Source: Tagaea sp.
GTDB taxonomy: Bacteria; Pseudomonadota; Alphaproteobacteria; CACIAM-22H2
Direction of reading: 5' to 3'
DNA: 64,000 nucleotides
NCBI GenBank assembly: GCA_965279525.1
Contig: CBDIIB010000005.1
Coordinates: forward strand, 96,001 to 160,000
Shown: piece by piece, positions 1-64,000 of the stretch
Position numbering within the stretch: the first letter of the stretch is position 1
Layout of the letters: every line of letters begins with the position of its first letter
Notes under the pieces: generated by a model
The model's input: the letters and a program-made list of their open reading frames with translations, nothing else
Told to the model about the DNA's origin: nothing
Databases searched by the model: none
Position numbers and translations under genes: made by a program

Positions 1-117
1 AACCAGATGGGCGGGCGCCTGACCCTGAAGAGCAATTCCGGTCGCGGCACGACGGTAACGCTCCTCCTCCCGCAGGCGGAGACGCTCTGGGCACAGAGTT
101 ATCATAACTTACAATAG
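1..117 (+). CDS. 3' end of a sensor histidine kinase (HATPase_c C-terminus), truncated by the window edge
   Basis: Frame 1 reads NQMGGRLTLKSNSGRGTTVTLLLP...*, nearly identical to the C-terminus of the next kinase (NRMGGRLTLASTPGAGTTVTLMLP). Confidence 0.8.
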   Translation, partial: NQMGGRLTLKSNSGRGTTVTLLLPQAETLWAQSYHNLQ

Positions 118-173
118 TATTATAAGTTTCATTTACACCGAATTAAGGGTCACACGTTAGAACCCTCGCGATC

Positions 174-1970
174 TTGATGACAGGAACGCGCGTGGAACTC
201 GACCTTCCCTCCAATCCGCTCGGCCAGGCAGCACCCGCCGGACATCGCCAGGACACGTCGCCGACGCGGCGGCTCTATTATCTGGCGGCACTCCTGTGCA
301 TCGCCCTCGCGGCGGCGGCGATCGCGACCGCATCTTGGATCGTCAAGCGGGAGAACGGCCTGCGCCTTGCCGCCGCCGAACGCAGCCTGCTGGCAGCCGA
401 CGCCCATGGCGTGCGCATCGTGGCGCTGGCCGACGCGCTGATCATGCAGGTCCTCTGGGCGCTCGACGGGCACGATCCCGCGCGTTTCTCCGCCGAGCAG
501 CTGGCGACGATCCGGCATGCCGCACAAGAAGCGGTTCCCGGCCCCTTCACGCTCGAGATCTGGCGGGCCGACGGATCGAGCCAGCTCGCACCGCCCGAAT
601 CGAACGTCTCGGCGCGCGAGGACTTCCGCTATCAGGTCGGCGAGGGCCGCAACGCGCCGGAGCGGGTCCGGATGATCGACGTGAACCGCCAGCTGTTCCT
701 GTCGGCTGTCCTGCCGGGCACGCAGGGCGGCGAAGACACGATCTACGTGACGCGCCCGATCATCGCCGCCGACGACAGCGCCACCGGCATGGTGAGCGTG
801 GGCATCCCGGTGCAGAACTTCATCGAATACTATCTGGCGCTCCTCGACCGCGAGGGCGACCGGATCGCCCTCTATCGCAGCGACGGCGCCGTGATCGCGA
901 AATACCCGGCCGTCGACGGGCCCGGACCGGCCGAAGCGCCGGGTCCCGAACTCTGGCGGGCGTTTTCGCACAGCCGCACCGGCCGCTTCGTGAGCGACGT
1001 CACGGCGAGCGGGACGTCGCTCGTCATGTACGTCAGGCTCGAACCTTTGCCGCTCGTCGTCGTCTACCGGATGCCCTGGCGCGGCCTGGATCCGCAAGCG
1101 CTCCTCGCCTATTGGCCGGTTCTCGCGATCGCCGCGACGACGCTGCTGGCTGCGGCCGTCTATGCGTGGATGTCGATCCGCTACGCCGAGGCGCTGAGCC
1201 GGAGCAATGCCGAACTGGCGCGCACCCGCGACGGATTGCGCACGGAAGCCAAGGGACGCGGAATCTTCGTCGCCAACATGAATCACGAACTGCGCACGCC
1301 GCTCAACGCCATCGTCGGCTTCGCGCAGATCCTCGCCGGCGGCCTGTTCGGGCCGCTCGGCCATCCGAAGTACCGGGAGTATGCGCGCGACATCGTCGAC
1401 AGCGGCCGGCACCTGCTTGTCCTGATCGGCGACATCATCGATTTCTCGTCGATCGACGTCGGCAGCCGGGAGCTGGAGAGCGGACCGATCGACGTCGACG
1501 CGGCCATCGACGAGATCGCGCGCCTGCTGCGCCCGCTGGCCGGCGAACGCGGCATTTCGCTGGAAACCTCGGCACGCGGGCTATGGGCGCGCGGCGATGC
1601 CATCGCCGTCCGCCAGATCCTGATGAATCTCGTATCGAACGCGATCAAGTTCTCGGGCTCGGGCGCCGTCGTCCGGCTCGCCAGCCGGACCGACGCGCCG
1701 GACGGTTGCGTTGTCCTGTCCGTCGCCGATCAGGGGGCGGGAATATCGCCCGAAGACCTGCCGTCGATCGGCCGCCCGTTCTACCGGACCCGCGCATCGC
1801 GCGAGGCCGCCGTTCCGGGGACCGGTCTGGGTCTTTCGATCTCGACTGCACTGGCGAACCGGATGGGCGGCCGCCTGACGCTGGCAAGCACGCCCGGCGC
1901 CGGCACGACCGTCACGCTGATGCTGCCGCCGGGCGAAGCGCCGGCCGATCTTGCGGGCGAGATCACCTAG
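174..1970 (+). CDS. Membrane sensor histidine kinase (Cache-like periplasmic domain, HisKA, HATPase_c)
   Basis: Two TM segments; H-box MNHELRTPLNAIVGF; N-box QILMNLVSNAIKF; G boxes DQGAGI and GTGLGLSI. Confidence 0.92.
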   Translation: MMTGTRVELDLPSNPLGQAAPAGHRQDTSPTRRLYYLAALLCIALAAAAIATASWIVKRENGLRLAAAERSLLAADAHGVRIVALADALIMQVLWALDGHDPARFSAEQLATIRHAAQEAVPGPFTLEIWRADGSSQLAPPESNVSAREDFRYQVGEGRNAPERVRMIDVNRQLFLSAVLPGTQGGEDTIYVTRPIIAADDSATGMVSVGIPVQNFIEYYLALLDREGDRIALYRSDGAVIAKYPAVDGPGPAEAPGPELWRAFSHSRTGRFVSDVTASGTSLVMYVRLEPLPLVVVYRMPWRGLDPQALLAYWPVLAIAATTLLAAAVYAWMSIRYAEALSRSNAELARTRDGLRTEAKGRGIFVANMNHELRTPLNAIVGFAQILAGGLFGPLGHPKYREYARDIVDSGRHLLVLIGDIIDFSSIDVGSRELESGPIDVDAAIDEIARLLRPLAGERGISLETSARGLWARGDAIAVRQILMNLVSNAIKFSGSGAVVRLASRTDAPDGCVVLSVADQGAGISPEDLPSIGRPFYRTRASREAAVPGTGLGLSISTALANRMGGRLTLASTPGAGTTVTLMLPPGEAPADLAGEIT

Positions 1971-2085
1971 GACAGATTGCACAGGCAAGCGCGTCGATTC
2001 GACGCCCATTCGGCCCTTGGCAAAGCGCCGGTCGGTTGGCATTGTGCCCCCACATTTTTGCCCTACCGCCTGCCGGGAGACGAGT

Positions 2086-3249
2086 ATGAAGGTCGCGATC
2101 CCCAAAGAGCGCCGCGCCTACGAATCGCGCGTCGCCGCCACGCCGGACTCGATCAAGCGGATGAAGCCGCTGGGGGTCACGTTCCTCGTCGAATCCGGTG
2201 CCGGTGCCAACGCCGCGATTCCCGACCAGGCCTTCGCCGACGCCGGCGCCGAGATCGTCGCCGACAGTGCCACGCTGCTCGGCCAGGCCGACATCGTGCT
2301 GAAGGTGGGCCGTCCGCTCGCCGCATCCGAAGGCGGCGACGAACTCGCCGGCATGAAGTCGGGTGCGGTGCTGATCTGCCAGCTCGATCCCTATCGCAAC
2401 AAGGAACAGGTCGCCGATTTCGCGCGGCGCGGATTCACCGCCTTCGCGATGGAACTGGTGCCGCGCATCACGCGCGCCCAGTCGATGGACGTGCTCTCGA
2501 GCCAGGCCAACCTCGCCGGCTACAAGGCCGTGATCGACGCGGCCGAGCAGTTCGGCCGCGCCTTCCCGATGATGATGACGGCCGCCGGCACCGTGGCGCC
2601 GGCCAAGGTCATGGTGATGGGGGCGGGCGTTGCCGGCCTGCAGGCGATCGCGACCGCGCGCCGGCTGGGCGCCGTCGTGTCCGCGACCGACGTGCGCATG
2701 GTCGCCAAGGAACAGGTCGAATCGCTCGGCGCCACGTTCGTCTACGTGGACGACGAGGAAGCCCGCCAGGCCGAGACGTCGGGCGGCTATGCCAAGGAAA
2801 TGTCCGACGCCTACAAGGCCAAGCAGGCCGCCCTGATCGCCGAGACCGTCCGCAAGATGGACGTCGTGATCTGCACGGCCCTGATCCCGGGCCGCCCGGC
2901 GCCGCGCCTCGTCACCGACGCGATGGTCGCCTCGATGAAACCCGGCTCCATCGTCGTCGACCTCGCGGTCGAAGCGGGCGGCAACTGCGAAGGCAGTGCC
3001 GTGGGCCAGATCGTCCAGCGCCACGGCGTCAAGATCGTCGGCTATGCCAACGTGCCCTCGCGCCTGGCGGTCGATGCTTCGGCGCTCTATTCGCGCAACC
3101 TCGCCGAATTCATGAAGCTGATCGTCGCCAAGGACGGCAGCCTTTCGATCGACCCGGCCGACGAGATCATCAAGGGTTCGCTGCTGACCCGCGACGGCCA
3201 GATCGTCCATCCCAATTTCGCGCCGGCGCCCGCCGCCGCCGCACAGTAA
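2086..3249 (+). CDS. pntAa: NAD(P) transhydrogenase alpha subunit part 1
   Basis: MKVAIPKE...ESRVAATP; [14 protein letters not shown]; [13 protein letters not shown]; ATG at 2086 after GGGAGA. Confidence 0.96.
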
Positions 3250-3266
3250 AGAAGGACGCCAACGAA

Positions 3267-3677
3267 ATGTCCGACAGCGCACTTCTCGACAAAGCCGCAC
3301 AGCTCGCGACCGACGCCTCGAATCTCGCGATGAAGGCGCGCGAGCTTGCCGCCCAGGCCGCCCTGTCGCCCGACATGGGTGCCGCCGGCGGTCCCGACGC
3401 GCTGACGATGGGCCTCACGGTCCTCGTGCTCGCCACGTTCGTCGGCTACTACGTGGTCTGGCGCGTGACGCCCGCCCTGCACTCGCCGCTGATGGCGGTC
3501 ACCAACGCGATCAGCTCGGTCATCATCGTGGGCGCACTGCTTGCCGCGGGTGCATCGGCCGTCGGCTTCAGCCAGGTGATGGGGTTCCTTGCCGTCGTGC
3601 TCGCCTCGGTCAACATCTTCGGCGGGTTCGTCGTCACCCAGCGCATGCTGGGCAAGTTCAAGAAGAAGCAGAAGTAA
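3267..3677 (+). CDS. pntAb: NAD(P) transhydrogenase alpha subunit part 2
   Basis: [21 protein letters not shown]; [13 protein letters not shown]; located between pntAa and pntB. Confidence 0.95.
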
Positions 3678-3696
3678 GGCGAAGGAAACACAGACA

Positions 3697-5100
3697 ATGA
3701 GCGCCAACACCGCCTCGCTTCTCTATCTCGTCGCGTCGATCTGCTTCATCATGTCGCTGCGCGGCCTGTCGAGCCCCGAAACCGCACGCGGGGGCAACTT
3801 CTACGGCATGGCCGGTATGGCGATCGCGATCGTCACGACGCTGCTGCTGCCGCAGACCAGCTCCTTCGGCCTGATCGCCGCGGGCATCCTGATCGGCGGC
3901 GCCATCGGTACGTTCGTGGCGCTGCGCATCGAGATGACCGCCCTGCCCCAGCTCGTCGCGGCGTTCCATTCGCTCGTCGGCCTGGCCGCGGTGTTCGTGG
4001 CGGCGGCCACGCTCTATTCGCCGCAGAGCTTCGGCATCGGAATCCCGGGGGCCATCAAGGCCGCCTCGCTGGTCGAACTCGCGTTGGGCACGGCCATCGG
4101 CGCGATCACCTTCACGGGCTCGATCGTCGCCTTCGCCAAGCTCCAGGGCCTTGTCTCCGGCGCCCCGCTCCAGTTCCCGATGCAGCATCCGCTCAACGCG
4201 GTGCTGGGCGTGCTGATCGTCGCCAACGTCGTGTGGCTGTCGATGACGGGCTCGCCCGTCGCGTTCTGGACGCTGGTGCTGCTGTCGCTCGCACTCGGCT
4301 TCCTGCTGATCCTGCCGATCGGCGGTGCCGACATGCCGGTCGTCGTGTCGATGCTCAACTCCTATTCGGGCTGGGCCGCGTGCGGCATCGGATTCACGCT
4401 GCAGAACTCGCTGCTGATCGTCACGGGTGCCCTCGTCGGCTCGTCGGGCGCCATCCTCTCCTATGTCATGTGCAAGGGGATGAACCGGTCGATCTTCAAC
4501 GTCATCCTCGGCGGCTTCGGCACGGATGCGGCCGGTGCCGCGGCCGGTGCGGCCAAGGAAGCGCGTCCGGTCAAGCAGGGCTCGGCCGAGGACGCGCTGT
4601 TCATCATGAAGAACGCCTCGTCGGTCATCATCGTGCCGGGCTACGGCATGGCGGTCGCCCAGGCGCAGCATGCGCTTCGCGAGATGGGCGACATGCTGAA
4701 GAAGGAAGGCGTGTCGGTCCGCTACGCGATCCATCCGGTCGCGGGCCGCATGCCCGGCCACATGAACGTGCTGCTCGCCGAAGCCAACGTGCCCTACGAC
4801 GAGGTGTTCGAGCTCGACGACATCAACCGCGACTTCGCGCAGGCGGACGTTGCCTTCGTCATCGGCGCCAACGACGTGACGAACCCCGCCGCCAAGACCG
4901 ACCCCAAGAGCCCGATCTACGGCATGCCGATCCTCGACGTCGAGAAGGCCAAGACCGTGCTGTTCATCAAGCGCTCGATGGCGTCGGGCTATGCCGGCGT
5001 CGACAACGAGCTGTTCTTCCGCGGCAACACGATGATGCTGTTCGGCGACGCCAAGAAGGTGGTCGAGGACATCTGCAAGGCGATGTCCGGCGGGCACTAG
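3697..5100 (+). CDS. pntB: NAD(P) transhydrogenase beta subunit
   Basis: IGGADMPVVVSMLNSYSGWAA; PGYGMAVAQAQH; HPVAGRMPGHMNVLLAEA. Confidence 0.97.
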   Translation: MSANTASLLYLVASICFIMSLRGLSSPETARGGNFYGMAGMAIAIVTTLLLPQTSSFGLIAAGILIGGAIGTFVALRIEMTALPQLVAAFHSLVGLAAVFVAAATLYSPQSFGIGIPGAIKAASLVELALGTAIGAITFTGSIVAFAKLQGLVSGAPLQFPMQHPLNAVLGVLIVANVVWLSMTGSPVAFWTLVLLSLALGFLLILPIGGADMPVVVSMLNSYSGWAACGIGFTLQNSLLIVTGALVGSSGAILSYVMCKGMNRSIFNVILGGFGTDAAGAAAGAAKEARPVKQGSAEDALFIMKNASSVIIVPGYGMAVAQAQHALREMGDMLKKEGVSVRYAIHPVAGRMPGHMNVLLAEANVPYDEVFELDDINRDFAQADVAFVIGANDVTNPAAKTDPKSPIYGMPILDVEKAKTVLFIKRSMASGYAGVDNELFFRGNTMMLFGDAKKVVEDICKAMSGGH

Positions 5101-5121
5101 GCCCCGATCCCGAGAAACGAC

Positions 5122-5155
5122 AAAAGCCGCCGGGGGATGCCCCGGCGGCTTTTTT
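5122..5155. terminator. Bidirectional intrinsic terminator between convergent pntB and rpsU
   Basis: AAAAGCCGCCGGGG-gatg-CCCCGGCGGCTTTT hairpin with an A-tract before and a T-tract after. Confidence 0.9.
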
Positions 5156-5185
5156 CATTCCCGACCCCGAAGGGCCGGAAAAAGA

Positions 5186-5389
5186 CTAGTAGCCTTCGCG
5201 CTCCAGGCGCTTGCGCTGCAGCTTGCGCAGGCGGCGGACACCTTCGGCCTTCTCGCGCGCCTTCTTCTCCGAGGGCTTCTCGAAATGGCGGCGCAGCTTC
5301 ATTTCGCGGAAAATGCCTTCGCGCTGCATCTTCTTCTTGAGCGCGCGCAGGGCCTGATCGACGTTGTTGTCGCGGACGATGACTTGCAC
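5186..5389 (-). CDS. rpsU: 30S ribosomal protein S21
   Basis: [25 protein letters not shown]...[10 protein letters not shown]. Confidence 0.97.
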
Positions 5390-5490
5390 GGGAACCGTGC
5401 TCCTTTCCCAAACGAAATCAAAGGGTTGATCTTGTAGGTAGCGACTCGCGGCGCGGTTTCCCCCGCCACCGATTCACCACCGGCGCGCGG

Positions 5491-5519
5491 CTTATATCAT
5501 ACGCCCCAAAGGCTTGCAA
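5491..5519 (-). promoter_or_regulatory. Sigma70-type promoter of rpsU
   Basis: Minus strand TTGCAA-17 nt-TATAAG. Confidence 0.7.
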
Positions 5520-5572
5520 ACCGTCGAATGCGGCCTTTCCGCCCCCCCTTCCTGTCCCATATCCTGCCCCCC

Positions 5573-6103
5573 ATGGCCATCCTGAAAATCGCCCGCATGG
5601 GCCACCCGGTGCTTTCGCGCGTCGCCGACCCGGTCGAGGACCCGACCGCACCCGAAATCCAGATGCTGGTCGAGGACATGGTCGACACCATGATCGATGC
5701 ACCCGGCACCGGCCTTGCCGCCCCGCAGGTGCACGTGCCCTTGCGGGTCGTCGTGTTCCTCGTGCGGGCCGAGCGCACGACCGGCATCGAGGGCGATACG
5801 CCCGTCGACCTCACCGTGCTGATCAACCCGGTGCTCGAACCGCTGGGCGACGAGACGAACGCGGGCTACGAGGGCTGCCTGTCGGTCCCGGGCCTGACCG
5901 GCGAGGTGGCGCGCCACACGCGGCTGCGCTATCGAGGGCTCGACCTCCAGGGCAACGTCATCGACCGGACAGTCGCCGGCTTCCACGCGCGCGTCGTCCA
6001 GCACGAATGCGACCATCTCGACGGCATCCTCTATCCGCAGCGGATGACCGACCTTTCGAAACTGGCTTTCGTCGACGAGATGCGCCGACGCATGGAGAAA
6101 TGA
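5573..6103 (+). CDS. def: Peptide deformylase
   Basis: GTGLAAPQV, EGCLS and QHECDHLDG motifs. Confidence 0.96.
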   Translation: MAILKIARMGHPVLSRVADPVEDPTAPEIQMLVEDMVDTMIDAPGTGLAAPQVHVPLRVVVFLVRAERTTGIEGDTPVDLTVLINPVLEPLGDETNAGYEGCLSVPGLTGEVARHTRLRYRGLDLQGNVIDRTVAGFHARVVQHECDHLDGILYPQRMTDLSKLAFVDEMRRRMEK

Positions 6104-6756
6104 ACATGCCCTTCGACCGGAACCTCGCCCGCGACCGCATCGTCGAAGCCGCACTGCCGCACGTGCCGTTCGACGGCTGGAGTCTGCCGGTGCTGACGCG
6201 CGCGGCCGAAGAAGCGGGCTATCCGCCCGCGACGGCGCTGCGCGTGTTCCCGGGTGGTGCCCTCGACGCGCTGGGTCACTGGTGCGCCATGGCCGACCGC
6301 GACATGCTTGCCGCATGCGAAGCGGATCCGGAATTCGCGACGCTGAAGATCCGCCAGAAGATCGCGCGCGCGATCCGCCTGCGCCTCGCCCCGCTTGCCC
6401 CGCAGCGCGAAGCCGTGCGCCGGGGGCTGGCGCTGATGGCGCTGCCCTCGGGCGTGCCTTTGTCGATGCGCACGCTGTGGGCGACGGTCGACGCGGTGTG
6501 GCACCTCGCCGGCGACCGTGCCACCGACTTCAACTATTATTCAAAGCGCGGGCTCGCGGCGGGCGTCTACTCGTCCACGCTGCTCTTCTGGCTCGAGGAC
6601 AAGTCGGAAGGCCAGGCCGACACGTGGGAATTCCTCGACCGGCGCATCGCCAACGTGATGGCCGTCCCCAAGGCGATGGCCGACGTGAAAGCGCGGCTGG
6701 CAAAGCTGCCCAACCCGTTCGCCGGGTTGGCGGGGAAGTTCAAGCGCGCGGGCTGA
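6100..6756 (+). CDS. COQ9 / rpsU-divergently-transcribed family protein
   Basis: ALPHVPFDGWS; AGDRATDFNYYSKR; DTWEFLDRRIANVM; lies divergent from rpsU as is typical. Confidence 0.9.
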   Translation: MNMPFDRNLARDRIVEAALPHVPFDGWSLPVLTRAAEEAGYPPATALRVFPGGALDALGHWCAMADRDMLAACEADPEFATLKIRQKIARAIRLRLAPLAPQREAVRRGLALMALPSGVPLSMRTLWATVDAVWHLAGDRATDFNYYSKRGLAAGVYSSTLLFWLEDKSEGQADTWEFLDRRIANVMAVPKAMADVKARLAKLPNPFAGLAGKFKRAG

Positions 6757-6759
6757 CGC

Positions 6760-7842
6760 CTAGCGCTTCCTCTTCAGATACGTCACATGCCCCATCTTGC
6801 GGCCGGGCCTTGCTTGGGCCTTGCCGTAGAGATGCAGGATCGCGCGTTTGTTGGCGAGCAGCTTCGGCACCGCATCGACGTCGTCGCCGATCAGGTTCTT
6901 CATCGTCGCATCCGAGTGGCGGGCAGGATCGCCCAGCGGCAGGCCTGCGATCGCGCGCGCGAGCTGGTCGAACTGGCTGGCCGGGCACGCATCGATGGTC
7001 CAATGGCCGGAATTGTGCGGGCGGGGGGCGAGCTCGTTGACGAGCAGTTCGCCCTTGCGCGTGCGGAACATCTCGACCGCCAGCACGCCGACGAGGCCGA
7101 GCCGGTCCGCGATATGCAGCGTCATTTCTTCCGCCTCGCGGCGCAGGGCGAGCGGCAGTTTCGCGGGTGCGATGGTCACGTCGAGGATGTGGTGCTTGTG
7201 GCGGTTCTCGACCGGCACGTAGCACGCCGCCCCCGAAACGCCGCGTGCCACCACGACCGACAGCTCGCTGCGGAAATCGACGAAGCCTTCGAGGATGCCC
7301 GGCGTGCCCTTCAGCACCGCGAACGCGGCGGCAAGATCGTCGCGCGGGCCGATCTTGACCTGGCCCTTGCCGTCATAGCCCATGCGCGCGGTCTTGAGCA
7401 CGCACGGCCGGCCCATCGCCGCCACCCCGCGCTCGAGATCGCGCAGCGTGCGCACGCTTGTCCAGGGTGCGGTCGAAACGCCGATGCGGTTGAGGAAGGA
7501 TTTTTCGAGGATGCGGTCCTGACAGGTCGCCAGCACCTTGGCCGACGGATAGAGCGGCGCATGCCCCGCTTTCGCGACGGCGGCGACACCCTCGACCGGG
7601 ATGTTCTCGAACTCGTACGTCACCACGTCGCACGCCTTGAAGAATCCGGTCAGCGCCTTGACGTCGCGATAATCGGCGACGGTCGCGGCCGTGCACACCT
7701 GTTCGGCCGGCGAATCCTTCTCCGGACCGAAGCAGTGCGTGCGAAAGCCGAGGCGGGCGGCGGCAAGCGCGGTCATCCGGCCGAGCTGGCCGTTGCCGAG
7801 GATGCCGATCGTCGAACCGGGGGGCAGGCGGCGCACGTTCAC
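6760..7842 (-). CDS. purK: N5-carboxyaminoimidazole ribonucleotide synthase
   Basis: [12 protein letters not shown]; GYDGKGQ; [12 protein letters not shown]; RPGRKMGH; GTG start overlaps the purE stop (GTGA). Confidence 0.96.
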
Positions 7843-8363
7843 CGGCGGGCCTTCTTCTTCGCCGGAATCGCAGGCGCGTCGACCGGCTTTTGCGCGATCT
7901 TCGCGGTCTGTGCCGCCCGGAACGCATCCAGCGCCTTGGCGACCTTCGCGTCGGAGAGCGCCACCACCGCGGCGGCCAGAAGCCCCGCGTTCGTCGCCCC
8001 TGCCTTGCCGATGGCGAGCGTGCCCACCGGGATGCCGGCGGGCATCTGCACGATCGATAGCAGCGAATCGAGGCCCTTCAGCGTGCGCGATTCGACCGGG
8101 ACGCCGAATACCGGCAGGCGCGTCATCGCCGCCGCCATGCCCGGCAGGTGGGCGGCACCGCCCGCCCCCGCCACGATGCAGGCAAGGCCGCGTCCGGCGG
8201 CTTTCGTCGCATATTGGTAAAGCCGCTCGGGCGTGCGATGCGCCGACACGATGCGCGTTTCGAACGCCACGCCGAGTTCGCGCAGCTTTTCGGCCGTATG
8301 GCGCATGGTTTCCCAGTCCGACTGGCTGCCCATGATGATGCCGACGAGGGGCTTTTTCGCCAT
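7839..8363 (-). CDS. purE: N5-CAIR mutase
   Basis: IIMGSQSDW; SAHRTP; [12 protein letters not shown]; [11 protein letters not shown]. Confidence 0.97.
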
Positions 8364-8541
8364 GTAACGCGCTCTCCAGAGAAGCCGGCCGGGGCCGGAA
8401 AGGGGCGGAGTATAGGCGAGGCGCTCGCGGCACGGAAAGGGGCGGCACGCCTGCGCATTCACCCCCCAAAATCCGGGCCCCCAAATTCCGGCCGGTCTGT
8501 GCTATGGCTCGTCGCGAGAACGTATCCCGTTCCGGTACCGG

Positions 8542-9294
8542 ATGAAGATCGGCGACACGAACCGCATCATCGGCCCAGCGACCACCGCACCCGTGCGCAA
8601 GACGGATGCGCCCGGCCGCGCGCAGGGCCCTTCGCCGGCACCCATGTCGGGCGGCATGCGCACGCCCAAGGACATCGCCCAGGTTATGGGCATCCCCGAG
8701 GCCGAGTTCACGCCCAAGGTCCGCGACGCGATCATGCGGCTGATGGCGGAAGTCGACAAGGCGCGGCGCGAGGCGGCCCAGGCCCAGTCGCGCGCGGCCC
8801 ATCTCGAACGGCTCGCCGACCAGGACAGCCTCGTGCCCGTCTTCAACCGCCGCGCCTTCGTGCGCGAGCTCGGGCGCATGCAGGCCTTCGCCGAACGCTA
8901 CGACCAGCCTTCGAGCCTCGTCTATTTCGACGCCAATGGCCTCAAGCAGGTCAACGACACGCACGGCCATGCGGCGGGCGATGCACTTCTGGCGCACATC
9001 GCGCGCGTGCTCGTGCAGAACGTGCGCGACACCGACGTGGTCGGACGGCTGGGCGGCGACGAGTTCGGCATCATCCTCACCTATACCGACAAGCCGGTGG
9101 CCGACGAGAAGGCGGCCCTGCTCGCCCAGCGCGTGCAGGAGAGCGAGCTCGACTGGCGCGGCGTGGCGATCAAGCCGTCGGTCGCGTGGGGCGTCTACAC
9201 GTTCCGCGGCGGAGACGACATCGCGCGGCTGCTGGAAAGCGCCGACCGCGAGATGTACGAGCGCAAGAAAAGCGCGCGCACGCCCGCACCCTGA
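8542..9294 (+). CDS. GGDEF diguanylate cyclase with N-terminal coiled coil
   Basis: DSLVPVFNRR; KQVNDTHGHAAGD; RDTD I-site; RLGGDEF. Confidence 0.93.
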   Translation: MKIGDTNRIIGPATTAPVRKTDAPGRAQGPSPAPMSGGMRTPKDIAQVMGIPEAEFTPKVRDAIMRLMAEVDKARREAAQAQSRAAHLERLADQDSLVPVFNRRAFVRELGRMQAFAERYDQPSSLVYFDANGLKQVNDTHGHAAGDALLAHIARVLVQNVRDTDVVGRLGGDEFGIILTYTDKPVADEKAALLAQRVQESELDWRGVAIKPSVAWGVYTFRGGDDIARLLESADREMYERKKSARTPAP

Positions 9295-9300
9295 CGGGCG

Positions 9301-9507
9301 TCAGGCGATGATGTCGGGCAAAAGCTGGCTTTCGAGCCGCATGATCTGGTCCTTCAGCGCCAGCTTGCGCTTCTTCATGCGCTGGACCTGCAGCATGTCG
9401 ACCGTCCCGCTCTCGATCAGGCGCAGGATGACGTCGTCGAGGTCGCGGTGCTCGCTCTGCAGTTCCGCGATCTGGCGGCGGATCGTTTCGAAAACAGGAT
9501 CGTCCAT
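9301..9507 (-). CDS. YdcH/DUF465 family small coiled-coil protein
   Basis: EHRDLDDVI...QRMKKRKLALKDQI...LPDIIA. Confidence 0.9.
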   Translation of the reverse strand: MDDPVFETIRRQIAELQSEHRDLDDVILRLIESGTVDMLQVQRMKKRKLALKDQIMRLESQLLPDIIA

Positions 9508-9549
9508 CGACGCCGGTGCTTTTTCGGTGTGCGGAAGCGAGGCTGAAGC

Positions 9550-10059
9550 ATGCGCAGTCTAGCAGCAAAGAAGCGCCGGCGGAACCAAGCCCTGTGGGGT
9601 TTCGCGACGGCGCTTTACGGCCGGCCGGGCGTGGCGCAAGCGTGCCTTGCCCTGCAGGATGGGTACGGCGCCGACATCCCGTTGCTGCTTGCGGCGATCT
9701 GGCACGGCGAGACCGGCCGCGGCCGGCTGGACCGCGGGCAGGCCGGCGACTGGCGGGCCTGCGCGCGGCTCTGGCGCACCGCCGCGATTCTGCCCTTGCG
9801 CGCCGCGCGCACGGCGATCCGGACGGCGGCCAAGGCCGATCCGGCCATCGCGCGGCTGCGCAAGGCGATCCTTGCGGCCGAGCTTGCCGCCGAACGGCTG
9901 CTGCTGCGCGATCTCGCGAAGCTGTCGCGACCGTCGGCTGCGACGGATCGGCGCACCCGCCGCGCCGACGCGCGATTCAACGCCGAAATGGTGGTTCGCG
10001 ATCCGCGCGCGCGGACGCGGTTAACGAAAATAATTTCATCCCTCGGTCCATCGACGTGA
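9550..10059 (+). CDS. TIGR02444/DUF2390 family protein
   Basis: LWGFATALYGRPGVAQACLALQDGYGAD; RKAILAAELAAER. Confidence 0.8.
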   Translation: MRSLAAKKRRRNQALWGFATALYGRPGVAQACLALQDGYGADIPLLLAAIWHGETGRGRLDRGQAGDWRACARLWRTAAILPLRAARTAIRTAAKADPAIARLRKAILAAELAAERLLLRDLAKLSRPSAATDRRTRRADARFNAEMVVRDPRARTRLTKIISSLGPST

Positions 10060-10201
10060 AATCAACGCCCTGACCGGATCGGCCATCCTTAATTTCCATC
10101 TATGAATGTAGTCTGGCCGTCGGCCCCCGCTTGCGGGGCTCCGGCGACAGGCATAGGCTTTTGATGTTCGCGCAAGAACCAGAACGAAGGAGGTTTCGGC
10201 A

Positions 10202-10366
10202 ATGCCAAAATCCGATCGCGTCAGGTCTCTGCAAGCAAAACACGCCAAACTCGAACGCGACCTCAGCCACGAGGAATCCCGGCCCGCACCCGACGCGCCG
10301 ATTGTGGCCACCCTCAAGAAAGAAAAACTCAGGATCAAGGACGAGCTCGCCCGAATGTCGGGCTAG
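10202..10366 (+). CDS. Second YdcH/DUF465 family protein, 54 aa (absent from the ORF track)
   Basis: MPKSDRVRSLQAKHAKLERDLSHEESRPAPDAPIVATLKKEKLRIKDELARMSG*; strong SD AAGGAGG upstream. Confidence 0.88.
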   Translation: MPKSDRVRSLQAKHAKLERDLSHEESRPAPDAPIVATLKKEKLRIKDELARMSG

Positions 10367-10415
10367 CGCCGCCCTCGCACCGGTACCGCCGGCCGGACCC
10401 GCGCCTGGCGCGCGT

Positions 10416-10928
10416 TCAGGCCGGCGGCAGGCGCCGCTTGGCGTAGCTCACGAGCATGTTGCCGAGCACGTCGAGGAACGGGTCGCCCGACTTCAGCAGC
10501 CCCGACATCGTCACGGTCGCCATCAGCGCTTGCACGCGGCTGGCTTTCTCGCCGAGCGGCGGGCGCTCTTCCATCGGGATGGGTTTCGTCCAGACCGGCG
10601 TCTCGCGCACGAAGCCCGCGAACAGCTCGAAGATGTCGCGCTGGCTGCCGCTCAGCCCCTTGAGTTTCATCTGGAAGCGCGCGCGGTCGACGATGACCAG
10701 CTCGGTCTCGACCTTCGCGCGGGCCGTGGCCATGCGCGGCGCATTGTCGAGCAGCGCCAGCTCGCCGAACATCATGCCCGGATTGATGACCGCGATCGGC
10801 GGCGCGTCGGGCGTGGCCAGCTTGATCACGTCGATCTGGCCGGTCTTGACGAGGCAGGCGTAATCGCCGCTTTCGCCCTCGCGGAAGACGATCGTGCCGG
10901 GACGGTATTTGCGGGTCTGGTCAACCAT
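10416..10928 (-). CDS. Cyclic-nucleotide-binding domain protein (no HTH seen)
   Basis: VFREGESGD...PGMMFGELALLDNAPRMATARA. Confidence 0.85.
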   Translation of the reverse strand: MVDQTRKYRPGTIVFREGESGDYACLVKTGQIDVIKLATPDAPPIAVINPGMMFGELALLDNAPRMATARAKVETELVIVDRARFQMKLKGLSGSQRDIFELFAGFVRETPVWTKPIPMEERPPLGEKASRVQALMATVTMSGLLKSGDPFLDVLGNMLVSYAKRRLPPA

Positions 10929-10941
10929 CGTGGCGACAATC

Positions 10942-12612
10942 CTAGAGCGATTTCGTGCGCTCGCGCAGCACGAATTTTTGGATTTTTCCGGTCGAGGTTT
11001 TCGGCAGCGGGCCGAACACGATCGTGCGCGGAACCTTGTAGCCGGCAAGATGCTCGCGGGAAAACGCGATCAGGTCGGCGGCACTGGCCGTGGCACCATC
11101 CTTCAGCATCACGAACGCGCACGGCGTCTCGCCCCACTTCTCGTCGGCGCGCGCGACGACCGCCACTTCGAGCACCGCCGGATGGCGGTAGAGAGCGCTC
11201 TCGACCTCGATGGTGGATATGTTCTCGCCGCCCGAGATGATGATGTCCTTCGAGCGGTCCTTGAGCTCGACATAGCCGTTCGGGTGCATGACGCCGAGAT
11301 CGCCGGTGTGGAACCAGCCGCCCTTGAACGCCTTGGCGGTCGCCTCCGGGTTCTTGAGATAGCCCTTCATGACGATGTTGCCGCGCATGAAGACCTCGCC
11401 CATCGTGGTCCCGTCCGACGGGACGGGCTTCAGCGTCTTGGCGTCGGCCACCATCAGCCCTTCGAGGACCGGATAGCGCACGCCCTGGCGCGATTTCAGC
11501 ACCGCCGACTCGGCCGGCGGCAGCGCGTCCCACTCGACATGCCATTCGCAGACGACCGCCGGTCCGTAGACCTCGGTCAGCCCGTAGACATGCGTGATGT
11601 GGAAGCCCATGCGCTCCATCTTCTCGATCACGGCGGCCGGCGGCGGGGCGGCGGCCGTCATGATCTCGACGACATGGGTCGGATCCTGGCGCAGCGTCTC
11701 GGGTGCGTTGATCAGCATGTTCATGACGATGGGCGCCCCGCACATGTGCGTGACATGGCTCGCCTTGATCGCATCGAAGATCGCCGGCGCTTCCACGCGG
11801 CGCAGACACACGTTGGTGCCGGCCATCGCCGCGATGGTCCACGGGAAGCACCAGCCGTTGCAGTGGAACATCGGCAGGGTCCACAGATAGACCGGATGGT
11901 GGCCGAGATCCCAGACCATCGTGTTGCCGACCGCGTTCAGGTAGGCGCCGCGATGGTGGTAGACCACGCCCTTCGGATTGCCGGTGGTGCCCGACGTGTA
12001 GTTGAGCGCCAGCGCATCCCACTCGTCGCGCACCTTCAGCGGCACGAAATCGGCATCGCCTTGGCCAAGGAAATCCTCGTACTCGGTCTTGCCAAGCCGC
12101 TTTCCGCCCGGGCCTTCCGGGTCGTCGATGTCGATCACGAGGGGCTTGCGCTTCGCCTTGGCCAGCGCCTTCGCCACGCCGGGGGCGAATTCGGTGTCGA
12201 CGAGGATCAGCTTCGTCTCGCCATGGTCGATCTGGAAGGCGATCGTGTCGGGATCGAGCCGGATGTTCATCGCGTTGAGGACGGCCCCCGCCATCGGCAC
12301 GCCGAACGCGCATTCGTAGGCCGCCGGGATGTTGGGGGCGAGCAGCGCCACCGTGTCGCCGCGCTTCACGCCTGCGCGTGCGAGGGCCGAGGCGAGCCTG
12401 CGGCAGCGCGCATGGGTCTGGGCCCAGGTGCGCTGGATGCGCCCGTGCACGATTGCGGTCTTGCGCGGCCAGACAGACGCAGCCCGTGCCAGGAACCCGA
12501 CCGGCGACAGCGGCTCGTGGTTGGCCGCGTTGCGGCCGAGGTCCCGCTCCCATTTTCCGGCACGCGCGGGCGGGGCCTTGACGGTCTTGCGGGTTTTCTT
12601 CTTGGCGGCCAT
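10942..12612 (-). CDS. Acyl-CoA synthetase (AMP-binding, medium/long chain or DmdB-like)
   Basis: YTSGTTGNPKG; YGLTE; FHTGDLG; PKTSTGKIQKF. Confidence 0.92.
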   Translation of the reverse strand: MAAKKKTRKTVKAPPARAGKWERDLGRNAANHEPLSPVGFLARAASVWPRKTAIVHGRIQRTWAQTHARCRRLASALARAGVKRGDTVALLAPNIPAAYECAFGVPMAGAVLNAMNIRLDPDTIAFQIDHGETKLILVDTEFAPGVAKALAKAKRKPLVIDIDDPEGPGGKRLGKTEYEDFLGQGDADFVPLKVRDEWDALALNYTSGTTGNPKGVVYHHRGAYLNAVGNTMVWDLGHHPVYLWTLPMFHCNGWCFPWTIAAMAGTNVCLRRVEAPAIFDAIKASHVTHMCGAPIVMNMLINAPETLRQDPTHVVEIMTAAAPPPAAVIEKMERMGFHITHVYGLTEVYGPAVVCEWHVEWDALPPAESAVLKSRQGVRYPVLEGLMVADAKTLKPVPSDGTTMGEVFMRGNIVMKGYLKNPEATAKAFKGGWFHTGDLGVMHPNGYVELKDRSKDIIISGGENISTIEVESALYRHPAVLEVAVVARADEKWGETPCAFVMLKDGATASAADLIAFSREHLAGYKVPRTIVFGPLPKTSTGKIQKFVLRERTKSL

Positions 12613-12727
12613 GGCGAACTTACCCGGAAAATGGACATCGTGAGGAGGGTCCTTCATGCCACGCCGCCCCTTCCCAAACCAGAGGGGCTGGCGCAAATTC
12701 GTCTGAAGAACCGGGAGAGAAAACGTC

Positions 12728-14647
12728 ATGCCGACCTACGCCGAAATCCACGCGCGTTCGCGCCGCGATCCCGAAGCCTTCTGGGGCGAGGCGGCAAAGG
12801 CGATCGACTGGATCAAGCCGTGGGACAAGGTGCTCGACCTGTCCACCAAACCCGCCGCGCGCTGGTTCGTCGGCGGCGAGCTCAACACCTGCTGGAACGC
12901 GATCGACCGGCACGTCGCCGCCGGCAACGGTGCCCGCGTGGCGGTCATCTACGACAGCCCGGTCACAAACACGGTCGCGAAATTCACCTATGCCGAGATG
13001 CAAGGCAAAGTCGCCGCGTTCGCAGGCCTCCTCGCCGCGAAGGGCGTGGCCAAGGGCGACCGCGTCATCGTCTACATGCCGATGGTGCCCGAAGCGCTGG
13101 TGGCCATGCTCGCCTGCGCAAGGCTCGGCGCCGTGCACTCGGTCGTGTTCGGCGGCTTCGCGGCCAACGAGCTTGCCGTGCGCATCGACGACTGCAAGCC
13201 CAAGGCGATCGTGTCGGCGTCGTGCGGAATCGAAGGGGCGAAGACGGTGGCGTACAAGCCGCTGCTCGACGGCGCCATCGCCATCGCGCGCCACAAGCCG
13301 GATTTCTGCGTGATCCTGCAGCGCCCGCAGCTCGGCTGCGATCTGGTCGCCGGACGCGACGTTGATTGGGCAAGTGCGGCGGCATCCGCGAAGCCCGCCG
13401 ACTGCGTGCCCGTGAAGGCGACCGAACCGCTCTACGTGCTCTACACGTCGGGCACCACCGGCCAGCCCAAGGGCGTGGTGCGCGACAATGGCGGGCACGC
13501 GGTCGCACTCGCCTATTCGATGCGGGCGATCTACGACACGAAGCCGGGCGAGGTGTTCTGGGCCGCGTCCGACGTGGGCTGGGTCGTCGGCCATTCCTAC
13601 ATCTGCTATGCGCCGCTGCTCGCCGGCTGCACGACCGTCCTGTTCGAGGGCAAGCCGGTGGGCACGCCCGATGCCGGCGTGTTCTGGCGCGTGATCGCCG
13701 AGCATGGTGTGGCGACGTTCTTCACCGCCCCCACCGCCTTCCGCGCGATCCGCAAGGAGGACCCGGAAGGCAAGCTGATCGCGAAGCATGATCTTTCGAA
13801 GTTCCGCGCTTTGTTCCTGGCGGGCGAGCGCTGCGATCCGGCCACGCTCGAATGGGCGATGGAGAAGCTCAAGCGCCCGGTCGTCGACCATTGGTGGCAG
13901 ACCGAGACCGGCTGGCCCATCGCGGCCAACGCACTCGGCATCCCGACGGGCACCGGTGCCCCCTTCCCGATCAAACCCGGCTCGCCGACCAAGGCCGTGC
14001 CCGGCTGGGACGTGCAGGTGCTGGGCGCCGACGGCCATCCGGTACCCGCCGGCGACATCGGCGCCATCGTGTGCGCCCTGCCGCTGCCGCCCGGCACGTT
14101 CCCGACGCTGTGGAACGCCGAGCAGCGCTATGTCGACGCGTATCTCGCGGAATATCCCGGCTACTACAAGACCGGTGATGCCGGTTACATCGACGCCGAC
14201 GGCTACATCTACGTGATGACGCGCGTGGACGACGTCATCAACGTCGCGGGCCATCGCCTGTCGACGGGCCAGATGGAAGAGATCCTCGCGAGCCACAAGG
14301 ACGTCGCGGAATGCGCGGTCGTGGGGGCCGCCGACGAGCTCAAGGGCCAGGTGCCGCTGGGCTTCATCGTGCTCAAGTCCGGCGTCAACCGGCCCGATGC
14401 CGAGATCATCGCCGAGATCGTGGCACTGGTGCGCGAGAAGATCGGCCCGGTCGCGTTCTTCAAGAACGCGGTGGTGGTGAAGCGGCTGCCCAAGACGCGC
14501 TCGGGCAAGATCCTGCGCGGGACGATGCAGAAGATCGCCGACGGATCGGCGTTCAAGCCGCCCGCCACGATCGACGATCCGCTGATCCTCGACGAGATCC
14601 GCGAGAGCCTGGTGCCGGCGGGCTACGCGAAGGCGCCGGCGAACTGA
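12728..14647 (+). CDS. prpE: Propionyl-CoA synthetase
   Basis: YTSGTTGQPKGVVRDNGGH; DHWWQTETG; PKTRSGKILR. Confidence 0.88.
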   Translation: MPTYAEIHARSRRDPEAFWGEAAKAIDWIKPWDKVLDLSTKPAARWFVGGELNTCWNAIDRHVAAGNGARVAVIYDSPVTNTVAKFTYAEMQGKVAAFAGLLAAKGVAKGDRVIVYMPMVPEALVAMLACARLGAVHSVVFGGFAANELAVRIDDCKPKAIVSASCGIEGAKTVAYKPLLDGAIAIARHKPDFCVILQRPQLGCDLVAGRDVDWASAAASAKPADCVPVKATEPLYVLYTSGTTGQPKGVVRDNGGHAVALAYSMRAIYDTKPGEVFWAASDVGWVVGHSYICYAPLLAGCTTVLFEGKPVGTPDAGVFWRVIAEHGVATFFTAPTAFRAIRKEDPEGKLIAKHDLSKFRALFLAGERCDPATLEWAMEKLKRPVVDHWWQTETGWPIAANALGIPTGTGAPFPIKPGSPTKAVPGWDVQVLGADGHPVPAGDIGAIVCALPLPPGTFPTLWNAEQRYVDAYLAEYPGYYKTGDAGYIDADGYIYVMTRVDDVINVAGHRLSTGQMEEILASHKDVAECAVVGAADELKGQVPLGFIVLKSGVNRPDAEIIAEIVALVREKIGPVAFFKNAVVVKRLPKTRSGKILRGTMQKIADGSAFKPPATIDDPLILDEIRESLVPAGYAKAPAN

Positions 14648-14650
14648 GCC

Positions 14651-15313
14651 TTACGCCTCGGCCTTCGCCGCGGCATCCGCTGCCGCGACGGCGGCGGCGG
14701 CTTCCTTGGCGGCGGCGGTCGCGGCCTTGGCGGCTTCGGCAGCCTTGGCGGCCTTGCGCGCGGCGCGCTCCTGTTCCTTGCGCGCGCGCTCGGCGGCGCG
14801 CGCGGCACGGTTGATCGCCTCGTCGAGCTGGTCCTGCGAGCACAGGCCGAGCACGACCGGGTTCGTCGGCTTGATGTTCGCCATGTCGAAGTGGCTGCGG
14901 TCGCGGATCTTCTGGATCGTCGGCTTCGTCGTGCCGACCATCTTGCCGATCTGCGCGTCGGTCAGTTCGGCATGGTGGCGCAGCAGCCACGCGATCGCGG
15001 CCGGGCGGTCCTGGCGCTTGGAGACGGGCGTATAGCGCGCACCCTTCGGGCGCTGCACGGGCATCGGCAGGTCGACCTTCAGGAGCGTCAGCACGGCGTT
15101 CTTGTCCGCCTCGCAGCGCGCGAGTTCTTCGGCCGTCAGCTGGTTGTTGGCGACCGGGTCGAGGCCGACGATGCCGATGGCGACTTCGCCGTCGGCGATC
15201 CCCTGGACTTCCAGCGGGTGCATGCCGCAGAACGCCGCGACCTGCTCGAAGGTCAGCGCGGTGTTCTCGACGAGCCAAACGGCGGTCGCCTTGGGCATCA
15301 GCGGAAGCGTCAT
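14651..15313 (-). CDS. trcR: DUF1013 cell-cycle transcriptional regulator with Ala/Lys-rich tail
   Basis: LMPKATAVWLVENTALTFEQVAAFC; RYTPVSKRQDRP; GTTKPTI. Confidence 0.9.
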   Translation of the reverse strand: MTLPLMPKATAVWLVENTALTFEQVAAFCGMHPLEVQGIADGEVAIGIVGLDPVANNQLTAEELARCEADKNAVLTLLKVDLPMPVQRPKGARYTPVSKRQDRPAAIAWLLRHHAELTDAQIGKMVGTTKPTIQKIRDRSHFDMANIKPTNPVVLGLCSQDQLDEAINRAARAAERARKEQERAARKAAKAAEAAKAATAAAKEAAAAVAAADAAAKAEA

Positions 15314-15535
15314 GTTCGGTCCTCCTGGCGGGGGCGGACGCGACCGGCAAGGCAAACGCCTTACCTTTCGTCCCGTTAACGGGACAAGTCGAGCCAACCC
15401 GAATTGTGCGAATGGCCCGTCTTATATAGGCGGCCCGGGGCCGGGTCAAAACGTTCCGGCCGGGGATTGACTCATTTCCCGTAATAGGATATTTAGCCAT
15501 TTATAGGGCTAATATGCTTTATGAAAGGAAAAATT

Positions 15536-16219
15536 ATGGTATCACATCCCAGGCTCCACCCGCTGTTCGTCCGCTGGCTGGAGCGCGCCCTGGAAGCTGC
15601 CGAGGGTGCCAGGCCCGGGCAGATCGCGCTGGTGGCGAACGGCGAAAGCGGGGCGTCGCTGGGCCGCCTTCAACTCGACCTGTCGCAACAGGCCGCCCTG
15701 CGCGGCGACCTGGCGCTCGTGGCGCGGCGCGCGATGGTGCCCGGCGACATCGACGGGCTGCTGGCCAAGCGCGTGCGCCTGATGACGCAGCCCGAGCGCA
15801 CGGCGGCGCGCCGCATCCTCGAACAGGTGCTCGAACGACCGCAGGGGGCCGCCTGGCTCGCCCGGCACGAACGCGCGATGGCGGTGCGCGTCGGGCTTGC
15901 GGTGCGCCGGCTGATTGCCGCGGCTTCGCCGGGTGCGGCCGATTTCGCGGCAAGCCTGCGCGGCCAGATCGAGATCGCCTGCCACCTGCACCAGTTCGGC
16001 ACCGGCAGCACCGGCATGCTCGCCGATTTCCTCGCCGGCAAGCGCGTGACGTTCGAGAGCGGACGGACCGCCGCGTTCCGCAGCCCGCTCGACATCGAGC
16101 AGTTCCGCGGCTTCCGGCGCGCCACGCACTGGGGCTACGAGAATCCGCGCGCCAACGAAAGCCGCCACATGCGCGTCGATCTCGCCCTGCGCGACGTGCC
16201 GCGCGAAATGCTAGCCTGA
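15536..16219 (+). CDS. Hypothetical protein, possibly lysozyme-like
   Basis: Coding-like GC3 bias; SD AAAGGA before ATG 15536; contains GESGASLGRLQLDL. Confidence 0.65.
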   Translation: MVSHPRLHPLFVRWLERALEAAEGARPGQIALVANGESGASLGRLQLDLSQQAALRGDLALVARRAMVPGDIDGLLAKRVRLMTQPERTAARRILEQVLERPQGAAWLARHERAMAVRVGLAVRRLIAAASPGAADFAASLRGQIEIACHLHQFGTGSTGMLADFLAGKRVTFESGRTAAFRSPLDIEQFRGFRRATHWGYENPRANESRHMRVDLALRDVPREMLA

Positions 16220-16246
16220 CGTCCGCACACGCTGGAGAGTCCGACA

Positions 16247-16871
16247 CTGCCTGACTTCAAGCACGAGATTCGCCTTGGCGGCGCCATCGCCGGAATCGAC
16301 GAGGCCGGACGCGGGCCGCTCGCCGGCCCCGTCGTCGCGGCGGCGGTCGTGTTCCGCGTGGCGAAGCTGCCGCGCGCACTCGCCGGCGCCATCGACGATT
16401 CCAAGAAGCTGACCGAGGCGAAGCGCGACGCGGCATTCGACGAACTGCGCGCGCACGCGCTCACCGGCACGCTCGTCTATGCGATCGCGGCGGCGAGCGT
16501 GCACGAGATCGACCGGATCAACATCCTGCGCGCCACGCACCTTGCGATGCGCCGCGCCCTTGCCCGCCTGCCCTTCGTGCCCGACGCCGCGTTGATCGAC
16601 GGCAACCAGATCCCGCGCGACCTGCCCTGCCGCGCCGAGGGTCTGGTCAAGGGCGACGCCAAGTCGCTGTCGATCGCGGCGGCCTCGATCCTCGCCAAGG
16701 TCATGCGCGACCGGATCATGAAGCGGCTGGATGTTCGCTATCCGGTCTATGGCTGGGGTTCGAACAAGGGTTACGGGGCGGCCACGCATATCGAATCCAT
16801 TGCGGTCCACGGCCCCTCGCCCCACCACCGATTGAGTTTCGCACCCCTCGCCCAGGGTCGATTAAGCCTTT

Positions 16872-16873
<2 letters not shown>
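16247..16873 (+). CDS. rnhB: Ribonuclease HII, probable CTG start
   Basis: The frame extends upstream of the ORF-track start: LPDFKHE...AGIDEAGRGPLAGPVVAAAV; DDSKKL; DGN; KGDAKSLSIAAASILAKV; NKGY. Confidence 0.93.
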
Positions 16874-18025
<1,152 letters not shown>

Positions 18026-18077
18026 TCGGACCTGCCCCTTCCGGGCCGGGGTCCGGAAACGAGGGACGAGAACACCG

Positions 18078-18455
18078 ATGGCCGACCCGCAGTACTCCTC
18101 CCGCACGCAAGCCACCGGTGCGCCGCGCCAGAGCCAGCGCGTGCGCTCGGTCTTCATCCTGTCGAAATCGGTCTCCGAACTGCTCGGCCCCGACCATCAC
18201 GTCGCGCGCGCCGTGCGCAACGCCGCCGACGACGAGAACCCGTTCAACTTCGAGCTGGCCCGCACGGCGTTCGACCGCCTGCCGGGTGCCACGCGCCGGC
18301 GCATCCGCGGCCACGCGGAAGCCGAAGCCGAGCGCTACGCGGACGCGATCGGCCTCAAGGCCATCCTGCGCAAGCTGCCGACAGACCAGCCGATCGGCCT
18401 CGAGATGATCTGGCCGCAATCGTCGAGCTATCCCGCGCGCAAGCGCGACTACTAG
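18078..18455 (+). CDS. Hypothetical protein
   Basis: 125-aa ORF with host-like codon usage and upstream GAG/GGA-rich RBS. Confidence 0.65.
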   Translation: MADPQYSSRTQATGAPRQSQRVRSVFILSKSVSELLGPDHHVARAVRNAADDENPFNFELARTAFDRLPGATRRRIRGHAEAEAERYADAIGLKAILRKLPTDQPIGLEMIWPQSSSYPARKRDY

Positions 18456-18757
18456 AACTTCGGGGCGTCGCCATCCGCCGGCAGGTCGAGGGCGGCGAGA
18501 TTGCAGCCGCAGAACGGGCAGTCCATCGCCGCCACCTTCGCGCGCGCGGCTTCGGCGTCCGTCCCGGTCCCTTCGATTTCGCGCAACAGGTCGGCGATAA
18601 CGCGCGCGTGCGTGCGCTTCGTCTCGCACGCGGCCAGCAGCAGCTGTTGGCGCGGCACGTCCAGTTCCTCGATGCGCAGGGCCATCGCGGCACCCGGAAA
18701 GAGTGCCGCCGCGGCCGCAGCGCCGAGTTTCAGAAGGGAACGTCTGTCCTGACCCAT
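18452..18757 (-). CDS. Small Tat-signal protein with Cys cluster
   Basis: DRRSLLKLGAAAAAALFPGAAMA signal; CPFCGC near the C-terminus. Confidence 0.7.
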   Translation of the reverse strand: MGQDRRSLLKLGAAAAAALFPGAAMALRIEELDVPRQQLLLAACETKRTHARVIADLLREIEGTGTDAEAARAKVAAMDCPFCGCNLAALDLPADGDAPKF

Positions 18758-18785
18758 ATGCCCATTATACTTGCCGGAATCGGGC

Positions 18786-18813
18786 AAATCCATGACGCGT
18801 GCGCCGGCGTATC
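18786..18813 (+). promoter_or_regulatory. ECF sigmaE (RpoE/ChrR-type) promoter, degenerate -35
   Basis: AAATCC-15 nt-GCGTATC upstream of the SDR gene; same -10 and spacing as the phr promoter. Confidence 0.6.
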
Positions 18814-18834
18814 CTGTCTGAAGGGATACGTCAC

Positions 18835-19581
18835 ATGAGCGACATCGTCTGGATCACCGGCGCTTCCTCGGGCATCGGGCGGGCATTGGCCGTCCGGCTG
18901 GCGCGCGAAGGCCGGCGCGTCGTCGCCTCGGCGCGCGGGGCCGAAGCGCTGGAAGCGCTCGCCCGCGAGGCGGGGCCGAATCTTTCGACCCTGCGGCTCG
19001 ACACGACCGACGAGGCGGCCTGCGAGGCCGCGGTCGCGTGGATCGAAAGCGAAATCGGCCCGATCGCCCTTGCCGTGCTCAATGCCGGCACGCACCTGCC
19101 CACGCCGGCCGCCACGCTCGCCGTCGCCCCGTTCCGCAAGCTCGTCGAGACCAACCTGATGGGCACGGTCAACGCGCTCGTCCCCGTGCTCGCATCCATG
19201 CGCGCGCGGGGTGAGGGACACATCGCGGTCGTGGCCTCGGTCGCGGGCTATGGCGGTCTGCCGACGGCGGCGGCCTATGGCGCCACCAAGGCCGGCCTCA
19301 TCAACATGTGCGAGGCGCTGAAGCCCGAGTGCGAAGCCTTCGGCGTCAAGCTGCAGCTCGTCGATCCCGGCTTCGTGCGCACGCCGCTCACCGACCGCAA
19401 CCCGTTCCCGATGCCGTTCCTGATGGAGGTCGACGACGCGATCGACGCGTTCGTCGCGGGGCTTGGCTCCGACCGGTTCGAGATCGTCTTTCCGCGCCGC
19501 TTCGGCTGGCTGCTGAAATTCCTCAACATGCTTCCCTACGGTCTCTATTTCCGCATCGTGCGGCGCATGACGGGGGCGTGA
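18835..19581 (+). CDS. SDR family oxidoreductase (RSP1087-like)
   Basis: WITGASSGIG; NAG; YGATK. Confidence 0.92.
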   Translation: MSDIVWITGASSGIGRALAVRLAREGRRVVASARGAEALEALAREAGPNLSTLRLDTTDEAACEAAVAWIESEIGPIALAVLNAGTHLPTPAATLAVAPFRKLVETNLMGTVNALVPVLASMRARGEGHIAVVASVAGYGGLPTAAAYGATKAGLINMCEALKPECEAFGVKLQLVDPGFVRTPLTDRNPFPMPFLMEVDDAIDAFVAGLGSDRFEIVFPRRFGWLLKFLNMLPYGLYFRIVRRMTGA

Positions 19582-19994
19582 TGGACAGGTTCGACGACTA
19601 TGTCGCGTTCTTCGAACGCATCAGCCTCGAGCGGCTCGGCGAGCTCGATGCGCTCGTCGTACCCGACGTGCGCTTCAAGGACCCGTTCAACGACCTGCGC
19701 GGGGTCGAAAACATGCGCAAGGCGCTGGCGATGGCCTTCGAGCACGGCACGCCGCGCTTCGAGGTGATCGACCGCGCGCGCGGCAGCCACGCGGCCTACC
19801 TGCTGTGGCGCTATTCCCACGGCCCCGGCTTCGCGCTTGAAGGCATGAGCGAGATCCGCTTCGCGCCCGACGGGCGCATCGCCGAGCATATCGACCACTG
19901 GGATTCCGGCACGCAGTTCTATGCGCGCGTGCCCGTCCTGGGCTGGCTGATCGGGCTGGTGCGCAATAGGCTCAAGGTACGCGGCGGAAGGTGA
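19581..19994 (+). CDS. NTF2/SnoaL-like protein
   Basis: FKDPFNDLRG; HIDHWD; coupled to the SDR stop. Confidence 0.85.
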   Translation: MDRFDDYVAFFERISLERLGELDALVVPDVRFKDPFNDLRGVENMRKALAMAFEHGTPRFEVIDRARGSHAAYLLWRYSHGPGFALEGMSEIRFAPDGRIAEHIDHWDSGTQFYARVPVLGWLIGLVRNRLKVRGGR

Positions 19995-20502
19995 GCGTGA
20001 CCGAGCCCACGTCGAAGCCCCATTTGGTGACGTAGGCGCGGTTGATCAGCACGCCGTCGGGCTGGAGATACATCCAGTCGTCGAAATGCACCTTCATGCG
20101 CCCGCTGCCCATCTTCAGGTTTATGTCGTAGCGGAAGTTGAACGCGTTGCCGGCGGCACGCCCTTCCGCGACGCCGATCGCCTCTTCGGTGCGCCCCTCC
20201 CACACGCCGGGGGCCGTCTGCGTCAGACGCCACACGCGCCGGTCCTTCTCGCCGTCGGTGTAGTCGAACCGCTCGTCGAGGACGAGTTCGCGCCCGTCCC
20301 ACGTGCCTTCGATGTCGACGGTGAATTCGCGGCGCAGGTTGGCGAAGCGGTCCTCGAAGATCCCCCAGGCGCGCGTCTTGCCGGCGAAGTACGTCTCCAG
20401 CTTCAGTTCGGGCGTGCGCCCGGCGAAGTCGTCGATCTTCATGCCACTGCACCCCATGAGCACCGATACGCTCATTACGACGAAAAGGAGTCTGCGGATC
20501 AT
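19972..20502 (-). CDS. DUF3833 lipoprotein (RSP1088-like)
   Basis: Lipobox LMGC; YFAGKTRAWG; FDDWMYLQ; NRAYVTKWG. Confidence 0.88.
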   Translation of the reverse strand: MIRRLLFVVMSVSVLMGCSGMKIDDFAGRTPELKLETYFAGKTRAWGIFEDRFANLRREFTVDIEGTWDGRELVLDERFDYTDGEKDRRVWRLTQTAPGVWEGRTEEAIGVAEGRAAGNAFNFRYDINLKMGSGRMKVHFDDWMYLQPDGVLINRAYVTKWGFDVGSVTLTFRRVP

Positions 20503-21869
20503 GGCGTGCCCAGCCTCGTTTCGATCTGCGCCCGGAGCCGGCCCTGGCGGGCCGCGTCGAGCGGGAAATTCCACATCAAAGCCACGGCCGCGAGCTTGAA
20601 GGCGACCGGAACCCACGCATATAGGGCGCCGAGTGCGGCGTGCCCACCCGTCCCCTCGGCACCACGCACATAGCCCGCCATGTCGAGCAGCGGGAATGCG
20701 AGGGCGGGCGCCAGCGCGAGTGCCAGCTTGCCCGCCACCGCCCAGACCGCGAAATAGAGACCCGTGCGCTGGCCGCCGCCCGCGGCCGTGTCGACATCCA
20801 CGACGTCGGCCTGCATCGAGGACGGCAAGGCGAGATCCGCCCCGAAGCACAGGCCCGTCGCCAGGCACACGATCAGGAAGCTCGGCACATCGCCCGCCCC
20901 CAGCAAGGGTACGGGTGCGAAGGCCGCACAGTTGGCGAGCATCGCCGCACACCAGGTGCGGTGCTTGCCCCACAGCTTCGCCGCGCGCAGCCACAGCGGC
21001 ACCGAGGCGATGCCGGCGACGAAATAGACAAGCAGCAACGCCCCCTCGATGCCGCGCGCGCCCAGCACGTCGCCCGCGAACAGCAAAAACAGCGTGGCCG
21101 GCAGCGCATTCGCCACGCCGTTGAGCAGATAGCCGACGACGAGGATGCGGAACGGCGCGTTGCCCCGCAGCAGCGCCCATCCGGCGGAGATATCGAAACC
21201 GGGTGCCGGCGGAACCGGGGCCGGTTCCGGCACGCCGCGCAGCAGCAAGGCGCCCGAAAGCGGCAGCACGATCAGGTTCGTCCAAAAAAGGATCTGCAAG
21301 GCCGCGGCTTCCGGCGGGGCACCGTCCGCGGTCCAGCCCAGTGCTCCGGCGATCGCCGGCAATGCGGCCGCCACCGCCACGCCCGCGACGGTCAGGCTCT
21401 CGCGCCAGGCCGCGATGCGGTTGCGCTCGCCATAGTCGCGCGACAGCTCGGCCCCCCACGCCTGATGCGGGATCTGCAGCATCGACCAGCCCAGATAGGC
21501 GAGCATCGTCCAGACCAGCAGATAGGCGGCACCGGCATCGGCCGGCGGATCGAACAGCATGTAGCTTGCCACGAGGACGACCGGCAGTGCCGCCGCCATC
21601 CACGGCCGGCGCCGGCCCCAGCGCGTGCGCGTGCGATCGGAAAGCCAGCCGATGGCGGGATCCACCGCGACATCCCACAGGCGTGCGACGAGCAGCACAC
21701 CGCCGATGGCCGCAAGGGTGAGGCCCGTGGCGCTCGCATAGAAGGTCGGCAGGTAGATCAGCAGCGGCAGGCCGAGCGTGGCGGCCGGAAACGCCGGAAG
21801 CGCGTAGGCTGCCAGAACGGGGGCCGCCAGCACGCGGGCCGGCAGCCTCGCCTCTTCACGGTCGGACAA
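20499..21869 (-). CDS. MFS/GPH-family transporter (RSP1089-like)
   Basis: LSDRTRTRWGRRRPW; PHQAWGAELSRDYGER; about 12 hydrophobic segments. Confidence 0.9.
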   Translation of the reverse strand: MSDREEARLPARVLAAPVLAAYALPAFPAATLGLPLLIYLPTFYASATGLTLAAIGGVLLVARLWDVAVDPAIGWLSDRTRTRWGRRRPWMAAALPVVLVASYMLFDPPADAGAAYLLVWTMLAYLGWSMLQIPHQAWGAELSRDYGERNRIAAWRESLTVAGVAVAAALPAIAGALGWTADGAPPEAAALQILFWTNLIVLPLSGALLLRGVPEPAPVPPAPGFDISAGWALLRGNAPFRILVVGYLLNGVANALPATLFLLFAGDVLGARGIEGALLLVYFVAGIASVPLWLRAAKLWGKHRTWCAAMLANCAAFAPVPLLGAGDVPSFLIVCLATGLCFGADLALPSSMQADVVDVDTAAGGGQRTGLYFAVWAVAGKLALALAPALAFPLLDMAGYVRGAEGTGGHAALGALYAWVPVAFKLAAVALMWNFPLDAARQGRLRAQIETRLGTP

Positions 21870-23091
21870 GTGCGACCTGTGTCACGTCGATCGAACGCGC
21901 GCGGAAGCCTGCTTCGCAATAGGCGAGGTAGAACTCCCACATGCGCTTGAAGCGCGCGTCGAAGCCGAGCCCCTGGATCTCGGGCCATGCGCGCTGGAAG
22001 CGACGGTTCCATTCGGCCAGCGTCTGCGCATAGTCGAGGCCGAAATTGCTCTGCCCGTCGAGCGTCAGCCCGGCGCGCGCGATCTCGGCCTTGAGGGCCG
22101 CATCCGACGGCAGCATGCCGCCCGGAAAGATGTAGCGCTGGATGAAATCCACGCCGTTGCGGTAGCTGTCGAAGAAGCGGTCGGCGATCGTGATGATCTG
22201 CAAGGCCGCCCGTCCGCCCGGCGCGAGGCTATCGCGCAGCTTGCCGAAATAGGCCGGCCAGTATTTCTCGCCGACCGCCTCGAACATCTCGATCGACGCG
22301 ATGCGATCGAAGCGCCCCTCGACGTCGCGGTAGTCGACGAAGCGCGGCTCGACGAGGTCGCCCAGCCCCTCTTTCTGCACGCGGGCCTGCGTGTGCGCGA
22401 GCTGCTCGCGCGAGACCGTGATCGCCGTCACGTGCGCGCCGAACTCCTTGGCAAGATATGCCGCGAACGAGCCCCAGCCGCAGCCGATCTCGAGCACCTT
22501 CTGGCCGGGCTTCACGCCCATCATCGCGGCCATGCGGGCGAACTTGGCCTGCTGGGCCGCCTCCAGGTCCTTCGCCCCGTCGGCATAGACGGCCGAGGAA
22601 TAGGCCATCGAAGGATCGAGCCAGCGCCGGTAGAACTCGTTCCCGAGATCGTAGTGATACGCGATGTTGCGCTTCGAGCCGCTGCGCGTGTTGGCGCGCA
22701 GCGCATGCCAGAACTTGCGCGCGAAGCCGACGACGGTCGCAAGGCGCGTGGCCTTGCCATAGTGGATGTCGTCGATCGCCGCCTCGTTGAGGGCGGCAAG
22801 TTCTAGCAATGCCGCAAGCCCGGGCGTGTCGATGTCGCCGTCCATGTAGGCTTCGGCGAAGCCGACATTGCCGCCGAACAGGATGCGGCGTGCCGCACGC
22901 TTCGTGCGCAGCGACAGCGTGGCGACGGGTCCGGGCCGGGCACCCGTGAAGACATGGCGGCGGCCCGTCGGCGTGAAGACCGTCAGTTCGCCAAGCTCGA
23001 TGCGCGCGGCGGCCATCAGGATGGCGCGCAGCGCGAAGCTCTGGCGGCGGATGTCGGCCTGCGGCAGGGCCGTGGCGTCAGATTCGCGCAT
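21856..23091 (-). CDS. Cyclopropane-fatty-acid synthase family SAM methyltransferase (CfaS/UfaM-like)
   Basis: NIAYHYDLGNEFY; LEIGCGWG; SIEMFEAVG; DFIQRYIFPGGMLP; WEFYLAYCEAGF. Confidence 0.92.
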   Translation of the reverse strand: MRESDATALPQADIRRQSFALRAILMAAARIELGELTVFTPTGRRHVFTGARPGPVATLSLRTKRAARRILFGGNVGFAEAYMDGDIDTPGLAALLELAALNEAAIDDIHYGKATRLATVVGFARKFWHALRANTRSGSKRNIAYHYDLGNEFYRRWLDPSMAYSSAVYADGAKDLEAAQQAKFARMAAMMGVKPGQKVLEIGCGWGSFAAYLAKEFGAHVTAITVSREQLAHTQARVQKEGLGDLVEPRFVDYRDVEGRFDRIASIEMFEAVGEKYWPAYFGKLRDSLAPGGRAALQIITIADRFFDSYRNGVDFIQRYIFPGGMLPSDAALKAEIARAGLTLDGQSNFGLDYAQTLAEWNRRFQRAWPEIQGLGFDARFKRMWEFYLAYCEAGFRARSIDVTQVALVRP

Positions 23092-23887
23092 GATGGCCTC
23101 GTCCCGTGGCAACCGGTTCGACCGTCTCGACCGCGTCGGCGGGAGGTGCCGGGCGCGGATGGTACTTCGCTCCCTTGATCCAGAGGCGCAGAGCCTCCCA
23201 GTGGATCGCACCCATCACTTTAGCGGTAAGCAGCGGGTAGCGGAAGAAGGCGCGCAGCAAGTTGGCGTCCGACCACGCCACGCGCCGCGCCGTCTGGCTT
23301 GCGACAAGAAGTTCTCCTGCCGGCGTGTCCTCGCGGATCAGCAGGGCGAGCTTCTCCTCCGGCTCGTCGACCCGGAAGCGGTAGTCCGCGCGCATGTCGA
23401 TGAAGGGCGAGACGTGGAAGCGCTTGGCCGCGCGCTGCACGACCGGGCTGCCGGGTTCGCGGGCCGCAGCGACCGGGATCAGGTAGCCGTGCTGGTCGCC
23501 GAACGTGTTCTTCACTTCGTAGAGGATCGCGCCAAGCCGGCCGGCGGAATCGTAGGCGTAGTAGACCGTGATCGGATTGAACACGTAGCCGAGGATGCGC
23601 GGGAAGCAGAGCGCGAAGATCCGCGCACCCGCCTGCCCCAGTCCCGCTTCGGCAAGGCGCGCACGTACCCAGGCAAGCGTCGACGAGCCGTCGCGTGCAC
23701 CATGGTCCACGTCGTCGAACGAGAACAGGCGCGTGCGGTTGAAGCCGAACAGGCGCGAATTCCGGTCGAGCTCGGGCAGTGCTTCCAGATCGACCAGCAT
23801 CGAGAACACGCCATAGACGAAGCGGTGGCGGAAGGGCCGCAGGCGCGCGTGCATCACGTTGCCGAAATAGAGACAGGTCTGCGGCAT
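23078..23887 (-). CDS. DUF1365 protein (UfaO/RSP1090-like)
   Basis: VMHARLRPFRHRFVY; FNPITVYY; YEVKNTFG; KRFHVSPF; IHWEALRLWIKG. Confidence 0.9.
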   Translation of the reverse strand: MPQTCLYFGNVMHARLRPFRHRFVYGVFSMLVDLEALPELDRNSRLFGFNRTRLFSFDDVDHGARDGSSTLAWVRARLAEAGLGQAGARIFALCFPRILGYVFNPITVYYAYDSAGRLGAILYEVKNTFGDQHGYLIPVAAAREPGSPVVQRAAKRFHVSPFIDMRADYRFRVDEPEEKLALLIREDTPAGELLVASQTARRVAWSDANLLRAFFRYPLLTAKVMGAIHWEALRLWIKGAKYHPRPAPPADAVETVEPVATGRGHHARI

Positions 23888-23891
23888 GGCG

Positions 23892-25220
23892 TCAGTCCGC
23901 CGCCATCGGCATGTCGCGGGCCGATGCGCCAAGCCACGGACGGCGCACACCCAATGCCTCGGCGACCGCGAGGCCCGAGCGCAGCCCGTCCTCGTGGAAG
24001 CCGTAGCCGGTCCACGCCCCGCAATAATGCAGCCCGCGCGTCCCCTGGATTTCGGCAAGCCGGCGCTGGGCGGCAAGGGCCGCGGCATCGAACACCGGAT
24101 GCATATAGTCGAACTCGGCAAGTGCGGTGCCGGCGCGCGGTTCACGGATCGGGTTCAGCGACACGAAGAGCGGGAATTCGTCGGGCAGGTTCTGCAGCCG
24201 GTTCATCCAGTAGGTGACCGACACGTCGAGTTCGCCCGCCATGCCGCCCGTGCCACGCTCGGCCAGATAGTTCCAGCTTGCCCAGGCGCGCTTGCGCACC
24301 GGCATCAGCGCTGCGTCCTGGTGCAGCACCGCGCGGTTGGGCTGGAACGAGAAGCGGCCGAGGATGTCACGTTCGGCCGGCGTGGGGCCGTCGATCAGCG
24401 CCAGCGTCTCGTCGGCGTGGGCCGCCATGACCACGCGGTCGAAGCGCCGCGCGTTGCCCCGCGCGTCGTGGACCGTCACGCCGTCGGCGCCCGGAACCAC
24501 GCGCACCGCACCCGTGCCGGCAAGGGCGGCCGGGCCGATCTCGGCAAGCAGGCGGTCGCGATAGACGCGGCTGCCGCCCTTGACCGTGCGCCACAAGGGC
24601 CGGTCGAAAAGTTGCAGCAGGCCGTGGTTGTTGAAAAAGCGCGCGAGGCTGGGGGCCGGGAACGCCATCATCGCCGAGGCCGGGCACGACCAGATCGCGG
24701 CCGCCATCGGCAGCAGATGGTTCTCGACGAAAGCGCGGCTGTAGCCGCCCTGGTCGAGGAACGTGCCGAGATCGGGGCCGGATTCCTCGGCCTTGCACAG
24801 CGAGCGCGCGTCGCGGAAGAAGCGCATGCAGTCGCCCAGCATGCGCCAGTGGTCGAGGCGCACGAGATTGCGCTTCTGCGCGAACAGCCCGCGCCACGAC
24901 CCGCCCGAATACTCGACCCGGCCGCGGTCGATCGAGGCCGAGAACGACATGTTCGAGGTCTCGTTGGCGATGCCCAGATGCGCGAACAGCGCGATCAGGT
25001 CGGGATAGGTGGCGTCGTTGTAGACGATGAAGCCGGTATCGACGGGAAGCTCGCGCGTGGCGCCACCCGGTCCGCGCGCGGCGACCACGACGGTGTTCGA
25101 GTGGCCGCCATAGCGCGCCTGCTTCTCGTAGAGCGTCACGTTGTGGCGCCGATTCAGCAGCCATGCGGCACCCAGACCCGACACGCCCGACCCGACGACC
25201 GCGATATCCAAAGTTTTCAT
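23892..25220 (-). CDS. FAD-dependent oxidoreductase (UfaD/RSP1091-like)
   Basis: VVGSGVSGLGAA; VDTGFIVYN; AWASWNY; GYGFHEDG. Confidence 0.9.
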   Translation of the reverse strand: MKTLDIAVVGSGVSGLGAAWLLNRRHNVTLYEKQARYGGHSNTVVVAARGPGGATRELPVDTGFIVYNDATYPDLIALFAHLGIANETSNMSFSASIDRGRVEYSGGSWRGLFAQKRNLVRLDHWRMLGDCMRFFRDARSLCKAEESGPDLGTFLDQGGYSRAFVENHLLPMAAAIWSCPASAMMAFPAPSLARFFNNHGLLQLFDRPLWRTVKGGSRVYRDRLLAEIGPAALAGTGAVRVVPGADGVTVHDARGNARRFDRVVMAAHADETLALIDGPTPAERDILGRFSFQPNRAVLHQDAALMPVRKRAWASWNYLAERGTGGMAGELDVSVTYWMNRLQNLPDEFPLFVSLNPIREPRAGTALAEFDYMHPVFDAAALAAQRRLAEIQGTRGLHYCGAWTGYGFHEDGLRSGLAVAEALGVRRPWLGASARDMPMAAD

Positions 25221-25221
25221 C

Positions 25222-26658
25222 TCAGGCGGCCTCGCGCAGGGACTGGAAGGCGGCAAGGGCGCGCGCACGCGCCTCGCCATGATCGACGAGCGGCTTGGGA
25301 TAGGTCTTGCCGAGCGTCACGCCCGCGGCACGCAGCACGAGGTCGGGTGCTTCCCACGGCGCGAACAGGTTCTCGTTCGGCAGGCCGGCGATCTCGGGCA
25401 CCCACCGGCGCGTATAGGCACCGTCGGGATCGAATTTCGCACCCTGCAGGATCGGATTGAAGATGCGGAAATAGGGGGCGGCGTCCGCCCCGCAGCCCGC
25501 GACCCACTGCCAGCTCGCCGCGTTGTTGGCGAGATCGGCGTCGACCAGCGTGTCCCAGAACCATTCCTGCCCGCGCTGCCACGGCAGCAGCAGGTGCTTG
25601 ACCAGGAACGAGGCGACGATCATGCGCACGCGGTTGTGCATCCAGCCGGTGTGCCAGAGCTCGCGCATGCCGGCATCGACGATGGGGTAGCCGGTGTTTC
25701 CCTTCTGCCAGGCACGCAGTTTCTTCGAGTCGTCCTTCCACGGGAACGCGCGGAAGTCGGCGCGCAGCGCCTGCTCGGGCAAGTCGGGGCGCTGGTAGAG
25801 CAGATGGTGGCTGAACTCGCGCCAGCCGATCTCGGAAAGGAAATGCTCGGCGCCGATCGTGCCGCCGGCGCGCGCGCGCGCGGCATGGAAGCACTGGCGC
25901 GGGCCGATCTCGCCGAAATGCAGATGCGCCGACAGGCGCGACGTGGCTTCCAGATCGGGCCGGTTGCGGTCGGTCTTGTAGGTTTCGACAGCACCATCGA
26001 GGAAGCGGTCGAGGCGGGCGTTGGCTCCGGCCTCGCCGGGTGTCCATGTCTTGCGGAATCCTGCCGCCCAGTCGGGCTTCGTCGGCAGCAGCTTCCAGCT
26101 TTCGAGCGAGTCGGATACCGGCCACGCGGCCGGGGCGGCGAGTTTCGAAGGCGCCTTTGCGGGCAGCGGCGGCTCGTCGCCGGCAAGGCACGTCTTCCAG
26201 AACTGCGTGAACACCCGATAGGGCTCGCCCGCCTTGTTGCGGATCGTCCACGGCTCGAACAGCAGGCTCGAATTGAAGCTCTTCGCGACGAGGCCGCGCG
26301 CCTCGAGCGACTTCTTCAGCCCCGCATCGCGCGCGATCGACGCCGGCTCGTAGCGCCGGTTCCAGTGCACGCCGGCCGCCCCCGTCTCGTCGATCAGCTT
26401 GTCGAGCACGGCCGCACTCTTGCCGCGCCGCAGGATCAGGCGGCTGCCGCGCGCGGCAAGGTCTTTGGCAAGGCTCGCCAGCGAGTGATGCAGCCACCAG
26501 CGCGTCGCCCCGCCCGGCGCCCAATCCCCCTCGCCCGCCTCGTCGAAGATATAGACCGGCACCACCGGACGGTTCTCCGCCGCGGCCCCGGCGAGGGCCG
26601 GATTGTCGGTCAGACGCAAGTCCTGGCGGAACCAGACGAGAAGCGGTGCTAAGGCCAT
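25222..26658 (-). CDS. phrB: Class I CPD DNA photolyase
   Basis: WFRQDLRLTDNPAL; SRLSAHLHFGE; WREF; GWMHNRVRM; WQWVAG; YFRIFNP. Confidence 0.95.
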   Translation of the reverse strand: MALAPLLVWFRQDLRLTDNPALAGAAAENRPVVPVYIFDEAGEGDWAPGGATRWWLHHSLASLAKDLAARGSRLILRRGKSAAVLDKLIDETGAAGVHWNRRYEPASIARDAGLKKSLEARGLVAKSFNSSLLFEPWTIRNKAGEPYRVFTQFWKTCLAGDEPPLPAKAPSKLAAPAAWPVSDSLESWKLLPTKPDWAAGFRKTWTPGEAGANARLDRFLDGAVETYKTDRNRPDLEATSRLSAHLHFGEIGPRQCFHAARARAGGTIGAEHFLSEIGWREFSHHLLYQRPDLPEQALRADFRAFPWKDDSKKLRAWQKGNTGYPIVDAGMRELWHTGWMHNRVRMIVASFLVKHLLLPWQRGQEWFWDTLVDADLANNAASWQWVAGCGADAAPYFRIFNPILQGAKFDPDGAYTRRWVPEIAGLPNENLFAPWEAPDLVLRAAGVTLGKTYPKPLVDHGEARARALAAFQSLREAA

Positions 26659-26664
26659 GGCGTT

Positions 26665-26692
26665 GATACGCAAGCGGTTCGGGGCCGGATCA
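26665..26692 (-). promoter_or_regulatory. ECF sigmaE (RpoE/ChrR, singlet-oxygen) promoter for the phr-ufa operon
   Basis: Minus strand TGATCC(26692-26687)-15 nt-GCGTATC, 6 nt before the ATG at 26658. Confidence 0.85.
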
Positions 26693-27346
26693 CTTTAGGC
26701 GGCGGGGCCCCGGGACGACAGGTTCGAGGCGCTGGCCCGGGACCAGCTGCAGCCGGTCCGGCCCCAGCAGCAGGGCGCGGACCCGGACCCGGCCGAACAG
26801 GCGGGAAATGGCCGGATCCAGCACGTCGAGCCCGCCTTCGGGGGCGCCGAAGGCCGGCATGACCATGCGCCGCCCGTCGAGGAAGAAGCAGGGGGCGAGC
26901 GTGCGGCCGGCCGCATTGGTGACCGCCCCGACCGGGCGCAATCCGCCCACGATCTCGCCATATCCCAGCGTGCCCGCGACCGCCGGCGCCGCGCGCAGGG
27001 CGAGCTTGTCCTCGACGATCTCGGCAACCGGCGTACCGCCGATGCCGGCCGGGATCGCCGGACCAGGGCTGCCGGCGACCCACACCCAGTCCTGCCCCTT
27101 GACCAGCCGGGCGAGGAATTCGAGATCGGCCGAAGCGATGCGCCGGCCGGCGAACGGATCGCCCAGACAGGCGATGCGGCCGGGCATGTATTTGCGTGTC
27201 AACCTCTGCAGATGGCGCAGTGCGCCGGCCGCACCCTTGCCCAGATGCAGGTCGGCGACGACCAGCGTGCGCCGCGCCGGCCAGAACAGGGCGCCGGCGG
27301 GGTCGGCGAACAGGGCGGTCTCTTCGAGCGTGATGCGCGCGTGCAT
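26690..27346 (-). CDS. PdeM-like metallophosphoesterase-fold protein with degenerate metal ligands
   Basis: GALFWP..RTLVVADLHLGKG; CLGD; MPAFG; the GNHD and GHxHP motifs are replaced. Confidence 0.75.
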   Translation of the reverse strand: MHARITLEETALFADPAGALFWPARRTLVVADLHLGKGAAGALRHLQRLTRKYMPGRIACLGDPFAGRRIASADLEFLARLVKGQDWVWVAGSPGPAIPAGIGGTPVAEIVEDKLALRAAPAVAGTLGYGEIVGGLRPVGAVTNAAGRTLAPCFFLDGRRMVMPAFGAPEGGLDVLDPAISRLFGRVRVRALLLGPDRLQLVPGQRLEPVVPGPRRLK

Positions 27347-27396
27347 GCGAGGTTTATACAGCAGGACCCAAATGGCGGGCTGCTAGACTGTCTCCC

Positions 27397-28878
27397 ATGA
27401 ACGAAGAATTCCGCATCCTCGAACGGCAATACTACATGACGATGGCGATCCCCTTCGTCATCGACATGGCCATCACCGCCATCGTGGTCGCGAACATCGC
27501 GTATCCCGGCATCCTCGAACGCAACCTGCTGACCGGCGGCGTGCTGCTGCTCGCCGGTCTCCATCTCTACGCGCGCTGGCGCTATGCGCCGATCGCCGCC
27601 GCACTCGCCGACGGCGTGGACATGAAGCGCATGGAGCGCGCGCTCACGCAGCTGCCGCTGCATTCGGCGAAATGGGCGGGCTCGGCCTATCTCGTCGTCA
27701 TGGCGCTGCGCCTGCTGCCGCCGCTGCTGTTCGACGGCCGGTCGCTGTTTGGCACACCCGCCGGCGCGCTGGTGCCGACCTGGCTCGACGTGATCCTGAC
27801 CATCGCGGTCTCGGGCGGCTTCATGTTCGTGGCCACCTATTTCATCGCCAGCGACTTCCTCGAACGGCTGTGCGCGCGCATCTTCGCGGCGAGCGGGGCC
27901 AATCTCGGACTGTTCTTCGGCCGCTTCGCCACCAAGATCGGCATCGCGCTCGTCTTCTCGTCGGTCGCCCCGATGGTGCTGGTCGCGGGCGATCTCGCCT
28001 CCTATTCGGGCGAGCGGCTAGTGGACGAGATCATGGTCGACCTGTCGGTCTCGGTGTTCGGCCTCGTGGCGCTGCTGTGGTGGACGACGCGCACGCTGGG
28101 CCGGCCGCTCAAGCGCCTCGACGAGGGCATGCGGCTGGCGGCGGAAGGCGATCTCGGCGTGCGCCTGCCGGTGACCTCAAACGAGGAGATCGGGGCGCTG
28201 ACCGCGCGCTTCAACGCGATGGTCGAGGGCCTGCGCGAACGCGAGCGCATCCGCGAGACCTTCGGCAAGTACGTCAGCGAAAGCGTGGCGGGCGAACTGC
28301 TGCGCGACGCATCCGACGGACGGCTCGACGGGCGCACGGCCGAGGCCACGCTGATGTTCACCGACATCGAGGGATTCACGACGCTGTCGGAAACGCTCGC
28401 CCCCGCCGACGTGATCCGCCTGCTCAACGACTACCTGCCGCGCGTGGTCGAACCGATCCAGCGCCACGGCGGCGTGGTCAACGGCTTCATCGGCGACGGA
28501 CTGTTTGCGAGCTTCAACATGCCCGTCGCGTTGCCCGACCATGCCGCGCGCGCACTGGACGCCGCGCGCGACATCCAGCGCGCCCTCGCCGGATTCCGCA
28601 CCCAAAGCGGCGAAGCGCTCGTCACGCGCATCGGCATCAATACCGGCACGGTCGTGGGCGGCACGATCGGTGCCGGCGACCGGCTCAGCTACACGCTGCT
28701 GGGCGATGCCGTGAACGCGGCGGCCCGGCTCGAGGCGCTCAACAAGCAGCACGGCACGACCATCCTGCTGAGCGAGGCCACGCGCGTCGCGGCCGGTGCC
28801 GTGCACGAATACAGGCTGGTCGGCGAGGTGGAACTGCGCGGGCGCAGCGAGACGATGCGCGTGTTCACGCTGGATTAG
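27397..28878 (+). CDS. Membrane adenylate/guanylate cyclase with HAMP domain
   Basis: TM helices; HAMP (EEIGALTARFNAM); TFGKYVS; FTDIEGFT; FIGDG; YTLLGDAVNAAARLE. Confidence 0.93.
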   Translation: MNEEFRILERQYYMTMAIPFVIDMAITAIVVANIAYPGILERNLLTGGVLLLAGLHLYARWRYAPIAAALADGVDMKRMERALTQLPLHSAKWAGSAYLVVMALRLLPPLLFDGRSLFGTPAGALVPTWLDVILTIAVSGGFMFVATYFIASDFLERLCARIFAASGANLGLFFGRFATKIGIALVFSSVAPMVLVAGDLASYSGERLVDEIMVDLSVSVFGLVALLWWTTRTLGRPLKRLDEGMRLAAEGDLGVRLPVTSNEEIGALTARFNAMVEGLRERERIRETFGKYVSESVAGELLRDASDGRLDGRTAEATLMFTDIEGFTTLSETLAPADVIRLLNDYLPRVVEPIQRHGGVVNGFIGDGLFASFNMPVALPDHAARALDAARDIQRALAGFRTQSGEALVTRIGINTGTVVGGTIGAGDRLSYTLLGDAVNAAARLEALNKQHGTTILLSEATRVAAGAVHEYRLVGEVELRGRSETMRVFTLD

Positions 28879-29097
28879 CCGCAATCCGATCGGCCGGCAT
28901 CCGCCAGCCGGATATCGCATGATTAAGGCTCGCGATTAATCGGTGCGGTGTCTAGATACCGGCGGGTATAAATCTGTGGATACAACCTAAAAAACCCCGA
29001 CGCTTCTCTGATGCGGCCTTCCGCGTTTTCGGGATTACATATAATATCACCCATGGGTGAAGCTTTTCTGGAACACCATCCTTAGTGGAGCACCTTC

Positions 29098-31230
29098 ATG
29101 AAGGCCGCTAATGCATTGAAAGCACTAGCACTATCTTCAGTTGTTCTCGGATGTTCCTACGACGTCGACATCAATGGCCGTAAGGAAGATCCGGACCAGG
29201 CAGCGACACTGGACTATGACGGCCTGCGGCAGGCGCCCGGCCTCGGCTGGTATGAGCTGTCGCAAGGATGGAATTCCGAACTCCGGCGCGCTTTCTGGTT
29301 CACGCCGCAAGGATCGGCGCTCATCCCTTACAAGTGGTTCCTGAATCTCGAGATGCCGAAACGGAACTGCGAGGGGAAATCCGACGCGGCGCTGAACAAG
29401 GGGAACTGGACCTATTTCCGGGATTCGGGCCATCTGCGCAGCCTCGGATTCATCCCCGCTTCCTCGGATCCCGTCTGGAATCCGGACGGGTTGCCCATCG
29501 GATTCGCCAAGTCGAGCACGCGAGAGGATGGTGAATTCCTGGGCCCCACTTGCGCCGCCTGCCACACGAATCTGATGCATCTGAAAGGCCGGAAGGTCCT
29601 CGTCGAAGGCGCACCCACACTTGCCGACATCCAGGGCCTGAATATCGGTCTGGCGAATGCGCTCTGCTCGATGGACGAAACGATGGTCGACAAGAACTTG
29701 CCGGATGCAGAATCCCGGAAGGCCGCGGCGAAAGCCCAGTTCAAGACATTCGCGGAAAAGGTGCTTGCCGGCGATCCGAAGGCGACCGGTGCCGAACCCT
29801 TCGCGAAGCTTCAGGAGGAGCTCTTCGCGAAGGTCCAGGAGCAGCGCGGCAGGATCATGGTCCGCAATGCGCGGAACTATTCGAACCTGAGCATCTATCC
29901 GCACTACGGCCGGGGCCGCCTCGACGCGGTCGGCGCCATCCTGAATGAAGCCGCGGTGGAAATCGCGAACCATGAAGACAACATCGTGCCCGCCAACGCG
30001 CCGGTGAGCTATCCCTTCCTCTGGGGAACGTCCCAGTCCGATGTCGTCCAGTGGAACGGATTCGCCCCCAATCAGTTCTTCGGCTTTGGCCCGCTCGGCC
30101 GGAACGCCGGCGAAGTCGTTGGCGTTTACGGATATCTGGACGCATTTCCGGAAAAAGTGGTCGAGGCGCAGAAACTGGAACTCCTCCGGAAACTGAAAGA
30201 CCTCAATTTTCTGCCTCCGGGGACTCCGGATGTGTCCAAAATCGATGGACCGTCGGATCGCAGTCTCACGACGACACTGACGGTCGATGACTTGAGGAAA
30301 TTCGCGCCGAAGGAAGTCGTCGAGGACGTAAACAGGCAGTCGCCTTTCCATCCGCTGCTGACCACGAGTGGATCGGCGCAGTTCGGTGGAATCGACTCGT
30401 CGATCCTGCTGAAGAATCTAGGCTCGATCGAACACTGGGTAGGCAAACTGCTCTCGCCGAAATGGCCGGCGGATGTATTGGGAAAAATCGATCCGGAAAA
30501 ATCCGGCCGGGGCAGGGAAATTTACGAGAATGCCTGCGCCAGCTGCCACCAGATCGTCGAGCGCCGCGATCAGCACAAGGCATACTTCGCGAAAATGGTC
30601 CGGATACCGGAAGTCGGAACCGATCCGGCAATGGCGGAGAACTTCCTGCTCGAGAGGCATCCGTCGACTGGCAAGCCCTGGAAAACGGGCTTCTTCAAAG
30701 ACACGAAAATCGGCTTTCCCTGGGAAGGCCGCTTCGGCGAGAACTTCACGGTCAGGGGCGAGGCGCTGACCGCCATCGTCTTCGACGTGATCCTCGGCAA
30801 ACTGCTGCCCGACGGGATTTCCGGCGCGATCCGCAGTCGGTCCGTCTCCGAGGAAAATCCGGCAACCAGTGCCGGCGGCGACAGGCTCTACCGCTACAAG
30901 GCGCGGCCGCTCAACGGAATCTGGGCAACGGCGCCGTATCTGCATAACGGGTCGGTGCCCAATCTTGCGCAGCTCCTGATGCCTGAAGCGGAACGGGACA
31001 AGATCTTCTGTGTCGGAAGCCGGGAATTCGACCCGGACGTCGTCGGCTTCGTCTCGAAGATCGGCCCGGACGGAAAATGCATCGACGTCGAGGACTACGC
31101 CATGCCGCTCGATACTTCCTATTTCGGAAGCTCGAACAGGGGCCATCACTATGGCGTCGAACTGGACAAGGACAAGGACAAGAACAGAGCCATGAAGGCC
31201 GACCTGCTTGAGTTCCTGAAAACACTCTAG
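29098..31230 (+). CDS. Di-heme c-type cytochrome lipoprotein, RoxA/MauG-like
   Basis: Lipobox VLGC; CAACH and CASCH; GRLDAVG; YKARPLNGIWATAPYLHNGSVP. Confidence 0.85.
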   Translation: MKAANALKALALSSVVLGCSYDVDINGRKEDPDQAATLDYDGLRQAPGLGWYELSQGWNSELRRAFWFTPQGSALIPYKWFLNLEMPKRNCEGKSDAALNKGNWTYFRDSGHLRSLGFIPASSDPVWNPDGLPIGFAKSSTREDGEFLGPTCAACHTNLMHLKGRKVLVEGAPTLADIQGLNIGLANALCSMDETMVDKNLPDAESRKAAAKAQFKTFAEKVLAGDPKATGAEPFAKLQEELFAKVQEQRGRIMVRNARNYSNLSIYPHYGRGRLDAVGAILNEAAVEIANHEDNIVPANAPVSYPFLWGTSQSDVVQWNGFAPNQFFGFGPLGRNAGEVVGVYGYLDAFPEKVVEAQKLELLRKLKDLNFLPPGTPDVSKIDGPSDRSLTTTLTVDDLRKFAPKEVVEDVNRQSPFHPLLTTSGSAQFGGIDSSILLKNLGSIEHWVGKLLSPKWPADVLGKIDPEKSGRGREIYENACASCHQIVERRDQHKAYFAKMVRIPEVGTDPAMAENFLLERHPSTGKPWKTGFFKDTKIGFPWEGRFGENFTVRGEALTAIVFDVILGKLLPDGISGAIRSRSVSEENPATSAGGDRLYRYKARPLNGIWATAPYLHNGSVPNLAQLLMPEAERDKIFCVGSREFDPDVVGFVSKIGPDGKCIDVEDYAMPLDTSYFGSSNRGHHYGVELDKDKDKNRAMKADLLEFLKTL

Positions 31231-31252
31231 TCCGCCAGCGAAGGAGCAGGAA

Positions 31253-32491
31253 ATGTCTTCGCCCCCGATCCCGGGACCGGCAAAAGCCGCGCGGTTCGCC
31301 GTTTTCGGCGTGCTGCTGCTCCTCGCAGCCTGTGCCGATTCCGCGAACCCGGATCCGCAGATGCCGAAGCGCCTGGTCGAGGTGGTCGAGCAGGACAGCG
31401 AGAAGGAGGCTGCGAAGGCGATCGGCGATGCGATCGAGATCGGCCTCGCCCGACGCGCCGGGCAGCGCGGGCGCGCGCCGGGGTCAGACGATTTCGCCCG
31501 CCAGAGGCCAATTGTCCGCGATGCCCATCCCAAGGCCCATGGCTGCGTCAAGGCGAACTTCACGGTCGAGGCTAAACTGCCGGTGGAACTCGCGAAGGGC
31601 GTCTTCAAGCCGGGCAGTTCGTACTGCTCCTGGGTGCGGTTCTCGAATTCGAATGAGGATCCGGATCGCTCCGACGCCCTGAAGGACGGGCGGGGAATGG
31701 CGATCAAGCTGCTTGGCGGGCCGGACGAGCCCCTGCTGCCGGCCCACAAGGGCGCTAGGACGCAGGATTTCATCATGATCAGCCATCCCGTCTTCTTCAT
31801 AGACGACGCGAAGGACTACGCGACCCTCGTGCAGGAACAGAACAAGGAACGCGGTGCCTCGCTTCTGAAGCTGTTCTCGGCGATCGGGATCAAGGGAACG
31901 CTCAATGCCCTCGCGATCACGAACCGGAAGAACCGGAACCCGCTTGAAGGCGAATACTGGTCGATGGTGCCCTATCGGCTGGGGACCGGCAACACGGCCA
32001 AGGTGATCAAATTCAAAAGCCAGCCCTGCGGGTTCGAAAATCGGGAAAAGCGCGAGAAGGCCTACTACCGCAATCCGGAAATTCCGGACAGCGCCGCGCC
32101 GAAGTTCCTGCGGCAGGCATTGAAGTCGAGCATGGAAACCGGCTCGCCCTGCATGGAGTTCCTCGTCCAGATCGGCGTGGAACCGATGAGCGTCGAGGAT
32201 GCCAAGACCGAATGGTCGCCCGAGATAGCGCCGTTCCAGAAGGTCGCCACGCTCCGTTTTCCCGAAGGCCAGAACTTCGACACGCCCGAACAGAACCTCG
32301 CCTGCGAAGACATGGCGTTCGACCCCTGGCATGCCTCGGTCGAGCACCAGCCGCTCGGCGCGCTGAACCGCATCCGCAAGGAGGTGTATCAGCGGATCAG
32401 CAGTTTCAGGCGGGCCGGCAACCGGGCATCCCAGCAAGAGCCGCCAGCCTTCCAGCTCGACCAGTGCAGCAATGGACTCTGGCGGCGCTGA
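31253..32491 (+). CDS. Catalase-related heme lipoprotein
   Basis: Lipobox LAAC; RDAHPKAHGC (distal His); VRFSN; RGMAIK; FDPWH; RIRKEVY (proximal Tyr). Confidence 0.85.
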   Translation: MSSPPIPGPAKAARFAVFGVLLLLAACADSANPDPQMPKRLVEVVEQDSEKEAAKAIGDAIEIGLARRAGQRGRAPGSDDFARQRPIVRDAHPKAHGCVKANFTVEAKLPVELAKGVFKPGSSYCSWVRFSNSNEDPDRSDALKDGRGMAIKLLGGPDEPLLPAHKGARTQDFIMISHPVFFIDDAKDYATLVQEQNKERGASLLKLFSAIGIKGTLNALAITNRKNRNPLEGEYWSMVPYRLGTGNTAKVIKFKSQPCGFENREKREKAYYRNPEIPDSAAPKFLRQALKSSMETGSPCMEFLVQIGVEPMSVEDAKTEWSPEIAPFQKVATLRFPEGQNFDTPEQNLACEDMAFDPWHASVEHQPLGALNRIRKEVYQRISSFRRAGNRASQQEPPAFQLDQCSNGLWRR

Positions 32492-32554
32492 CCCGGCCGT
32501 CGAGCAGCACGCTGAGCGCGACGAGGTCGCGGCGGACCTCGTCGTCCACGGGTG

Positions 32555-32968
32555 CTACGCTTTCGGGATGACGCCGCGCCGGCGCAGGATCTCGATTTCC
32601 TCTTCCGTCCCGCCCTGCTCGGCGCCGCGTTCGCGGATCAGGAAGGCCGGGCGGTTGGAGATCACGCGCAGTTCCTTGACCGCCTTGCGCGGCAGCGGGA
32701 TGCGCGCGTCCTTGCAATAAGAGATAAGGGCGGCGGCCACCTCGTTGGCGGTGAATTTGCGCGCGACGATGCCGCCATCGTCCTTTTCCAGGTGCAGCGA
32801 CAGCGTGATCTCGTCGGCATCGAGCACGAGGCGCGTGATCTGGCCCACCGGCAGCGGCTTCTTGCGCATGCGCGCGAAGGCGCCGATGGCGCGCACGAGT
32901 TCGCTTTCCCGGAAGAAGATCAACCGGTATTCCCACACACCCGGCGGCAGGCCCGCGGCTTTGCTCAC
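32555..32968 (-). CDS. Hypothetical protein (paralog of the upstream gene)
   Basis: GTG start overlaps the upstream TGA; EYRLIFF...AAALISYCKDARIPLPRKAVKEL. Confidence 0.75.
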   Translation of the reverse strand: MSKAAGLPPGVWEYRLIFFRESELVRAIGAFARMRKKPLPVGQITRLVLDADEITLSLHLEKDDGGIVARKFTANEVAAALISYCKDARIPLPRKAVKELRVISNRPAFLIRERGAEQGGTEEEIEILRRRGVIPKA

Positions 32969-33333
32969 GCGGCCCGCTTGGCGAGTTCGAGCGCCAGGAA
33001 TTCCGGTGCTTCGGGGCCGGCGATATGCACGACCAGCGCGAGCTTGCTGTCGAGCAGGTAGGTCTCCTTGGTCGACTTCAGCGGCAGCCGGATGCCCTTG
33101 TCCTTGCACATCAGGATCATCGCCGCCGACAGCGAGGCGCGGTCGAAGCGGTAGCGCTCGGGCCGTCCGTCCTTGGCCGCGAAGATGAGCTCGCAGTTCA
33201 GCGTCTCGGGATCGATCTTGAATTCTTCGGGCTGGCGCACGGGCACGGCCACGCCGCGCTTGCGCTGGTAGCTGACCAGCCCTTCGCGCACGTCGCGCCA
33301 CGTGAAAAGGATGCACCTGTACTCGCTCGCCAT
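32965..33333 (-). CDS. Hypothetical protein (paralog of the downstream gene)
   Basis: EYRCILF...SAAMILMCKDKGIRLPLKSTKET. Confidence 0.75.
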   Translation of the reverse strand: MASEYRCILFTWRDVREGLVSYQRKRGVAVPVRQPEEFKIDPETLNCELIFAAKDGRPERYRFDRASLSAAMILMCKDKGIRLPLKSTKETYLLDSKLALVVHIAGPEAPEFLALELAKRAA

Positions 33334-33408
33334 CGCACCGGGTCCGGGGTCGTCAGGGCTTGTCGGCTCTGACTAACCCGGAAAACCCCCGGATGCAACG
33401 GGGCGGCG

Positions 33409-36400
33409 TTATTCGGCCGGGGTCGCGGCCGGCGGCACGGCCTTGCTCTTGCGCGCCATGCCGCGCACCACGACGTAGAACACCGGCGTCAGGAACAGCC
33501 CGAACAGCGTGACCCCGAGCATGCCCGAGAACACCGCGGTACCCAGCGACTGGCGCATTTCGGCCCCGGGGCCCGTCGCCGTGACGAGCGGGACCACGCC
33601 CAGGATGAAGGCGAAGGCCGTCATCAGGATGGGGCGCAGGCGCAGGCGGCACGCCTCGACCACCGCGGCGATGGCGTCCTTGTTGTCGTCCTCGAGCTGG
33701 CGGGCGAACTCCACGATCAGGATGGCGTTCTTGGCCGCAAGGCCCACCAGCACGATGAGGCCGACCTGCACGAGGATGTTGTTGTCGAGCCCGCGCACCA
33801 TCACGCCGGCAAGGGCCGACAGCACGCTCATCGGCACGATCAGCACGATCGCGAACGGCATGCCCCAGCTTTCGTACTGGGCGGCGAGTGCCAGGAACAC
33901 GAACACCACCGCGAGGATGAAGATATAGGTCGCGGTGTTGCCGGTGAGCTTCTCCTGGTAGGCAAGCTCGGTCCATTCGTAGCCGATGCCCTGCGGCAGC
34001 ACTTCGTTGGCGACCTGCTCGATCGTCGCGATCGCCTGGCTCGACGTGATGCCGGGGGCGGCGGCCGCCTGGATGGGCACCGAGATATACGCGTTGTAGC
34101 GCTGGACGAGATCGGGACCGGTCGTGTCGCGGATCTCGGCGAGCGTGCCCAGCGGCACGAGTGCCCCCGTCGCCGAACGCACGCGCAGGCGCGCGATGTC
34201 CTCGCGGTCGAGACGGAAGCCGTTGTCGGCCTGTGCACGCACCTGGTAGACGCGGCCGAACGCGTTGAAGTCGTTCACGTAGGCCGTGCCCAGATTGTAC
34301 TGGAGCGTTTCGAAGATGTTGCCGATCGGCACGTTCAGGATCTGCGCCTTCGTGCGGTCGATCTCCAGATAGATCTGCGGCGTGCTGGACGAGAACGTCG
34401 TGAACACACCCACGAGGCCCGGCGTCTGCCGCAGCCGGCCGATCAGGTCCTGCGAGGCGGCAAGCACGCGGCCGACGTCGTTGCCGGTGCGCTCCTGCAG
34501 CTGCAGCTTGACGCCGCCCAGCGAGCCGATGCCGGGAACCGACGGCGGCGGGATCGCGATGATGAAGGCTTCCTGGATCTGCTGGAGCCGGCCGAAGAGC
34601 TGGCCGACGATCGCCATCGACGGCAGCCCGTCGCGCACGCGCTCGGCGAACGGCTTGAAGCCGGCGAAGATGACGGCGGCATTGGGCGAGTTGGTGAAGG
34701 TCGCACCCGAGAAGCCGGCGAAGGCGACGGCATCCTTGACGCCGGGAGTGGCCTGCATGATCTCGGAGGCGCGGCGCACGACCGCGTCGGTGCGTTCGAG
34801 CGACGCGCCGTCGGGCAGCTGGATGGCCACGATCGCGTAGCCGCGGTCGAGCGGCGGGATGAAGCCGGTGGGAACGGTCATGCCGATCCACGCGGTGGCG
34901 GCACCCAGTGCCACGTACACGCCCAGCATCAGCGCCTTGCGCCGCACGAGGATGCCGGTTGCCTTCGCGTAGCCGTCACCCATGCGGTCGAAGCCGCGGT
35001 TGAAGATGCCGGCGGCCTTGCCGGCGAGCTTCGCCACGGGATTGGTCGGCACATGATGCGGGTCGTGCTTCTTGAGCATGATCGCCGCGAGTGCCGGAGA
35101 AAGCGTGAGGGAATTGAACGCCGACAGCACCGTGGCGACCGCGATGGTCGCGGCGAACTGGCGGTAGAACTGGCCCTGCAGCCCCGGCACGAAGGCCGAC
35201 GGGATGAACACGGCCGACAGTACGACCGCGATGGCGATGACGGCGGTTCCCACCTCGTCCATCGTCGTGTGCGCGGCATCGCGCGGGGTCATGCCCTCGG
35301 CGATGTTGCGTTCCACGTTCTCGACCACGACGATCGCGTCGTCGACGACGATGCCGATCGCCAGCACCATGCCGAAGAGCGTGAGCACGTTGAGCGAGAA
35401 GCCGAACTGCAGCAGCACCGCGAACGTGCCGATCAGCGACACCGGGATCGCGAGGATCGGGATCAGCGCCGCACGCCAGCTCTGCAGGAAGACGAGCACG
35501 ACGAGGGCGACGAGCAGGATCGCCTCGATCAGCGTGGTGTAGACCGCGGTGATCGATTCCTGGATGAAGCTCGTCGGGTTGTAGACGACCTGGTAGTCGA
35601 CGCCGACGGGGAAGTTCTTCTTGAGCTCGGCCATGCGCCCGAGGATCGCGTCGGCGGTGGCGAGCGCGTTGGAGCCCGGGCGCTGGAACACCGCGAGCGC
35701 CACGGCGGGCTTGCCGTTGAGGTAGGAGTTCGTGACGTATTCCTTGGCACCCAGTTCGAGGCGCGCGACATCGCCCACGCGCACGAGCCGGCCGCCGTCG
35801 CCCGAGCGGACGATCACGTCGCGGAACTGGCGCAGGTCGTCGAAGCGGCCCTGCGTTGTGACCGCAAGCTGGAACGCGGCCCCTTCCGAGGGCGGGGTGC
35901 CCAAGGCACCGCCCGAGACCTGCACGTTCTGTTCGCGGAGTGCGCGCACCACGTCGCCGGCCGAAAGGCTGTAGCTGGCGAGCTTGTCGGGGTCCATCCA
36001 CACGCGCACGGCGTATTCGCGCGCACCGAACACGATGAGGTCGCCCACGCCCTCGATGCGCAGCAGCTGGTCGCGGATGCGCAGCAGCGCGTAGTTCGAG
36101 ATGTAGAGCTGGTCGTAGCTGTCGTCGGGCGAGAGCATGTGCACGACCAACATCAGGTCGGGCGAGCTCTTCTGCGTGGTGATGCCCAGGCGCCGCACTT
36201 CCTCGGGCAGGCGCGCGGTCGCGATCTGCACGCGGTTCTGGACGAGGACCTGCGCGTTGTCGAGATCGGTGCCGGCCTTGAACGTGATGGTCAGCGACAT
36301 CGAGCCGTCGGCCGTGGCGTAGGACGACATGTAGAGCATGTCTTCCACGCCGTTGATTTCCTGCTCGAGCGGCGTTGCCACCGTCGCGGCGACGGTCTGG

Positions 36401-36567
36401 GCATCGGCGCCGGGATAGCTCGCGCGCACGACGATCGTGGGCGGCGCGATCTCGGGATACTCGGCCACGGGAAGCTGGGTGAACGCGATGGCGCCCAGGA
36501 TGACCGTGATGATCGACAGCACCGACGCGAAGATCGGATGGTCGACGAAGAAATGGGTGAAACGCAT
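33409..36567 (-). CDS. HAE1-family RND efflux permease
   Basis: LPVAEYPEIAPP; AIGIVVDDAIVVVENVER; GLAAKNAILIVEFA; RLRPILMT. Confidence 0.96.
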   Translation of the reverse strand: MRFTHFFVDHPIFASVLSIITVILGAIAFTQLPVAEYPEIAPPTIVVRASYPGADAQTVAATVATPLEQEINGVEDMLYMSSYATADGSMSLTITFKAGTDLDNAQVLVQNRVQIATARLPEEVRRLGITTQKSSPDLMLVVHMLSPDDSYDQLYISNYALLRIRDQLLRIEGVGDLIVFGAREYAVRVWMDPDKLASYSLSAGDVVRALREQNVQVSGGALGTPPSEGAAFQLAVTTQGRFDDLRQFRDVIVRSGDGGRLVRVGDVARLELGAKEYVTNSYLNGKPAVALAVFQRPGSNALATADAILGRMAELKKNFPVGVDYQVVYNPTSFIQESITAVYTTLIEAILLVALVVLVFLQSWRAALIPILAIPVSLIGTFAVLLQFGFSLNVLTLFGMVLAIGIVVDDAIVVVENVERNIAEGMTPRDAAHTTMDEVGTAVIAIAVVLSAVFIPSAFVPGLQGQFYRQFAATIAVATVLSAFNSLTLSPALAAIMLKKHDPHHVPTNPVAKLAGKAAGIFNRGFDRMGDGYAKATGILVRRKALMLGVYVALGAATAWIGMTVPTGFIPPLDRGYAIVAIQLPDGASLERTDAVVRRASEIMQATPGVKDAVAFAGFSGATFTNSPNAAVIFAGFKPFAERVRDGLPSMAIVGQLFGRLQQIQEAFIIAIPPPSVPGIGSLGGVKLQLQERTGNDVGRVLAASQDLIGRLRQTPGLVGVFTTFSSSTPQIYLEIDRTKAQILNVPIGNIFETLQYNLGTAYVNDFNAFGRVYQVRAQADNGFRLDREDIARLRVRSATGALVPLGTLAEIRDTTGPDLVQRYNAYISVPIQAAAAPGITSSQAIATIEQVANEVLPQGIGYEWTELAYQEKLTGNTATYIFILAVVFVFLALAAQYESWGMPFAIVLIVPMSVLSALAGVMVRGLDNNILVQVGLIVLVGLAAKNAILIVEFARQLEDDNKDAIAAVVEACRLRLRPILMTAFAFILGVVPLVTATGPGAEMRQSLGTAVFSGMLGVTLFGLFLTPVFYVVVRGMARKSKAVPPAATPAE

Positions 36568-36582
36568 GGGCTGCAGGCTCCC

Positions 36583-37734
36583 TTAGCGCTTGGCCGGAAG
36601 GTCGACGCGCTGGGGCGTGACCTTGCCGCCGGGGCGCACGCGCTGGAGCCCGGCGATGACGATCGTCTCGGAGCCGTCGAGACCGTTGCGGATCACGCGG
36701 TAGCCGTCGATGCGCGGGCCCGGGCGCACGAGGCGCACGGCCACGTCGCCGTTCTCGGCCACCACCCACACGAGGCGGCGGTCCTGGTCGGACGAGATCG
36801 CCTCGTCGGGGACGAGCACGGCTTTATAGGCGTTGGAACCGGGCACGCGGATGCGCCCGAACAGGCCCGGCGTGAGGAGCGCGTCCTTGTTCTCGAACGT
36901 CGCGCGCGCGCGCATCGTGCCCGACGCCGGGTCGATGCGGTTGTCGAGGAACTCCATGCGACCCTTGCGCGGCAGATCTCGCTCGTCGAGGAGCCCTGCG
37001 AACACCTCGAAGCCGCCGAGATCGCGGCCCGAGGGCCGGTTGCCGTCGGCGGTGTTGCGCGTGTAGGCGATGAACGAACGCTCGTCGATGTCGAAATAGA
37101 AATGGATCGGGTCGGTCGACACGACCGAGGCGAGCAGCGTCTGGTCGGCGGCCACGAGATTGCCTTCCGACACGAGCTTGCGCCCGATGCGCCCGGTGAT
37201 CGGGCTGCGGATCTCGGTGAACCCCAGATTGAGGCGGGCGGATTCGAGATCGGCGCGCAGGCCCGCGATGTCGGCCTGCGCCTGCTGGAAGGTCTGGCGG
37301 GCCTGTTCGAGCTGGCGCTCGGGCGCGTTGCCCGAGCGCGCGAGACGCTCGTAACGGTCGAGGTCGCCGCGCGCGAAATCGACGCGCGTCTGGGCGGCGT
37401 TGACGGCGGCGGTGGCGCGCGCATACGTCGCGGCGTAGGGGCGCTTGTCGATGACGAAAAGCAGCTCGCCTTCCTTGACGATCTGGCCGTCGCGGAACTT
37501 CACCTGTTCGAGATATCCCGAGACGCGCGCGCGCAGGTCGACCGAGTCGACCGCATCGAAGCGGCCGGTGAACTCGTCCTGCTCGATGATTTCCTTGACC
37601 ACCGGCTTGGCGACCGTGACGGGCGGCGGGCCGGGCGGACCGCCCTGCGCCATCGCGTCGTCCGCGAAAATCGGCGAAGCGAGCGCCATCGAGGCGCCGA
37701 GCAGCGCCGTCGCAAACCGGTTCCGGATTGTCAT
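36583..37734 (-). CDS. RND periplasmic adaptor (membrane fusion protein)
   Basis: LRARVSGYL; IRSPITGRIG; DNRIDPASGT; GLQRVRPG. Confidence 0.94.
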   Translation of the reverse strand: MTIRNRFATALLGASMALASPIFADDAMAQGGPPGPPPVTVAKPVVKEIIEQDEFTGRFDAVDSVDLRARVSGYLEQVKFRDGQIVKEGELLFVIDKRPYAATYARATAAVNAAQTRVDFARGDLDRYERLARSGNAPERQLEQARQTFQQAQADIAGLRADLESARLNLGFTEIRSPITGRIGRKLVSEGNLVAADQTLLASVVSTDPIHFYFDIDERSFIAYTRNTADGNRPSGRDLGGFEVFAGLLDERDLPRKGRMEFLDNRIDPASGTMRARATFENKDALLTPGLFGRIRVPGSNAYKAVLVPDEAISSDQDRRLVWVVAENGDVAVRLVRPGPRIDGYRVIRNGLDGSETIVIAGLQRVRPGGKVTPQRVDLPAKR

Positions 37735-37914
37735 TGTGCGGTCCCCGAACGATCCCCCGATCTGTCTGGCGACATGGCGTGCCACTGCGCCGGGGGAATA
37801 TCGCAGTGCAGCATTGGACCAAATATAGGAATGGTCCACGGCAAAACTCAAGCGTGCCGCACAGAAATTAATTGCGACTTTTCATCATCGAATTGAAACA
37901 TAACGACAAAGGAA

Positions 37915-37944
37915 CGCCCGGTGCGGGGGACCTCGCACCGGGCG
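37915..37944 (-). terminator. GC hairpin, probable terminator of the small secreted-protein gene
   Basis: CGCCCGGTGCG-loop-CGCACCGGGCG followed on the minus strand by TTCCTTT. Confidence 0.6.
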
Positions 37945-37963
37945 CCTGTCGTTCGGGCGGAGC

Positions 37964-38173
37964 CTAGTTCTTCTTCGGCTCGGCCTTCGTCTCGGTCGCC
38001 TTCGCGGCGGGGGCGTGCGCCTTGTCGTCGACCTTGCCGGCGGGCTTGGCCGGCGCCTGTGCGGTGACGGCGGGCTTCGCCGGGGTGGCCGGCGTCGCCG
38101 GCGTTGCCTGCGCGAACGCGATCGACGGGGCGGCGAGCGACAGGGCCAGGGCGAGTGCGGCGAACTTCTTCAT
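37964..38173 (-). CDS. Small secreted Ala/Pro/Lys-rich protein
   Basis: Signal peptide MKKFAALALALSLAAPSIAFA followed by (ATP)3 repeats and a PAK-rich tail. Confidence 0.75.
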   Translation of the reverse strand: MKKFAALALALSLAAPSIAFAQATPATPATPAKPAVTAQAPAKPAGKVDDKAHAPAAKATETKAEPKKN

Positions 38174-38327
38174 CGAGAGTCTCCGGTTTTCTAGAGCCGG
38201 CGGCACCAAGCCGCCTCTCTTCCGGACAATGCGCGAGGGCAGCGGGCTATTCCGCGCTCAATTTCGGCATCTTCGTGGCATTTGTCCCGAGGTGAAAACG
38301 TTCAGGCGAAAAAATCAGCCCTCGCCG

Positions 38328-38534
38328 TCAGGCGAAAAAATCATACGTCTTGCCGACGCCGAATTCGACGAGCTCGGGCGCCTGGATGCGCGGCGGATCG
38401 AAGAACGAGCGCGGCGACCACGGCTGCGTGTTGAACGCGGCGGCGGCGGTGCCGGCCTCGTAGGACGGGGTCGTCGAGATGTAACCCGAGGGGCCACCCC
38501 CGAAACCGGTGGCGGCGGTGATCGAACCAGCCAT
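38328..38534 (-). CDS. Small hypothetical protein, 68 aa
   Basis: SD GGAGA; own sigma70 promoter; C-terminal GKTYDFFA. Confidence 0.65.
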   Translation of the reverse strand: MAGSITAATGFGGGPSGYISTTPSYEAGTAAAAFNTQPWSPRSFFDPPRIQAPELVEFGVGKTYDFFA

Positions 38535-38584
38535 GAGCTTTCTCTCCAGTGGCGAAACGTTCGCGGTTCTCGCGAGGTACGGAC

Positions 38585-38613
38585 TTTATAGCACGGAGCA
38601 CCTGGACTGGCAA
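38585..38613 (-). promoter_or_regulatory. Sigma70-type promoter of the 38328-38534 gene
   Basis: Minus strand TTGCCA-17 nt-TATAAA. Confidence 0.7.
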
Positions 38614-38630
38614 AAGCCCCGAAAAATCGA

Positions 38631-38679
38631 GGCCCCGCCGCCCGTCCGCCCGCGGGGCGGATGGGGCATTGGCGGGGCC
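38631..38679. terminator. Long GC hairpin, terminator-like in both directions
   Basis: GGCCCCGCC/GGCGGGGCC outer stem and CCCGTCCGCCC/GGGCGGATGGG inner stem; T-rich flanks on each strand. Confidence 0.55.
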
Positions 38680-39260
38680 CGCTTTGCTTTACGGCCTCGG
38701 GGACCGGCCGTTACGCCGGTAGCCCTTCGGCCCGCCCGCGGCACAAACGCTCGGGCGGATCGTGCCGATATCGCCGTCGGGCGGGGCGGGGTCTTGCCGC
38801 AAGGGCGGCTTCGGGGGGTTCGGCATCGCGATCCCGGGTCCCGGAAATCCGCAGCTGTGACGAGACGCCCGATCCGTCCGCGAAAGGCAGCGTCGGCGGC
38901 GCTTGACGTCCATCTTGTGCGCCGGCCTGAAGAAAATCGGATAGGACCGGTGCTTACTGGCTCTTCGGTGGAGTCATGTCGTTTTCGGACACCTCCCCGT
39001 TCGGGTTGCCGATCCGTTTTGCGTCCCTGCCCCGCGACCTCGTGGAGGAGCGTGCGGCGCCGGGGCGCCCGGCCGTCATCGGCGGCCGGTGTCGAATGCG
39101 GATGGATCGGCTTCGCACGCGACAGGAAGACGCTAGCACGAAATCGCGCCCGTTTGGAGTCCGGCGATTCGGAATTTTAGATATATATAGTGTTTATTAT
39201 TAACCGTGCGGCGTCACACGGGACTCACAATTTTTAAGCATCACGTACTACAATGAGAGG

Positions 39261-39647
39261 ATGCTTCCGCGCCTCTGCGTCCTGCTCCTGGCCCTGTGCG
39301 TCCTTGCCGGCGAAACGCATGCGCGGCCCGACTGCCGCGCCATCGACGGCGACACGATCGCGTGCGGCAAGCAGCACGTGCGCATCGTCAATGTCGATAC
39401 GCCGGAGCTGGGTGCGGGTGCGCGCTGCCCGGCCGAAGCGGCCCTCGCCGAACGCGCGCGCCGCTTCACCGCCGAGCAGATCGCCGGCACGAATGTCGAG
39501 ATCCGCCCCGACCCGAAGCGCCCGCACGACCGCTGGGGCCGCACGCTCGCGCGCGTCATCGTCGACGGAATCGATCTTGGCGAAGCGCTGGTCGCCGCCG
39601 GCCTCGCGCGCGCATGGGACGGCAGGCGCCGGCCGTGGTGCCCCTAA
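39261..39647 (+). CDS. Thermonuclease (SNase-like) family secreted protein
   Basis: Signal peptide; IDGDT; VRIVNVDTPE; DRWGRTLA; WDGRRRPWC. Confidence 0.88.
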   Translation: MLPRLCVLLLALCVLAGETHARPDCRAIDGDTIACGKQHVRIVNVDTPELGAGARCPAEAALAERARRFTAEQIAGTNVEIRPDPKRPHDRWGRTLARVIVDGIDLGEALVAAGLARAWDGRRRPWCP

Positions 39648-39653
39648 GCCCCG

Positions 39654-39731
39654 TCAGCGCCAGAAGATGATGATCAGGATCACGATCGGAAGCGGGATGC
39701 CGAGGAGCCAGAGAAGTACGCCGCGTCCCAT
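39654..39731 (-). CDS. 25-aa single-pass membrane microprotein (absent from the ORF track)
   Basis: MGRGVLLWLLGIPLPIVILIIIFWR*; SD AGGAG 8 nt upstream. Confidence 0.75.
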   Translation of the reverse strand: MGRGVLLWLLGIPLPIVILIIIFWR

Positions 39732-39842
39732 GATTTCGACTCCTGCTGCCTGAATTCGTCCGCCGGAAAATCGGCGTCGGCATCTGGTAGCAGGGAGCGG
39801 CGGGGCCGGAGAGGCCCGGAAACTACGCAGGCCGCGCGGCGA

Positions 39843-40235
39843 TCAGTAATAGGCGTCGCCGGTCAGGCGTTGCGAGATCCACCAGATGTTTCCGGCACCG
39901 TCGCGCACGCCGCCCTGCCGGTCGCCATAGGGCATGTCGCCGACCGCCATTTCGAGACGCGCGCCGGCGGCAAGGGCGCGGCGCATCGTCGCGTCCGCGT
40001 CGGCGACATAAAGATAGTAGGCCGCCGCCATCGCCGGATAGGCGGGCGTGGCGCCGCTGACCATGAAGTTCGAAGCGCCGATCGCGATCTGGGCGTTGGC
40101 GAGGCTGCCGTCCGGCCGGGCGGTCCGTCCGACCGTGACCGCACCGAACGCCCGTTCGAGGAACGCGATGAACGCGTCGGGATCGGCGACGAAGAAATAC
40201 GGGACCACGCTGGCGAAGCCGGGCGGAGCCGTCAT
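39843..40235 (-). CDS. VOC/glyoxalase (PhnB-like) protein
   Basis: VVPYFFV; YLYVADADA; DMPYGDRQGGVRDGAGNIWWI. Confidence 0.9.
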   Translation of the reverse strand: MTAPPGFASVVPYFFVADPDAFIAFLERAFGAVTVGRTARPDGSLANAQIAIGASNFMVSGATPAYPAMAAAYYLYVADADATMRRALAAGARLEMAVGDMPYGDRQGGVRDGAGNIWWISQRLTGDAYY

Positions 40236-40253
40236 CGCGATTCAAGCCGGCAG

Positions 40254-40307
40254 GAGGAAAATGGCGCGCCCGAAGAGATTCGAACTCCTAACCCTCAGAT
40301 CCGTAGT
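40254..40307 (-). repeat. attR-like 54-bp direct repeat (3' part of tRNA-Arg plus 8 nt of trailer)
   Basis: Identical to 44495-44548: GAGGAAAATGGCGCGCCCGAAGAGATTCGAACTCCTAACCCTCAGATCCGTAGT. Confidence 0.97.
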
Positions 40308-40352
40308 TGATGTATTGGCATTGTTTCGGCGTTTCAGACCATTCGCCAAACG

Positions 40353-40715
40353 TCAACTAAGCCGATATTCGTACGACAAGGGCGAAAGCCGCTCGTCTTC
40401 GATTGCTCATACCCAACGTATATCGATGTCGGCACCAATGGCCGATGGCGTTTCGCCGTCGTGCCTCAAATCAATGTCGGTGACTAGAAAGTGTACGTTC
40501 TGGGAGTCGCGTTCACCATGTACGCGGACCTTATAGCGAGTGAGAATGATCGCAGCACTGGAGGTAGTCGTGCCCTTGACCTATGCAATAGCGATATTTC
40601 CATCTCTTGATAACTCAAGATCGTATGGCTTTTGCAATTTGACATCCCTTACATCGAAGCTCTGCTCCCTAAAGAAATCGACGACTAGAGCCCTTGCGCG
40701 CACCTCAACTGATAG
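40353..40715 (-). pseudogene. DUF3883/NOV-C-type PD-(D/E)xK nuclease remnant
   Basis: Minus frame LSVEVRARALVVDFFREQSFDVRDVKLQKPYDLELSRDGNIAIA*VKGTTTSSAAIILTR...WV*AIEDERLSPLSYEY; stops at 40583-40581 and 40409-40407; no start codon context. Confidence 0.7.
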
Positions 40716-40716
40716 A

Positions 40717-41589
40717 TTAGTTCTCGACTTCTCGTCGTAGCTGCCCCTTCACTCGATCACACACCATCAACAATTCATCTCTGTGATCGGGATAAAGCGC
40801 TTCGCGATCAACCATTGGGAAGTTGACACTGTTTTCCCAAAACTCACTTTTCCTAAATTTAAACTTCGCCACTAGCCGGCGACCGAAATCTACTTCGTAG
40901 TGGGAATACAGCTGCTTTTGGAGGAACTCTCCGAGCTCGGGATATTCCCCCAGTAGATATCCTTCCTGAAAGTGAGGGCGCAGTGCTTGGGGTGGACATA
41001 CGCCGGCAAGCCTAACAATTTGCAAACCGGCCTCGGCACTAGCTGTAACCACCCCACTCAAATTTGGGACACCTACAACAAAGATATAGCCATTTTTGTT
41101 GTCGCTATCGGAAGCAAACGACGCAGCGATCCGCAGTGAATGGGTCACATCCAGCAAGGGCGTTCTGCAAACTTCATAGTGCTGCAGGATTGACCATCTA
41201 AGAATTCGTTGTCTCTGCAAAAGTTTGAGGCCCGGAAAGCCATGAGTCTCGTACTTCGAAACAAGTTCAACCTCCGCTTCTGCCAAAATTGAAAAGCGGT
41301 CTTGCAATCGTGTTCCGCTCGGATTCAGGCCAATCCCCTTTCGTGGCCGAAATATCGTGGGCTTTAAAGTGGTACGGCCGCGTTGGTTGCGGAAATCATG
41401 ATTTTGGCCCCGATAAAGAAGCAGATAATCTCGATTTCTGAATTGTAATTCCGCAACCTTCTCTACCAACTCAGCGAACGAGCTAACAAACGCCGCTTTA
41501 CTTTCCCGTATTTCCAAACATTGCGCCTTGGCGATTTTGTCTTTGCGCCCGATAAACGTCCAAAGACTTTGATTACCAATTGTTTCCAT
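40717..41589 (-). CDS. FRG domain protein
   Basis: LLYRGQ; LKPTIFR; LQHYEVCRTPLLDVTHSLRIAASFA; RPHFQEG. Confidence 0.9.
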   Translation of the reverse strand: METIGNQSLWTFIGRKDKIAKAQCLEIRESKAAFVSSFAELVEKVAELQFRNRDYLLLYRGQNHDFRNQRGRTTLKPTIFRPRKGIGLNPSGTRLQDRFSILAEAEVELVSKYETHGFPGLKLLQRQRILRWSILQHYEVCRTPLLDVTHSLRIAASFASDSDNKNGYIFVVGVPNLSGVVTASAEAGLQIVRLAGVCPPQALRPHFQEGYLLGEYPELGEFLQKQLYSHYEVDFGRRLVAKFKFRKSEFWENSVNFPMVDREALYPDHRDELLMVCDRVKGQLRREVEN

Positions 41590-41828
41590 TTTTCTTACTC
41601 AACTGGAGGCTTGTCGTCTCTAGACTACAATCGTGTTTATATCTTTAAATGTCCCGCGGTTCAGCACGAAGCAATGTCGGCATTGGGTCGTTCCATATCT
41701 CCAAGAAAATAGATTCTACAAACACTCTCTCGAAGGATCGAGCGTATCAGCGAACGCCGCACAAATAAGCCCGCATTCGCCCCTCCAAATTGGCCAGAAT
41801 TTCCATTGGTCATATTCAAAATTATCGA

Positions 41829-44156
41829 TCACTGCCTCTCCCGAAGAGCGGAGAACATGCCACGAATGTCGTCGTCACTCATTTCGACGTTGGTATCCAC
41901 ACCGCGACTCTCAATGCGCCCGTCATCATCGCCATAGTCGGGTATCTCGTTTTGCGCGATTTCTTCATCGAGGCGTTGCAACTCATAATCAAGGCTTAAA
42001 TCAAATTCATTTGCCAGATCTTCCAGTGTGCTTTTAAGGGCGTGCATTTCATCTAACCCAGAGACACTATCGATATCTGCGAGTGCCCCTTGTCGTTGAA
42101 ATTCTTCAACCTGTGACTCTAGTTCTTTTTTCACCTCGTCGTTGGTAACCCCGGAGTCTCTATAGAAGCGAAGAAAGTTCAGCACATAGTCTGAGCTTGC
42201 ACTTTCTATTTCCGAGACGGCCTTAAGCAAATATGCATTGAGCAATTCACTCTTGATTGGAGGATCCATTTTTGTTTCGCCGTGAATCGCCTCGAGCACA
42301 TCGAGCAATCCGCCCTGATCAACGGCATGCTTGTCCCACTTTTGGATAAGGTACCTAGCGCAATCTATGGCTATCTCAAGGTACTTCTGATCCTTGAGAT
42401 GGGCCGCTACCTCAAAAAGGAAATCGACTTTCTCTTCGTAAGTATTGTCGACATGAATGTGTACTGTTGCCCCGGTAGAGGTTGTGCTTTTTGCGAGATT
42501 CGTTTTTCTAAACAGCTTTTCGATTACCTCGACGAAGCTAGACGGGGCGGTTTCGACGGACCGACGCAAGTGGCTATCGCCGTGCTGCAAGGCCAATCGG
42601 TAGAGGTTGACAATTTGTTTAAATCGAACGGCTGTACAAACTAGATCTTCGAAAGACTCGTTACCCTGCAAAAACAATTTTGAGATGAATTCTCGGATTG
42701 ACGGGCTCAGAAATTCGACTTGGTAGCGGCCATAGCGAAAGAAACCTCCATCAAGTTCTTTCAAGGCGTCCTGAAAGTCGTTGGCGGCCGTCGGAAAATT
42801 ATGTTTCTTCGACAAATGGCGATAATACCCGTCAAACACCGAACGCAATTCGGCGGCGGTTGCGCTTCCGAGTGAGTAGTAAACGAGAAGAGCATAGCGA
42901 GATGCGGTTGATATCTGCCGCCTATATGCGTGGGTCCAAATCTCTTCCGGATTGTCTAATAGCTTCTCGATGTATGCAGGATACTCAGCGGGCGGAACGC
43001 TATGCACCCTGTGCAGAGAACTAAGCCACTCTATTTGCCGAGGACTAAAATGCTCATGCGCAATAATCTTCAAAAAGAAATCATTCTGTAGAACGGCATT
43101 TCTATACTCCGGCGGCAGATCGCTGAAAAAAAGGTGATTAAATAAAATCTTGGCCCGCTGACCACGGGTATAATCTTCTAAGTTCAACACACATCGAGCG
43201 TCGATTATCTGACTGTGCGCGAATCGCTCGGAAAACTGGCGGGCACCCTGTAAAATGTGTTCTCTCGTAGTCAGCAGAAATCGTGAATGCTTTGAAGTTT
43301 TCACCATTTCCATAAACGAGATAATTTCGGAATCTTGATTGCGGCCGAAATACTCTGGTCGGTCACCTAAAAAGGTATGCCCCAAAAAATCATCAAAATA
43401 GAATATGCGTTTTGCATCAGGTTGAAATAGTCGCTTTCCCTCCACAATTTCGCCGGTAATAGCTACCGGCTCGTATCCGTTTGCCAAGTACTCAAACATT
43501 AAAATTTCAGCCAAAGTTGTCTTTCCGATCCCAGGGGGGCCAGAAATTACGACAACCTTCTCGCGATCAAGAATGTCCAGCGCGCGGGGCAAGGCACGAT
43601 TTTCTACAAATAGCGGCAACTTCCGCTTGATCCGCTCCACTTCAAATCGTGTCTGACAGATTTCAGCATTGTGCAGAGCTCGCTCGAGTACAAGCGAGCT
43701 CGTCAGCCATAGCTTTAAATGTCGTCGTTCAACATTCTCGTGCCGCGCAAGCAAAGAACCGATATCGTCGGAGCCATAAATGTCTTGCTCCGATTGAATG
43801 AATGGCGAGAGCGCTTTCAGAATCTTCGATTTGTTTAGTGCTGACAGAGAGACCGATGTAAAGACGACGTACCTGGTTGGTGCCAACTTTTTTATCTTTG
43901 GTAGTTCTATCTTTGACAAGTCGCGAAGCAATTTGTCGAAGCCTGATCCTAAGTAGTGCTTACATTGGATTATCGTGACCGACGGACTTGCACCACGGCG
44001 CTCTGATTTTGAATGCTTGGCATATCTAAGATCGATTCCTTGATCTCGGCCGACACGGAATGCTTCGATTGTGACACCCCACTCAGACTGAAGGAGATCT
44101 CGCGCTAATTCCTCTAAGTCGATTGGTGACAATTGAGCTAGGTCATACTTTGGCAT
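41829..44156 (-). CDS. Mrr-like restriction endonuclease fused to an nSTAND3-type STAND NTPase
   Basis: N-terminal LSPIDLEELARDLL...GRDQGIDLR...IIQCKHY; Walker A GPPGIGKT; Walker B FYFDDFLG; LLTTRE; FSPRQIE; LDNPEEIW; helical acidic C-terminus. Confidence 0.88.
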   Translation of the reverse strand: MPKYDLAQLSPIDLEELARDLLQSEWGVTIEAFRVGRDQGIDLRYAKHSKSERRGASPSVTIIQCKHYLGSGFDKLLRDLSKIELPKIKKLAPTRYVVFTSVSLSALNKSKILKALSPFIQSEQDIYGSDDIGSLLARHENVERRHLKLWLTSSLVLERALHNAEICQTRFEVERIKRKLPLFVENRALPRALDILDREKVVVISGPPGIGKTTLAEILMFEYLANGYEPVAITGEIVEGKRLFQPDAKRIFYFDDFLGHTFLGDRPEYFGRNQDSEIISFMEMVKTSKHSRFLLTTREHILQGARQFSERFAHSQIIDARCVLNLEDYTRGQRAKILFNHLFFSDLPPEYRNAVLQNDFFLKIIAHEHFSPRQIEWLSSLHRVHSVPPAEYPAYIEKLLDNPEEIWTHAYRRQISTASRYALLVYYSLGSATAAELRSVFDGYYRHLSKKHNFPTAANDFQDALKELDGGFFRYGRYQVEFLSPSIREFISKLFLQGNESFEDLVCTAVRFKQIVNLYRLALQHGDSHLRRSVETAPSSFVEVIEKLFRKTNLAKSTTSTGATVHIHVDNTYEEKVDFLFEVAAHLKDQKYLEIAIDCARYLIQKWDKHAVDQGGLLDVLEAIHGETKMDPPIKSELLNAYLLKAVSEIESASSDYVLNFLRFYRDSGVTNDEVKKELESQVEEFQRQGALADIDSVSGLDEMHALKSTLEDLANEFDLSLDYELQRLDEEIAQNEIPDYGDDDGRIESRGVDTNVEMSDDDIRGMFSALRERQ

Positions 44157-44502
44157 TTGCAGCCACTTTCGTCCCAACAGTGTTTAGGCTAGTGCCAATA
44201 GATCAATACCCTGCGAGAGCTTCCATTTTTGAGGAGGTGGAGCCTCTGCATTTCAAATAATGATTGTAAAATCCGCCTCAAGTCCAGACGCTACTGAAAA
44301 ACAACAGTATGTGTGACAGGCACCCTCAAATCAGACTCGCCTGAACCTGTAAGCGCTTAAAGTCTCGCGACTCGAGGCGCTCCAGCCAGCACCAGCGGAA
44401 TTTAAGTATGGAATTGATCAACAACCGCGGAAAAGCGTGGTTGCATCCTGGTTGCTCGCAAGCCGGCCACCAGTAGGAAGCTTGCTAAGCTACTGAGGAA
44501 AA

Positions 44503-44579
44503 TGGCGCGCCCGAAGAGATTCGAACTCCTAACCCTCAGATCCGTAGTCTGATGCTCTATCCAGTTGAGCTACGGGCGC
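44503..44579 (-). tRNA. tRNA-Arg(ACG)
   Basis: GCGCCCGTAGCTCAACTGGATAGAGCATCAGACTACGGATCTGAGGGTTAGGAGTTCGAATCTCTTCGGGCGCGCCA; 77 nt, anticodon ACG, encoded CCA. Confidence 0.98.
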
Positions 44580-44908
44580 GCTTTTTCGTCGGACGGCAGG
44601 CAGACCTGCCGGCGACGGGCGCGGACACTAGTTGATCGATCCCGGGGGTGCAAGCGTTAATGGGCGGCGGCACCGCAGGTGCGAATGGCGAGTCCAAACC
44701 TGTGGAAAACCGGGGCAATTTCCGCCTTGTGCCGGGGGGTGGGCTTGGTTACGATCCGCCCGTAATTCCACAACGGTCCCAATGCCATCGCGTCAAAAGA
44801 CGAGGGCGTGGGAGAGTTGCCTCACAACCGCGCGAGTCCGATCCGGCCATGACGCTCAAGCTCCAAGGCCTAACGATGCGACCGCCTAGCCGACGATACG
44901 ACAACGAC

Positions 44909-46153
44909 ATGATCGCAACGACCGCCTACCAGCACCCGATCTCCCCGCGCGCCGCCAGGCTGCGCATCGCCAGCGTGGCCACTTGCCTCGCATTGGCGCT
45001 GTCGGGCTGCAATTTCATGTCGGAGGCGCTGTGGCCGTCGATCGGCGGCTCGCCTTCTTCGTCGGCCGCGCCCACGGTGCGCCAGGAAATCCCGCCCGGT
45101 CCGTCCGAGCAGCAGGCGCAGGGTTCGTCGTCGGTCGTGGCACCGTCGCGTTCGGCCGGCGCCATCGGCGCCCCGGACACCGGCCGCCTGCCCGGCGGCC
45201 AGCAGACGGCCGTAGGCGTGCGCGCGCAGCAGATGCGCAGCGAGCTTGGCAATCTCCAGGGTGCGGTCCAGCAGCGCGCCGGCTCGATCCAGCAGATGCG
45301 CGGCGACACGGTCGCCACCGCCCAGCGCTATTTCAATCTCGTCGCCGGCATCAATGCCCGCCTCCAGGTCGGCACCACGCCGGGCAACCCGATCCTGCAG
45401 GCCCAGTGGACGCAGGCCGCCTCCGAGCTCGACCGCCTGTCGGCCGAGATCGGGCGCCTGTCGCAGCTTTCCAGCTCCGTCGCGTCGGACGCGGCGATGG
45501 CCGCCTTCCTGCTCGACTCGACCCGTGCGGCCTATTCGCTGTCGGGTGCCGTCGAGGACGACCACCGCGCGCTGGCCCAGGTCGAAGACGAAGTGAACCG
45601 CACGGTCGTGTCGATCGACCGGCTGCTCAACGAGCTCAACGAGGATATCGGCCGCCAGTCGACCTACGCGAGCCGCGAGCGCTCGAACCTCAACGCGCTG
45701 TCGCTGGCCATCCGCAACGGCGAGCTGTTCGGCTCGGGCCTCAACAACCGCGCCTTCACGAACGTGTCGCCGTCGGACGGCAGCCCCGCCATGCTCGGCG
45801 TCGCCCCCGGTGCCTCGCCGCAGGCGCAGAACCCGGCCGCCGCCGCCGCGGGCCGCCGCCCGCTCGTCGTCATCCGCTTCGACCGCGCCAACCCGGCGTA
45901 TGAGCAGGCGCTTTACACCGCCGTCAGCCGCGCCCTCGAGCGTTCGCCCACCGCCAGCTTCGACCTCGTCGCCGTGGCCCCCACGCGCGGCGGGCAGAGC
46001 CAGGCGGCCCTCGCCGCCACCTCGGCACGCCGCCAGGCCGAGACGGTGATGCGCTCTCTCGCCGACATGGGCCTTCCGGCCCAGCGCATGACGCTGTCGT
46101 CGACCACGTCGGGCCAGACCCAGGCCAACGAGGTCCACGTCTACGTGCGTTGA
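44909..46153 (+). CDS. Conserved hypothetical lipoprotein with long coiled coil (start uncertain)
   Basis: Lipobox LSGC; heptad-rich middle; C-terminal RPLVVIRFDR...EVHVYVR. Confidence 0.75.
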   Translation: MIATTAYQHPISPRAARLRIASVATCLALALSGCNFMSEALWPSIGGSPSSSAAPTVRQEIPPGPSEQQAQGSSSVVAPSRSAGAIGAPDTGRLPGGQQTAVGVRAQQMRSELGNLQGAVQQRAGSIQQMRGDTVATAQRYFNLVAGINARLQVGTTPGNPILQAQWTQAASELDRLSAEIGRLSQLSSSVASDAAMAAFLLDSTRAAYSLSGAVEDDHRALAQVEDEVNRTVVSIDRLLNELNEDIGRQSTYASRERSNLNALSLAIRNGELFGSGLNNRAFTNVSPSDGSPAMLGVAPGASPQAQNPAAAAAGRRPLVVIRFDRANPAYEQALYTAVSRALERSPTASFDLVAVAPTRGGQSQAALAATSARRQAETVMRSLADMGLPAQRMTLSSTTSGQTQANEVHVYVR

Positions 46154-46686
46154 CGCCCGCGTCGCCTCACTTGAAGTTACCGGAAGGCCGCACCGTCTAC
46201 GCGACGTGCGGCCTTTCCTTTTCCGGCAAGTCGACGGCGGCACGCACCCTCGCGCACAGGCTCGGCGCCGAACTGATCGCGCTCGACGCGATCAACCACG
46301 AACGCGGCCTGCGCGGCGGCGACGGCATCCCCGACAGCGAATGGGAGAAGACCAGCGCCATCGCGATGGCGCGTCTGGCCGACGCGCTGCGCGCCGGCCG
46401 CGACGCCGTCGTCGACGACACGTTCTCGCACCGTTTCCTGCGCGAGCGCTGCCGCAAGGTCGCGGCCGAAAGCGGGGCGCGCTTCGTGCTGCTGTTTCTC
46501 GACACGCCGGTCGAGACCATCGCCGAACGGCGTGCCGCCAACGCCGCAGCACCGACGCGCCACGCGGTGCGCGACGAGGTCTTCGAACACCACCGCGCCC
46601 GCTTCGAGTTTCCGGGGCCCGACGAAAATCCGGTGCGCCTGACCACACCGGCCGAGTTCGAGGCGTGGCTGGCGCAGGCGTGCTAG
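46150..46686 (+). CDS. AAA_33-type P-loop kinase
   Basis: CGLSFSGKST; VVDDT. Confidence 0.85.
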   Translation: MTPASPHLKLPEGRTVYATCGLSFSGKSTAARTLAHRLGAELIALDAINHERGLRGGDGIPDSEWEKTSAIAMARLADALRAGRDAVVDDTFSHRFLRERCRKVAAESGARFVLLFLDTPVETIAERRAANAAAPTRHAVRDEVFEHHRARFEFPGPDENPVRLTTPAEFEAWLAQAC

Positions 46687-46733
46687 ATTCCGGACAAGAG
46701 GGCGGACCAACCGCCCGTTTCCCGGAGGAAGCC

Positions 46734-47492
46734 ATGCCCGTCCTGCGACGCCTGATCCCGTCCGCCGTCCTGCTCTGCCTCGCCGCCCTGCCGGTTCAAG
46801 CCGAAACCGTCATCGTGTTCGCCGCCGGTGCCGTGAAGGCCGCCGTCGAGCGGCTGGTCCAGCCGTACGAGGCCGCCGGCGCCGACCGCATCGCCGCGAG
46901 CTACGACACCGTCGGCGCACTGCGCGACCGCGCCCTTGCCGGCGAAGCGGTGCATGTCGTGCTGCTCAGCACGGCCGGCCTTGCCCCGCTCGGCGAGAAG
47001 GGAAAGCTCGTCGCGGGCGCGCGCGCGCATGTCGGGCGCACGGGCATCGGGCTTGCGGGTGCGAAAGGCCGCGTGGCACCCATCGATACGCCCGAACGCT
47101 TCGCGACGTTGCTGCGCGACGCCAAATCGATCGGCTACGCCGATCCCGCACGCGGGGCGACCGCCGGAACGCACTTCGCCAAGCAGCTTGCCGATCTGGG
47201 GCTTGCCATCCCGCTCAAGGACCGCCTCAAGGTGTTCCCGTTCGGCGTGGAAGCGGTCGAGGCCGTGGGGCGCGGCGAAATCGAGATCGCCGTCAGCCAG
47301 GCGACCGAGATCGTGGCGCATCCCGAGAAGGTCGCCTTCCTCGGCCTGTTCCCGGATCCGCACCAGCTGTGGACGCCCTATGAAGCGGCGATCGCGACCG
47401 ACAGTCCGGCCGCGCGCCGCTTCCTTGCACTCGTCGCCAGCCCGCAAGGCAAAGAGGCGTTCGCGAAGATCGGCTTCGAGGCGGCGAAGTAG
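46734..47492 (+). CDS. ModA-like periplasmic substrate-binding protein (orphan)
   Basis: Signal peptide; FAAGAVK; YADPARGATAGTHF; SQATEI. Confidence 0.85.
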   Translation: MPVLRRLIPSAVLLCLAALPVQAETVIVFAAGAVKAAVERLVQPYEAAGADRIAASYDTVGALRDRALAGEAVHVVLLSTAGLAPLGEKGKLVAGARAHVGRTGIGLAGAKGRVAPIDTPERFATLLRDAKSIGYADPARGATAGTHFAKQLADLGLAIPLKDRLKVFPFGVEAVEAVGRGEIEIAVSQATEIVAHPEKVAFLGLFPDPHQLWTPYEAAIATDSPAARRFLALVASPQGKEAFAKIGFEAAK

Positions 47493-47502
47493 CGGGCCGG
47501 CA

Positions 47503-49986
47503 CTAGACCGCCCGCGCGAGCGGCCCGCTGACCAGCGTCTCGAACGCGCGCGCCATCCGGCCGGCATCGATCCGCGACTTGGCGCGCAGGCGCGCAGGCT
47601 CGCCGGCGCGCAAAGCGGCCAGTTCGCCGGGCGACGCGGCCAGCCGAACCGCTTCGGCCACGAACGATCCGTCGCTTTCGTGCGCGAGGCCGGGCCGTCC
47701 CGTCGCCGCCGCGAGCCACCGTCCGATCCGGCCGAGGCTGGTCGGCCCGACCCGGCTCACGACCGGCATGCCCAGGTGCAGGGCTTCGAACAGCGTCGTG
47801 CCGCCTGCGACCGGAAAGGTGCCGAGCACGATGTCGATATTCGAATAGCCGGCGAGATAGCCCGGCCAGCCGAAATGGTAGCGGATGTCGACGCGCGCGG
47901 GATCGATTCCGCAACGCGCGAACTGCGCGCGCACGCGGGCCGTCGCCGTCGGCTCGTCGGCCAGGCCGTTGCCCAGATAGAGACGCGAACCGGGTACGGC
48001 ATGCAGCACCGTGGCCCACAGCGCCACGCAAGCGTCGCTGATCTTGTAGAGGTTCGACAGCGATCCGAAGGTCGGATAGCCGTTCGCCAGCATCGGCGGC
48101 GGGCCGACGGGCGGCAGGCGCATGCCCTGCCCTTCCCAGGTCTCGGGTGCGAACACGTAGAGATCGCCCGGCAACCGCGCCAGACGGCCCGGGAAAGCCG
48201 CGTCGAGTTCCGGCGGATAGAGCGTGTCGGGTCCGATCGCCGCGTCGAAACAGGGATCGAGACTGGGTCCCGACATGTTGAACCAAGTCGCCTGCACCGG
48301 TGCCGGCCGATGGGCCACGCATGCCGGCGAATAGGGGGCGAGCGAGTCGTCGAGATCGACGAGCACGTCGAGTTCGCGCGCGGCGAGCGCTTCGTGCGCC
48401 TTCGTCCACGCCGGCGGCCTGTCCGCCGTCTCCGGCGACAGGACGCCGAGCTCGCGCACCGCGATCCGCGCCGGCAGCGCCTGGCGGATGTTGTCGAGCC
48501 GGTCGCCGAACAGCGACAGCAGCTCGATCTCGAGCGGGCCGTCGGCAAGTGCATGCAGGAACGGGATCATCAGGGCGGTGTAGTTCCGCGAGCCGAAGCA
48601 GCCGCTGACGAAACCCACGCGCGGGCGGGTCCCGCGCGCGGACCGCACCAGCGCTTGTGCCGGCGGGGGCATCAGGGCGCGGATGGTGCGCAGGCCCGCT
48701 TCCTTGGCCAGCGCCACGCTGCGGTCGTCGGCCCCGGTCGCGTACATTTCGAGATTGAGGACCAGACTCGCCACGCGCGGCGGCGGCGGCCCGTCGAAGC
48801 GCACGGCGCGCAGCGTGGCAAGCGCGCCGTCGATGTCGCCCACGCTCGACTGCGCATTCGACACATGCAGGGCGGCCCAGAGCCGCGCGTTGGGATCGCT
48901 TGAGCGCGCCAGCACGTCGCACATCGCGCCCACGCCTTCGGCATCGGCAAGCGAATAGACGACGCGCAGGATCTCGTTGGACAGTTCCGCATCGTCCGGG
49001 CGCGCGGCGACGAGTGCCAGCAGCACGTCGCGGTACGACCGCCGGGAACTTCCCGGGCTGGCGCGCAGGACGCGCAGCAGCCGCGCGCGCACGACCGGGT
49101 CGTCCGGTGCCCGGGCAAGGGCGGCGGCGGCCGGCCCCAATGCCGGCAGGTCGGGCGCGCACCGTGCCAGACAGAAATCCCGCAAGGCCGCGAAGGCGGC
49201 GGCCGGCGCTTCCTGCAGGACGATGTGTCCGGCCTGCGACAGCCGCAGCACGGCGAGGTCGTCGGGCACGCACGCGGCCGCGCGCGTCTCGTCCTCGCGC
49301 GTGAACAGCGCCGTCTGTTCGGTGCCCGTGTCGCCGTCCAGCCGCCCGCCCGTGAGGACGAGCACCCCGCCCGTCGCCGCGACATCGCCAAGGCGCCGCC
49401 ACCAGGCGTCGGGGTCGGCCTCGCGGATGAACCCGTCCCCTTCCATGTACGCCTCGAGGAACGCGTTGGCCCGGTAGCCGGCGATGCCCTTGCGCAGATG
49501 CGCGCGCGCATGCAGCTGTGCGGCGAGGGAAAGCGGCGGATCGACCAGCGCGAATCCGCGCACGCCGGCGAAATCCGGCCGGGCGGCCGCCGCCAGCGCC
49601 ACGATCCCGCCGAACGACTCGCCCAGCAGCAGGACCTCGCGGCCGGCGAGTTCCGCCGCGACGAGATCGGCGACATGGGCCGCGAACACCTCGACGCGCG
49701 CCGACACGGCGGGGCCGCTGCCGTTGAAGCCGGGCATGTCGACGAGCAGCAGGTCGAACGAGTCGGCGAGAAAGCGCGCGACATCGAACAGCGCCGTCGA
49801 CGGACGGAACGTGCCGGCGATGCCGACGATCGCCGGGCGTCCGCGGCCGGCCTTGCCGGTCACGAGAAAGCCGCAGGTCGTCCGTCCGTCGGCCTCGGTG
49901 CGGACCGGACGGATCCATGCCCGGCCGAACGGGACAGGCTGTGCGCGGGCCCGCCGGTCCGGCCTTGGATTCGCGACCTGATGCAA
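47503..49986 (-). CDS. Alpha/beta-hydrolase fused to a GT41 (OGT/SPINDLY-like) glycosyltransferase (start uncertain; TTG 49986 has an SD)
   Basis: DMPGFNGS, GESFGG and AGH (hydrolase); RVGFVS, LDVLVDL, RPAPVQATW, TFGSLSNLYKIS and DIVLGTFPVAGGTTLFEALHLGMPVVS (GT41). Confidence 0.8.
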   Translation of the reverse strand: MHQVANPRPDRRARAQPVPFGRAWIRPVRTEADGRTTCGFLVTGKAGRGRPAIVGIAGTFRPSTALFDVARFLADSFDLLLVDMPGFNGSGPAVSARVEVFAAHVADLVAAELAGREVLLLGESFGGIVALAAAARPDFAGVRGFALVDPPLSLAAQLHARAHLRKGIAGYRANAFLEAYMEGDGFIREADPDAWWRRLGDVAATGGVLVLTGGRLDGDTGTEQTALFTREDETRAAACVPDDLAVLRLSQAGHIVLQEAPAAAFAALRDFCLARCAPDLPALGPAAAALARAPDDPVVRARLLRVLRASPGSSRRSYRDVLLALVAARPDDAELSNEILRVVYSLADAEGVGAMCDVLARSSDPNARLWAALHVSNAQSSVGDIDGALATLRAVRFDGPPPPRVASLVLNLEMYATGADDRSVALAKEAGLRTIRALMPPPAQALVRSARGTRPRVGFVSGCFGSRNYTALMIPFLHALADGPLEIELLSLFGDRLDNIRQALPARIAVRELGVLSPETADRPPAWTKAHEALAARELDVLVDLDDSLAPYSPACVAHRPAPVQATWFNMSGPSLDPCFDAAIGPDTLYPPELDAAFPGRLARLPGDLYVFAPETWEGQGMRLPPVGPPPMLANGYPTFGSLSNLYKISDACVALWATVLHAVPGSRLYLGNGLADEPTATARVRAQFARCGIDPARVDIRYHFGWPGYLAGYSNIDIVLGTFPVAGGTTLFEALHLGMPVVSRVGPTSLGRIGRWLAAATGRPGLAHESDGSFVAEAVRLAASPGELAALRAGEPARLRAKSRIDAGRMARAFETLVSGPLARAV

Positions 49987-50111
49987 TCGAGCCCCTTCAT
50001 CCTGCAGCGCTTCCGAAACGGCAACGCCAGACGCGGATGCTAGGGTGGAAAGCAACCTACAATCAGTTCATAAAAATTCTTTACTTAAAAGTTGTATATG
50101 CATGATATTTC

Positions 50112-50189
50112 TTGAAGTTGTATTCACGGAGTTCTATGTTGGTTCCCATCCGGTCGTGCAAGCGGCCGGTGCGCTGTTTGACAAGTGAA
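50112..50189 (+). promoter_or_regulatory. Sigma70 promoter plus boxB-like GNRA hairpin and boxA-like element
   Basis: AT-rich upstream; TTGAAG(50112)-17 nt-TATGTT(50135); CCGGTCGT-GCAA-GCGGCCGG (50150-50169); GCTGTTTGACAAGTGAA (50173-50189). Confidence 0.6.
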
Positions 50190-50330
50190 AATGACTGTGT
50201 CGGACCCTTGCAACGGTTGCGCCGGGCGCGGTTGCAGTAACATCCGTTGAACTTCAACGGGATAAATACGCTACCGTTGCAGGTTGTAACGCGTTATGGG
50301 TCGACGCACTACAAAACAGCGCGAAAAAAC
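50147..50330 (+). ncRNA. Candidate structured non-coding RNA of unknown family
   Basis: Nested complementary segments 50171-79/50314-22, 50197-207/50298-307, 50209-17/50273-81 and 50244-50/50254-60. Confidence 0.5.
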
Positions 50331-50408
50331 GCGCCGAGGTTACCTTCGTTCCGAATCAAGCGGTTAAACAGGTTACCGTCGCCTGTCGTAACCTGATGAT
50401 TTGCGGGT

Positions 50409-52013
50409 CTAGAACGTCGCCACCTGGCCGTCGCTGCGCGGGTCGGTCGCCCCTTCGAGCAACGCTTGGCCGCCGTCCTTGGCGGGCGTGCGCACGATCA
50501 TGCCGGCGTGGCCCATCAGGTCGGTGAAGTCGGGGGCGACTTCCAGATCGTGGCCCATGCCGCGCAACGCCGCGATGGTGCCGGCGGGGAAGCGGCTTTC
50601 GAGGCGCAGCTTCGTGGTGGCCGTTCCCCAGGTGCGGCCGAGCAGCCAGCGCGGCGCCGTCACCGCTTCCTGCGGCGCCATGCCGTAGAAGGCGTAGCGC
50701 GAGAACACCATGGCTTGCGTCTGCGGCTGGCCGTCGCCGCCCATCGTGCCGTAGACCATGCCGCGCCCGTCGTCGAAGCGCGCCATCGCGGGGTTGAGCG
50801 TGTGGAACGGCTTGCGGCCGGGACTGAGTTCCTGTGCCGCCCCCTTCTCCAGCGAGAACGACGTGCCGCGGTTCTGGAACAGGATGCCGGTGTCGCGCCC
50901 GACCACGCCCGAGCCGAACTCCCAGTAGATCGACTGGATGAAGCTCGCCATGCGGCCTTGCGCATCGATGCAGCCCATCCAGATCGTGTCGCCCTTCTTG
51001 GACGGCTGCGGCCACGGGGCGGCGAGATTCGGGTCGAACTCGGCGGCAAGCCTGGCGATGCGTGGCTCGGCGAGCAGGCTCTGCGCCTCCACATCCATGA
51101 AGGCCGGGTCCTTGACGTGCCGGTCGCGCACGCGGAAGGCAAGCTTGGTCGCCTCGACGAGCGCATGCACGTATTGCGGGCCGTCGCACGTTTCGGGTTT
51201 GAAGCGCGAGAACAGCGCCAGGATCAGCAATGCCGCCAGCCCCTGCGTGGGCGGCGTCATGTTGAAGAGCCGGGCGCCGGGCACGCCGACGGTCAATGGT
51301 GTTACCAGTTTGGCCTTGTGCCGGCGGTAGTCGTCGAGCGTCACCGGGCTGCCGGCGCGCGCAAGATCGGCCGCGATCGCCTCGGCAAGGCCGCCGCGAT
51401 AGAAGCTCTCGGTGCCCTCGCGCCCGATGCGGCGCAGCGTCTCGGCCAACGCCGCCTGCACGAAGCGCGTGCCCGGCTGCGGCACGGTGCCGCCCGGCAG
51501 GAACGCGGCGGCGAAGCCGGGGGCGGCCTCGCACTCCGCGCGTTTCTCGGTCGTGAAGCGCGTCTGGCTTTCGGTCGCGGGGAAGCCGTTCGCGGCGTAG
51601 AAGGCGCCGGGTTCGACGAGGCGCGAAAGCGGCAGCTTGCCGCCCAGCGTGCGCGACATCTCGAACGCCGCCCCCCAGCCCGACACGGTCCCGGCAACAG
51701 TGTTGGCCGCAAGGGGCCCGCGCGACGGGATCGTCTTGTGGCCCTGCTTCTTGTACCAGTCGGGCGAGATCGCGGAAGCCGCCGCCCCGCATGCATCGAT
51801 GCCCACGGGCTTGCCGTCGCCGCCATCGACCAGCCAGAAGCCGTCGCCGCCGATCGCGTTCATGTGCGGATAGACGACCGGGATCGTGGCCGCCATCGCG
51901 ATCATCGCCTCGAGCGCGTTGCCGCCCTCGCGCAGCACGTCGAGCCCGGCCTGCGAGGCCAGATGGTGGGGAGCGGTCGCCATGCCGCGATAGCCGCGCG
52001 GGGTGCTGAGCAT
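50409..52013 (-). CDS. Gamma-glutamyltransferase family protein, cytoplasmic HpxW/oxamate amidohydrolase-like
   Basis: VYPHMNAIGGDGFW; PPTQG; GDTIW (catalytic Thr); QSIYWEFGSG; PFHTLNP; GTMGGDGQPQ; DPRSDG. Confidence 0.9.
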   Translation of the reverse strand: MLSTPRGYRGMATAPHHLASQAGLDVLREGGNALEAMIAMAATIPVVYPHMNAIGGDGFWLVDGGDGKPVGIDACGAAASAISPDWYKKQGHKTIPSRGPLAANTVAGTVSGWGAAFEMSRTLGGKLPLSRLVEPGAFYAANGFPATESQTRFTTEKRAECEAAPGFAAAFLPGGTVPQPGTRFVQAALAETLRRIGREGTESFYRGGLAEAIAADLARAGSPVTLDDYRRHKAKLVTPLTVGVPGARLFNMTPPTQGLAALLILALFSRFKPETCDGPQYVHALVEATKLAFRVRDRHVKDPAFMDVEAQSLLAEPRIARLAAEFDPNLAAPWPQPSKKGDTIWMGCIDAQGRMASFIQSIYWEFGSGVVGRDTGILFQNRGTSFSLEKGAAQELSPGRKPFHTLNPAMARFDDGRGMVYGTMGGDGQPQTQAMVFSRYAFYGMAPQEAVTAPRWLLGRTWGTATTKLRLESRFPAGTIAALRGMGHDLEVAPDFTDLMGHAGMIVRTPAKDGGQALLEGATDPRSDGQVATF

Positions 52014-52083
52014 GTGCCTGCCTTTGCCTGTGCTTGCTTTTGGAGCGGAGAGGTCTACGCTTTTCCTATCGGAGGGTCCGGCG

Positions 52084-52521
52084 ATGCGCAAAGAGTTTCT
52101 GGCCGCTTTCGTGGCGCTTTTCTGGGCTTTCGCCGCCCAAGCGCAGGGCATCCCGGCCCAGCGGATTCCCGACGCCGACGGCGCCGCGATCCGCTCGACG
52201 ATCGAACGCCAGGTCGACGCCTTCCGCGCCGACGACGGCGAGCGCGCCTTCGCCTTCGCCGACGACAACATCCGCGCGATGTTCGGCGATTCCGCCCGCT
52301 TCATGGCGATGGTGCGCGAGGGCTACGCGATGATCTACCGGCCGCGCGGCTTCGTCTTCGGCGAGGCCGAGGAGCGCGGCGACATCGTGGCGCAGATCGT
52401 CGAGTTCGACGGGCTCGACGGCACGTCGGCCGTCTTCCTCTACGAGATGCGCCGCCAGCCGGACGGCGGCTTCCGCATCGCCGGCGTCTATTTGTTGCGC
52501 GCACGCCGTCCGAGCGTCTAG
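52084..52521 (+). CDS. DUF4864 secreted protein
   Basis: Signal peptide; IERQVDAFRADD..AFAFA; FMAMVREGY. Confidence 0.85.
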   Translation: MRKEFLAAFVALFWAFAAQAQGIPAQRIPDADGAAIRSTIERQVDAFRADDGERAFAFADDNIRAMFGDSARFMAMVREGYAMIYRPRGFVFGEAEERGDIVAQIVEFDGLDGTSAVFLYEMRRQPDGGFRIAGVYLLRARRPSV

Positions 52522-52558
52522 AACGGGCCACGATCTGGCACCCCGGAGATCCCTGAAC

Positions 52559-53059
52559 ATGAGCGCTGCCGACGACACCTACCGCAAGATGTTCACTGTT
52601 TCCTGGCAGGAGCTGCACCGCGACTGCAAGGCGCTCGCCTGGAAGCTCGTCGCCGGCGGCCCGTGGCGCGGCATCGTGGCGGTCACGCGCGGCGGACTCA
52701 TCCCGGCGGGCATCATCGCGCGCGAGCTGGAGCTGCGCATCATCGACACGGTCTCGATCGCCACCTACGAGGGCCAGAAGATCGGCGACGCGTCGAACGT
52801 GCTGAAGCCGCTGGCGACGTCCACGCTCGACGCACCCGGCCCGCGCTGGCTCATCATCGACGACCTGGTGGACACGGGCGCCACCGCCAAGATCGTGCGC
52901 GCGATGCTGCCCGGCGCGCACTTCGCCACGGTCTATGCCAAGCCCGCCGGCAAGCCGATGGTCGACACCTACGTGACCGAGACGAGCCAGGACACGTGGA
53001 TCATGTTCCCGTGGGATACCGAGCCGCAGTTCGCGCGGCCCATCGCGGCGGCGAAATAG
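52559..53059 (+). CDS. gpt: Xanthine phosphoribosyltransferase
   Basis: VSWQELHRDCKALAW; VTRGG; IIDDLVDTGAT; QDTWIMFPW. Confidence 0.93.
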   Translation: MSAADDTYRKMFTVSWQELHRDCKALAWKLVAGGPWRGIVAVTRGGLIPAGIIARELELRIIDTVSIATYEGQKIGDASNVLKPLATSTLDAPGPRWLIIDDLVDTGATAKIVRAMLPGAHFATVYAKPAGKPMVDTYVTETSQDTWIMFPWDTEPQFARPIAAAK

Positions 53060-53060
53060 A

Positions 53061-53813
53061 TCAGCCGCCCTCGGCGAGTTCCTCGAGGGCTTCGCGCTTC
53101 ACGATCTCGACGCGCGTCTGCTCGGGCAATGCGATCACGCCGTCCTTGCGCAGCTGCGTGAAGGTGCGGCTCACCGTCTCGATCGTCAGGCCCAGATAGT
53201 CGGCGATGTCCGACCGGCTCATCGGCAGCGGGAGCGGGCTTGCCGGCTGCCCGCGCGCGACGAGGCGGCGCGAGACCATCAAGAGGAAGCTCGCCAGCCG
53301 CTCGCGCGCGGTCTTGCGACCGAGCAGCAGCATCTGGTCCTGTGCCGCGACCAGTTCGTTGCCCGCCATCTCGAGCAGCCGGTGTTCGAGGTTGGGCAGC
53401 TCGTGGATCAGGGTTTCCATGCGCTGGCGCGGAAAGCGGCACATGCGCACCTTCGTCACCGCTTCGGCCGAATAGGCATAAGTCTTGTTGAGCGCCACGC
53501 CGAGGAAGTCGCCCGGGAACAGGAAGCCGGTGATCTGGCGCCGCCCGTCGGGCAGCAGCTTGTAGAGCTTGACCGCCCCTTCCACGACGTTCGACAGGTG
53601 CTCGGCCGGCTCGCCTTCCTGGAACAGCGTGGCGTGCGGGTCGAGGCGCACCACGGTCGTGATGGTGCGCAGGCGCGACAGCTGGTCGGGCTCCAGCACG
53701 TCGCACACGCTCGTCTCGCGGATCGCGCAGTCGTCGCACGGGGATTCGTGGATCTTGAGCCGGTCGACCGGTGCAGGCTTTGCTGCCGCTTGTCCGCGGG
53801 GCTGGATCGACAT
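53061..53813 (-). CDS. FNR-type (FnrL/FnrN-like) O2-sensing regulator
   Basis: CDDC-x7-C plus central Cys; HTH DIADYLGLTIETVSR. Confidence 0.9.
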   Translation of the reverse strand: MSIQPRGQAAAKPAPVDRLKIHESPCDDCAIRETSVCDVLEPDQLSRLRTITTVVRLDPHATLFQEGEPAEHLSNVVEGAVKLYKLLPDGRRQITGFLFPGDFLGVALNKTYAYSAEAVTKVRMCRFPRQRMETLIHELPNLEHRLLEMAGNELVAAQDQMLLLGRKTARERLASFLLMVSRRLVARGQPASPLPLPMSRSDIADYLGLTIETVSRTFTQLRKDGVIALPEQTRVEIVKREALEELAEGG

Positions 53814-53919
53814 CTTTGGCGTGTCCCTTCGCATGCCGGCGAATACCCCTCGATAATGGACGTTCGGCTGGGTCGGCACAAGTGGTGAACCGTTCGGCAG
53901 CCGGCGGCGTAGAACGGAC

Positions 53920-54570
53920 ATGAAGCATTTTCCGACGATTCCGGCCCTGTCCGCCGCCCTCTGCCTCTTCGCAGCCCTGCCGGCGGCGGCCGACAGCCGC
54001 ACGCTCGCCTTCGACGTGCTGCGCGAGGGCTCGCCCATCGGCACGCATGTCGTGTCGATCCGCACCAGCGGCCCGCGCACCGAGGTCTCCATCGAGATCG
54101 ATCTCGAGGTCCGTTTCGCCTTCCTGACGGTCTACCGCTACACGCACCGCTCGCGCGAGACGTGGTCCGGCGACCGGCTCGAAGCGCTCGAGGCGGCGAC
54201 CAACGACAACGGCACGCGCACCAATGTCGCGGCGCGCGCGGCACCCGACGGGATCGCCGTCGACGGCAGCGCCGGGCGCTACGTCGCCCCCGTCGACACC
54301 TATCCGACCAGCTACTGGCGGCGCGACAAGGTCCGCCGCACGCAGCTCCTCGACACGCAGAGCGGCAAGCTCGTGTCGGTGCGCAATACGGGGCTTGGTG
54401 CGCGCGACATGCCGGTCGACGGTGCCGCACAGCCGGTCGAGGTCTATCGCGTCGACGGCGAGCTTGCCGCCGAGGTCGGCTATGCCGCCGACGGCAGCTG
54501 GGCCACGCTCGCGTTCGAGGCGCGCGGGGCGCGCATCGACTACGTCCGCCGCACGACGTCGGGCGGTTGA
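53920..54570 (+). CDS. DUF6134-like secreted protein
   Basis: Signal peptide; FDVLREGSPIGTH; YRYTHRSRETW; PTSYW; LLDTQSG. Confidence 0.75.
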   Translation: MKHFPTIPALSAALCLFAALPAAADSRTLAFDVLREGSPIGTHVVSIRTSGPRTEVSIEIDLEVRFAFLTVYRYTHRSRETWSGDRLEALEAATNDNGTRTNVAARAAPDGIAVDGSAGRYVAPVDTYPTSYWRRDKVRRTQLLDTQSGKLVSVRNTGLGARDMPVDGAAQPVEVYRVDGELAAEVGYAADGSWATLAFEARGARIDYVRRTTSGG

Positions 54571-54580
54571 TTCATATCAA
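54567..54580. promoter_or_regulatory. Perfect FNR box
   Basis: TTGAT-TCAT-ATCAA, centred about 43 nt upstream of the ATG at 54617. Confidence 0.85.
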
Positions 54581-54616
54581 GGCGGCGCTGGCCGTACGCG
54601 TCCATCCTCGGCCACG

Positions 54617-55159
54617 ATGTCCGCAAGCTCCGTCCAGCCATCCGAGGGGCCGGCCACTCCCGGCCGGAAGTTCGCCGTAAGGCATCTGCGCGGCGCCGAC
54701 GTGCTGAGCGCGTTCCCGCTCGCAAGGCTCGCCGCCGGCCACCTGACGCTTGCCGAATGGCTGCGCTTCGCCGAGGCGATGGGCGCCGAGCCGCCCGGCG
54801 CCAGGCGCACCCGCCGCGCCGCCGGTGCCCGGGTCGAGCACGGCCTGCTGGCGCTCGAAGACGCGCGCGGCTACCTGCAGGCTTTCTGCAGCTTCGCCGT
54901 GCGCCCGGATCTCGCCGCCGGGCGGCGGCTGGATATCGACAACATTGTTACCCTCGACCTGATCGACAGCGAGAGCCCAGCCGGCGAGCTTATCGGTTCG
55001 ATCGAGAAGCTGGCGCGCGACCTCGACTGCCCGGCCTTCGCGATCCGCCTGCCGCCCGGCCGGTCGGCGGCCGGTGCGGGCCGCCATGCGCTGGAAGCAC
55101 TGCTCGGGTCGACTCACGATCAGTCGGGCGTATACCGCCTCGTCGGCGCGGCGAAATAG
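54617..55159 (+). CDS. Hypothetical protein, degenerate GNAT-like
   Basis: LLALEDARGYLQAFCSF...LDIDNIV...IEKLARDLDC pattern. Confidence 0.6.
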   Translation: MSASSVQPSEGPATPGRKFAVRHLRGADVLSAFPLARLAAGHLTLAEWLRFAEAMGAEPPGARRTRRAAGARVEHGLLALEDARGYLQAFCSFAVRPDLAAGRRLDIDNIVTLDLIDSESPAGELIGSIEKLARDLDCPAFAIRLPPGRSAAGAGRHALEALLGSTHDQSGVYRLVGAAK

Positions 55160-55267
55160 CGCCCGACTTCCGGCGATCGGGGCCACTCGTCTCTTGCCCT
55201 CGCATGCTCCAAGCGCCTAGATTCCGGGCCTTGTGTGGTGGCAGGGACACAGGGTTCACGGCCATCG

Positions 55268-57079
55268 ATGGATCAGGACAGCGCCCCCGTGAACACCGGC
55301 TTCCCGGCAGCGTCGCGCATCATCCCGTTCGACCGCCCGGCCTTCGGGCTGGCGGTGGCGTTCTTCCTTTCGGTTTCGCTGGGCGCGTTCGCCCAGGCCC
55401 CGCGCCCGCAGCCCGAAGGCCCGACCGGCGTCGCACCGCCGCGCGCGACCGTCCTTGCCGACCGCCACATGGTCTCGGCGGCCAATCCGATCGCGGCGGA
55501 TGTCGGCCGCCAGGTCCTGCGCCAGGGCGGCAGCGCCGTCGACGCGGCGATCGCCATGCAGATGGTGCTGACGCTCGTCGAGCCGCAGAGCTCGGGCATC
55601 GGCGGCGGCGCGTTCCTCGTCCACTACAACGCGGAAGCGAAGAAGATCGAGACCTATGACGGGCGCGAGACGGCACCTGCCGCGGCGCGCGCCGACATGT
55701 TCCTTGGCGCGGACGGCAAGCCGCTGCCCTTCGCGAAGGCGGCGATGGGCGGCCACGCGGTCGGCGTGCCGGGGCTCGTCGGCATGCTGACGCTCGCGCA
55801 CGACGATCACGGCCGGCTGCCCTGGGCGCGCCTGTTCGAGCCGGCGATGCGTCTTGCCACCGACGGCTTCGCGATCTCGCCGCGCCTGCACCAGCTCGTG
55901 TCCGACACGCCGCAGCTCAAGGAGTTCCCGGGCACGCGCGAATACTTCTTCGACGCCGACGGCAACCCCAAGGCGGCGGGCGCACGCCTGGCAAACCCCG
56001 CCCTTGCCGAAACGATGCGCATCATCGCCAACGGAAGTGCGCCGGCCTTCTACAATGGCGGGCTTGCCCGCGCGATGGCGCGCGCGGTCGCCAACAACGG
56101 CACGCCCGGCACGCTGACAGTCGACGATCTCAAGGGCTACAAGGCCGTCAAGCGCGAGCCGGTGTGCGGCGCCTACCGCCAGTACAAGGTCTGCGGCATG
56201 GGTCCGCCGTCGTCCGGTGGCGTCGCGATCGCGCAGATCCTGGGCATGATCGAACGATTCGACCTGCGCCAGATGGGGGCCAACTCGCCCGCCGCGATCC
56301 ACGTGCTGGCCGAATCCGAGCGGCTCGCTTTCGCCGACCGCGCGCGCTATCTCGCCGACGCCGATTTCGAGCCGGCACCGCTCGCCAAGCTACTCGACCG
56401 CAAGTACCTCGCCCAGCGCTCGAAGCTGATCAGCCAGGAGCGCAGCATGGGCCGCGCCGAACCCGGACGCTTCCAGCGCGCCGCGATGCGCGCCCCCGAC
56501 ACGACGAGCGAGCTGCCGGCGACGACGCATTTCTCGGTCGTCGACGGGGCCGGCAACGCGGTCGCGATGACTTCGTCGATCGAGCAGGCCTTCGGCAGCC
56601 GCGTGTTCGTGCGCGGCTTCCTGCTCAACAACCACCTGACCGATTTCGCTCTGAAGCCGCGCGACGGCGACGTGCCCAACATCAACCGCATCGAGCCCGG
56701 CAAGCGGCCGCGCAGCTCGATGGCGCCCACCATCGTCGTCGACCGCGAAGGAAGGCTCGTGCTGACGATCGGCTCGCCCGGCGGCCCGCGCATCATCCCT
56801 TACGTGGCGCAGGCCATCGTCGCCTCGCTCGACTGGGGCCTCGACATCCAGAAGGCGCTGGCCCTGCCCCACGCGCTCAACATGAACGGGGCGACCGAGC
56901 TGGAGCGCGACACCGCCATCGCGGCAATCGCGCCCGAGCTGCGGGCGCTGGGCCACGAGGTGACGCTTGCCAGCCATACCAGCGGCCTGCATGCGATCCA
57001 GATCATCCGCCGCCAGGGCAAGACCCAGCTTGCCGGCGGGGCAGACCCGCGCCGCGAGGGCGAGGCGCTGGGCGACTAG
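55268..57079 (+). CDS. ggt: Periplasmic gamma-glutamyltransferase
   Basis: EPQSSGIGGG; YDGRETAP; PPSSGG; TTHFSVVD; PGKRPRSSMAP; GSPGG; DPRREG. Confidence 0.92.
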   Translation: MDQDSAPVNTGFPAASRIIPFDRPAFGLAVAFFLSVSLGAFAQAPRPQPEGPTGVAPPRATVLADRHMVSAANPIAADVGRQVLRQGGSAVDAAIAMQMVLTLVEPQSSGIGGGAFLVHYNAEAKKIETYDGRETAPAAARADMFLGADGKPLPFAKAAMGGHAVGVPGLVGMLTLAHDDHGRLPWARLFEPAMRLATDGFAISPRLHQLVSDTPQLKEFPGTREYFFDADGNPKAAGARLANPALAETMRIIANGSAPAFYNGGLARAMARAVANNGTPGTLTVDDLKGYKAVKREPVCGAYRQYKVCGMGPPSSGGVAIAQILGMIERFDLRQMGANSPAAIHVLAESERLAFADRARYLADADFEPAPLAKLLDRKYLAQRSKLISQERSMGRAEPGRFQRAAMRAPDTTSELPATTHFSVVDGAGNAVAMTSSIEQAFGSRVFVRGFLLNNHLTDFALKPRDGDVPNINRIEPGKRPRSSMAPTIVVDREGRLVLTIGSPGGPRIIPYVAQAIVASLDWGLDIQKALALPHALNMNGATELERDTAIAAIAPELRALGHEVTLASHTSGLHAIQIIRRQGKTQLAGGADPRREGEALGD

Positions 57080-57121
57080 CGCTTGCATTCGCGAGGCGAG
57101 ACGCGCAGTTTCCCGCCCGCA

Positions 57122-58312
57122 ATGACCGACGCCCTCCCGACCATCCTGCTCCAGCCCCAACGCCACAAGCGCCTGCGCGCCGGCCATCCGTGGGCTTTCT
57201 CCAACGAAATCCAGATGGACAACGCCGCCAAGGCGCTGCCCAAGGGTTCGCTCGTGCGGCTGTCGGCCAGCCACGGCGAGCCGCTGGGAACCGCGTTCTT
57301 CAACGCCCACACGCTGATCGCGGCGCGCATCGTGGAACGCGATGCCGCCAAGCCGATCGACGCGGCATGGTGTGCGGCACGCCTCAAGTCGGCGCTGGCA
57401 CTTCGCGAACGGCTCTATCCGGGCGGCTTCTACCGGTTGGTCCACGCCGAAGCGGACGGGCTGCCGGGTCTCGTCATCGACCGATACGGCGACACGCTCG
57501 TCGTCCAGCGCAATGCTGCCGGCATCGAGGTGATCTGGCCGCAGCTCCTCGAGGCGATCGACGCGGTGCTGGCACCCAAGGCGATCGTGCTGCGCGACGA
57601 TTCGTCCGCGCGCACCTTCGAAGGCCTGCCGACGAGCGCGAGCACGCTGCGCGGCACGCTCGACGGGCCGATCCCGCTGCTGGAAAACGACGCTAGGTTC
57701 CTCGCCGACGCGACCGGCGGCCAAAAGACCGGCTGGTTCTACGACCAGCGCGACAACCGCCGCGCGGTCGCCGCCGTATCGGCGGGTGCGCGCGTGCTCG
57801 ACCTCTATACCTATGCCGGCGGCTTCGGCGTGCTGGCCGCGATCGCTGGTGCGGCCCAGGTCACGATGGTCGACCGGTCGGACACGGCACTTGGCCTCGC
57901 GCGTCACGCGGCGGAAGCCAACGGCGTGACGGGAAAGTGCCGCTTCGAGAAGGCCGAGATCTTCGCGCATCTGGAAACGCTGGCGGAAGCGGGCGAACGC
58001 TACGACGTGGTCGTCGCCGATCCGCCGGCCTTCGCCAAGTCGCGCAAGGACGTGCCGACGGCGCTGAAGGGCTATCGCAAGCTCGCGCGCATGTCGGCCG
58101 AGCTCGTCAGCCCGGGCGGCTTCCTGCTTGCGGCTTCCTGCTCGCACAACGTGACGCCCGAGCATTTCCTCGAGGAAACCGCGCGCGGCATGGCCGATGC
58201 GGGACGCACCGGGCGCATCGTGCGCGCCGCCGGTGCCGCGGGCGACCACCCGCTGCATCCGCACCTTCCCGAAAGCGCCTACCTGAAGGCACTGCTCTTC
58301 GCCGTCGACTGA
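57122..58312 (+). CDS. RlmI-like 23S rRNA m5C methyltransferase
   Basis: GHPWAFSNE; EADGLPGLVIDRY; GQKTGWFYDQR; DPPAF; SCS; YLK. Confidence 0.9.
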   Translation: MTDALPTILLQPQRHKRLRAGHPWAFSNEIQMDNAAKALPKGSLVRLSASHGEPLGTAFFNAHTLIAARIVERDAAKPIDAAWCAARLKSALALRERLYPGGFYRLVHAEADGLPGLVIDRYGDTLVVQRNAAGIEVIWPQLLEAIDAVLAPKAIVLRDDSSARTFEGLPTSASTLRGTLDGPIPLLENDARFLADATGGQKTGWFYDQRDNRRAVAAVSAGARVLDLYTYAGGFGVLAAIAGAAQVTMVDRSDTALGLARHAAEANGVTGKCRFEKAEIFAHLETLAEAGERYDVVVADPPAFAKSRKDVPTALKGYRKLARMSAELVSPGGFLLAASCSHNVTPEHFLEETARGMADAGRTGRIVRAAGAAGDHPLHPHLPESAYLKALLFAVD

Positions 58313-58313
58313 A

Positions 58314-59747
58314 CTAGAACGGCAGGCGGAACAGGAAGCGCACCAGCTTTCGCGTGCGCGGCGAGAACAGCTTGGGCGCGAAGAAGGCGCCGGCCGCGCG
58401 CTTGCCGGCCTCCGACAGCGTGGGATAGGGCGCCACGAAGCCCGCCATCGCCGACAGCTTCAGGCCCTGCGCTACCGCCATGGTCCAGGGTGCGATCAGT
58501 TCGCCCGCATGGGCCCCCACGATGGTGGCACCCTGCACGCGGCCTTTGGCATCGGTCACGATCTTGACGAAGCCCTCGGTCTCGCCGGTCGCCTGCGCGC
58601 GGTCGTTCTCGAAGAACGGCCAGCGCGCAAGCCGCAATTCGATGCCGGCTTTCTGCGCTGCCGCTTCGGTAAGGCCGACCTGCGCCAGCTCCGGGACCGT
58701 ATAGGTGACCCACGGGATCGCCTTGGCATCCGCCTTCGCGCGCATGCGGAAACACAGGTTGCGGATCGCGATGCCCGCGTGCCAGCCCGCCACATGCGTG
58801 AACTGCAGTCCGCCCGCCACGTCGCCCAGCGCCATGACGTTGCGGTTGGTCGTGAAAAGCCGCGCGTCGACGGCAATACCCTTGGGACCGGCCGCGATCC
58901 CCGCAAGCTCCAGCCCGAGCCCGTCGACATTCGCGGCGCGCCCCGCCGCCAGCAGGATGTGCGAGCAGGCGATCTGGGTCTCGGCCCCGGCAGCATCGGC
59001 GACGACTGCGACTGTCGCCACGGCATGGCGCTCGATGCGCAGGACCTTCGCCCCTTCGCGTACATCCACGCCATCGCGGCGCAAAGCGGCGCGCACGATC
59101 GCGACGGCCTCGGGGTCGTCCTTCGGCATCAGCGTTGCGGCCTCGACCAGCGTGACCCGGGTGCCCAGCCGCGCATGCGCCTGCGCGATTTCGCAGCCGA
59201 TCGGCCCGCCGCCGATCACCAGCAGGTGGTCCGGGCGCGCGTCCAGCTCGAACACCGTCTCGTTGGTCAGGTATGGGACCGCGTCCAGCCCCGGGATCGG
59301 CGGCACGAAGGGCCGGCTGCCGGTCGCGACGACGAACTTGCGTGCACGGATCGTGAAGTTCCCGGCCTCGACGGCCGTCGGCGAGACGAAGCGCGCCCGC
59401 GCCTCGATGACGCGCACGCCAAGGCCGGTAAAGCGCGCGACCGAATCGTTGGGTGCGATCGCCGCGATGGTCCGGCGGACATGTTCGCGCACGGCGGCAT
59501 AATCGACGACGGGTGCGCCGGGGACACGCACGCCGAAACGGCCGGCTTCGCGCACCGCGTGCGCCGCCGCGGCCGCCGCGATCAGCGCCTTGGACGGCAC
59601 GCAGCCATAGTTGAGGCAGTCGCCACCCATCTTGTGGCCTTCGCACAGCACGACCTTGAGGCCGAGCTGCGACGCGCCTGCGGCGACCGACAGGCCGGCG
59701 GAGCCCGCCCCGATGACGCACAGGTCGACGTCAAGCTGTTCGCTCAT
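58314..59747 (-). CDS. Pyridine nucleotide-disulfide oxidoreductase (MerA/Lpd-like)
   Basis: VIGAGSAG; GGDCLNYGCVPSK; IGGGPIG; YPTLSE. Confidence 0.92.
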   Translation of the reverse strand: MSEQLDVDLCVIGAGSAGLSVAAGASQLGLKVVLCEGHKMGGDCLNYGCVPSKALIAAAAAAHAVREAGRFGVRVPGAPVVDYAAVREHVRRTIAAIAPNDSVARFTGLGVRVIEARARFVSPTAVEAGNFTIRARKFVVATGSRPFVPPIPGLDAVPYLTNETVFELDARPDHLLVIGGGPIGCEIAQAHARLGTRVTLVEAATLMPKDDPEAVAIVRAALRRDGVDVREGAKVLRIERHAVATVAVVADAAGAETQIACSHILLAAGRAANVDGLGLELAGIAAGPKGIAVDARLFTTNRNVMALGDVAGGLQFTHVAGWHAGIAIRNLCFRMRAKADAKAIPWVTYTVPELAQVGLTEAAAQKAGIELRLARWPFFENDRAQATGETEGFVKIVTDAKGRVQGATIVGAHAGELIAPWTMAVAQGLKLSAMAGFVAPYPTLSEAGKRAAGAFFAPKLFSPRTRKLVRFLFRLPF

Positions 59748-60463
59748 GCCGGCGGCTCCTTCCTGAAACGCGCGACGGCCACCGGCACCAGCGCCAGTGC
59801 CGCAAGGGCCAGCAGCGGCAGCAGCACGGGTGCGGACAGGATGATGCCGAGGTCCGGGCGTTCGCCGCGGTCGAACACGCTGCCAAGGCCGGCCCCGACC
59901 GACGCGAACACGAAGGTGCCCGGCAGGATGCCGAAGAACGTGCCGATCACGTAGACGCGCAGTGAAACGCCGAGAAAGGCGGGAGCGAGATTGACGAGAA
60001 AGAACGGGAACGCCGGCACGAGGCGCAAGACCAGCAGGTACGACAGCGCGTTCTTGCGGAAGCCCGCTTCGAGGCGTGCCAGCGACGGGCCGGCCTTGGC
60101 GCGCAGCGCGTCGCCAAGTGCGGTGCGTGCGGCAAGGAACAGAAGCGTGGCACCGACCGTCGCCCCGACCACGGCAAGCGTACCGCCGACGAACGTGCCG
60201 AACAGGAATCCGCCGGCAAGCGTGGCCACCGCCCCGCCCGGCAGCGAGCCCGCGACGACGACGATGTAGGCGGCGACGTAGAGCAGGGCCGCGAGTAGCC
60301 GGTTCGCTGCCGCCCAGTCGAGCAGCAGCGCCCGGTTCTCGGCCAGCGCCTCGAACGTCACGTATCGCTGGAGGCCGGTCGCGAAGAACAGCACCAGCCC
60401 CAGCCCGATCGCGGCAAGCGGGGCGAAGCGCCAGACGCTGCGGTTGGCCAAGGGCTCGGTCAT
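59744..60463 (-). CDS. TVP38/TMEM64 (DedA superfamily) membrane protein
   Basis: LRLVPAFPFFLVN; GILPGT; coupled to the oxidoreductase. Confidence 0.9.
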   Translation of the reverse strand: MTEPLANRSVWRFAPLAAIGLGLVLFFATGLQRYVTFEALAENRALLLDWAAANRLLAALLYVAAYIVVVAGSLPGGAVATLAGGFLFGTFVGGTLAVVGATVGATLLFLAARTALGDALRAKAGPSLARLEAGFRKNALSYLLVLRLVPAFPFFLVNLAPAFLGVSLRVYVIGTFFGILPGTFVFASVGAGLGSVFDRGERPDLGIILSAPVLLPLLALAALALVPVAVARFRKEPPA

Positions 60464-60572
60464 GGCGGGAATCTCGCTGTTTGCGCCGTTTCGGGCGCCA
60501 GACCGGCAAGGTTACGCGCGCGCGCGGGAAAAACGCAATCAACACGCTGACTTGCAAGGAAAATCGGGTCGA

Positions 60573-60601
60573 TTGACGCAAGGGGACGGGGTCTGTATAA
60601 C
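60573..60601 (+). promoter_or_regulatory. Sigma70 promoter of the rpmH operon
   Basis: TTGACG-17 nt-TATAAC. Confidence 0.8.
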
Positions 60602-60642
60602 CGCCGCTCGTTTTGCCGGAATTCGGATTTGGAGATCACGTC

Positions 60643-60777
60643 GTGAAGCGCACTTACCAGCCCAGCAAGCTCGTCCGCAAGCGCCGGCACGGCTTCCGCT
60701 CGCGCATGGCGACCGTCGGTGGCCGCAAGGTCCTGCAGCGTCGTCGCGCCAAGGGCCGCAAGCGCCTGTCGGCGTAG
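60643..60777 (+). CDS. rpmH: 50S ribosomal protein L34 (absent from the ORF track)
   Basis: [44 protein letters not shown]; GTG start, SD GGAG. Confidence 0.97.
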
Positions 60778-60842
60778 CGCCACCCCGGCGCCGGCGGCCC
60801 GCATTCGGGTGCCGCGACGAGGGGCGCCGGAAAGGAATCGCA

Positions 60843-61190
60843 ATGCCGATCGCGCTCGAGCGCCTGAAGACGCGGAGCCAGTTCCTCGCGGTCGCGGCCA
60901 CGCGCCGCAAATGGGCGGCCGACGGCCTCGTGCTGCAGGCCCGCCCGCGCGCCGACGGCACCGCGCATGTCGGCATCGGCTTCACCGCCACCAAGAAGGT
61001 CGGCAACTCGGTCGTGCGCAACCGCGCGCGCCGGCGCCTGAAGGAAGCCGCGCGCATCACGCTTTCGCGCACCGGTACGGCCGGATGGGACTATGTCGCC
61101 ATCGCGCGCGCGGCCACGCCCGACATCCCGTTCCTGCGCCTCGTCGCCGATTTCGAGGCGGCCGTTGCCCGGCTGGCGCGCACGCCATGA
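60843..61190 (+). CDS. rnpA: RNase P protein component
   Basis: GFTATKKVGNSVVRNRARRRLKE. Confidence 0.95.
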   Translation: MPIALERLKTRSQFLAVAATRRKWAADGLVLQARPRADGTAHVGIGFTATKKVGNSVVRNRARRRLKEAARITLSRTGTAGWDYVAIARAATPDIPFLRLVADFEAAVARLARTP

Positions 61191-61426
61191 TGGTACGTCT
61201 CCTCGATGCGGCAATCGTCGCCTACCAATGGACGCTGCGCCCGGTCCTGGGCGCCAACTGCCGCTACATGCCGAGTTGCTCTGAATACGCCCGCGACGCG
61301 CTGCGCGAGCACGGTGCCTTTGCCGGCAGTGCGCTTGCCGCACGCCGCATCTGCCGATGCCACCCGTGGGGCGGCTTCGGATTCGATCCCGTCCCGCCAC
61401 GTTCCGGCGATCTCCCGCGTTTTTGA
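61187..61426 (+). CDS. yidD: Membrane protein insertion efficiency factor
   Basis: CRYMPSCSEY; RICRCHPWGGFGFDPVP. Confidence 0.95.
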   Translation: MMVRLLDAAIVAYQWTLRPVLGANCRYMPSCSEYARDALREHGAFAGSALAARRICRCHPWGGFGFDPVPPRSGDLPRF

Positions 61427-61441
61427 GACATCGAAACAGTC

Positions 61442-63238
61442 ATGCAGAACTTCGACCAGAAGAACCTGATCCTCGCCATCGTCATCGCCATCGCGATGGT
61501 CCTCGGTTTCGAGTTCCTCTACAACCAGCCGCGCGTCGCCCAGCAGCGCGCCGAGGCCGAGCGGCGCGCCGCCAGCGAGCAGGTCGCCGCACCCGCCGGC
61601 ACGACGCTTCCCGCACCGGGTGCCCCCGGCGTATCGGTCGGCGCCCCGCCGGTCCCCGGCAGCACCGCGGCAGGTCTCCTCGCCCAGGCGAACCCCGACC
61701 GCAACGCCGTGCTCGCGCGCGAAGCGCGCGTGACGATCGACACGCCCGTCGCCGCCGGCTCGATCTCGCTCAAGGGTGCGCGGATCGACGACCTGCGCCT
61801 GACCAAGTACCGCGAGACGGTCGAGCGCGATTCGCCTTCCGTCGTCCTGCTGTCGCCGCAGGGTGCTTCGGAGCCCTATTTCGCCGAGTTCGGCTGGGTC
61901 GCGGCCGCCGGCACGCCTTCCCTGCCGACCGCAGATACGGTGTGGACGGCCGACCGCACGACGCTGACGCCGGCCAACCCGGTCACGCTCAGCTGGGACA
62001 ACGGCCGGGGCCTGCGCTTCGAGCGCAAGATCTCGATCGAGGACGACTACTTCTTCCGGATCGACGAGAGCGTGACGAATACCGGCACCGAGCCCGTGGC
62101 GCTGCACGGCTACGCGCTGGCAAGCCGCATGGGCACGCCGGTCCTCGGCGGTTTCTACATCCTGCACGAGGGCCCGATCGGCGTGCTGAAGGACGTGCTG
62201 CAGGAGCCGGCCTATTCCGACCTGCGCGAGAAGCGCGAGATCAAGAGTGCTTCCAGGGGCGGCTGGCTCGGCTTCGTCGACAAGTACTGGCTCGTCGCCG
62301 TCGTGCCCGACCAGACGCGCGAGAACAACGCGCGCTTCATGCATGTGGCCGTCGCCGGCACCGACCGCTACCAGGTCGACTATCTGGGGCCGGCGCAGAC
62401 CGTCGCCCCGGGTACGACCGCCGGGCAGACCACGCGCCTGTTCGCCGGTGCCAAGGAAGTGCGCCTACTCGACGCCTATGCCGAACGCCACGCGATCCCG
62501 CTGTTCGACCGCGCGATCGATTTCGGGTGGTTCTACTTCCTGACCAAGCCGATGTTCCTGGCGCTCGAATGGCTCTATGCGGCGCTGGGAAATTTCGGCC
62601 TCGCCATCATCGCGCTGACGATCGTCATCAAGCTGCTGTTCTTCCCGCTCGCCAACAAGTCGTACAAGGCGATGGCGAAGATGAAGCTGCTGCAGCCCGA
62701 GATGGAGGCGCTGAAGGCCAAGTTCGGCGAGGACCGCCAGCGCATGTCGCAGGAGATGATGCTCCTCTACAAGCGCTCGGGCGCCAATCCGCTGTCGGGC
62801 TGCCTGCCCATCATCATCCAGATCCCGGTGTTCTTCGCGCTCTACAAGGTGCTGTTCGTCACCATCGAGATGCGCCACGCGCCGTTCTACGGCTGGATCC
62901 GCGATCTTTCGGCACAGGATCCGACGACGCTGTTCAACCTGTTCGGCCTGATCCCGTGGACCGTGCCATCGTTCCTGCCCGTGCTCGGCATCTGGCCGAT
63001 CATCATGGGCGTCACGATGTTCCTGCAGCAGAAGCTGAACCCGCAGCCGGTCGACCCGATCCAGGCCAAGATGTTCCTGGCCCTGCCCTTCGTGTTCACG
63101 TTCATGCTGGCCTCGTTCCCGGCGGGTCTCGTCATCTACTGGGCGGTCAACAACACGCTGTCGATCCTGCAGCAGTGGGTCATCATGAAGCAGATGGGCC
63201 AGGCCAAGCCCCCGCCGCCGGCCAAGGCCAAGGCGTGA
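61442..63238 (+). CDS. yidC: Membrane protein insertase
   Basis: IDFGWFYFLTKP; GCLPIIIQIPVF; GLVIYWAVNN. Confidence 0.97.
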   Translation: MQNFDQKNLILAIVIAIAMVLGFEFLYNQPRVAQQRAEAERRAASEQVAAPAGTTLPAPGAPGVSVGAPPVPGSTAAGLLAQANPDRNAVLAREARVTIDTPVAAGSISLKGARIDDLRLTKYRETVERDSPSVVLLSPQGASEPYFAEFGWVAAAGTPSLPTADTVWTADRTTLTPANPVTLSWDNGRGLRFERKISIEDDYFFRIDESVTNTGTEPVALHGYALASRMGTPVLGGFYILHEGPIGVLKDVLQEPAYSDLREKREIKSASRGGWLGFVDKYWLVAVVPDQTRENNARFMHVAVAGTDRYQVDYLGPAQTVAPGTTAGQTTRLFAGAKEVRLLDAYAERHAIPLFDRAIDFGWFYFLTKPMFLALEWLYAALGNFGLAIIALTIVIKLLFFPLANKSYKAMAKMKLLQPEMEALKAKFGEDRQRMSQEMMLLYKRSGANPLSGCLPIIIQIPVFFALYKVLFVTIEMRHAPFYGWIRDLSAQDPTTLFNLFGLIPWTVPSFLPVLGIWPIIMGVTMFLQQKLNPQPVDPIQAKMFLALPFVFTFMLASFPAGLVIYWAVNNTLSILQQWVIMKQMGQAKPPPPAKAKA

Positions 63239-63882
63239 GCGAAGCGCCCGCCTATACGCCCGAAGCGGTCGAGGCGGCGCGCAAACTGTTCGTGGGCCCC
63301 TGCGAATTCGTCGCGGGTGCGGCGAACCTCGACGCGATCCCGAAAGCCGACATGCCGGAAGTGGCGATGGCCGGCCGCTCGAACGTCGGCAAGTCGAGCC
63401 TGATCAACGCGCTGGTCGGGCGCGGGCGCACCGCGCGCGTGTCGCGCCATCCCGGCCGCACGCAGCAGATCAACTTCTTCGCGCTCTCGTGGCGCATGGC
63501 GCTGGTCGACATGCCGGGCTACGGCTACGCGGCCGTGTCCAAGCAGACCAAGGCGACGTGGAGCGACCTCATCGTCGGCTACCTCAAGGGCCGCCCGACG
63601 CTGCGCCGGGCAATGGTCCTGGTCGATTCGCGCCACGGCATCAAGGACAGCGACCGTGCGCTCTTCAAGCTGCTCGACGAGGCGGCCGTCGGCTACCAGC
63701 TGGTGCTGACAAAATGCGACGCGCTGGGCGCCTCGGGCCTCAAGGCGCGCATCGCCGAAGTCGGCGCCGAGATCTCGGGCCACGTCGCCGCACACCCCGT
63801 CGTCATGGCGACGTCGGCGGAAAAGGATACCGGGATCGCCGAACTGCGCGCCGAACTGGCGACCCTCGCGCGCCCGGCCTGA
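63235..63882 (+). CDS. engB: Ribosome biogenesis GTPase YihA/YsxC
   Basis: GRSNVGKSS; PGRTQ; DMPGYG; TKCD; GTG start overlaps the yidC stop. Confidence 0.95.
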   Translation: MSEAPAYTPEAVEAARKLFVGPCEFVAGAANLDAIPKADMPEVAMAGRSNVGKSSLINALVGRGRTARVSRHPGRTQQINFFALSWRMALVDMPGYGYAAVSKQTKATWSDLIVGYLKGRPTLRRAMVLVDSRHGIKDSDRALFKLLDEAAVGYQLVLTKCDALGASGLKARIAEVGAEISGHVAAHPVVMATSAEKDTGIAELRAELATLARPA

Positions 63883-63939
63883 AACCGGTATAAACGCCGA
63901 CCTTCCGAATCCAGCCGGCCGACACCAGCGGAATCGCCC

Positions 63940-64000
63940 ATGACCCCGACCGACGATCCCCAGACCATCGCCCGCATCCTGTCGCAGGCCCTGCCCTACA
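63940..64000 (+). CDS. argB: 5' end of acetylglutamate kinase (truncated by the window edge)
   Basis: MTPTDDPQTIARILSQALPY; follows engB as usual in alphaproteobacteria. Confidence 0.75.
   Translation, partial: MTPTDDPQTIARILSQALPY

Follow-up and report, generated by a model that had tools for sequence, protein, structure and literature searches.

The tRNA-Arg(ACG) gene in this stretch of Tagaea sp. DNA borders a small islet of foreign composition, 4,187 bp between two repeat copies (40308-44494), which we interpret, with a probability of about 0.55, as a CIME-type remnant of a tyrosine-integrase element that was acquired recently and has kept its cargo of defence candidates intact. All positions refer to the window, that is the whole stretch of 64,000 nucleotides analysed.

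The islet is delimited by a perfect direct repeat, which a first-pass annotation had described as running from the anticodon loop to 8 nt past the CCA and which was confirmed: the copies at 40254-40307 and 44495-44548 (both minus strand) match at 54 of 54 positions with 0 mismatches, repeat finding and a DNA search of the window recovered exactly two copies, and two matches of the 54-mer were reached in 0 of 100 dinucleotide shuffles. As the bases flanking both copies differ, the repeat is exactly 54 bp long. The single tRNA gene of the window, the intact tRNA-Arg(ACG) identified by ARAGORN at 44503-44579 on the minus strand (Rfam tRNA score 65.2 bits), is the integration target. Read on the tRNA strand, the repeat extends from position 32 of the tRNA, whose anticodon occupies 35-37, through the encoded CCA (positions 32-77) plus 8 nt; the proximal copy comprises these positions within the intact gene and the 8 nt downstream, while the distal copy is a displaced 3' fragment with the same 8 nt, flanked by a VOC gene whose start codon is 19 bp away. 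This geometry is that described for tyrosine integrases using the anticodon-loop sublocation, in agreement with the earlier view of the repeat as a tyrosine-integrase signature. Judged by it, a foreign element would have entered tRNA-Arg(ACG) through tyrosine-integrase recombination at this sublocation, whereby the gene would have been restored by the tRNA 3' half that the element carried, and its original 3' half would have been displaced by 4.2 kb to its position beside the VOC gene.

The sharp GC drop between the copies, likewise pointed out before, amounts to 47.5% in the islet versus 68.0% elsewhere in the window, with abrupt transitions when GC is computed over 400 bp, and GC3 is 0.48 and 0.50 in the two islet genes as compared with 0.76-0.93 in host genes. 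As the GC content is un-ameliorated and the repeat copies are still identical, the acquisition appears to be recent. Encoded on the minus strand of the islet are three features, namely an Mrr-nSTAND3 gene, an FRG gene and the relic of a nuclease gene. The interval had been said to contain no integrase, relaxase or transposase, and indeed no such domain was detected in its 64 stop-to-stop frames of at least 35 aa (Pfam, E<=0.001: no match), in the two genes, or in 40 scanned of the window's 97 other ORFs of at least 220 aa. The DNA outside the two intact genes is confined to stretches of 409, 239 and 317 bp, which are too short for an integrase. The usual place of an integrase gene is the tRNA-proximal arm of an island; here, this arm is the non-coding 317-bp stretch (44178-44494), in which no ORF has a Pfam match, and ORF and Pfam scans recovered no integrase pseudogene fragment in the 317-bp or the 409-bp arm.

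The Mrr-nSTAND3 gene (41829-44177, minus strand) is intact and encodes a protein of 782 aa from a TTG at 44177, or of 775 aa from an ATG at 44156. Pfam recognizes a Mrr_cat nuclease domain (4.1e-8, residues 14-77) and an nSTAND3 NTPase domain (8.3e-47, residues 190-351), and the C-terminal domain, from about residue 352 to 779, is mostly helical in the AlphaFold model (pLDDT 80). Invariant in 38 homologues are D49, Q71-x-K73, G216-K219-T221 and D262-D263. The modelled protein thereby exhibits the order of Avs/AVAST proteins, with an N-terminal effector, a central STAND NTPase and a predicted C-terminal helical sensor region, and its top PDB folds are EfAvs5, Avs4 and Avs3 (Foldseek E 1e-8 to 1e-6), at low global TM-scores of about 0.2. 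The nSTAND3 domain is itself named for Avs5, as stated in the available part of a preprint (bioRxiv 10.1101/2025.07.08.663546). Avs5 combines SIR2, nSTAND3 and repeats, and Avs3 and Avs4 possess nuclease effectors; unlike Avs5, the islet protein has a Mrr-type effector and not SIR2, and its length of 782 aa contrasts with the 1534-2028 aa of the Avs4 and Avs3 chains matched. None of its nine PADLOC matches at E<=0.01 is a curated Avs1-5 profile, and searching the PDB by sequence yielded no Avs entry; the protein instead matches the candidate PDC-S73 over its full length (E 2.1e-155; residues 8-775 aligned with positions 1-749 of the 752 in the model). The 145 PDC systems, found by 'guilt by embedding', are called candidates by their own authors in the accessible text (bioRxiv 10.1101/2024.01.29.577857). 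On the basis of the model, the protein is likely an Avs-like STAND NTPase and a defence candidate. Its architecture, conserved motifs and fold suggest that a phage product would be recognized by the helical domain at the C-terminus, which would trigger oligomerisation of the nSTAND3 ATPase and then DNA cleavage by the Mrr-type nuclease at the N-terminus, aborting infection.

The second intact gene (40717-41589, minus strand) codes for a 290-aa protein with an FRG domain (Pfam 4.8e-9, above cut-off). A published sequence analysis reportedly places FRG in the ADP-ribosyltransferase superfamily and is said to suggest a possible role as NADase effector. Among the homologues of the protein (1657 of 3425 scored at E<=1e-5), one encoded on a plasmid of Paracoccus (47% identity) lies inside a type I R-M operon. 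This embedding, like the full-length PDC-S73 match of the neighbouring gene, is reminiscent of the PDC candidates, unlike the match of the FRG protein to the PDC-S15 models, which is weak and covers half its length (best E 2.4e-8, residues 30-174 of 290). From sequence relationships, the FRG protein is likely a single-gene defence candidate. Plasmid records include 33 with an S73 homologue, one with an FRG homologue and none with both; as the homologues never share a plasmid record, the two genes are separate modules that are independently distributed.

Abutting the FRG stop codon is the relic of a type IV-restriction-like MrcB_N-NOV_C nuclease gene (40413-40712, minus strand), of which the last ~100 codons are left and about 220 N-terminal codons are lost. 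Read through with X at the stop, the relic aligns with residues 221-320 of a 339-aa protein (P0362; 58% identity, E 1.1e-28), and its in-frame TAG (40581-40583) falls on the conserved E of the 'EVK' motif of this best relative. It is matched by 292 library proteins (E<=0.001), mostly via their C-termini. Seven of its relatives were scanned: P0362, P0367 and P0368 possess MrcB_N and NOV_C, P0369 possesses EVE and NOV_C, and three have NOV_C alone; the NOV_C match of the fragment itself is below the Pfam cut-off (E 0.0018). The previous description of the interval as holding only co-oriented, defence-like genes therefore applies to the common minus strand and to the two intact genes, both of which belong to candidate families, but had overlooked this relic. 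Truncation and stop codon point to decay or internal deletion within the islet.

The lack of recombination and transfer genes together with the truncated gene mark this islet as non-autonomous and, with its att boundaries, as one of the CIME type. The definition of CIMEs was taken from remnants of streptococcal ICEs and IMEs, which, in the accessible sections of two reports, are characterized by attL and attR flanks at the 3' end of a target gene, missing integration and transfer genes and retained cargo (PMC5704250, PMC10201445). The islet has two of these features, the att-site flanks and the absence of recombination and conjugation genes, but differs from the streptococcal CIMEs in its alphaproteobacterial and not Firmicute host and in its cargo of defence candidates, and with no related ICE or IME known here we infer the decay origin. 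Stranded islets of this kind are already known, and the present island is a further example. It has att sites, is missing an integrase and contains a truncated gene, and would most likely be what was left of a larger element after deletions, which would have occurred either in the present lineage or before transfer, in the donor. Against decay speaks the lack of an integrase remnant in the arms, and thus of any sign of an earlier integrase, as does the fact that no related element with an integrase was found. The perfect repeats leave little time for decay, though one deletion would suffice.

Regenerated tRNA genes and displaced fragments also mark the island ends in Islander, as far as its available description goes (PMC4383910). 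The islet resembles such tRNA islands in its intact regenerated tRNA, the displaced 3' fragment as direct repeat and its foreign composition, but is very small (4.2 kb) and without the integrase gene. As no integrase gene is present inside the island, membership in the Islander type was rejected.

The same locus was compared in 17 related species (Tagaea group, Rhodospirillales), 15 of which are informative, with sequence beside the tRNA. Presence of the same syntenic segment in all relatives, which had been named as evidence against a mobile origin, is not the case: the island is absent from all 17, in each of which the tRNA lies beside the same flank (anchor) gene. The sequence adjoining the tRNA varies in length between 244 bp and >9.5 kb, and the alignment revealed swapped cargo at a variable locus, but not the exact VOC-tRNA empty site, the VOC gene being absent from 17 of 17 relatives. 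Variability, proposed at the strain level, holds between species, as the anchor proteins are 77-93% identical and the comparison is one of species only.

One of these relatives, L003, harbours a second integrase-less islet at the same tRNA, of 1.9 kb, with cargo unrelated to that of the window, bounded by a 49/50 repeat that starts in the anticodon loop at tRNA position 31, as compared with 32 in the window. This observation lends some weight to the less probable alternative that the cassette was never accompanied by an integrase and that small att-bounded units at tRNA-Arg are moved by a tyrosine integrase encoded elsewhere. Such an integrase could belong to the genome itself or be supplied by a visiting element, and the arrangement would resemble integron cassettes or CIME accretion. 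Decay is the less economical reading compared with a shared trans-acting recombinase, as it would need to have occurred a second time, independently, in L003. Both islets, from two species, have (nearly) perfect repeats and no integrase remnant, and the last ~15 nt of the 317-bp arm, next to the core, are identical at 12 of 15 positions to those at the same place in L003, a 30-nt comparison being tied best of 171 pairs with a score reached by 0 of 2000 shuffles. In a further relative, L012, another defence candidate, PDC-M01A/B (3e-175, 5.9e-102), is located directly beside the same tRNA, and CIME-ICE tandems are reported to transfer together in the accessible part of one study (PMC5704250). 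On the other hand, the arms of the two islets are unlike beyond ~25 nt, and a similar short motif occurs downstream of the tRNA in the near-empty relative L017, so that it may belong to the native sequence following the tRNA and not mark a site of an element. Moreover, the two arms have no arm-type repeats in common (one shared 10-mer, where shuffles give up to 4), the truncated gene argues against a clean cassette, and no candidate integrase was detected in the 40 window ORFs or beside the tRNA of the 15 relatives (75 greedy ORFs over all 15, and all frames of at least 90 aa in the proximal 1.5-2.8 kb of 11). Compared with trans mobilisation, it is more probable that the islet is simply what remains of a decayed element, in a part of the chromosome that varies. 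The broader proposition, that tRNA-Arg(ACG) in this Rhodospirillales group is a docking site for integrase-less att-bounded cargo units exchanged by a trans recombinase, is rather doubtful; its members would be the defence pair of the window, the L003 unit and perhaps the PDC-M01 unit of L012, and the recombinase recognition arm would be formed by the conserved ~15-25 nt adjoining the core.

It is still less probable that homologous recombination brought the islet, by then devoid of an integrase, from a related strain, with the tRNA and flank as homology arms, by transformation, transduction or conjugative transfer and with no site-specific event in this lineage. Homology arms do exist: 7 of 17 relatives have a tRNA of identical sequence, and the right flank shows 79-90% identity in the closer relatives. 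In addition, the two proteins of the island have diverged counterparts (96% and 90% identity) in another sample, probably on one 7,291-bp contig, which suggests that the two-gene unit circulates. The left flank with the VOC gene, however, is shared with none of the 17 relatives, the closest VOC homologue (91%) is on a contig of 1,832 bp, and none of the 120 matches listed is on a 7,291-bp contig. As homologous recombination accounts for transfer and not for the origin of the repeat, it supplements decay and trans mobilisation and does not replace them. That the assembly threaded a circular or foreign 4.2-kb sequence with a 54-bp tRNA segment into the chromosome path is highly improbable, for although a graph-assembly loop at a shared exact repeat gives the same layout and the relatives are metagenome-assembled genomes, the repeat ends at the anticodon loop, a biologically meaningful and not an arbitrary position, the L003 islet shows the same architecture in an independent assembly with one mismatch between its copies, which k-mer collapse would not produce, and the window's proteins are recorded on a contig of 1,869,079 bp.

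With respect to significance, the case illustrates that islets which are small, att-bounded and devoid of an integrase can contain candidate immune genes in intact form. Island finders that rely on an integrase would miss them; the accessible text of one large ICEfinder survey, covering 23,213 chromosomes, reports no CIMEs (PMC10201445). The two defence candidates, Mrr-nSTAND3 Avs-like and FRG, form a clean natural cassette that is clonable as a unit. If true, trans mobilisation would constitute a cassette-exchange mechanism at tRNA genes, with an integron-like cassette economy.

The locus had also been proposed as a defence hotspot. In E. coli, 18 hotspots are at tRNA loci and hotspot #37 is without a detectable mobile element in 68.0% of cases, according to the available portion of a survey in which E. 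coli and Pseudomonas aeruginosa hotspots combine a fixed site, often a tRNA, with variable defence cargo and some islands lack recognisable mobilisation (PMC10121019). The present site is similar in these respects, but species and not strains are compared, and besides the window only one of the 15 informative relatives, L012, has a defence candidate, so that the case for a hotspot is thin. In L005 the site is occupied by a toxin-antitoxin-like pair, a Gp49 toxin-like gene beside a DUF5680 gene, and the other 13 of 15 have non-defence cargo or none, most of the alternative cargo being ordinary genes of native GC content such as transporters, regulators and oxidoreductases.

The tRNA-Arg(ACG) gene, the sole tRNA gene in the window (44503-44579, minus strand; Rfam 65.2 bits), is associated with a 54-bp direct repeat (40254-40307 and 44495-44548) that occurs there in exactly two copies with 0 mismatches, two matches to the 54-mer being found in 0 of 100 dinucleotide shuffles. 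On the tRNA strand the repeat starts at tRNA position 32, shortly before the anticodon (positions 35-37), and ends 8 nt past the encoded CCA, and the nucleotides flanking either copy are unlike each other. Tyrosine integrases with crossover in the anticodon loop are described as carrying the remainder of the tRNA in attP, which gives the same repeat geometry, and in the Islander description a regenerated tRNA and a displaced fragment mark the island ends (PMC4383910). The copies enclose 4,187 bp (40308-44494) of 47.5% GC versus 68.0% for the remaining window, with sharp GC edges, and GC3 is 0.48 and 0.50 in the two island genes versus 0.76-0.93 in host genes. All island features are on the minus strand, as is the tRNA. 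Repeat, tRNA, GC and domain scans thus confirm every element of what the first-pass annotation had observed, a tRNA-derived repeat enclosing low-GC DNA that holds no mobility gene. The tRNA half is the only part of the island with a match in plasmid DNA (7 records, 90-94%), and among phages the 54-mer finds 14 records at 80-93%, all phage tRNA genes or att sites and none close.

Integrase, relaxase and transposase domains are absent from the island, and the 64 stop-to-stop frames of the island gave no Pfam match at E<=0.001. In a search for integrase remnants, in which the stop-to-stop frames of both arms (the island DNA at either end) and of the whole island were compared with Pfam, a NOV_C relic alone surfaced. 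Apart from the relic, the stretches outside the two genes (409, 239 and 317 bp) hold nothing recognisable; promoter and terminator scans, with 2 and 6 sites where 4.4 and 4.9 are expected, are uninformative. An integrase encoded elsewhere, as the first-pass annotation had proposed to look for, was sought within the window: 40 ORFs, picked from 97 of at least 220 aa outside the island genes, include no integrase, relaxase or transposase. The window represents ordinary chromosomal DNA and encodes pntAB, purK, a CcrM-like methylase, photolyase, acrB, ggt, rnpA and yidC.

The larger island gene (41829-44177, minus) encodes a protein of 782 aa, or 775 aa if translation starts at the ATG at 44156, with an Mrr_cat nuclease and an nSTAND3 NTPase domain, which matches the PADLOC defence candidate (PDC) family PDC-S73 over its full length (E 2.1e-155) and is called S73 here. 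When S73 is aligned with 37 homologues of 42-96% identity, D49, Q71-x-K73, G216-K219-T221 (the Walker A residues) and D262-D263 are invariant, which we take to represent the nuclease motif and the Walker A and Walker B motifs. Among PDB structures, the AlphaFold model (pLDDT 80) best matches EfAvs5, Avs4, Avs3 and an AVAST5 filament (Foldseek E 1e-8 to 1e-6), at a global TM of only about 0.2; by sequence, with the alignment as query, a P-loop peptide alone was matched in the PDB. Avs5 is described as SIR2 followed by nSTAND3 and repeats (bioRxiv 10.1101/2025.07.08.663546), and S73 is, judged from its domains and model, most likely a candidate Avs-like sensor-NTPase-nuclease immune module. The family comprises 2,448 proteins at E<=1e-10 (7,998 scored), of which a single one is close to the window protein (96% identity; next at 47%). 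Homologues are present in 33 plasmid records, the best with 36.5% identity and adjoining repABC in an Agrobacterium plasmid, and in 3 of 50,697 phage records.

The second gene (40717-41589, minus) encodes a 290-aa FRG protein (Pfam FRG 4.8e-9) with a weak and only partial match to PDC-S15. Its family counts 1,657 proteins at E<=1e-5 (3,425 scored), among which two are 90% and 84% identical and all others at most 61%. One plasmid record, from Paracoccus, has a homologue within an hsdR-FRG-hsdM-NucS-hsdS operon; none is found in the 50,697 phage records, PHROGs gave one weak match to a family of unknown function, and the FRG alignment as query had no match by sequence in the PDB. Published work counts FRG among the members of the ADP-ribosyltransferase superfamily and regards it as a possible NADase effector; since the AlphaFold model is too poor for a fold search (mean pLDDT 52.5), the fold assignment is taken from that literature only. 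The FRG protein is most likely a candidate second immune module, possibly an NADase effector.

Adjoining FRG is a nuclease relic that the first-pass annotation had missed (40413-40712, minus): what remains is the C-terminal part (approximately 100 codons) of a nuclease gene of the MrcB_N-NOV_C type, which matches a 339-aa protein over residues 221-320 at 58% identity. The truncation falls exactly where the FRG gene has its stop codon, and a TAG interrupts the relic at a conserved glutamate; among seven relatives scanned, four have MrcB_N or EVE plus NOV_C and three NOV_C alone. The 96% homologue of S73 and the 90% homologue of FRG each derive from a 7,291-bp contig of one source, the shared contig being judged only by this equal size, and the pair therefore probably exists elsewhere as a unit. 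None of the 120 VOC homologues listed is on a 7,291-bp contig, and no plasmid record combines homologues of S73 (33 records) and FRG (1 record). Overall, the cargo most likely consists of two separate single-gene candidate immune modules, PDC families being candidates by their authors' own description (bioRxiv 10.1101/2024.01.29.577857).

The locus was followed in related genomes through the 414-aa lipoprotein gene 5' of the tRNA, which gave 17 loci (L001-L017; 77-93% identity), all from metagenome-assembled genomes, 9 of Tagaea sp. and 8 under other alphaproteobacterial or broader names, among them Azospirillum, Telmatospirillum, Rhodospirillaceae and Asaia. A tRNA-Arg(ACG) gene lies at the equivalent place and orientation in all 17 and is identical in sequence to that of the window in 7. 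The island segment is present in 0 of the 17 loci, with no homologue of FRG, S73 or VOC within the locus. This is clearly not the outcome, one segment shared in synteny by all relatives, that the first-pass annotation had named as a refutation. The VOC gene (39843-40235, minus) is co-oriented with the tRNA and lies with its start 19 bp away from the displaced tRNA fragment; insertion would have moved it from a place after the tRNA gene to its present distance of 4.2 kb. To its left is an SNase-like gene (39261-39647, plus); both have native GC and are accessory. As VOC is absent from 17/17 loci and the SNase gene is found in L005 only, the variable region is wider than the island, at approximately 39166-44502. 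An exact empty site, with VOC adjoining the tRNA, is not seen in the 17 loci because the VOC gene is itself accessory; among the VOC homologues listed, the closest has 91% identity and the following ones have at most 69%.

Two loci lack sequence on the island side, and the distance from the last block common with the left flank of the window to the tRNA sorts the 15 informative ones into four groups: near-empty (L017, 244 bp; L002, 358; L010, 367; L016, 675), other cargo of 2.7-6.4 kb (L009, 2,705 bp; L005, 2,720; L003, 4,286; L008, 4,976; L006, 6,361), long or with no left anchor in the locus (L014, 8,576 bp; L011, 8,950; L015 and L001, >9.5 kb) and cut by the contig end (L004, L012). The region around the islet varies between species. 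Cargo of the relatives is mostly of native GC and ordinary, with ABC and MFS transporters, IclR, MarR and HxlR regulators, CopCD and oxidoreductases. In L012 the stretch adjoining the tRNA (1-2712) is low in GC (0.52-0.59 versus 0.66) and encodes PDC-M01A (E 3e-175) and PDC-M01B (5.9e-102); PDC-M01A is a PtuA-like ATPase, and the contig ends inside the cargo, with no far boundary or repeat in view. L005 has a Gp49-type toxin-like gene adjoining a DUF5680 gene. In the closest relative, L001, an IS5-family transposase (7809-8677), with DUF4096 and DDE_Tnp_1 read in two frames, lies at a distance of about 1 kb from the tRNA; a 250-aa family-less ORF comes next, and GC is 39% in the 93 bp that adjoin the tRNA. 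Of the proposed strain-variable defence hotspot, variability between species is seen (0/17 with the island; 244 bp to >9.5 kb), and besides the window one of the 15 informative relatives carries a defence candidate at the tRNA (PDC-M01 of L012), most other cargo being ordinary. Phage_integrase was found neither in 75 greedy ORFs over the cargo beside the tRNA in 15 relatives nor in the tRNA-proximal 1.5-2.8 kb of 11 loci (131 frames of at least 90 aa).

The island is bounded by att sites and lacks recombination and transfer genes, two of the features by which cis-mobilizable elements (CIMEs) are characterized in the descriptions drawn on here (PMC5704250, PMC10201445). We consider it, at somewhat better than even odds (about 0.55), a CIME-like stranded remnant of a larger element, a reading favoured because a deletion within the island is evident from the truncated nuclease gene. 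Against it speak the perfect repeat copies, the absence of any integrase fragment from the island and an islet in L003 in the same state, at the same site and with the same boundary. There, a second tRNA 3' copy (49/50 nt; tRNA positions 31-77 plus 3 nt) bounds an islet (7587-9619) of 1,933 bp with 57.4% GC versus 67.3%, without integrase and with one lipoprotein-like ORF of about 396 aa (7768-9126, minus) that has no Pfam, PADLOC or PHROG match.

A fourth point against the remnant is that the island DNA beside the 54-bp core is identical at 12 of 15 nt between the window and L003 islets, and their 30-nt comparison ties the best of 171 pairs, a value reached by 0 of 2000 shuffles. These four points speak for a less likely reading, in which an integrase encoded elsewhere would move such islets. 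The near-empty L017 has a similar short motif downstream of its tRNA as well, and the motif may therefore be native sequence that elements carry along. Arm-type repeats sought between the two arms were not found, a single shared 10-mer being no more than in shuffles, and blastn of the arms against the relatives' loci gave nothing below E 0.05. Such a trans-mobilised cassette would, if true, be the sole path to something new; on the evidence it is possible but not favoured. The first-pass observation is real and its reading largely right, with the island of a known kind, CIME-like, with defence-candidate cargo and in a variable region. Integrase-poor defence islands comparable to this islet are reported at tRNA hotspots of E. 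coli and P. aeruginosa (PMC10121019).

Left of the variable region, the last conserved block (38944-39165, approximately 220 nt) holds no convincing ORF and is nearly invariant in five relatives (L002, L003, L005, L006, L016), with diverging flanks. Rfam gave no match for it (best Chloroflexi-1, E 0.64, far below threshold). RNAalifold pairs 61 positions, 8 with compensatory changes, and three covarying pairs fall in one hairpin; the block is an unannotated candidate for a structured RNA or leader. Another variable patch lies a few kb from the tRNA: the stretch at approximately 46.7-50.1 kb has no counterpart in several relatives (e.g. L002, L016), where the flanks are joined directly, and GC dips sharply to about 0.50 at 49.8-50.4 kb. 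Finally, GC is lower (0.59) at 29000-31200, where a 710-aa ORF carries a RoxA-like cytochrome c domain, and the alignment of several relatives to the window is broken between approximately 28.9 and 32.6 kb.

Follow-up and report, generated by a model that had tools for sequence, protein, structure and literature searches.

The region between positions 50112 and 50404 of the window (that is, of the whole stretch of 64,000 nucleotides from Tagaea sp. analyzed here) belongs to a genus-restricted, multi-copy family, whose members we propose to be putative small structured RNAs, independently transcribed and opened by a boxA; in our judgment, the case for and the case against this proposal are about evenly balanced. 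The family is conserved among relatives, carries a boxA matching that of the rRNA (rrn) operon of the same organism, possesses hairpins whose arms covary, and is biased in its position toward the 3' ends of convergent genes. On this basis, its members would be transcribed, loaded with Nus factors, and terminated close to the neighboring gene, and they may have some regulatory role.

The first-pass annotation of this locus had described an orphan rrn-like leader driving a stand-alone, multi-stem RNA. That interpretation is partly supported and, apart from the word "orphan", it was largely right, because the parts, their order, and their conservation fit small units with an rrn-type antitermination leader. 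The locus does not stand alone, being one of 35 family loci in the genome, and what had been read as a single multi-stem RNA consists of two tandem copies of a repeated module of about 98 nt.

Organization of the locus

The intergenic stretch at 50056-50408 is flanked by two genes on the - strand. The upstream one is an ORF of 850 amino acids, divergent from the unit (47503-50055; alpha/beta-hydrolase and GT41-like matches, with an uncertain start codon), and the downstream one codes for a gamma-glutamyltranspeptidase (GGT; 50409-52304; Pfam G_glu_transpept, E 6.9e-125). Since both neighbors lie on the - strand, the GGT gene is convergent to the unit, as had been stated earlier. The GC content is 0.70-0.72 in the flanking genes, 0.25 in an AT-rich tract located between the 850-aa gene and the unit (50056-50111), and 0.53 in the spacer beyond this tract. 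The AT-rich tract cannot be aligned with the orthologous loci: the likeness begins exactly at the -35 box, and nothing aligns on its 5' side. The tract may be UP-element-like, or it may be the site of a divergent promoter.

The promoter-like region (50111-50140, + strand) is composed of CTTGAA(G), a spacer of 17 nt, and CTATGT/TATGTT. It is conserved in the orthologues, where CTTGAAGTTG is invariant in six out of six, and so are the C, A, and T of the second hexamer. A sigma-70 scan of the locus called no promoter, because the two hexamers match 8 positions out of 12 and the rule needs 9; they may match an alphaproteobacterial housekeeping consensus. Then follow a hairpin in a boxB-like position directly before boxA (P0, CCGGTCGT/GCAA/GCGGCCGG, 50150-50169, + strand), with covarying pairs, and the boxA-like leader motif itself (50171-50193, + strand; core 11-mer at 50173-50183). 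Both the promoter hexamers and the hairpin before boxA, which had been pointed out from the single sequence, are conserved in the orthologues.

The two modules lie downstream of this leader. Module 1 (50205-50302, + strand) scores 73.2 bits with the covariance model R1; its internal stems are conserved and its terminal hairpin is degenerate, so that a hairpin search found no P4 in it. Module 2 (50307-50404, + strand; 74.1 bits with the same model) includes, in this order, ACAAA, the P2 hairpin, the P3 hairpin, an A-rich stretch, and the P4 hairpin. P2 (50317-50336), read on the - strand, is the sole terminator-like site called in 49800-50700, and it would act as such for the GGT transcript, because a T run comes next on that strand. 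P4 (50369-50395, + strand), formed by CAGGTTAC and GTAACCTG and followed by ATGATTTG, ends 14 nt before the stop codon of the GGT gene and is terminator-like under a relaxed rule (4 T in 8) only.

All the strings listed in the earlier reading are present at their positions. They include TTGAAG (50112-50117), TATGTT (50135-50140), the palindrome (50287-50296), and the paired strings GCGCTGTTT (50171-50179) with AAACAGCGC (50314-50322), GTGTC and GACCC with GGGTC and GACGC, TGCAACGGT (50209-50217) with ACCGTTGCA (50273-50281), and CCGTTGA with TCAACGG (50244-50260). Regarding the last hairpin, both arms occur (50369-50376 and 50388-50395) and the approximate range given for it was off by one base.

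The folding energy was compared with that of shuffled controls, a check that had been proposed with the first reading. The + strand of 50147-50400 folds with -99.1 kcal/mol versus -83.3 ± 4.6 for 200 shuffled sequences (z -3.41), none of which was as good. The - strand of the same stretch reached a z of -2.77, with 2 out of 200 shuffled sequences as good.

The boxA motif and the rrn operon

The sole assembled 16S rRNA gene of the genome lies on the + strand (G000:C5:1864411-1865901). One boxA motif is located 226 nt upstream of this gene (leader boxA, G000:C5:1864185) and a second one within the 16S-23S spacer (C5:1866420). The leader profile of the family matches both of them on the strand of the rRNA, as well as a second copy of the spacer at the start of contig C2. 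Moreover, the rrn motifs diverge from the leader motif of the family no more than the family members do among themselves. The comparison with the rrn leaders of this genome, suggested beforehand as a check, therefore returned a match with both the leader and the spacer boxA in the same orientation: the boxA of the family is like the organism's own. At the locus analyzed, the motif is invariant in the six orthologues. With respect to the gammaproteobacterial consensus GYTCTTTAANA, as given in PMC5725501, the boxA of the family differs by a G at position 8, and the organism's own rrn boxA has the same G.

The window contains a single occurrence of the 11-mer pattern, versus 0.08 expected. In the whole genome, the exact pattern GCTSTTTGAMA was found 33 times versus 5 for the reversed control; 26 of these occurrences fall in family leaders, three in rrn regions, and four elsewhere. 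Two congeners that bear the element (G019 and G011) have 28 and 38 occurrences, respectively (controls 3 and 3), and three element-free congeners (G018, G001, and G009) have 2, 3, and 4 (controls 9, 6, and 11). In two complete genomes there is one pair only of boxA matches at a distance of about 2.2 kb, like the leader and spacer boxA described above, which suggests the presence of a single rrn operon.

A multi-copy family in the genome

A BLAST search with 50060-50410 against the own genome (4.35 Mb in 5 contigs) retrieved 18 matches, and iterated nhmmer searches extended the number of matches from 15 to 33. Using separate profiles for the leader and the module, 29 leaders and 41 modules were found, defining 35 loci. 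A leader was detected by the profile upstream of the module(s) in 24 of these loci and in none of the other 11; in six loci, including that of the window (50112-50404), two modules follow a single leader.

The units share the same general organization. The 5' part includes an A/T-rich stretch, a -35-like CTTGAC or CTTGAA, about 17 nt, and a -10-like hexamer; such promoter-like modules, with their 17-nt spacer, also occur upstream of the leaders of other family loci and sit about 25-30 nt upstream of boxA. The unit continues with the P0 hairpin in many copies, the leader motif, and a variable stretch, sometimes containing a long extra hairpin. The module comes next, with ACAAA, P2 (with an A-rich or GNRA-like loop), P3 (with a loop carrying a AACUUCAA-type motif), an A-rich stretch, and P4, and a moderately T-rich tail closes the unit.

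The copies within the genome are rather divergent. The identity between paralogues, calculated on 26 modules of the own genome, has a median of 0.57 and a maximum of 0.81, and no near-identical copies exist among them; the orthologues of the two modules of the window share 0.62-0.90 identity. The ends of the units are fuzzy, and no terminal inverted repeats were found in 22 full units, the best end-to-end score being 6.9 versus 6.6 in shuffled sequences. The units do not resemble a CRISPR array, with its direct repeats of 24-48 nt and its spacers: their sequences show only one or two modules of about 98 nt and hexamers with a period of 10-11 nt.

Covariation in the hairpins of leader and module

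The stems proposed in the first-pass annotation were checked on six orthologous sequences. In these, 82.4% of the cells pair versus 32-50% when the 3' partners are slid, a comparison in which the structure is favored over its slid versions, since it was derived from one of the six sequences tested. The nested stems are thus largely maintained in the relatives. Seven pairs are changed on both sides, five of which belong to the GTGTC/GACCC helix. The helix between boxA and 50314-50322 is 85% paired in the six orthologues and shows no compensatory change, and the P4 hairpin of this locus is 93.6% paired.

The same approach was extended to the whole family. Considering 50 distinct leaders, whose alignment was fitted to the model structure and thereby favors pairing, 71.6% of the cells of P0 pair versus 31-51% in slid versions. 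None of 500 shuffled alignments (0.076) reached the covariation score of 0.181, and double changes occur in every one of the eight pairs of P0. P0 is present with differing sequences in both orthologues and paralogues; the whole hairpin was found in 21 of the 50 leaders only. Moreover, when all the 29 leader hits of the own genome were considered, the best upstream stem (5.7) was no longer than that of shuffled sequences (5.1) or of the opposite strand (5.7).

As for the modules, P4 is 82.6% paired and P3 68.3% in 24 copies of the own genome. Across 57 distinct modules from several species, aligned by fitting them to the model structure (which again favors pairing), 76.6% of the cells of P3 and P4 pair versus 30-45% when slid; 12 out of 16 pairs show double changes, and none of 500 shuffled alignments reached the observed covariation. 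The arms of P4 covary across sub-types, from GGTTAC/GTAACC to GGAGAC/GTCTCC or GTTGAC/GTCAAC. RNAalifold gave no consensus structure on 24 family modules and a hairpin of five pairs only on 32 modules; because of this outcome on plain alignments, the named structures were tested instead.

The strand of the putative RNA can be approached by counting G.U pairs, which are permitted only if the RNA is the + strand, against A.C mismatches. Reading the + strand, these numbers are 30 and 14, respectively, for P0, and 56 and 33 for P3/P4. The excess of G.U over A.C thus supports the + strand for the leader and is ambiguous for the 3' hairpins. Of the 41 modules, 14 have a P4 that is terminator-like on the + strand according to the relaxed rule, 9 have one that is so on the - strand, and 12 have a terminator-like P2 on the - strand, including the site called in this locus. 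From these counts, a two-way use of the 3' hairpins is plausible, if weakly supported.

Genes located downstream of the units

The gene context was derived from a crude ORF finder based on third-position GC and not from an annotation. According to it, the gene located downstream of the unit is convergent in 25 out of 35 loci and co-directional in the remaining 10; in 20 of the 35 loci, no more than 30 nt separate the end of P4 from a convergent stop codon. Twenty convergent genes, i.e., 19 of the 20 closest-abutting ones plus one at 40 nt, were typed, with the GGT gene typed apart. No common theme emerged among these 20 genes: 16 have a Pfam match, each one with a different family, and four have none. 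Their products include a GGDEF-EAL protein, RNase J, SoxZ, a dCTP deaminase, TctA, a MiaB-like enzyme, an RF-1-family release factor, a malate synthase, HemN, and a CN-hydrolase-family protein. A cis-regulatory 5' leader or riboswitch does not fit this context, no same-strand gene being present downstream in this locus and the downstream gene being convergent in most of the others.

Search for known RNAs, coding potential, and transcripts

The Rfam scan of the window at gathering scores retrieved a single match, a tRNA at 44506-44579. Nothing meaningful was obtained from 49900-50600 with E values up to 10, and in 20 other family loci every match was at least 25 bits below the gathering score. 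Hence, neither this locus nor the other 20 belong to a known Rfam family, a check that had been proposed from the start; 6S, tmRNA, RNase P, SRP, and the alphaproteobacterial small RNAs all fell short of their thresholds. The short ORFs of the locus are not kept in frame across the orthologues, because of 1-nt indels among them, and a coding function was discarded.

Concerning transcripts, contigs of sequencing runs from relatives were matched to 49800-50800 at 80% likeness, and one of 419 nt from an RNA library spans 50165-50433; strand, ends, and level are unreadable, and such contigs are thus neutral on transcription. In a search of sequencing runs, four contain the stretch and probably represent DNA of the source organism; RNA runs contain only 0.06-0.19 of the sampled words.

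Two further possibilities were discarded. The best pairing between the modules and the rrn region was a 10-mer common to five copies, which is at the level expected by chance. CsrA-type GGA motifs, LexA/CtrA-like boxes, and a sigma-factor assignment of the promoters were considered by eye only and set aside as unsupported.

Phylogenetic distribution and inheritance

The covariance model R1 found 25 modules in the own genome and between 10 and 29 in each of 14 out of 20 congeners, and it retrieved no match from 29 genomes representing 14 other genera of the same family; its matches number about 317 in all. Most of the element-bearing congeners have 16-29 modules, and the lowest number (10) comes from an assembly that is 84% complete. 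BLAST probing with 50100-50400 retrieved matches from 13 out of 20 genomes of the same genus and from none of 20 genomes of other genera. A pattern scan of named genomes disclosed 15 loci, all of them in Tagaea sp. or in one assembly labeled "uncultured Azospirillum sp.". R1 retrieved nothing from the remaining six congeners, which have the GGT genes least similar to that of the window (80-81% identity).

At the GGT locus itself, 10 out of 21 genomes of the genus carry the element, in the form of one or two modules, after the stop codon of the gene. In one more (G006), a boxA leader precedes an array in which another hexamer recurs with a period of 11 nt, and in the other 10 genomes the gene is followed by ordinary GC-rich terminators or by other genes. 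Three other loci were compared in five relatives. At C5:1471265, orthology extends through the element in G012 and does so in part in G019; the neighboring gene alone was matched in G007 and G011, and no match was obtained in G005. The locus at C4:422073 is orthologous, with the element, in four out of five relatives. At C4:212044, the flanks lie 3-5 kb apart in the relatives, with an element nearby. Hence, three loci out of four (GGT, C5:1471265, and C4:422073) are orthologous in the relatives. Conservation and covariation in relatives, whose absence would have told against the original reading, are both found within the genus. Given the orthologous loci, an identity between orthologues higher than that between paralogues, and the lack of inverted-repeat ends, the family is old and vertically inherited, with no recent mobility.

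Comparison with known systems

The system most similar to the units is the rrn leader (boxB-boxA-boxC, the loading site of the rrnTAC). The sequence of the family boxA equals the variants of the organism's own rrn boxA and, as in the rrn leader, it comes after a promoter-like region, often after a hairpin, and before an untranslated structured RNA. However, the family leader precedes 150-260 nt that end in a hairpin and contain no rRNA, and there are about 26 family leaders per genome versus one or two rrn operons.

Small RNAs adjacent to gene 3' ends and multi-copy small RNAs are also known. GadY is a cis-encoded small RNA overlapping the 3' end of the convergent gene gadX, and the Sib/QUAD repeats are repeat-encoded families of small RNAs. 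The units resemble the former in that a putative small RNA gene faces a convergent protein-coding gene and lies right next to the 3' end of that gene, and the latter in the presence of multiple paralogous copies per genome. Unlike both, the family includes 35 loci placed by unrelated genes, has a boxA leader, and lacks a conserved small ORF on the opposite strand.

A boxA also occurs in the leaders of CRISPR arrays. Another one has been described in the 5' UTR of suhB, according to PMC5725501. In these cases, as in the family, boxA lies upstream of an untranslated or poorly translated transcript, but they are single loci tied to a gene or an array, whereas the family is made up of dispersed short units with neither cas genes nor CRISPR repeats. 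More generally, the cases of boxA/Nus antitermination reported in PMC5725501, PMC12360218, and PMC11109978 are those of rRNA operons, of lambdoid phages, and of a few single loci, suhB among them; the boxA survey in PMC5725501 excluded non-coding RNAs. Our full-text search of the literature found no description of a boxA-led family of small RNAs and no RNA work on the genus. Thus, the combination of a small multi-copy unit with the rrn antitermination signal looks new, and its building blocks (boxA leaders, intergenic repeats, and small RNAs abutting gene 3' ends) are all of known kinds.

Possible origin and function of the units

According to the reading that we propose, RNA polymerase would initiate near 50147-50148. 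The nascent boxA would then recruit NusB/NusE and other Nus factors, as on rRNA, and these would render elongation through the untranslated structured RNA resistant to Rho. The transcript would end at or near P4, just before the stop codon of the convergent gene, and the P4 region (in some loci also P2) might double as the 3' end of the convergent gene on the opposite strand. The hairpin region being common to both strands, the small RNA and the convergent 3' UTR would be complementary, and the two transcripts may interact. The steps that would follow boxA (Nus loading, resistance to Rho, termination at P4, and any contact with the convergent mRNA) are proposed from the established cases of rRNA and suhB (PMC5725501 and PMC12360218). 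Some data weigh against this reading: with a length of 150-260 nt, the transcript would scarcely have to be protected from Rho, which leaves the presence of boxA without an explanation; no sigma-70 promoter was called; 11 out of 35 loci have no detected leader; and in 10 out of 35 the downstream gene is co-directional.

Three other explanations have to be weighed, which are not mutually exclusive with the proposed one. The units might be relics of a mobile intergenic repeat, similar to REPs or MITEs, that spread a single time, in the ancestor of a part of the genus, and has no present RNA function, with the promoter-like and boxA-like parts hitch-hiking, perhaps after capture from an rrn leader. 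REP/BIME, ERIC, and the Correia elements of Neisseria are dispersed, intergenic, palindromic, often located at gene 3' ends, and restricted to a genus or family. The units share these traits, being dispersed, strictly intergenic, provided with a palindromic 3' part, close to gene 3' ends as REPs are, and restricted to one genus, where the absence from the six most distant congeners would fit a single burst. Moreover, tandem hexamers with a period of 10-11 nt point to local expansion (G006 and G013), and the GC content of the unit is 0.53 versus 0.66-0.67 for the contigs. Nevertheless, neither terminal inverted repeats (in the 22 units) nor near-identical copies, both expected of a MITE/REP-type mobile repeat, occur, three quarters of the loci compared are orthologous between species and can be aligned where the flanking non-coding DNA cannot, and the units have a directional promoter-like region followed by a boxA. 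The hairpins are also maintained by compensatory changes, boxA is invariant in the orthologues, and no associated transposase was noticed, although not systematically searched for. We consider such a relic rather unlikely, but worth keeping in mind.

It is even less probable that the units are primarily elements of the - strand, i.e., REP-like 3'-UTR or terminator elements responsible for 3'-end formation or stabilization of the convergent genes, with promoter and boxA playing a secondary role. Such elements would account for the 20 loci in which the convergent stop codon is within 30 nt of P4, for the T-rich stretches that follow P4 in 9 and P2 in 12 of the 41 modules on that strand, for the fact that the sole site called in this locus is the P2 hairpin with its T run on the - strand, and for a G.U to A.C ratio in P3/P4 of just 56 to 33; the 20 convergent genes are functionally unrelated, as expected for a generic 3'-end element. 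They would leave unexplained the promoter-like region, P0, and the rrn-identical boxA, found in one orientation in 24-26 loci, as well as the 10 co-directional downstream genes, and in the element-free congeners the GGT gene is followed by ordinary terminators, rich in GC. Improbable too, and the least favored of the three, is that the units are Rho-resistant antisense promoters, from which a boxA-modified polymerase would pass a weak P4 and enter the convergent gene, so that a long antisense RNA or transcriptional interference would tune that gene or insulate the neighbors. In 25 of the 35 loci, the units do face a convergent gene from its 3' side, and P4, judged by the usual criteria, terminates only weakly; furthermore, antisense transcription is suppressed mainly by Rho, which is blocked by the Nus factors bound to boxA (PMC12360218). 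On the other hand, the targets include housekeeping genes (coding for the RF-1-family, RNase J, and CN-hydrolase-family proteins) with no common theme, and the 3' hairpin, being conserved and covarying, speaks in favor of a defined 3' end.

Biological meaning of the family

Returning to the proposed boxA-led small RNAs, a conserved family of about 35 short non-coding units in a single genome, the majority of which start with the rrn boxA of the organism itself, would broaden the range of uses known for boxA. That a clade of one alphaproteobacterial genus has indeed placed the antitermination signal of the ribosomal operon before some 25-35 small RNA genes in each genome is, as a whole, a long shot; the genomes of the element-bearing clade appear to hold only one or two rrn operons. 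The family would represent a natural test set for the effects of boxA on short structured RNAs, be it protection from Rho, help in folding, or titration of Nus factors. Moreover, the abutment on stop codons raises the question of how small RNA genes and the 3' ends of mRNAs share hairpins in a GC-rich genome.

If the units are strongly transcribed, they would constitute a new class of Nus-factor-dependent small RNAs. In that case, they could draw NusB, S10, and SuhB away from rRNA synthesis in the manner of a boxA sponge, and many promoters would thereby be coupled to the production of ribosomes. They could also serve as antisense RNAs, proof against Rho, to the 3' ends of dozens of genes with unrelated functions.

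Promoter Regions of the Family Loci

The same leader, carrying the antitermination signal boxA, lies behind at least three promoter types among the loci of the boxA-module family, examples of which are found in the window's own genome (G000) at C5:1471400-1471450 and C4:174720-174760. One type has a palindrome, GGAAC..GTTCC, between the two hexamers, and another is characterized by the palindrome TCCTAT.ATAGGA; these palindromes resemble operators for different regulators. At the window locus, reading the conserved motif of the P3 hairpin loop, AACTTCAA (50251-50258), on the opposite strand gives TTGAAGTT, which stands in the locus's own -35 region (50112-50119). This complementarity is probably due to chance, since the genome holds 95 occurrences of the 8-mer, counting both strands.

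Surroundings and Coverage of the Window Locus

In run X22, a plankton RNA-seq library, a 419-nt contig from a relative covers window positions 50165-50433, taking in the 3' end of the gamma-glutamyltranspeptidase (GGT) gene, both modules, and boxA; at a depth of about 5, the contig allows no judgement of strand or of DNA carry-over. A tRNA gene (44506-44579, reverse strand) is all that Rfam reports for the window at gathering score. An 850-aa ORF (47503-50055, reverse strand) matches alpha/beta-hydrolases in its N-terminal part and, in its C-terminal part, has a GT41-like match of the O-GlcNAc-transferase type; its left flank lacks synteny with the GGT locus in relatives.

Repeats Associated with the Family Loci

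In the same-genus relative G006 (stretch L084), about 100 nt downstream of the GGT stop codon, a boxA leader is followed by a hexamer array replacing the usual module, in which a unit containing the hexamer is repeated in tandem about seven times with a period of 11 nt. Arrays of this kind, with a period of 10-11 nt, lie 3' of the P4 hairpin at several own-genome loci (C4:1061120, C2:231250, C5:483874, and C5:1142118); the hexamer is uniform inside each locus and different from locus to locus.

A second dispersed repeat, unrelated to the family, is a GC-rich palindrome of about 85 nt, of the type CCCTCTCCC...GGGAGAGGG, present at G000:C5:1471400-1471545 (760-844 of stretch L093) and in many other places. 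It adjoins several family loci, and roughly 8-15 matching places per genome were retrieved in three relatives (G012, G019, and G011).

rrn Operon Number in Congeners

Both complete genomes among the congeners contain just a single pair of boxA matches about 2.2 kb apart (G011:C1:4014546/4016782 and G019:C1:1775405/1777640), a spacing like that between the rrn leader boxA and the spacer boxA. This pair suggests that each harbors a single rrn operon beside 25-35 other boxA sites.
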